NCBI GenBank assembly: GCA_050178385.1
Contig: JBFXGD010000059.1
Coordinates: forward strand, 1 to 19,881
DNA from: Calditrichaceae bacterium
GTDB lineage: Bacteria > Calditrichota > Calditrichia > Calditrichales > JBFXGD01
Direction of reading: 5' to 3'
Length of the DNA stretch: 19,881 nt
Of the stretch, positions 1-19,881 are shown piece after piece. The notes beneath the pieces were generated by a model, which saw only the letters and a program-made list of their open reading frames with translations, searched no databases and was not told the origin of the DNA. The position numbers and the translations under genes are program-made. How positions within the stretch are numbered: the first letter of the stretch is position 1; each line of letters opens with the position of its first letter.

Positions 1-1
1 A

Positions 2-517
2 ATATTGAAGACGAAGGGCATCGGCGCCGGGCATCTCCTCATAATCAAAATCCAGAACAGATTTAGGATTAAACAAATCCGTGATATTCCAGACAAGCGA
101 TGTTCCCCATGCGACTCTCTGTCTGCCGATGGTCATCTCCAGTTTACCCGCGGTATAATCAAAATACAAACGGTCAATCTCCGCGTAGATAAATGAGTCG
201 TTCTCATCAAGGAGCACGGCATCCAGATCAAGAAAATCATAATTATTTTTTATAAGATCTTTAAAACCAGGCATCTCACTAATTGAATCTCCATAATACC
301 CACGTATGCGGGTTTCAAGCACTGAATAGAAAGAATATGTCGGTGACCAGCGGGTATTGAGCCGGGCATGAAGCAGATGATCATTATAGCGGTCATTCTC
401 ACCGGTCAGCCCGGATGAAGAAAAAAGGTATTTGACATATCCGTTTGCCTCGTAATCCCCGGCATGTCCGAAAGATGTCAGATAAAATAAACTGATTAAA
501 AATATTAAATGGCGCAT
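2..517 (-). CDS. Probable outer-membrane beta-barrel protein associated with the ABC operon (5' part; runs off the left edge)
   Basis: Not in the ORF track. Manual translation from ATG at 517 is open to the window edge: MRHLIFLISLFYLTSFGHAGDYEANGYVKYLF...HARLNTRWSP...IDRLYFDYTAGKLEMTIGRQRVAWGTSLVWNITDLFNPKSVLDFDYEEMPGADALRLQY. It has a signal-peptide-like N-terminus, alternating-aromatic beta-strand patterns and a GRQ-x-x-x-WG motif typical of porin-like barrels. It starts 4 nt after the ATPase stop. Confidence 0.8.
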   Translation of the reverse strand, partial: MRHLIFLISLFYLTSFGHAGDYEANGYVKYLFSSSGLTGENDRYNDHLLHARLNTRWSPTYSFYSVLETRIRGYYGDSISEMPGFKDLIKNNYDFLDLDAVLLDENDSFIYAEIDRLYFDYTAGKLEMTIGRQRVAWGTSLVWNITDLFNPKSVLDFDYEEMPGADALRLQY

Positions 518-521
518 TTGT

Positions 522-1208
522 TTATTTTCTCTTTTCATCCGAAAAAATTGCGCCGTCTCTAAGGGTTATAACCCGATGCGCGCGTTTTATCACTCTGGCA
601 TCATGAGTTGAAAAAAGAAATGTCATGCCGGATGTCTGATTTAATTCCTCCATCAAATCCAGTAAAGACTCGGCTGATTCGGAGTCCAGATTTGCAGTGG
701 GTTCATCCGCGAGTACAAAGGAGGGCCTTGATGCGAGCGCTCTTGCCACAGCCACACGCTGCTGCTGTCCGCCGGAAAGTTGAGAAGGTCTGGCGTCCGT
801 GCGGTCGCTGAGACCAACGGCATCCAGAAGTTCCAGCGCCCTGCGGTCGCGTTCTTCTTTGGGTATTCTTTGCAGAAGCATGATGAATTCAACATTTTCA
901 CGCGCGTTAAATACCGGTATGAGGTTATACGCCTGGAAAACAAAACCGATATGATGCAGCCTGTAGTTAACAAGTTCACCGGATTTCATTGTGGAAATAT
1001 CAACACCGTCTATGATAACTTTTCCTTTTGTCGGCTTATCCAAACCGCCAATGAGATTGAGCAGTGTGGTCTTCCCGGATCCGGAAGGGCCGACGATCGC
1101 GGTAAATTCTTTTGCTTCAAAATTTAACCCGATATTTCTGACGGCATGAACCGGGACAGCCGTTGTATTATATGTTTTATTCAGTCCTGATAATTCGATA
1201 AGCGCCAT
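522..1208 (-). CDS. ABC transporter ATP-binding protein, LolD/MacB-type
   Basis: Walker A GPSGSGKT, GFVFQAYNL (Q-loop), signature LSGGQQQRV, Walker B LADEPTANLD, H-loop STHD; 228 aa. Confidence 0.97.
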   Translation of the reverse strand: MALIELSGLNKTYNTTAVPVHAVRNIGLNFEAKEFTAIVGPSGSGKTTLLNLIGGLDKPTKGKVIIDGVDISTMKSGELVNYRLHHIGFVFQAYNLIPVFNARENVEFIMLLQRIPKEERDRRALELLDAVGLSDRTDARPSQLSGGQQQRVAVARALASRPSFVLADEPTANLDSESAESLLDLMEELNQTSGMTFLFSTHDARVIKRAHRVITLRDGAIFSDEKRK

Positions 1209-1243
1209 TCTTTCTTCTCCTGATTATATAGATCCTGAACCGG

Positions 1244-2458
1244 CTAAAAAATGCGAATAGCCTCGGACGGCAGCAGGTGAACAGCCTTCCATGCCGGAAG
1301 TACAGCCGCTATATTTGCCGCGATAATGATCATAAATGTGATGATGATATACATTGAAAAGGGTAAAAATGGATACACGACCGCGCTGGCGCCAAAACTT
1401 GCCATGCTGTCGGCGACGATTGAAAAATCCATTCCGGACCGGTAATAATAATAAATGGTTATTCCGCCGATAATCATACCCAAAATACCACCGGTGACTG
1501 AAAGCATTATTGTCTCCCAGAGTATCATCATAAATACTTTGCTTCTTTTCATACCCACGGCAATAAGAATTCCCAGTTCCCTCACGCGTTCGACCACAGA
1601 CATCAGCATTGTATTTGTTATTCCGAAAAGAAGAGCAAGCAGGATTATGGCCACAAATAAGTATGTAAAACCTTCCAGATAAGAAGAGGTAAAGGCAATT
1701 TCCGGGGCGATCTCCATCCAGTTCAGAACCGACAGATTCTGAAAATCCGATTTTATTTCGCCGTAAGCGAGCGGCATAATCCTCGCGGATTTGACACGAA
1801 TGGCAATTTCATGAATAACCGGTTCTGTATCTAATAGCCGGAACAGATCGTTCTGTAATGCAAATACATGCATTTCATCGAACATACTCGATTCCGTTTT
1901 GAAGATCCCGACAACCCGGCAGGCCGTATAAATAATCGATCCGTCCAGTCCCTGGAAACTGAGTACGATTTTTGACCGCAGTTTCAGCTTGAGCCTTTCA
2001 GCCAGCTTCGAGCCGATCACAACCGGATTTTTGTCACTCGTATTAAAGTAACTGCCCTCTGTCAACTTGTTATGAATATCGGTGACTTTTATAGCTTCCG
2101 ACGGATCAATCCCAATAATTTTTACCCCGAATACAGAAGCAGGGGAAGCGCCCATGCCTTCAATGACGGTACGTCCGGAAATATTACTGACTTCTGGCAT
2201 CTTACGGAGTGAATCCATGATCGTGAGGGCATTCGGGATAAATTCTGTGATTTCCTTGTTTTCGGAATACCCATTTTTATGTATTTGTATATGGGAAAGA
2301 TCGCGGTCAATGGCTGAATTGACCATTGACTCGCCAAAACCCATCATGATAGCGCCTGATATCAGTCCTCCCCACAAGCCGAAAATGATGGCGGCAAAGA
2401 CGATAAGACTGCGTTTTTTATTTCGCCAGATATTTTTCCAGGCAAGTGAAATCAGCAT
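1244..2458 (-). CDS. ABC transporter permease, MacB/FtsX/LolE family
   Basis: N-terminal AWKNIWRNKKRS followed by one TM, a large periplasmic domain and three C-terminal TMs with the ERVRELGILIAVG motif; AGGAGG RBS upstream. Confidence 0.95.
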   Translation of the reverse strand: MLISLAWKNIWRNKKRSLIVFAAIIFGLWGGLISGAIMMGFGESMVNSAIDRDLSHIQIHKNGYSENKEITEFIPNALTIMDSLRKMPEVSNISGRTVIEGMGASPASVFGVKIIGIDPSEAIKVTDIHNKLTEGSYFNTSDKNPVVIGSKLAERLKLKLRSKIVLSFQGLDGSIIYTACRVVGIFKTESSMFDEMHVFALQNDLFRLLDTEPVIHEIAIRVKSARIMPLAYGEIKSDFQNLSVLNWMEIAPEIAFTSSYLEGFTYLFVAIILLALLFGITNTMLMSVVERVRELGILIAVGMKRSKVFMMILWETIMLSVTGGILGMIIGGITIYYYYRSGMDFSIVADSMASFGASAVVYPFLPFSMYIIITFMIIIAANIAAVLPAWKAVHLLPSEAIRIF

Positions 2459-2470
2459 TCAGCCTCCTGA

Positions 2471-3685
2471 TTATTTGGTGATTGCTTCGACGGGCATTAA
2501 ACGGTTGATGAATAGAAACGGGTACATCGCCGTGGTTAAAGCAATAATCAGCACAACCACGGATTGTCCCAGGAAAATACCCGGATCAACGCTAAAGGCC
2601 ATGATGGCTTCAATGCCAAGCGTTTCATAGGCTCTTGCCATCTCTCCTGTCAGCCGTATCGGATTATAATAGAAATAATATATGACCGGGACGCTTCCGA
2701 TAAATCCCACGATGACTCCGAGAAAGGAAATCATTATCGATTCAATTGTTGTGACCGCGATAAGTCTCGATTTCTTCATTCCTACTGAGATCAGAATGCC
2801 GAATTCGCGCGTTCTCTCGGTGGTCATCATCATCACCGTTCCAAATACGCCGAAGGCGATGACGATGTAAAGAATGGCAAGCATAATGATTCCGCTTATA
2901 TTGTCCATCTGTATGCTCTGCTCCAGTTCCGGCATCATCTCATTCCAGGTCATAACGGTATAATCAGATCCAAATATCTCATTCACCTCCGTAAGAATTT
3001 TATCCAGATTACTAATATCATTGATCATGACGGAAAGGGATGTGATGCGTCCGAAAGCGGAATATACATCCTGCGCGTTTTGCAGGCTAAGATATACCAT
3101 GGCGTTATTCATTTCGGCGAATGGAAGTTTTACAATACCTTTAACCGGTAGGCGGGCGGCGGCTATTTGCCCGTGATAGCCCTGTCCGTAAATGACAATG
3201 CTGTCTCCAATAGTTACCTTCAGCATTTTTGCCAGCCCTTCGGCAATCAGAATGGCTTTATCGCCGTTTTCAAGATACTGTCCATCGATAACCCTGGCGC
3301 TCAGATTGTTCATCCGGTTTTCAGAATCAGGGTCAATACCGATCACTTGTGATACTTTTGTTAATTTTTTATAGGATATTAAGGCGAATGATTCAAGCCT
3401 GGGAGTGGCGGATGTAACATGCCGGAGGCTGTCAATTTTTGCCATCTGATGATCGTCAATCGCAATGCTGTAGTCAAGCGAGCGATTGTCCCAGTAATCT
3501 TTTCCCTGAATCTGTAGATAACCGGTGAATAGTTTTGCCGATGAGTGAATCATATAACTGTATGATCCCAGCTGACCGGAACGCATAAATACAGCGAGAA
3601 TTACCGCAAAAAATATCGACGCGCCAACAATGATTGTCCGTTTTTTGTTACGCCATAAATTCCGCCAGCTTAATAAAAAGTACAT
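2471..3685 (-). CDS. ABC transporter permease, MacB/FtsX/LolE family (second paralogue)
   Basis: SWRNLWRNKKRT, TM, periplasmic domain, ERTREFGILISVG motif and three TMs; same length (404 aa) as its neighbour; GAGG RBS. Confidence 0.95.
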   Translation of the reverse strand: MYFLLSWRNLWRNKKRTIIVGASIFFAVILAVFMRSGQLGSYSYMIHSSAKLFTGYLQIQGKDYWDNRSLDYSIAIDDHQMAKIDSLRHVTSATPRLESFALISYKKLTKVSQVIGIDPDSENRMNNLSARVIDGQYLENGDKAILIAEGLAKMLKVTIGDSIVIYGQGYHGQIAAARLPVKGIVKLPFAEMNNAMVYLSLQNAQDVYSAFGRITSLSVMINDISNLDKILTEVNEIFGSDYTVMTWNEMMPELEQSIQMDNISGIIMLAILYIVIAFGVFGTVMMMTTERTREFGILISVGMKKSRLIAVTTIESIMISFLGVIVGFIGSVPVIYYFYYNPIRLTGEMARAYETLGIEAIMAFSVDPGIFLGQSVVVLIIALTTAMYPFLFINRLMPVEAITK

Positions 3686-3696
3686 GGCGTTCCTCT

Positions 3697-4452
3697 CTAT
3701 CTGACGCGTTTCATGTTCTGTTCTGAAAAGAACGCGCGGTCGATGTTGACATTAAATTTCATTTCTTCATAAACAAATACGGTCTTTTGTCCCGGTTTAT
3801 CGACCGGAATCATTTCCCAGCGCGCGGGAATGATTCTGTCGTCCATTTTCTTTACATCGCTTCCGGTCATATACTTCACCAGGATCCCATCCTCATCGTA
3901 ATATTCGCTTCTGAGTTCGAGATAGCTGTCTTTGGAGACCCACAACTGAATTTTTCCCCAAACCACACCCGCTTCCGGTTTGGGAATGAGCTCCAGTTTA
4001 TAGCATGCATATTCATTCAACGTCTCTTCACCAAGGATGCGATGCTCATAGTCGTCCACAACCGAAGACTGACGCACAAGATCATCATTTGTAAAATCGG
4101 AACCCATCCAGGACTGCAGCATCATTGACGGCGGAATTTTAATTATTCTTTGTACAGCCGGAATCCAGTTCCATACTTCCTGTTCCCGTTTAAGAGTTAC
4201 CAGGCCCTTGTCTTTTGCCGGGGCAGTGATGAGAACAAGGCCGTAATCCGGTTCCAGCGACCAGATTTTCATGGAGTATTTTCTGGACCAGTCCGGTTTA
4301 ATGATTTCCATCGTCACCTGCGTGATACTGCTGTTTGCCCTTAGCAAATCATTGGCTTTACGGACAATTTCTTTTGCCGTTTCGCCGGTGTTCTGAGAGA
4401 AGGTCAAGACCGGTAATAAAATTAACAGGATCATTCGAAATGTATATTTCAT
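3697..4452 (-). CDS. Outer-membrane lipoprotein-sorting protein / LolA-like periplasmic protein
   Basis: Signal peptide without a lipobox Cys; motifs P..DKG...L...., W.W.P...R..KI.......SWMGSDFTNDD and EYYDEDG, typical of the LolA_like family; sits next to LolE/LolD-like genes. Confidence 0.88.
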   Translation of the reverse strand: MKYTFRMILLILLPVLTFSQNTGETAKEIVRKANDLLRANSSITQVTMEIIKPDWSRKYSMKIWSLEPDYGLVLITAPAKDKGLVTLKREQEVWNWIPAVQRIIKIPPSMMLQSWMGSDFTNDDLVRQSSVVDDYEHRILGEETLNEYACYKLELIPKPEAGVVWGKIQLWVSKDSYLELRSEYYDEDGILVKYMTGSDVKKMDDRIIPARWEMIPVDKPGQKTVFVYEEMKFNVNIDRAFFSEQNMKRVR

Positions 4453-4463
4453 TGCCCCCGCCT

Positions 4464-5078
4464 TTATGGTTTGATGATTCCGTTTAAAAATCCGTCGAGC
4501 ATGGTGTCAGTCGCTTTTTCCGGATCAAATGTATCACGCGCCATAATCCACTGCAAAAGCAGGCCGTCGAGAGCCGCGATCAATACGGATGACATGGCAT
4601 TCGTGTCTAATTCTTTAAAAATGCCGGATTGAATTCCTTCAGTCAGGATTTCTGAAATATATTTACGGTAATTGATATAAATTTGATTCAAATCGATAAT
4701 TTTTAAAATTTTTGAATCTTTGTTTCTGATCCCCTCCGCCCAGAAATCCATCATTATTTCCGCAAATTCTCCTGAATCACTCAAAAACATCCGCAGCGAG
4801 TGCTGAATAAGCTGATTGAGTTTTGATACAGGATCTTTTGAAGAATTAATGGTCGCGCGGGTGGCATTTTCCATGTTTTGGAAATGATAATTAAATGCCG
4901 CGGCAAATATATCCTCCTTGCCGGGAAAGTATTCATAAATCGTGCCTTTCCCGATGCCGGCTTCATTGGCGATATCAGTCATTTTGGCCTTAGCCGCTCC
5001 TTTCGCGGCAAAAACCCGCATGGCGGCAAGCATGATTTCATTCTTTTTTTGTTCTTTGTCAACTATCTTTGGCGACAT
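4464..5078 (-). CDS. TetR/AcrR family transcriptional regulator
   Basis: N-terminal HTH: IMLAAMRVFAAKG...MTDIANEAGIGKGTIYEYFPGKEDI; first gene of the operon. Confidence 0.96.
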   Translation of the reverse strand: MSPKIVDKEQKKNEIMLAAMRVFAAKGAAKAKMTDIANEAGIGKGTIYEYFPGKEDIFAAAFNYHFQNMENATRATINSSKDPVSKLNQLIQHSLRMFLSDSGEFAEIMMDFWAEGIRNKDSKILKIIDLNQIYINYRKYISEILTEGIQSGIFKELDTNAMSSVLIAALDGLLLQWIMARDTFDPEKATDTMLDGFLNGIIKP

Positions 5079-5100
5079 AAGGCCTCATTTATTATAATGA

Positions 5101-5112
5101 CCGACCGGTCGG
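5101..5112. promoter_or_regulatory. Palindromic operator, probable TetR autoregulatory site
   Basis: Perfect 12-bp palindrome CCGACCGGTCGG, GC-rich in an otherwise AT-rich intergenic region, between the predicted -10 box and the tetR start codon. Confidence 0.75.
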
Positions 5113-5116
5113 AATA

Positions 5117-5144
5117 AATGTAATACAATGAAATATCAGGTCAA
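5117..5144 (-). promoter_or_regulatory. Putative sigma70 promoter of the tetR-ABC operon
   Basis: Minus strand reads TTGACC-N16-TACATT, directly upstream of the palindrome. Confidence 0.55.
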
Positions 5145-5270
5145 GAAATAAATAATTTTTATAATCCGGTTTATTATATTATTTTTGATTCGAATGACAT
5201 CAAATTAAAAGCGGATGCCCGCGCAGAAATAGAAAAAAGTCTCGTGTCTTACATATTACAGGAATATTGA

Positions 5271-6101
5271 ATGATTAAAATTGGAAAATATAATGATCTC
5301 CGCGTCGAGCGGCTGGTTGACTTTGGACTTTATCTGAAAAAGGGGGAAGAAGAGGTGCTCCTTCCCGCTAAATATGTTCCGGAAAATTCTAAACCGGGTG
5401 ATAAGATACAGGTATTCATTTATACGGATTCTGAAGACCGGGTGATCGCCACAACTTTGACTCCGAAAGCGGCTTTGGATGAATTTGCTTATCTAAGAGT
5501 AAAAGATGTTAATCGCTTCGGCGCTTTCCTGGACTGGGGTTTGGAAAAAGATCTCTTTGTGCCCTTCAGAGAACAGAAAATCAGAATGTCACAGGGTGAA
5601 TCCTATATTGTCCGGCTCTGCCTCGATACAAAGACGAACCGGCTTTTCGCCACTACAAAAATCCAAAAATATCTAAAAAACAAACCGGATGAATTAAAAG
5701 AAAATCAGGAAGTGAATCTGCTTTTTTACCGACAGACGGATTTGGGAATGATGGCGATTATTGATAATACATATTCCGGCATGCTGTTTTCGGAAGAGAT
5801 TAGAGAAGATGTGAGAGTCGGTGATTCCAGGATTGGATACATAAAAAATATCAGAGATGATGAAAAAATAGACCTGAGCCTGAAACCGCTTGGGTATAAA
5901 GCAGTAATTGATTCAAAGCCGGATGTAATGGATCTTCTTGAAAAAGCGGGAGGATTCCTTCCTTATAATGATAAAAGCTCTCCGCGGGAGATTGAAAAAA
6001 CTTTTCGGATGAGTAAAAAGATGTTTAAGAAAGTGATCGGCGGATTATATAAGGATGGAAAAATCAGCATTGAGGAAAAAGGCATCACGATCATAAAATA
6101 A
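5271..6101 (+). CDS. cvfB: CvfB/YitL-family multi-S1-domain RNA-binding protein
   Basis: MIKIGKYNDLRV...FGLYL...EVLLP.KY, VFIYTDSEDR, GAFLDWGLEKDLFVPFREQ, and the C-terminal winged helix GGFLPYNDKSSP..I...F.MSKK.FKK.IGGLYK. Confidence 0.9.
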   Translation: MIKIGKYNDLRVERLVDFGLYLKKGEEEVLLPAKYVPENSKPGDKIQVFIYTDSEDRVIATTLTPKAALDEFAYLRVKDVNRFGAFLDWGLEKDLFVPFREQKIRMSQGESYIVRLCLDTKTNRLFATTKIQKYLKNKPDELKENQEVNLLFYRQTDLGMMAIIDNTYSGMLFSEEIREDVRVGDSRIGYIKNIRDDEKIDLSLKPLGYKAVIDSKPDVMDLLEKAGGFLPYNDKSSPREIEKTFRMSKKMFKKVIGGLYKDGKISIEEKGITIIK

Positions 6102-6122
6102 GCTCTCCTTATAAAGTAAAAG

Positions 6123-6479
6123 ATGAAGAATAATTCGAATAAACAACACATTTCAATTTATGAAAAGATCTATCTGCTTGTCAGCCAGGTACCCCCGGGT
6201 CAGGTGGCTACTTACGGCCAGATTGCGAAAATGGTCGGTTCATGCACGCCGCGAATGGTGGGCTATGCCATGGCCGCGCTGCCGTCCGGAAGCGATATCC
6301 CCTGGCAGCGCGTTATAAACAGTCAGGGCGGTGTAAGCCCGCGTTCGGATGGAAATGGTGATCTCCGGCAGCGCCTGCTTCTGGAAGCGGAAGGGGTTGT
6401 CTTCGGCGAAAACGGGCGAACGGATCTTGAAATTTTTGGATGGGAAGGACCGGGTCTCAAAAGACCCGGGGATCTGTAA
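6123..6479 (+). CDS. Alkyltransferase-like (ATL; MGMT family) protein, non-catalytic
   Basis: VPPGQVATYGQIA, arginine finger PRMVG, and IPWQRVINSQG where catalytic MGMTs have PCHRV; QRLLLEAEGV C-terminal motif; 118 aa. Confidence 0.92.
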   Translation: MKNNSNKQHISIYEKIYLLVSQVPPGQVATYGQIAKMVGSCTPRMVGYAMAALPSGSDIPWQRVINSQGGVSPRSDGNGDLRQRLLLEAEGVVFGENGRTDLEIFGWEGPGLKRPGDL

Positions 6480-6590
6480 ACGGATTCTTTTGAATTTAGT
6501 TTATTCAATTTTTTAGATTTTACTATTCATCCAATAAAAATCTTGTTATGTTTTAACCGTGAAACTATCGAACATCTTAACGAGGTTAAA

Positions 6591-8756
6591 ATGAACTCTT
6601 CAACAAAAACATTCGAACTACACGCCATTCACAACAAAGTCACCATTAAAAGAAATCAATCCGGAGTACCGGTTATTACGGCGTCCAACCGGGATGATCT
6701 GTGTTTTGGGATCGGTTATGCCCAGGCATCGGATCGTCTTGTACAGATGACAATGGTCCGGGCTCTCGGACAGGGACGCGCTTCAGAACTGCTCGCGGGT
6801 ACGGATGAACTTATCGAAATAGATAAGTATATGCGTTGGATATGCTTTGAGAGAGGGATTGAGGATGAAATAAAAAAACTGAAACCCGATATCAGATCTG
6901 AACTCAACGCGTATTGCGCGGGGATAAATGAGGTGATAACCAAAGGGAAGCGGCCTCTGGAATATAAACTGATAGGATACAAGCCGGAAAAGTGGGAGCC
7001 GGGGCATTCATTGCTGACAGCAAAAATTATGGGATATATCGGGCTGGCTCAGGCGCAGGGTGATATGGAAAAGTTACTGATTCAGCTGATAAAACATGAT
7101 CTCGATGAAGAGCGTATCAAAGCGTTATTTCCTTATCTAAATGAAAAAATCGATTATGACCTCATAAAGCAAATCCGCGTCGCGCAGGAAATGGTTCCAT
7201 CGCATATCTGGAATCAGATTCTTCCCAATATCCAATCCAGCAATAACTGGGCAGTCAGCGGTCAAAAAACAAAATCGGGACAAGCGATTCTTGCCACAGA
7301 CCCGCATCTGGAGATTAACCGGCTGCCAGGCTTATGGTATGAGATGATCTGGAAAACGGATGACAGCAAAGTGATGGGAATTACCATGCCCGGCTTACCC
7401 GTGATAGTAATGGGAAAAAGCAATCATCTGGCCTGGGGCGGCACATACGGTTTTATGGATATGATTGATTATTTTATCGAAGACTGCAAAGATGAGAAGT
7501 TCCTGTATGATGATCAGTGGATTCCGTTTGAGAAGCGCACTGAGATACTCAAACCAAAAAAGAAAGAAGAAATCGCTCTAACTTTTTATGAAAATCATCA
7601 CGGGGTGCTTGAGGGATCTCCGGATGTTCCCGGGAAATATCTTGCCATGGCGTTTACGGGAAGGGAAGGCGCCGGCGCTGAAATTTTTAATATTTTCATG
7701 CGGGTCGATTGCATAAAATCGGTGGAAGAAGCGAAAAAAAATTTCCGGATGATCACCATGCCCACATTCAACTGGGTATTTGCTGACCGGGACGGGAATA
7801 TCGGCTATCAGATGAACGGCAGAATGCCTGTTAGACGGGAAAACACCAGCGGATTGCTTCCCGTACCGGGATGGATTTCTGAAAATGACTGGAAAGGTTT
7901 CGAGAATCCGGATAAATTTCCCAATTGTTTTAATCCTGAATCCGGTTATTTCGCCACCGCCAATAATGATCTCAATAAATTTGGCGAAGTGTCTCCTATC
8001 AATCTTCCAATGGCGCCGTATCGTGTCCAGCGCATTATCGAGTGGCTGGAAAAAAGCGACGTGATTGATCCGGACTATATCAAAAAAATGCACTATGATT
8101 TCTATTCCAAACAGGCTGAAAGACTGATGACAGTCATATCTCCGCTGTTGCCGGACAGCATAAACGGGAACATCCTGAAAAACTGGGATTGTATGTATAC
8201 CCTGGATTCCGTGGGTGCCACTCTTTTTGAATCGGTTTATGAAAATATGATTAAGACCATCTTCGGAGTACACGGGATCGGAGAAGAAACCATGGCGTAT
8301 CTCCTGAATGAAACGGGGATACTGACCGCGTTTTTTGGCAATTTTGATGATGTAATCATGAATCTGGATTCACCATGGTTTAAAAAAGTTTCACGCGAAA
8401 CTCAATTGAAGCAGGCCATCGACAAGGGAATTGAAATTCGGGTACAGAAATACGGGGATACCAGAAAATTTGATATGAAAAATATGTTTTTTGACGGAAA
8501 ATTACCGGGATTCCTTGGTTTTGATGAAAAAAACCGGAAACTGCCAGGAAGCAGGGCGACCATTCCGCAGGGGCAGATTTTTAAATTCGCCGGAAGAATT
8601 TCGTCGTTTTCCCCTTCATGGCGGATGATCGCGGAGATGGAAAAAGATGAAATCCTGACAAATGTGGCCGGCGGTCCATCAGGAAACCGGTTTTCAAAAT
8701 GGTATAAATCGGATATTGAGAACTGGCTGAACGGTGTTTATAAAAAACTGGACTAA
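6591..8756 (+). CDS. Penicillin acylase family (peptidase S45) Ntn-hydrolase
   Basis: GVPVI.A, GYAQASDRLVQM...R...QGRASE, beta-chain start SNNWAVSG (Ser codon 7239-7241), DPHL, FNWVFADRDGNIGY, ATANN. Start moved from the track's TTG 6543 to ATG 6591, which follows GAGG. Confidence 0.93.
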   Translation: MNSSTKTFELHAIHNKVTIKRNQSGVPVITASNRDDLCFGIGYAQASDRLVQMTMVRALGQGRASELLAGTDELIEIDKYMRWICFERGIEDEIKKLKPDIRSELNAYCAGINEVITKGKRPLEYKLIGYKPEKWEPGHSLLTAKIMGYIGLAQAQGDMEKLLIQLIKHDLDEERIKALFPYLNEKIDYDLIKQIRVAQEMVPSHIWNQILPNIQSSNNWAVSGQKTKSGQAILATDPHLEINRLPGLWYEMIWKTDDSKVMGITMPGLPVIVMGKSNHLAWGGTYGFMDMIDYFIEDCKDEKFLYDDQWIPFEKRTEILKPKKKEEIALTFYENHHGVLEGSPDVPGKYLAMAFTGREGAGAEIFNIFMRVDCIKSVEEAKKNFRMITMPTFNWVFADRDGNIGYQMNGRMPVRRENTSGLLPVPGWISENDWKGFENPDKFPNCFNPESGYFATANNDLNKFGEVSPINLPMAPYRVQRIIEWLEKSDVIDPDYIKKMHYDFYSKQAERLMTVISPLLPDSINGNILKNWDCMYTLDSVGATLFESVYENMIKTIFGVHGIGEETMAYLLNETGILTAFFGNFDDVIMNLDSPWFKKVSRETQLKQAIDKGIEIRVQKYGDTRKFDMKNMFFDGKLPGFLGFDEKNRKLPGSRATIPQGQIFKFAGRISSFSPSWRMIAEMEKDEILTNVAGGPSGNRFSKWYKSDIENWLNGVYKKLD

Positions 8757-8882
8757 ATGAGTAGGAGCGGATTTTCGGTGCCTAAAACAATCCATAAGTA
8801 ATTGTAAATATACCCTTTGTCTGATTCTTTAATATTATTGAATAATTTTTTTTCTCCGGGGAATAGATCGCTCTTATTATTT

Positions 8883-8898
8883 GTTAGATTTATCTAAC
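8883..8898. promoter_or_regulatory. DtxR/MntR-type operator palindrome
   Basis: GTTAGATTTATCTAAC (GTTAGAT-tt-ATCTAAC, i.e. TTAG-N6-CTAA core) immediately upstream of a DtxR-family gene and just after a TATTAT hexamer (8875-8880). Confidence 0.75.
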
Positions 8899-8914
8899 TT
8901 GTTTGGAGAAAAAT

Positions 8915-9559
8915 GTGAATCTTTCTGCCAGTCAGGAAAATTACATCAAGATCATCTGGTATCTCGAGCAGGATAATCAAAAACCTGCTTCAAAAGTTGT
9001 GGCGGACAGGCTGAATGTGAAGCCGCCCACGGCTCTGTCCATGTTTAACCAGCTTGAGAAGATGGAGCTGCTGACTTATAATAAAAACGATGGAGCCCGG
9101 TTAACGGAAAAAGGGGACATGAAAGCCAGAAAACTGGTTCGCAAGCATCGTCTGATTGAAACATTTCTGGAAAATGTTCTGGAAATGGAAGAAAACGTTG
9201 TGCATGAAGAAGCGGAATTGCTGGAGCATGTCATCTCCGATCAGCTGATGTACCGAATCGATGCCTATCTGGGGTTCCCCCGCAAAGATCCGCACGGCAC
9301 CATCATTCCTTCATGGCAAAAAAACGGCGTATTAGTCAGCTTGAATCAAATTGAACAGGAGCACTCTTTCGTGGTCAGAGAATTGAACATGGATGACGAA
9401 ATTTCTGATTATTTTGAGAAAAGCGGTTTGCGTACCGGAACCCTGTGGACGATGGCTGAGGTTTTTCCCGATAAGAGTAGTTTTTTAATCACAAACGGAA
9501 AACGGTTTCTGGCATTATCTTCAGAGACTGCGCAAAAAATAAGTGTAAATTTACAGTAA
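8915..9559 (+). CDS. DtxR/MntR-family metal-dependent transcriptional regulator with a degenerate FeoA/SH3-like C-terminal domain
   Basis: LSASQENYIKII, HTH VADRLNVKPPTALSM, metal/dimerisation motifs RKHRLIETFL, VHEEAELLEH and LGFPRKDPHG. Start placed at GTG 8915 because GGAG lies 6 nt upstream; the track uses TTG 8903. Confidence 0.93.
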   Translation: MNLSASQENYIKIIWYLEQDNQKPASKVVADRLNVKPPTALSMFNQLEKMELLTYNKNDGARLTEKGDMKARKLVRKHRLIETFLENVLEMEENVVHEEAELLEHVISDQLMYRIDAYLGFPRKDPHGTIIPSWQKNGVLVSLNQIEQEHSFVVRELNMDDEISDYFEKSGLRTGTLWTMAEVFPDKSSFLITNGKRFLALSSETAQKISVNLQ

Positions 9560-9581
9560 CAGCAATAACGCAAGGGAATTT

Positions 9582-10568
9582 ATGTACTTTATCTATTCGA
9601 TAAGTTTTATAATAGCCGCGGTTCTTCTGTACCTTATCGTGAAGCGTGAAAGGGAAAAGAACTTCCGCTTAACCCGTGTGTATTACGAGGATGCCCTTAA
9701 ATTTATCTATCACCGTCTTGAATCGGGTAGCCGGGCAACTGTTGAAAGTCTCAAGGGCCATTTATCCCTTTCGGCGGGAAAAGTGATGAAGCTGGTGGAT
9801 CTGCTTGAAGATATGGATTTAGTGGAGCTGCGACACGGAGGCATTGAACTGCTTGAAAAGGGCCGTACTTTGGTACTCGAAATTATACGCGCGCACCGGT
9901 TATGGGAAACCTATCTGCAGCATGAGACAGATGTGCCGATTCATAAGATTCACAAATACGCGGATAATGAAGAGCATCATTTACGCGGAGAACGGCTGGA
10001 AGCGCTAAACGCGCATCTTGGTTTTCCGGCTTTTGATCCCCATGGTGATCCGATTCCGACACGAGAAGGGGAACTTGCTCCACTTGACGCGGAGTTTCTC
10101 TCTGACTGGCCCATTGGGGAAGAAGCGCTCATATCACATATTGAGGATGAACCGACAGAACTCAGTAAAAAATTATTTAAACTGGGTTTGCGTGTCGATT
10201 CTAAGATAAAAATCTTAGATAGAAAAAAACGTGAACTGGATGTATTGTATCAGGATAAAAAAATTACACTTGACATGTTTTCAGCGAATAATATCCAGGT
10301 TAAAAAACATCCTGACGGGGAGAAAGCGGCCTATGATACCCTTGATGAGCTTTCGGAAAGCGAATCAGCGGTTATTGCCGGGATTTCCAATAATCTACAG
10401 GGTTTGGCGAGGCGCCGGCTGCTGGATCTCGGGATTACGCCGGGCGTGCGAATTTCAACTATTCTGCGAAGCTCTTTCGGAGGAGATCCGACCGCCTATT
10501 TTGTCAGGGGCGCAAAAATAGCTTTGCGAAGAGAGCAGGCAAAAGATATTTATATAGAAAGACTGTAA
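9582..10568 (+). CDS. Membrane-anchored DtxR-family protein with two FeoA domains
   Basis: N-terminal hydrophobic segment MYFIYSISFIIAAVLLYLIV followed by KRERE; YEDALKFIY; RAHRLWETYL; IHKYADNEEH; LGFPAFDPHGDPIP. Two FeoA-like repeats follow (LSDWPIGEEA...KLFKLGL; LDELSESE...RRRLLDLGITPG...GDPTAYFVRGAKIALRREQA). Confidence 0.9.
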   Translation: MYFIYSISFIIAAVLLYLIVKREREKNFRLTRVYYEDALKFIYHRLESGSRATVESLKGHLSLSAGKVMKLVDLLEDMDLVELRHGGIELLEKGRTLVLEIIRAHRLWETYLQHETDVPIHKIHKYADNEEHHLRGERLEALNAHLGFPAFDPHGDPIPTREGELAPLDAEFLSDWPIGEEALISHIEDEPTELSKKLFKLGLRVDSKIKILDRKKRELDVLYQDKKITLDMFSANNIQVKKHPDGEKAAYDTLDELSESESAVIAGISNNLQGLARRRLLDLGITPGVRISTILRSSFGGDPTAYFVRGAKIALRREQAKDIYIERL

Positions 10569-10615
10569 GAAATCATCATTAACCGCTATTTCAAAAAGAA
10601 TGAAAGTTACTGACT

Positions 10616-11431
10616 ATGAGTGAAAAAAAAGATTTTAAGATAAATATGGGAAGCGCCTGCGATTCCTGCGGATTTAATCTTCAGCAATTGGGTATCGAGG
10701 TGGATAAATGGGATCATGTCATCGCGCTGGCAGGAAACCCAAATACCGGTAAGAGTACGGTATTTAACCAGCTGACAGGTCTAAAGCAGCACACCGGAAA
10801 CTGGCCGGGAAAAACCGTAACCAGAGCGGAAGGCGGCTTAAAATGGGGGGGGCATACTTATAAACTGGTCGATCTGCCGGGGACTTATTCATTGTTGTCG
10901 GCTTCGGTTGATGAAGAAGTCGCCAGAGATTTTCTTTTGTTTGGCCAGCCGGACTGCACGATTGTGGTGACCGATGCCTCTGTTCTGGAGAGAAATCTGA
11001 ATCTTCTGCTCCAGATTCTGGAGATAACCGATAAAGTGGTGGTCAGCTTGAATCTGGTGGATGAGGCGAAACGCAAAGGGGTGGAAGTAGATCACAGAAG
11101 ACTGTCCAGGGATCTTGGTGTTCCGGTGATTCCCACGGTCGCCCGCAGCGGTCACGGATTAAATTTGCTCCTTGAAAGCGTGGCCGGGGTTATTGACGGC
11201 AGTATTAAGACAAAACCCTACCGGATAAAAGTAAGTGAAAAAATTCAGTCGGCCATTGATGAACTCGTGCCGGAGATCCAAAAAATATTTCCTGATTTAC
11301 CAAATGCCCGATGGGTCGCCATGCGTTTGCTGGATGGTGATATTAAAGTCCAGAAAGCGCTGGAAAAAGGCGAGTGGAATGTCTTTTTAGGGGAATCTTT
11401 GTTTGACACCATCAGGGAGGCGACGGTATGA
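10616..11431 (+). CDS. feoB: FeoB N-terminal GTPase/GDI domain encoded as a stand-alone gene (split FeoB, part 1)
   Basis: G1 GNPNTGKS, switch I/G2 GNWPGKTV, G3 DLPGTYSL, LERNL, G4 NLVD, helical domain RWVAMRLLDGD; N-terminal extension contains CDSC. Confidence 0.93.
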   Translation: MSEKKDFKINMGSACDSCGFNLQQLGIEVDKWDHVIALAGNPNTGKSTVFNQLTGLKQHTGNWPGKTVTRAEGGLKWGGHTYKLVDLPGTYSLLSASVDEEVARDFLLFGQPDCTIVVTDASVLERNLNLLLQILEITDKVVVSLNLVDEAKRKGVEVDHRRLSRDLGVPVIPTVARSGHGLNLLLESVAGVIDGSIKTKPYRIKVSEKIQSAIDELVPEIQKIFPDLPNARWVAMRLLDGDIKVQKALEKGEWNVFLGESLFDTIREATV

Positions 11432-12813
11432 ATCAGACCGGAATTGAATTAATCAAAAAAGCGGATAACCTGCGCAGCCGTCTTGACTCGAATTTCAGAG
11501 ATGTATTTGTGGTAGATATATATAAAAATGTTGAATCGATTTATGAGAAATCGGTAAAAATTACATCCCAAAAAAAATATGATGTGGATCAGAAAATTGA
11601 CCGTATACTCACATCTCCGTTTCTTGGGCTTCCGATTATGTTTCTCCTGCTGGCTCTCGTTTTCTGGCTCACCATTATCGGCGCGAACTATCCTTCGCAG
11701 ATGCTGGCTACGGGTTTCTTCTGGCTTGAGGATCAGATAGCCGGGCTTATGAATGCGGTCAATATTCCATGGTGGATAACCGGATTTTTAATCCATGGTG
11801 TTTATAAAGGTCTGGCATGGGTCATATCCGTGATGTTGCCTCCGATGATGATCTTTTTTCCGGTGTTTACTATCCTGGAAGATTTCGGTTATCTACCGCG
11901 GGTGGCGTTTAATCTGGACTGGCTTTTTAAAAAGGCGGGAGCGCACGGCAAACAGTCGCTTACAATGAGCATGGGTTTTGGATGTAACGCCGCCGCGATT
12001 GTATCCACCCGTATTATCGAATCGCCGAGAGAAAGGCTTATCGCGATTCTTACCAATAACTTTGTTCCGTGCAACGGGAGATTTCCGACGCTGATTATGC
12101 TTTCCGTTGTTTTTGTCGCGGCTGCCTTTCCGCCGGAATTCGCTTCCTTAGTGGCGGCGGGATCGGTTATGGGGATTGTGCTTATTGGGGTGCTTTTCAC
12201 CTTTGTGGTCTCCTGGGTATTATCAAAAACCATTCTCAAAGGAGAAGCGAGCAGTTTCACTCTTGAGCTGCCGCCGTACCGCAGGCCGAATATGTTGAGA
12301 ATATTATATACATCGATTATCGACCGGACCATTTTTGTACTATGGCGGGCGATTCTCATGGCGGCACCTGCAGGGGGCATCATCTGGCTGCTTGGGAATA
12401 TCATGGTTGACGGGCATTCATTGACCTACTGGATTGCCGGTTTTTTGAATCCTTTCGGTCATCTGCTTGGTCTGGACGGGGTCATTCTTCTCGCGTACAT
12501 CGTCGCGATTCCGGCGAATGAAATTGTTGTACCGACCATATTAATGGCCTACGCCAATACATCGACTATGATAGAAATTTCGAATCTTACGCAATTAAAA
12601 GAGCTGTTAGTAGGAAACGCGGGATGGACCATGCTCACCGCGGTAAATCTGATGCTGTTCTCGTTACTGCATAATCCGTGTTCAACAACAATCATGACCA
12701 TCTGGAAAGAAACAAAAAGCGCCAAATGGACAATCATAGGCGCGCTAATGCCTCTTTCCCTGGCATTTATCGTCACCTTTATCGTGGCGCAGGTTGTAAG
12801 GTTCTTTTTCTAA
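11428..12813 (+). CDS. feoB: FeoB membrane (Gate) domain encoded as a stand-alone gene (split FeoB, part 2)
   Basis: KIDRILTSPFLGLPI, LEDFGYLPRVAF, GFGCN, PCNGR, FTLELPPYRRP, PANEIV, HNPC; multiple TMs. Its ATG overlaps the upstream TGA (ATGA) and has a GGGAGG RBS. Confidence 0.93.
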   Translation: MNQTGIELIKKADNLRSRLDSNFRDVFVVDIYKNVESIYEKSVKITSQKKYDVDQKIDRILTSPFLGLPIMFLLLALVFWLTIIGANYPSQMLATGFFWLEDQIAGLMNAVNIPWWITGFLIHGVYKGLAWVISVMLPPMMIFFPVFTILEDFGYLPRVAFNLDWLFKKAGAHGKQSLTMSMGFGCNAAAIVSTRIIESPRERLIAILTNNFVPCNGRFPTLIMLSVVFVAAAFPPEFASLVAAGSVMGIVLIGVLFTFVVSWVLSKTILKGEASSFTLELPPYRRPNMLRILYTSIIDRTIFVLWRAILMAAPAGGIIWLLGNIMVDGHSLTYWIAGFLNPFGHLLGLDGVILLAYIVAIPANEIVVPTILMAYANTSTMIEISNLTQLKELLVGNAGWTMLTAVNLMLFSLLHNPCSTTIMTIWKETKSAKWTIIGALMPLSLAFIVTFIVAQVVRFFF

Positions 12814-12825
12814 TCCGGATCAGTC

Positions 12826-14949
12826 TTACCGCTTCCCGAGAAGGAGCACGGTTGATCTGGATTTAGCGGTATAATGACTTTGGGAATTGAGAAGGGTTTC
12901 TTTTCCCTCTTCAAGAATATCTGAAGGCGCGTCAAGTGAAGTATCCATTACACGGTGCCATTTTCTGTCCTTTGTTAAAGACGGCAGCTCAAATTCATGA
13001 TCTTCCCAATCCATATTAAAAATAATGTATAAATCATTTATGCCGGGGGTGGATTCGCTTTTTTCCCCGGTCATGTGCAAAGCGAGCGATCGTGATTCAT
13101 CAGACCAGTCCGGCTGACCGGACTTGAATCCATGCCAACTCATCTCGGGCACGCCGTCCACCATCTCAACCTGGAATTGTGACCTTCTCAAAGCGGAATG
13201 ATTTTTTCTGAAACGGATAAGCGTTTTAAAGAATCTCAGTAAATCAGTGTTTTGTTCGGCTAATTCCCAGTTTATCCAGTTTAATTCATTATCCTGACAA
13301 TACGAGTTGTTATTACCTGACTGTGAACGTCCTATTTCATCGCCGGCGGTTATCATGGGTACCCCCTGGGATAGGAGCAGAATGGCGGCAAAATTTTTCA
13401 TTTGCACCCGCCTGAGCTTATTAATGTCCTCCGAATCGGTAGGACCTTCTACACCGCAATTCCAGCTTATATTATAATCGGATCCATCGCGGTTATCCTC
13501 TCCATTGGCCAAATTGTGTTTTTCATTATACGAAACAAGATCAGCAAGGGTAAATCCGTCATGACAGGTCACAAAATTGACGCTGTGAAACGGCTCTCTG
13601 CCGTCATCCTGATAGAGATCAGAACTCCCGGCGACCCGTGTGGCGAGTTTGGGAACCATTCCCGCATCCCCCTTAACGAACTGGCGAATGTCATCCCGGA
13701 ATTTTCCGTTCCATTCCATCCATCTTTGCCAGGCGGGGAAGTCGCCGACCTGATAAAGCCCGGCCGCATCCCATGCTTCGGCAATTAATTTGGTGTTGGC
13801 AAGAAGCGGTTCTTCCGCGATGCGCTCGATAAGCGGGGGATTGGACAGCACCTCGCCGTCACGTCCCCTTCCAAGAATGGATGCCAGATCAAAGCGGAAA
13901 CCGTCCACATGCATTTCGGTGACCCAGTAACGGAGACTGTCGATGATCATCCCGCGGACAACCGGGTGATTGCAGTTCACCGTATTGCCGCACCCCGAAT
14001 AGTTGTGATAGCGGTTAGTCTTTGGTTCAATCATATAATATACATTTTGTTCAAGCCCTTTAAAATTGTAAACCGGGCCGATCTCATTGCCCTCCGCGGT
14101 GTGATTAAAAACCATATCCAGTATCACTTCAATTCCCGCCTTATGAAACGACCGGACCATCTCTTTAAATTCATTCACCTCGGCGCCATTTTCGTTATTG
14201 CTTGCGTATGAAGCTTTCAAAGCGAAGTATGTAAACGGATCGTAACCCCAGAAATTAAAAAGAGGCTCACCGCTGACCGGATCAGTTCTGTCGATGGCGG
14301 TCTCATCAAAATCGGTAACCGGCATCAGCTCTACCGCCGTAATACCAAGTCCCTTTAGATAAGGAATTTTTTCAGTCAATCCCTTAAATGTGCCGGGCGC
14401 TGTCACGCCTGATGATGAATGACGTGTAAAACCTCGCACATGCAACTCGTAAATGATGGTATCCTTCAATGGAATTTTCAGGGGGCGTTCCGATTTCCAG
14501 TCAAAATTTTCCTCCGGAATGATCGATAAACGGAAGGTGTGTTTTTTGTTGTCCCGTGTGATTTTTACGGGATTTCCCCAAAATCGGCCGCCGCAGGTGG
14601 CTCTCGAGTACGGGTCAAGGAGAATGATACGTTCTATCTCCGGCAGATCTTCTCTTTTGATTCTGAATCCGTAACGAACACCTGGATCGAGACGGGTTAT
14701 GAAGGCATGCCAGATGTTTCCCGTGCGGTTAAGATCAGGATCGAGTTCAAACTCAAAACTGGCGTCACGGTCACAATCGGGATAGATAACGATTGATACC
14801 GCCTTAGCTCCTTTGGAAAAGAGAGAAAAATTGATCCCGTTTCTTAGAATGGTTGCTCCCGGAGGATTCGGTCTTCCACGGAAAATCTTATACTTGTTAT
14901 TGTTTTTTTTTGTATCTGCCGGAATAACGGAAATCGTTTTTGTCTTCAT
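12826..14949 (-). CDS. glgX: Glycogen debranching enzyme / isoamylase (GH13, N-terminal CBM48)
   Basis: GINFSLFS, IIYELHVRGFT, LGITAVELMPV, WGYDP, DMVFNHTAEG, catalytic motifs GFRFDLAS, IAEAWD and TCHDGFTL, LLSQGVPM. Start moved to ATG 14949 because the track's TTG 15027 coincides with a predicted -35 box. Confidence 0.96.
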   Translation of the reverse strand: MKTKTISVIPADTKKNNNKYKIFRGRPNPPGATILRNGINFSLFSKGAKAVSIVIYPDCDRDASFEFELDPDLNRTGNIWHAFITRLDPGVRYGFRIKREDLPEIERIILLDPYSRATCGGRFWGNPVKITRDNKKHTFRLSIIPEENFDWKSERPLKIPLKDTIIYELHVRGFTRHSSSGVTAPGTFKGLTEKIPYLKGLGITAVELMPVTDFDETAIDRTDPVSGEPLFNFWGYDPFTYFALKASYASNNENGAEVNEFKEMVRSFHKAGIEVILDMVFNHTAEGNEIGPVYNFKGLEQNVYYMIEPKTNRYHNYSGCGNTVNCNHPVVRGMIIDSLRYWVTEMHVDGFRFDLASILGRGRDGEVLSNPPLIERIAEEPLLANTKLIAEAWDAAGLYQVGDFPAWQRWMEWNGKFRDDIRQFVKGDAGMVPKLATRVAGSSDLYQDDGREPFHSVNFVTCHDGFTLADLVSYNEKHNLANGEDNRDGSDYNISWNCGVEGPTDSEDINKLRRVQMKNFAAILLLSQGVPMITAGDEIGRSQSGNNNSYCQDNELNWINWELAEQNTDLLRFFKTLIRFRKNHSALRRSQFQVEMVDGVPEMSWHGFKSGQPDWSDESRSLALHMTGEKSESTPGINDLYIIFNMDWEDHEFELPSLTKDRKWHRVMDTSLDAPSDILEEGKETLLNSQSHYTAKSRSTVLLLGKR

Positions 14950-14998
14950 ATTTATATCTCTTTGATGGGTGACCGGAATCATTAAATGATCTAAGGCT

Positions 14999-15027
14999 AT
15001 AATAACTGTGTGTATAATGGTATGCAA
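14999..15027 (-). promoter_or_regulatory. Putative sigma70 promoter of glgX
   Basis: Minus strand reads TTGCAT-N17-TATTAT, about 50 nt upstream of ATG 14949. Confidence 0.6.
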
Positions 15028-15135
15028 GACTATTTTAATGAGAAATAATTCCCAATAAAGTGTTTTTATTTTATTAATTATTCAGTATCTTTTAAATCGT
15101 TGATTAAGCTCAAACATGTTAGAAAGGAGTTACTT

Positions 15136-16590
15136 GTGAAGGACGTAATAGCTAACCTGGAACCTGGATTAGTATGGGAACATTTTTATCAGATCAGTCA
15201 GATCCCAAGGTGTTCCGGGAATGAAGAAGCAGTGGGAAAATATCTTATAGAAATCGCCAAGAAAAGAAATCTTCCCTGGAAAAAAGACAGTGTGGGTAAT
15301 ATCATTATTTCAAAACCGGCGTCGAAGGGTATGGAAAAAAGACCCGGCGTTGTGATTCAGGGCCATATTGATATGGTATGTGAAAAAAACAATGACACGG
15401 TTCATGATTTTTCAAAAGACCCGATAAAGTTTGTCCGCGACGGGGAATGGATGAAAGCCGACGGTACAACACTCGGTTCGGATAACGGAATTGGCGTTGC
15501 CATGGCGCTAGCGGTGATGGACGATAACACGCTCACGCATCCGCCGATGGAATTCCTTTTCACCGTTGATGAAGAAACCGGATTAACAGGAGCCAATGAG
15601 TTAAAAGGTGATTTCGTGGACGGCCGTATTTTGCTGAATCTTGATTCCGAAGAAGAGGGCGCCTTGTACATCGGCTGCGCCGGCGGACTGCACACCATAT
15701 TAAGAAAAAACATTGACTGGCAATCTCCCAAGGCGGACGGTACTACGTACAGGGTAAAAGTTGCCGGCCTTAGAGGCGGGCATTCCGGTTTAAATATTAT
15801 TGAAGACTTTGGAAACGCCGTCAAATTGCTGGCCCGATTCTTATATCAGGCGGGATTATCCGTTGATTTTCAGCTCGCTTCAATCGATGGTGGAAACAAG
15901 CATAACGCCATACCAAGAGAAGCGGTCGCGGTCATTGTGCTTTCCGGCTCATCTTTTGAAACCGTGAAAAAATTGGTCGCTGAGTATGACGCGGTTTATA
16001 AAGAAGAATTAAAGTTTGTGGATAAAGAGGTAAAAGTAACTATCGAGAAGTGTGACGCGGTAAAGAACGTTTTTAATAATGATTTAAAAGATCAGTTGGT
16101 TAAAATGATTTACGCCATGCCGCACGGAGTGATGACCATGAGTCACGCTGTGGCCGGACTGGTGGAAACATCCACAAATATGGCCATTATTGAGACGAAA
16201 AAGGATAATGTTGAATTGCTTACCAGTCAGCGTTCATCCGTGGCAAGCGCGGTAGCGGACATCGGGGATAAGATCAGGGCTCTTGGCGAGCTGAGCGGAT
16301 TTGAGGTTGAACAGGGTGGCGGGTATCCGGCATGGGCGCCGAATCCTGATTCTGAACTGTTAAAAGTGTGTAAATCCATCTACGCGAATAAATATAAGAG
16401 TGAACCTGATGTAAAAGCGATTCACGCCGGTCTGGAATGCGGTATTATCGGTGAACATTATGATGGTATGGATATGATTTCTTTCGGACCGGATATTGAA
16501 GGAGCCCATTCACCGGATGAAAGGGTGAAAATCAGTTCGGTGGCGCATACATGGGATTATCTGCTTGAAGTTTTGCGCGAAATCAAATAA
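15136..16590 (+). CDS. pepD: Aminoacyl-histidine dipeptidase (peptidase M20C)
   Basis: QIPRCSGNE, IQGHIDMVCEKN, HDFSKDPI, GTTLGSDNGIG, TVDEETGLTGA, LNLDSEEEG, GGHSG, IHAGLECG, AHSPDE. Start placed at GTG 15136, after AAGGAG. Confidence 0.96.
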   Translation: MKDVIANLEPGLVWEHFYQISQIPRCSGNEEAVGKYLIEIAKKRNLPWKKDSVGNIIISKPASKGMEKRPGVVIQGHIDMVCEKNNDTVHDFSKDPIKFVRDGEWMKADGTTLGSDNGIGVAMALAVMDDNTLTHPPMEFLFTVDEETGLTGANELKGDFVDGRILLNLDSEEEGALYIGCAGGLHTILRKNIDWQSPKADGTTYRVKVAGLRGGHSGLNIIEDFGNAVKLLARFLYQAGLSVDFQLASIDGGNKHNAIPREAVAVIVLSGSSFETVKKLVAEYDAVYKEELKFVDKEVKVTIEKCDAVKNVFNNDLKDQLVKMIYAMPHGVMTMSHAVAGLVETSTNMAIIETKKDNVELLTSQRSSVASAVADIGDKIRALGELSGFEVEQGGGYPAWAPNPDSELLKVCKSIYANKYKSEPDVKAIHAGLECGIIGEHYDGMDMISFGPDIEGAHSPDERVKISSVAHTWDYLLEVLREIK

Positions 16591-16603
16591 TTACTCTGTG
16601 AAT

Positions 16604-16638
16604 AAAAAAAAGGCTGCCCGAACAGGACAGCCTTTTTT
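16604..16638. terminator. Bidirectional Rho-independent terminator between convergent pepD and the S9 peptidase
   Basis: AAAAAAAAGGCTG(C)CC-gaaca-GG(A)CAGCCTTTTTT: GC stem with one mismatch, A-tract on the left and T-tract on the right, 13 nt after the pepD stop. Confidence 0.88.
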
Positions 16639-16667
16639 GTTAAAATACCATCTAAGGCTTACCCGGA

Positions 16668-17062
16668 CACTGCTAATCAATAATATTGCTAAGAATTTTA
16701 GTTCGTGGACTGTTCTGGAATTAGCCTAATCCGGGCTGAAGCCCGGGTACTGTTAAGCTTGTTTTTTATCCCCGCTCTAAAGACCGGGGCTATGAATTGC
16801 CGGGAAACTTCATCTCTGCCACTGCTAATCATAATATTGCCACGAGCTTTAGTTTGTGGACTGTTCTGGAATTAGCCTAATCCGGGTTGAAGCCCGAGTA
16901 CTGTTAAGCTTGTTTTTTATCCCCGCTCTAAAGACCGGGGCTATGAATTGCCTGGAAACTTCATCTCTGCCACTGCTAATCATAATATTGCCACGAGCTT
17001 TAGCTCGTGGACCGCCCGGAATCCAACCAGAGTTGGCTTTAGCCTAATTTGTGATTGCCCCC
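16668..17062. repeat. Tandem array (~151-bp unit, about 2.3 copies plus a diverged tail) of REP-like palindromes; BIME/REPIN-like
   Basis: Units start at CACTGCTAATC 16668, 16820 and 16971. Units 1 and 2 differ by 8 substitutions and 1 indel by manual count. Hairpins: CCACGAGC-TTTA-GCTCGTGG (16991-17010; degenerate at 16840-16859 and 16689-16708), CCGGGC-TGAA-GCCCGG (16731-16746; 16882-16897), CCCCGCTC-TAAA-GACCGGGG (16770-16789; 16921-16940) and GGC-TTTA-GCC (17035-17044). Confidence 0.9.
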
Positions 17063-19279
17063 TTACAGAACAGCCTCTTTTTTTGTGCTCATCATCGATG
17101 ATGATTCACCGGAATTGGCGCTTACCGGGTTCAGAAAAAGATCAAAATACGAGGTAATTTTATTATAAAGATGAACACGGTCTTTCCCACGTACATTATG
17201 TTCATGACCGGGATAAACAAAATAATCGGCTAACTTGCCTTTATCGACAGCCGTTTTCAAATATTGCAGACTGTTTTGCCATACCACAACCGGATCGATC
17301 GTCCCGTGTATGATCATCAGATGCCCGTCAAGATTGTCCACATAATTCAACAGATTTGCTTCTTCATAGCCGTCTGGATTGCTCTCAGGCGTATCCATAT
17401 AACGTTCACCATACATCACTTCATAATATTGCCAATCGATCACCGGTCCGCCTGCCACAGCCGCTTTAAAAATCCCGGGTTGACGGGTCATCATCGAAAT
17501 GGTCATAAAGCCGCCATAACTCCAGCCATCCACACCCATTCTTGTCGTATCCACATAGCTTAATGATTTCAGATATTTGACTCCAACCATCTGGTCTTCA
17601 ACTTCGTACCGGCCGAGATTTCTGAAAATCGCCTGTTCAAAATCCTTGCCCCGGTTTGCCGAACCCCGGTTATCCAGTGTAAAAACGATATACCCCTTTT
17701 GGGCAAGATGTACAAACCATAAATTACTGCCACCGAGCCAGCGGTTTGTAACCATTTGCGCGTGCGGACCGCCATAAACATAAACAATAACCGGATATTT
17801 TCTGGTTGAATCAAAATCCGCGGGGTAGGTTATACGGGCATTGAGTTCAGTGCCGCTTTCGTTTTTTAACTTCAAAAATTTAATATTGGTTTTTTTATAG
17901 TCGGCAAGGGGATTTTCCGATTCCACAAGCGTCTGAACAGGCTGGCCTTTAACGTTTAATATGGTTGTCAGTCCCGGCGTATTGATATTGCTGAACCGAT
18001 CTATCAAATACTGACCGGTATGATTTACTTTTACCGAGTGTGTGCCGGCCTGGGATGTGAGCCGTTTCATTTTCGCGGATTTAAGTTCCACTGAATAAAA
18101 TTGTCTATCCATTCCGTCCGGAGATGCGGCTGTCACAAAGGCGAATTTTCCGCCCCGGTCAAATCCGTGAAACTTCAATACATCGAAATTGCCCTTTGTC
18201 AACTGACTGATAAATCTGCCAGATCTGTCATAATAATAAAGGTGATTAAATCCGTCCTTCTTTGAAAACCAGAGGAATCGTGTAGGATCGTTGGAAACGA
18301 AAAGCGGGCCGTGCTCGGGTTCCACATATTTGGGATCGGTTTCTTCAAAAAGAGTCCGAATCGCCTTGCCGGAGACCCGGTCATATTCGATCAGCCGCAT
18401 ATGATTCTGATCACGGTTTAAATGCGCGACATAGATTGACTTTTCATCCGGACCCCAGGTAATATTGGTCAGATACTGATCCTTTGGTTCACCCGTCTGT
18501 AAAAATGTGGTTGAGCCGGTTTTCAGATCATATACACCGATAGTCACCTGCTCACTTGTCATACCGGCCATGGGGTAACGGGTTGATTTAACGGCGGCCG
18601 GCCGGACACTGATATCAACCAGGGGATATTCCGTAACCATCCGTTCATCCGTACGATAGAAGGCTAAAAAATGGCCTTTTGGCGACCAAAATGTGCCTTT
18701 GGTGATACCGAATTCCTGGCGGTGCACATAGTCGTCCCCACTGCGGATTCCTGATTCGGTATCGAAAGTGATCTGTTTTACAACTCCGGGTCTGAGGGAA
18801 ATATAGAGATTATTTTCAATGGTAAAGGCGACATAATTGTTGTTTTCATCAATGTCTTTATTCTGCGCGGTTGTTTCAATCTGATTGGCGAGTACCGCCT
18901 TCTCCTTCGCCAAATCATAAACGATCAGATTTTCACCCTGCCAAAAACAGATGCGGGTCTTGTCAAGCCAGGTGAAAGCGGGGAATTTTGCCTGCGATGC
19001 GAGGCCGAGCTCACTTAATCTCGTATTTAGTGTATCCGCGGAAAGTAATACAGATCTTTCTTTGGAAACGGCGTTTCCGGTAATAATCCCGTACTGTCCG
19101 TCAAGTGAATCCACATATACAAAATCATCGGATTCAGGTCTCCACTGCAGTTGGGATAATTTTTTGGGCGCGAGGTAACTGTACGCGCCAAAAACAGCAT
19201 CTTCCATTGTCAGGATTTTATCCTGCGCAAACAGAGAGGAAGCCAGAACGAGACTCAAAACAAATGACAACAATCTCAT
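17063..19279 (-). CDS. ptpA: S9B serine peptidase (DPP IV family), most similar in motifs to prolyl tripeptidyl aminopeptidase
   Basis: Signal peptide MRLLSFVLSLVLASSLFA; beta-propeller motif VHRQEFGITKGTFWSPKG; YVYGGPHAQMV; nucleophile GWSYGG; YEVMYGERY; HGTIDPVVVWQ; YPGHEHNV..KDRVHL. S9B family is certain; the ptpA subfamily is from recalled motif similarity. Confidence 0.85.
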   Translation of the reverse strand: MRLLSFVLSLVLASSLFAQDKILTMEDAVFGAYSYLAPKKLSQLQWRPESDDFVYVDSLDGQYGIITGNAVSKERSVLLSADTLNTRLSELGLASQAKFPAFTWLDKTRICFWQGENLIVYDLAKEKAVLANQIETTAQNKDIDENNNYVAFTIENNLYISLRPGVVKQITFDTESGIRSGDDYVHRQEFGITKGTFWSPKGHFLAFYRTDERMVTEYPLVDISVRPAAVKSTRYPMAGMTSEQVTIGVYDLKTGSTTFLQTGEPKDQYLTNITWGPDEKSIYVAHLNRDQNHMRLIEYDRVSGKAIRTLFEETDPKYVEPEHGPLFVSNDPTRFLWFSKKDGFNHLYYYDRSGRFISQLTKGNFDVLKFHGFDRGGKFAFVTAASPDGMDRQFYSVELKSAKMKRLTSQAGTHSVKVNHTGQYLIDRFSNINTPGLTTILNVKGQPVQTLVESENPLADYKKTNIKFLKLKNESGTELNARITYPADFDSTRKYPVIVYVYGGPHAQMVTNRWLGGSNLWFVHLAQKGYIVFTLDNRGSANRGKDFEQAIFRNLGRYEVEDQMVGVKYLKSLSYVDTTRMGVDGWSYGGFMTISMMTRQPGIFKAAVAGGPVIDWQYYEVMYGERYMDTPESNPDGYEEANLLNYVDNLDGHLMIIHGTIDPVVVWQNSLQYLKTAVDKGKLADYFVYPGHEHNVRGKDRVHLYNKITSYFDLFLNPVSANSGESSSMMSTKKEAVL

Positions 19280-19322
19280 CAAATTACTCCATCGTTTTAC
19301 TCATTTTATCTTTGTATTTACC

Positions 19323-19697
19323 TTATTCATTTATTTTCGCCATCTGGAAAATCAGCCATCCCCATCCGAACACAAATGAAACGCCTCCAAGAGGTGTAAT
19401 TGCTCCAAGTGTCTTTATTCCGGTGACCGCCAGAATATACAGGCTGCCCGAGAATAAAATAACACCGGCCAGAAATGCCCAGCCCGCCGGGGAGAATGAC
19501 AGATGCCTGAACTGGTATTGCAAAAAACCTACCGCAAGAATGGCAAAAGTGTGAAACATCTGGTACAACACCGCTTTTTCATAAATGGATCTGCCATAAA
19601 CATCCAGCGTATCCTTCAGGGCATGGGCTCCGAACGCTCCAAGCGCCACACTTAATCCGCCAACTACGGCGGCTGTAATAAACCAGAATTTAATCAT
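19323..19697 (-). CDS. DUF423 (YgdD/TMEM256-like) small membrane protein
   Basis: VALGAFGAHAL, AVLYQMFH, GVILFSGSLY, GAITPLGG...GW; four TMs; AAGGAGG RBS. Confidence 0.93.
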   Translation of the reverse strand: MIKFWFITAAVVGGLSVALGAFGAHALKDTLDVYGRSIYEKAVLYQMFHTFAILAVGFLQYQFRHLSFSPAGWAFLAGVILFSGSLYILAVTGIKTLGAITPLGGVSFVFGWGWLIFQMAKINE

Positions 19698-19761
19698 CGT
19701 CCCTCCTTAGAGAATATGCAGTTTTTTTATGTTTTTTTGTCACGGTCTGCGGAAAATGATG

Positions 19762-19881
19762 TCAGCGTCTGATCCATATTTTCAGACTTTCCGCGCCCAA
19801 TTCCAAATCATGGGAACGGCCTCCTTTTAACTCGGAATCATTTTGACCGGATATACCCTGAACATGGTTGATTCCCTCATT
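19762..19881 (-). CDS. Possible 3' end of an upstream gene entering from the right edge (function unknown)
   Basis: One minus frame is open from the window edge to TGA at 19762-19764: ...NEGINHVQGISGQNDSELKGGRSHDLELGAESLKIWIRR*. Same orientation as the downstream genes; too short to identify. Confidence 0.45.
   Translation of the reverse strand, partial: NEGINHVQGISGQNDSELKGGRSHDLELGAESLKIWIRR

Follow-up and report, generated by a model that had tools for sequence, protein, structure and literature searches.

What does a protein of the DtxR family do when it is fixed to the membrane and encoded directly in front of a metal importer? This question is raised by a stretch of 19,881 nucleotides from a Calditrichaceae bacterium (contig JBFXGD010000059.1, hereafter the window), in which a forward-strand open reading frame (9582-10568, start ATG, 328 aa) encodes a signal-anchor helix, a divergent DtxR-type winged helix, a metal-binding/dimerisation domain, an SH3-like domain and an extra FeoA domain, in this order. 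Our comparative analysis suggests that the product is a membrane-anchored Mn/Fe-sensing FeoA subunit which gates FeoB, with a soluble paralogue repressing at a palindrome at 8883-8898, and we assign this reading a probability of about 0.5. The metal level of the cell would then probably act directly on the FeoB importer via the anchored protein.

The classification as a membrane-anchored DtxR-like protein with a C-terminal FeoA domain combines the reading frame itself, Pfam, homologues and an AF2 model. The predicted N-out/C-in transmembrane helix (residues 2-21, 9585-9644) is followed by a basic juxtamembrane linker (residues 22-35, 9645-9686), which carries a net charge of +4 and in the AF2 model is helical and runs into helix 1 of the winged helix. 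The divergent winged helix-turn-helix (residues 36-95, 9687-9866) was delimited by profile alignment from the EDALK motif onward and by entropy and charge; it retains D37, the ligand on helix 1, but has lost the DNA-contact residues, and the PF01325 DNA-binding domain gave no match in the frame at E <= 0.01. In the metal-binding/dimerisation domain (residues 96-165, 9867-10076) H105, E109, H124, E131, H132, D152, H154 and D156 are invariant columns, and Pfam places Fe_dep_repr_C (PF02742) at residues 92-160 with an E-value of 6e-20 (71 bits, cut-off 27). FeoA (PF04023) is matched in two stretches (4.6e-26, 91 bits versus a cut-off of 23), the best one at residues 253-327. SH3-like domain 3 (residues 173-243, 10098-10310), the first FeoA-type domain, was assigned by Pfam, conservation and fold match and contains the family-specific motif H186-I-E-D-E-P191. 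The last domain (FeoA-2; residues 253-328, 10338-10565) is a true FeoA with profile matches to the solved FeoA structures 2k4y (9e-12) and 7r7b (1.4e-11), and it is basic, with a net charge of +4.0 as the family mean. The AF2 model contains two SH3-like barrels, at 181-242 and 262-327, with FeoA-2 joined via a low-confidence linker (pLDDT < 50 at residues 246-249), and its fold match to MtMntR, ScaR and SloR covers about 213 columns. The initial annotation had rightly described the metal/dimerisation domain as intact and the last domain as a canonical FeoA. Its count of two FeoA domains needs adjustment: the second is indeed an extra FeoA, and the first is the ordinary SH3-like third domain of the DtxR family. 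The twin-FeoA layout is present but not new, being already described for PgMntR in the available text of PMC4805248.

The hydrophobic N-terminus followed by a basic stretch, also noticed at the outset, is well defined: the Kyte-Doolittle mean is 2.42 for the 19-mer of residues 2-20, and the next 15 residues have a net charge of +4 (family mean +3.9). Over the first 40 codons, a genome of the same genus (94% identity) shows nine synonymous changes and three conservative replacements (I>V, I>L, L>F). The nearest alternative start, the GTG at codon 20 and the only one nearby, is GTC in that genome, and the AAGGGAATTT-ATG context is the same in both, the DNA further upstream being divergent. This codon pattern, the loss of the GTG and the kept context argue that the start at ATG 9582 is real, so a start-codon artefact is ruled out, and the true start does not lie downstream of the hydrophobic segment. 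Six further relatives have a similar hydrophobic segment in an open frame 5' of the EDALK motif. More widely, an N-terminal 19-mer with a mean hydropathy of at least 1.6 was found in 98 of the 120 best homologues, and the anchor is present at 53 of 56 classifiable loci, so most homologues keep the transmembrane segment. Among 47 aligned members, the flank before the uncharged run averages 1.9 aa with a net charge of -0.5, the run itself averages 23.2 aa (range 19-30), and 41 members carry a charge of at least +2 in the 15 aa after it. The short flank, the long uncharged run and the subsequent basic cluster indicate an N-out/C-in anchor and rule out a Sec signal peptide, the n-region of which would be positive. 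Judged from these alignments, the hydrophobic segment is a family trait and not a chance feature.

This family is large. An N-terminal profile, the matches of which begin near residue 1, found 883 clusters (at 50% identity) with E <= 1e-3 and 473 with E <= 1e-10 in many phyla. PF02742 and PF04023 occur together in all 120 best homologues, and PF01325 is absent from all 240 listed homologues. Two IQ-TREE trees, both quick runs with SH-aLRT as the only support measure, place the anchored family apart from every canonical-HTH protein, the separating branch having a support of 99-100; the first was built without the two canonical-HTH twin-FeoA rows and with two canonical proteins (L067, L079) labelled 'TM'. 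On these trees the membrane-anchored, FeoA-carrying DtxR-like proteins form a distinct clade.

The entropy of 63 family rows was compared with that of 30 canonical paralogues from the same loci. The recognition helix (2.50 bits in the family versus 1.46 in the canonical proteins) and the wing (3.17 versus 1.86) are more variable in the anchored family, whereas helix 1 (1.33 versus 1.48) and the metal/dimerisation domain (1.45 versus 1.34) are similar in both sets; the two mislabelled canonical proteins (L067, L079) among the family rows blunt this contrast at most. A difference between helix-turn-helix and metal-site conservation, suspected from a single sequence, extends across the homologues. 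The net charge of the winged helix is -2.0 in the family and +1.4 in the canonical set. The recognition helix reads SAGKVMKLV, as had been pointed out, versus KPPTALSM in the upstream neighbour. Profile alignment puts A38, D73 and L74 at the positions of Tyr12, Arg46 and Lys47 of DR2539, which contact DNA phosphates according to the available description of that protein (bioRxiv 10.1101/2024.02.12.579695). The metal ligands D37, D/E128, E131, H132, H105, E109, H124, D152, H154, D156 and D189 are invariant or nearly so in at least 92 diverse members and match the ligands of PgMntR and DR2539 at constant numbering offsets. By sequence comparison, then, conservation has been lost at the DNA-contact surface and kept at the metal sites. 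The best-matching folds are those of Mn sensors, namely MtMntR (5zr6; TM-score 0.87-0.89, rmsd 2.0-2.2), SloR and ScaR, and the best sequence-profile match is 5zr4 at 8e-41. The ligand set and these folds are of the type seen in Mn sensors; the metal itself may be Mn or Fe.

The geometry of helix 1 bears on the same matter. In the AF2 model (pLDDT 93.8, pTM 0.81) a single helix extends over residues 2-47 with pLDDT 94-98, and in the predicted structure of a member with a long linker helix 1 is longer by 17 residues and is followed by a short break and then by the membrane helix. The first six residues of DtxR are described as having to unwind, since they would otherwise clash sterically with DNA (PMC7762939, as far as the available text goes), and Ser6 and Ser8 of DR2539 are said to touch DNA phosphates in the accessible part of its description (bioRxiv 10.1101/2024.02.12.579695). 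Thus helix 1 is predicted to run into the membrane helix at the end which lies against DNA in DtxR-family complexes, a steric argument made from secondary-structure output and published descriptions.

Could the anchored protein nevertheless bind DNA? The only characterised twin-FeoA DtxR protein is PgMntR (PG1044) of Porphyromonas gingivalis, which, according to the available text of Zhang et al. (2016, PMC4805248), is encoded together with the Mn transporter FeoB2. In EMSA it bound the promoter of its own feoB2 operon at 0.7-1 uM, with Mn2+ strengthening and Fe2+ weakening the binding; therefore, a related winged helix is able to bind DNA in vitro. Both proteins have a DtxR-family body with two FeoA-type domains and share an operon with a FeoB-type transporter (a Mn importer in the case of FeoB2). 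By published numbering, the PgMntR ligands D19, H85, E89, H104, C108, E111, H112, D132, H134, H166, D169 and E170 match invariant residues here at offsets of +18 and then +20, and the family-specific H-x-x-D-E of the SH3 domain is common to both. PgMntR differs in having 18 residues fewer before helix 1 and in being purified as a soluble dimer, hence without an anchor; in carrying Cys (C108) at the position of Asp128 here, which is Glu in most of the anchored family; and in binding promoter DNA in vitro (PMC4805248). The protein at 9582-10568 thus has the two FeoA-type domains of the twin-FeoA subfamily and a feoB at 10616, but a conserved N-terminal anchor in place of the solubility of the PgMntR type. 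Among 301 Bacteroidales genomes no relative with the published PgMntR numbering was found, TM-less relatives being present, and a search seeded with a Bacteroidales member gave, among the listed matches, only close Marinilabiliales-type relatives. Our search of the literature on membrane-anchored or FeoA-fused DtxR proteins found PgMntR and no description of an anchor.

One might argue, then, that the anchored protein is a membrane-tethered autorepressor which continues to bind the operator in front of its own operon, FeoA-2 stabilising the fold or adding DNA affinity. Across the family the winged-helix fold is retained with high confidence and must therefore be under selection for something. 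ToxR and CadC are membrane-bound regulators with a periplasmic sensor domain, so an anchor alone does not exclude DNA binding. PgMntR again fits this explanation, as deletion of its FeoA-2 abolishes both Mn and DNA binding in the reported experiments (PMC4805248). However, the DNA-phosphate contact positions are replaced (A38, D73, L74), the winged helix is acidic, and helix 1 is extended into a membrane helix at the end abutting DNA in DtxR and DR2539. The suggestion that the protein may no longer bind DNA is accordingly supported by the decayed contact surface and weakened by the in vitro binding of PgMntR.

The candidate operator allows this explanation to be weighed further. A perfect 7-2-7 palindrome, GTTAGAT-TT-ATCTAAC, read directly at 8883-8898, precedes the four-gene cassette, the first gene of which encodes a canonical soluble three-domain DtxR/MntR paralogue (8915-9559, forward strand; PF01325 1.2e-13, PF02742 2.7e-27 and a weak FeoA/SH3 match at 1.5e-5). 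Its frame is listed from TTG 8903, but GTG 8915 is the more probable start since GGAG precedes it. The 3.9-Mb assembly contains a single copy of the exact core TTAGATNNATCTAA, and near-matches in the genome are fewer than in the control (5 versus 12), so a regulon is not inferable from it. Of 59 related loci, 24 have a TTAG-N4-8-CTAA box 5' of the cassette, the background frequency being 0.01 per 210 nt. Both the operator type TTAG-N6-CTAA and the canonical recognition helix are conserved between phyla, but the recognition helix and wing of the anchored family are variable. Where no canonical paralogue is adjacent, the box stands directly 5' of the anchored gene at 15 of 40 loci, which would suit autorepression. 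On the other hand, each of the five tested genomes in which the box has no canonical gene beside it carries a PF01325-positive DtxR at another place (E <= 1e-18), and in three genomes PF01325 matched only frames of 229-245 aa and not the anchored protein. Moreover, autorepression leaves the operon without a FeoA partner unless one protein does both jobs. Overall, we regard it as the main rival reading, but as rather unlikely.

The paralogue also invites the thought that the anchored protein is an anti-repressor, which heterodimerises with the soluble protein and sequesters it at the membrane. Both have the same dimerisation domain, their genes are adjacent here, and a canonical paralogue is found anywhere in the 6-kb flanks at 29 of 62 loci. 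Yet the two proteins share only 23% identity and are separated in the trees by a long branch with good support, and an adjacent paralogue is missing from over half of the loci. A paralogue close upstream on the same strand (a tblastn match of at least 55 bits ending less than 600 bp before the anchored gene) was found at 19 of 59 loci with enough upstream DNA. With such figures sequestration cannot be the general function, and it would leave the strict feoB linkage and the FeoA domain unexplained; we consider it highly improbable.

The linkage to feoB is indeed strict. Next to the anchored gene lies the gene of a FeoB G-domain protein of 271 aa with an N-terminal extension (10616-11431, forward strand; FeoB_N 3e-59), which carries a CxxC at residues 15-18 (10658-10669); a CxxC ahead of the G1 motif is found in 59 of 69 related loci. 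The FeoB membrane part of 461 aa (11428-12813, forward strand; Gate 1.8e-26, FeoB_C 4.9e-16, TIGR00437 positions 220-594) begins within the stop of the G-protein gene (ATGA). FeoB is split in this way in 41 of 69 related loci, and we found no description of a split FeoB in the literature. The FeoB G domain is encoded directly 3' of the fused gene in all 68 loci which have one, with gaps of -49 to +163 bp, and a FeoA-2 HMM, searched against these loci, gave no further FeoA match at E <= 1e-16 within 6 kb. The FeoA-type domains of the window are confined to the two DtxR-like genes. By these searches, the frame at 9582-10568 appears to supply the sole FeoA of its feoB operon. At an Actinomycetospora locus (L067) the same order is found unfused, as dtxR, feoA, feoB-G and feoB-TM, and among the 301 Bacteroidales genomes there are nine twin-FeoA genes, with feoB next in all nine.

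Like stand-alone FeoA and Bacteroides fragilis NFeoAB, FeoA-2 passes the Pfam FeoA threshold, matches solved FeoA and, as the sole FeoA of its locus, is encoded directly 5' of feoB; it differs in being neither a small free protein nor fused to FeoB, but part of a membrane-anchored metal sensor. One might therefore regard the DtxR-like body as a constitutive tether, a dimeric membrane scaffold which holds FeoA beside FeoB, with structural metal sites the occupancy of which does not regulate transport. Natural FeoA-FeoB fusions exist, and in one of them FeoA stabilises GTP-bound FeoB, as reported in the available part of PMC8980893; the same survey explicitly removed DtxR-linked FeoA proteins. 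PgMntR is reported to be dimeric without metal, which hardly alters its secondary structure (PMC4805248). However, all primary and ancillary ligands, D37 and D189 included, are invariant or nearly so in at least 92 members, a conservation expected of a working sensor, and three extra domains are needless for a mere tether. Such a scaffold without regulation therefore seems quite improbable.

The initial annotation proposed a metal-gated FeoA adaptor that recruits the free GTPase to the membrane. Its first half finds support: a metal-linked FeoA role is the best reading by comparison, because the DNA surface is decayed, the metal sites are kept and the protein brings the sole FeoA of the operon. 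Recruitment is not general, as 16 of the 19 classifiable loci in which FeoB is one fused polypeptide also have the anchor, and at two Bacteroidales loci (L127, L128) a split FeoB occurs together with a twin-FeoA regulator which is soluble and keeps a canonical helix-turn-helix. For the same reasons the split of FeoB was rejected as the reason for the anchor.

We thus favour a membrane-anchored sensor of the DtxR/MntR type which serves as the FeoA subunit of the adjacent split FeoB. The dimer would be held at the inner face of the membrane by the single N-terminal helix, and cytoplasmic Mn2+ or Fe2+ would fill the conserved primary and ancillary sites, locking the winged-helix, dimerisation and SH3 domains together as in DtxR-family repressors. 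The output of this switch would be the availability or position of the basic FeoA-2 towards the FeoB G domain and no longer DNA binding, so that in metal-replete cells import would be throttled post-translationally. Transcriptional control would be left to the soluble canonical paralogue at the palindrome. We infer that FeoA-2 binds FeoB, that metal changes this binding and that the metal-bound state is the off state. A more detailed version, which we put forward only tentatively, is that the DtxR allosteric switch was moved from DNA to the transporter: the acidic winged helix would dock the CxxC extension of FeoB, FeoA-2 would engage the G domain, and Mn or Fe would open or close FeoB, giving a one-protein post-translational feedback valve that arose by repressor duplication and subfunctionalisation. 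The co-occurrence with the CxxC extension (59 of 69 loci) fits such docking, as does the Bacteroidales sample, in which the extension is present in 7 of 7 loci of the anchored family and in neither of the two with a canonical-HTH twin-FeoA regulator. The window has no match to Rfam RNA families and hence no metal riboswitch that would name the metal, and a promoter and terminator scan performed no better than on shuffles.

Several known systems share parts of this design. MtMntR (5zr4/5zr6), DR2539 (8pvt), ScaR and SloR are the best profile or fold matches and have Asp and Glu, not Met and Cys, among the primary-site ligands; the ancillary ligands of DR2539 are of the same type at an offset of +26 (bioRxiv 10.1101/2024.02.12.579695, available text). 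All of these are repressors which are soluble, conserve their DNA contacts and lack a fourth domain, whereas the protein studied here is anchored, its helix 1 is extended, its contact residues are altered and a FeoA domain is added. As to DtxR/MntR membership, PF02742 and the ligand set are present, and PF01325 with its conserved contacts is not, though the fold is homologous. DtxR regulators are normally soluble, as was stated at the outset, with one possible exception: the DtxR-like repressor YtgR of Chlamydia is made as a fusion to the permease YtgC and is freed from this multi-pass protein by cleavage. In YtgC-YtgR, as in ToxR and CadC, a domain of DNA-binding type is attached to the membrane; here, in contrast, a bare N-terminal anchor leads straight into helix 1 and the DNA-contact residues are unconserved. 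Of the traits of a membrane-tethered transcription factor the anchor is present, and the contact surface weighs by comparison against binding.

The role of FeoA and the control of FeoB activity are open questions for the most widespread bacterial Fe2+/Mn2+ importer. A large natural family which fuses FeoA to a complete metal-sensor module at the membrane points to FeoA as a regulatory input of FeoB and, if the proposed gating is true, would be a clear case of a repressor fold with its output redirected from DNA to a transporter. Mn, and not Fe, may be the substrate of the FeoB next to the anchored protein. The genome studied here also has, on another contig (C190), a second regulator-feoA-feoB locus of conventional type, which suggests a division of labour. 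Thousands of entries that databases list as 'DtxR family Mn-dependent transcriptional regulator' may not be transcription factors. The cultured carriers include Saccharicrinis fermentans, Marinifilum, Labilibaculum, Maribellus mangrovi, Mangrovibacterium and two Maribacter species, and a further carrier is a MAG named Melioribacter roseus.

We propose, at about even odds and from sequence comparison, that the 328-aa protein encoded at 9582-10568 (+ strand) is a membrane-anchored, metal-sensing FeoA subunit that would couple cytoplasmic Mn/Fe to FeoB activity, and that its soluble paralogue would be the transcriptional repressor. The gene belongs to a cassette of four closely packed genes on the + strand, flanked by unrelated ones (penicillin amidase, isoamylase-type). 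The first encodes a canonical three-domain DtxR/MntR regulator by Pfam (PF01325, 1.2e-13); its open reading frame is listed at 8903-9559, and GTG at 8915, with GGAG ahead, seems the likelier start. A perfect palindrome, GTTAGAT-TT-ATCTAAC, was read from the sequence at 8883-8898. The anchored gene begins 22 nt past the first gene and is followed by those for a 271-aa FeoB G-domain protein (10616-11431) and the 461-aa membrane part of FeoB (11428-12813); stop and start codon of these last two genes overlap in ATGA. Pfam assigns residues 92-160 of the anchored protein to PF02742 (6e-20) and two stretches of it to FeoA (4.6e-26, the best being 253-327), and gives no match to the DNA-binding domain PF01325 at E <= 0.01. 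A second, conventional metal-uptake locus lies on another contig of the same genome, C190 (locus L085, 544-3471): it encodes a small regulator (DtxR/MntR-like, open frame of 206 aa), FeoA as a free protein (95-aa ORF) and FeoB in one piece, which lacks the N-terminal extension and continues beyond the locus end. An ordinary cluster of a TetR-family regulator, a LolA-like protein, two MacB/FtsX-type permeases and an ABC ATPase occupies 522-5078 of the window (- strand).

The initial annotation described a hydrophobic N-terminus followed by a basic stretch, and considered that the true start might lie downstream or that homologues might lack the segment. The description is borne out: the mean hydropathy (KD-type) of residues 2-20 is 2.42, KREREKNFRLTR comes next, and the hydrophobic 19-mer is conserved in 98 of the 120 best homologues. 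A genome of the same genus (94% identity) shows 9 silent and 3 conservative substitutions over codons 1-40, has GTC in place of the alternative GTG start at codon 20, and shares the ribosome-binding context exactly while the DNA upstream of it diverges. Several of the 22 anchor-negative homologues look like miscalled starts, and about 14 are truly without anchor, their N-termini being Trp/Arg-rich and basic instead. A motif filter made 57 related loci classifiable, one of which ends at a contig edge, and the anchor is present in 53 of the remaining 56 (among the matches listed). In 47 aligned members the N-flank has a mean of 1.9 aa and a net charge of -0.5, the uncharged run has a mean of 23.2 aa (range 19-30), and a charge of at least +2 falls within the next 15 aa in 41. 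The N-terminus is predicted to be an N-out/C-in signal anchor; a secretion signal is ruled out by the lack of a positive n-region, the 19-30 aa run and the basic residues after it. The anchor-less members P0026, P0047, P0071, P0084, P0095, P0101 and P0109, and those of loci L074 and L125, have a Trp/Arg/Phe-rich basic start (for example WWKRLRW, FWSGFRPF), which could be an interfacial amphipathic helix.

The family profile aligns with solved DtxR-family proteins over all of the winged helix, beginning at the EDALK motif (5zr4 at 8e-41, 8pvt at 4e-36, then ScaR, SloR, IdeR and DtxR). Superposition of the AlphaFold2 model (pLDDT 93.8, pTM 0.81) on MtMntR, a Mn sensor (5zr6), gives a TM score of 0.87-0.89 and an rmsd of 2.0-2.2 Å, and the winged-helix fold is kept in this model. 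When 63 family rows, two of which (L067, L079) are mislabelled canonical proteins, were set against 30 canonical paralogues taken from those loci, the recognition helix (2.50 bits vs 1.46 in the paralogues) and the wing (3.17 vs 1.86) were variable in the family, whereas helix 1 (1.33 vs 1.48) and the metal/dimerisation domain (1.45 vs 1.34) were similar in both. This check had been proposed in the initial annotation, whose observation of a divergent, anchored DtxR with FeoA, an altered recognition helix and an intact metal domain is confirmed. The winged helix of the family carries a net charge of -2.0, that of the paralogues one of +1.4. By profile alignment, A38, D73 and L74 stand at the positions of Tyr12, Arg46 and Lys47 of DR2539, which its authors describe as DNA-phosphate contacts (bioRxiv 10.1101/2024.02.12.579695); in the canonical paralogues those columns hold Tyr (93%) and Lys. 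The metal ligands D37, D/E128, E131, H132, H105, E109, H124, D152, H154, D156 and D189 are invariant or nearly so and match the ligands published for PgMntR and DR2539 through a constant numbering offset rather than a direct alignment to those sequences. The set is without the Met and Cys of Fe-type DtxR and resembles that of Mn sensors.

The geometry of the anchor bears on DNA binding as well. In the model residues 2-47 form a single unbroken helix, which runs from the membrane segment through the basic linker into helix 1. In the long-linker homologue P0157 from Saccharicrinis fermentans (pLDDT 93.2) a break of 5 residues separates the membrane helix (9-27) from the next one (33-61), in which helix 1 gains 17 residues ahead of EDALK. 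The first six residues of DtxR are reported to need unwinding, as they would otherwise clash with DNA (PMC7762939), and Ser6 and Ser8 of DR2539 to touch DNA phosphates (bioRxiv 10.1101/2024.02.12.579695). A rigid helix extension that would reach the membrane some ten residues on appears hard to reconcile with canonical DNA docking.

A TTAG-N4-8-CTAA box lies 200-260 nt upstream of the cassette in 24 of the 59 loci listed (9 of 19 with an adjacent canonical paralogue, 15 of 40 without), against a background of 15 in 370 kb, or 0.01 per 210 nt. Its form, TTAGG-N4-CCTAA, often lengthened to AATTTAGG...CCTAAATT, is kept across Acidobacteriota, Chloroflexota, Gemmatimonadota, Ignavibacteria and Bacteroidota, and such constancy would fit the conserved recognition helix of the canonical proteins, unlike the variable one of the family. 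In all five genomes tested that have a box but no canonical gene alongside, a PF01325-positive DtxR is encoded elsewhere, and in three further genomes the PF01325 matches are confined to frames of 229-245 aa and do not include the anchored protein. The anchored protein therefore need not bind DNA, though it may. That the anchored protein is itself a membrane-tethered autorepressor seems rather unlikely to us, and stays alive because of PgMntR from P. gingivalis. Each monomer of this soluble dimer takes up 3 Mn or 2 Fe. At 0.7-1 µM PgMntR binds its own promoter, also when metal-free, and removal of FeoA-2, the last FeoA domain, abolishes both its Mn and its DNA binding (Zhang et al. 2016, PMC4805248). 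By the published numbering PgMntR shares the H-x-x-D-E motif with the anchored protein, but its N-terminus is 18 residues shorter, and therefore it has no anchor.

The preferred reading, a FeoA subunit of FeoB, draws on gene linkage. The protein search scored 8000 candidates, 5463 of them at E <= 1e-3; all of the best 120 of these have PF02742 and PF04023, and PF01325 is found in none of the 120. A profile of the anchor and winged helix alone matched 883 clusters at E <= 1e-3, 473 of them at E <= 1e-10 (clustering at 50% identity), and the matches start near residue 1. The gene is present in 21 of 41 relatives of the window's genome, and a species-genome scan, of which the best 80 of at least 603 stretches were kept, gave 79 loci in Acidobacteriota, Gemmatimonadota, Chloroflexota, Ignavibacteria, Bacteroidota, Calditrichaceae and Verrucomicrobiota. 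The family is widespread enough to matter for the annotation and study of Feo systems. The fused gene occurs in 68 of the 79 loci listed, and in all 68 a FeoB G domain lies directly downstream (gap -49 to +163 bp) and an HMM of the last domain detected no other FeoA within 6 kb, which argues that the C-terminal domain is the cognate FeoA of the adjacent FeoB.

FeoB, encoded by two genes in the window (10616-12813), is likewise split in 41 of 69 loci listed (the 68 and L067), is fused in 21, and is interrupted by the end of the contig in 7. The split recurs in different frames, and therefore a sequencing artefact is ruled out as its cause; we found no description of it in the literature searched. 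The initial annotation had suggested that the anchor recruits the free GTPase, and this does not hold as a general role, as the anchor does not track the split: among the loci listed, all 30 classifiable ones with a split FeoB have it, and so do 16 of 19 fused ones (the three classified anchor-less loci all have a fused FeoB), and the related loci L127 and L128 combine split FeoB with a soluble regulator. Another feature of FeoB, an N-terminal extension of the G domain by about 30 aa with a CxxC (often CxxCPxH, plus an L-x-x-L-G motif), occurs in 59 of the 69 loci listed and in the window places the CxxC at residues 15-18 (nt 10658-10669, + strand). The extension was found in 7 of 7 loci of the anchored-type family and 0 of 2 canonical-type loci (L127 and L128) of a Bacteroidales sample, the second FeoB of the window's genome lacks it, and it tracks the anchored-type family.

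We found no description of an N-terminal anchor on a FeoA-fused DtxR in the literature searched; a survey of FeoA fusions took out the DtxR-linked ones (PMC8980893). A twin-FeoA gene is present in 9 of 301 Bacteroidales genomes, upstream of feoB in all nine and anchored in six. L125 is TM-less, yet belongs to the anchored-type family. The twin-FeoA genes of L127 and L128, directly upstream of split feoB, are canonical in recognition helix and wing, and lack both the anchor and the HIEDEP motif. In quick trees the branch between the anchored-type family and all canonical-HTH proteins has an SH-aLRT of 99-100, and the placement of L127 and L128 among the canonical paralogues suggests, on unrooted trees, that the FeoA fusion may have arisen more than once. 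An Atlas search returned clusters of about 315 aa with PF01325, which at a score of 0.82 we treat only as a lead. The unfused order dtxR, feoA, feoB-G, feoB-TM is seen in Actinomycetospora chlora (L067, 5965-7837), with a canonical dtxR of 239 aa, a separate feoA (102-aa frame) and a split feoB with CxxC on the G protein.
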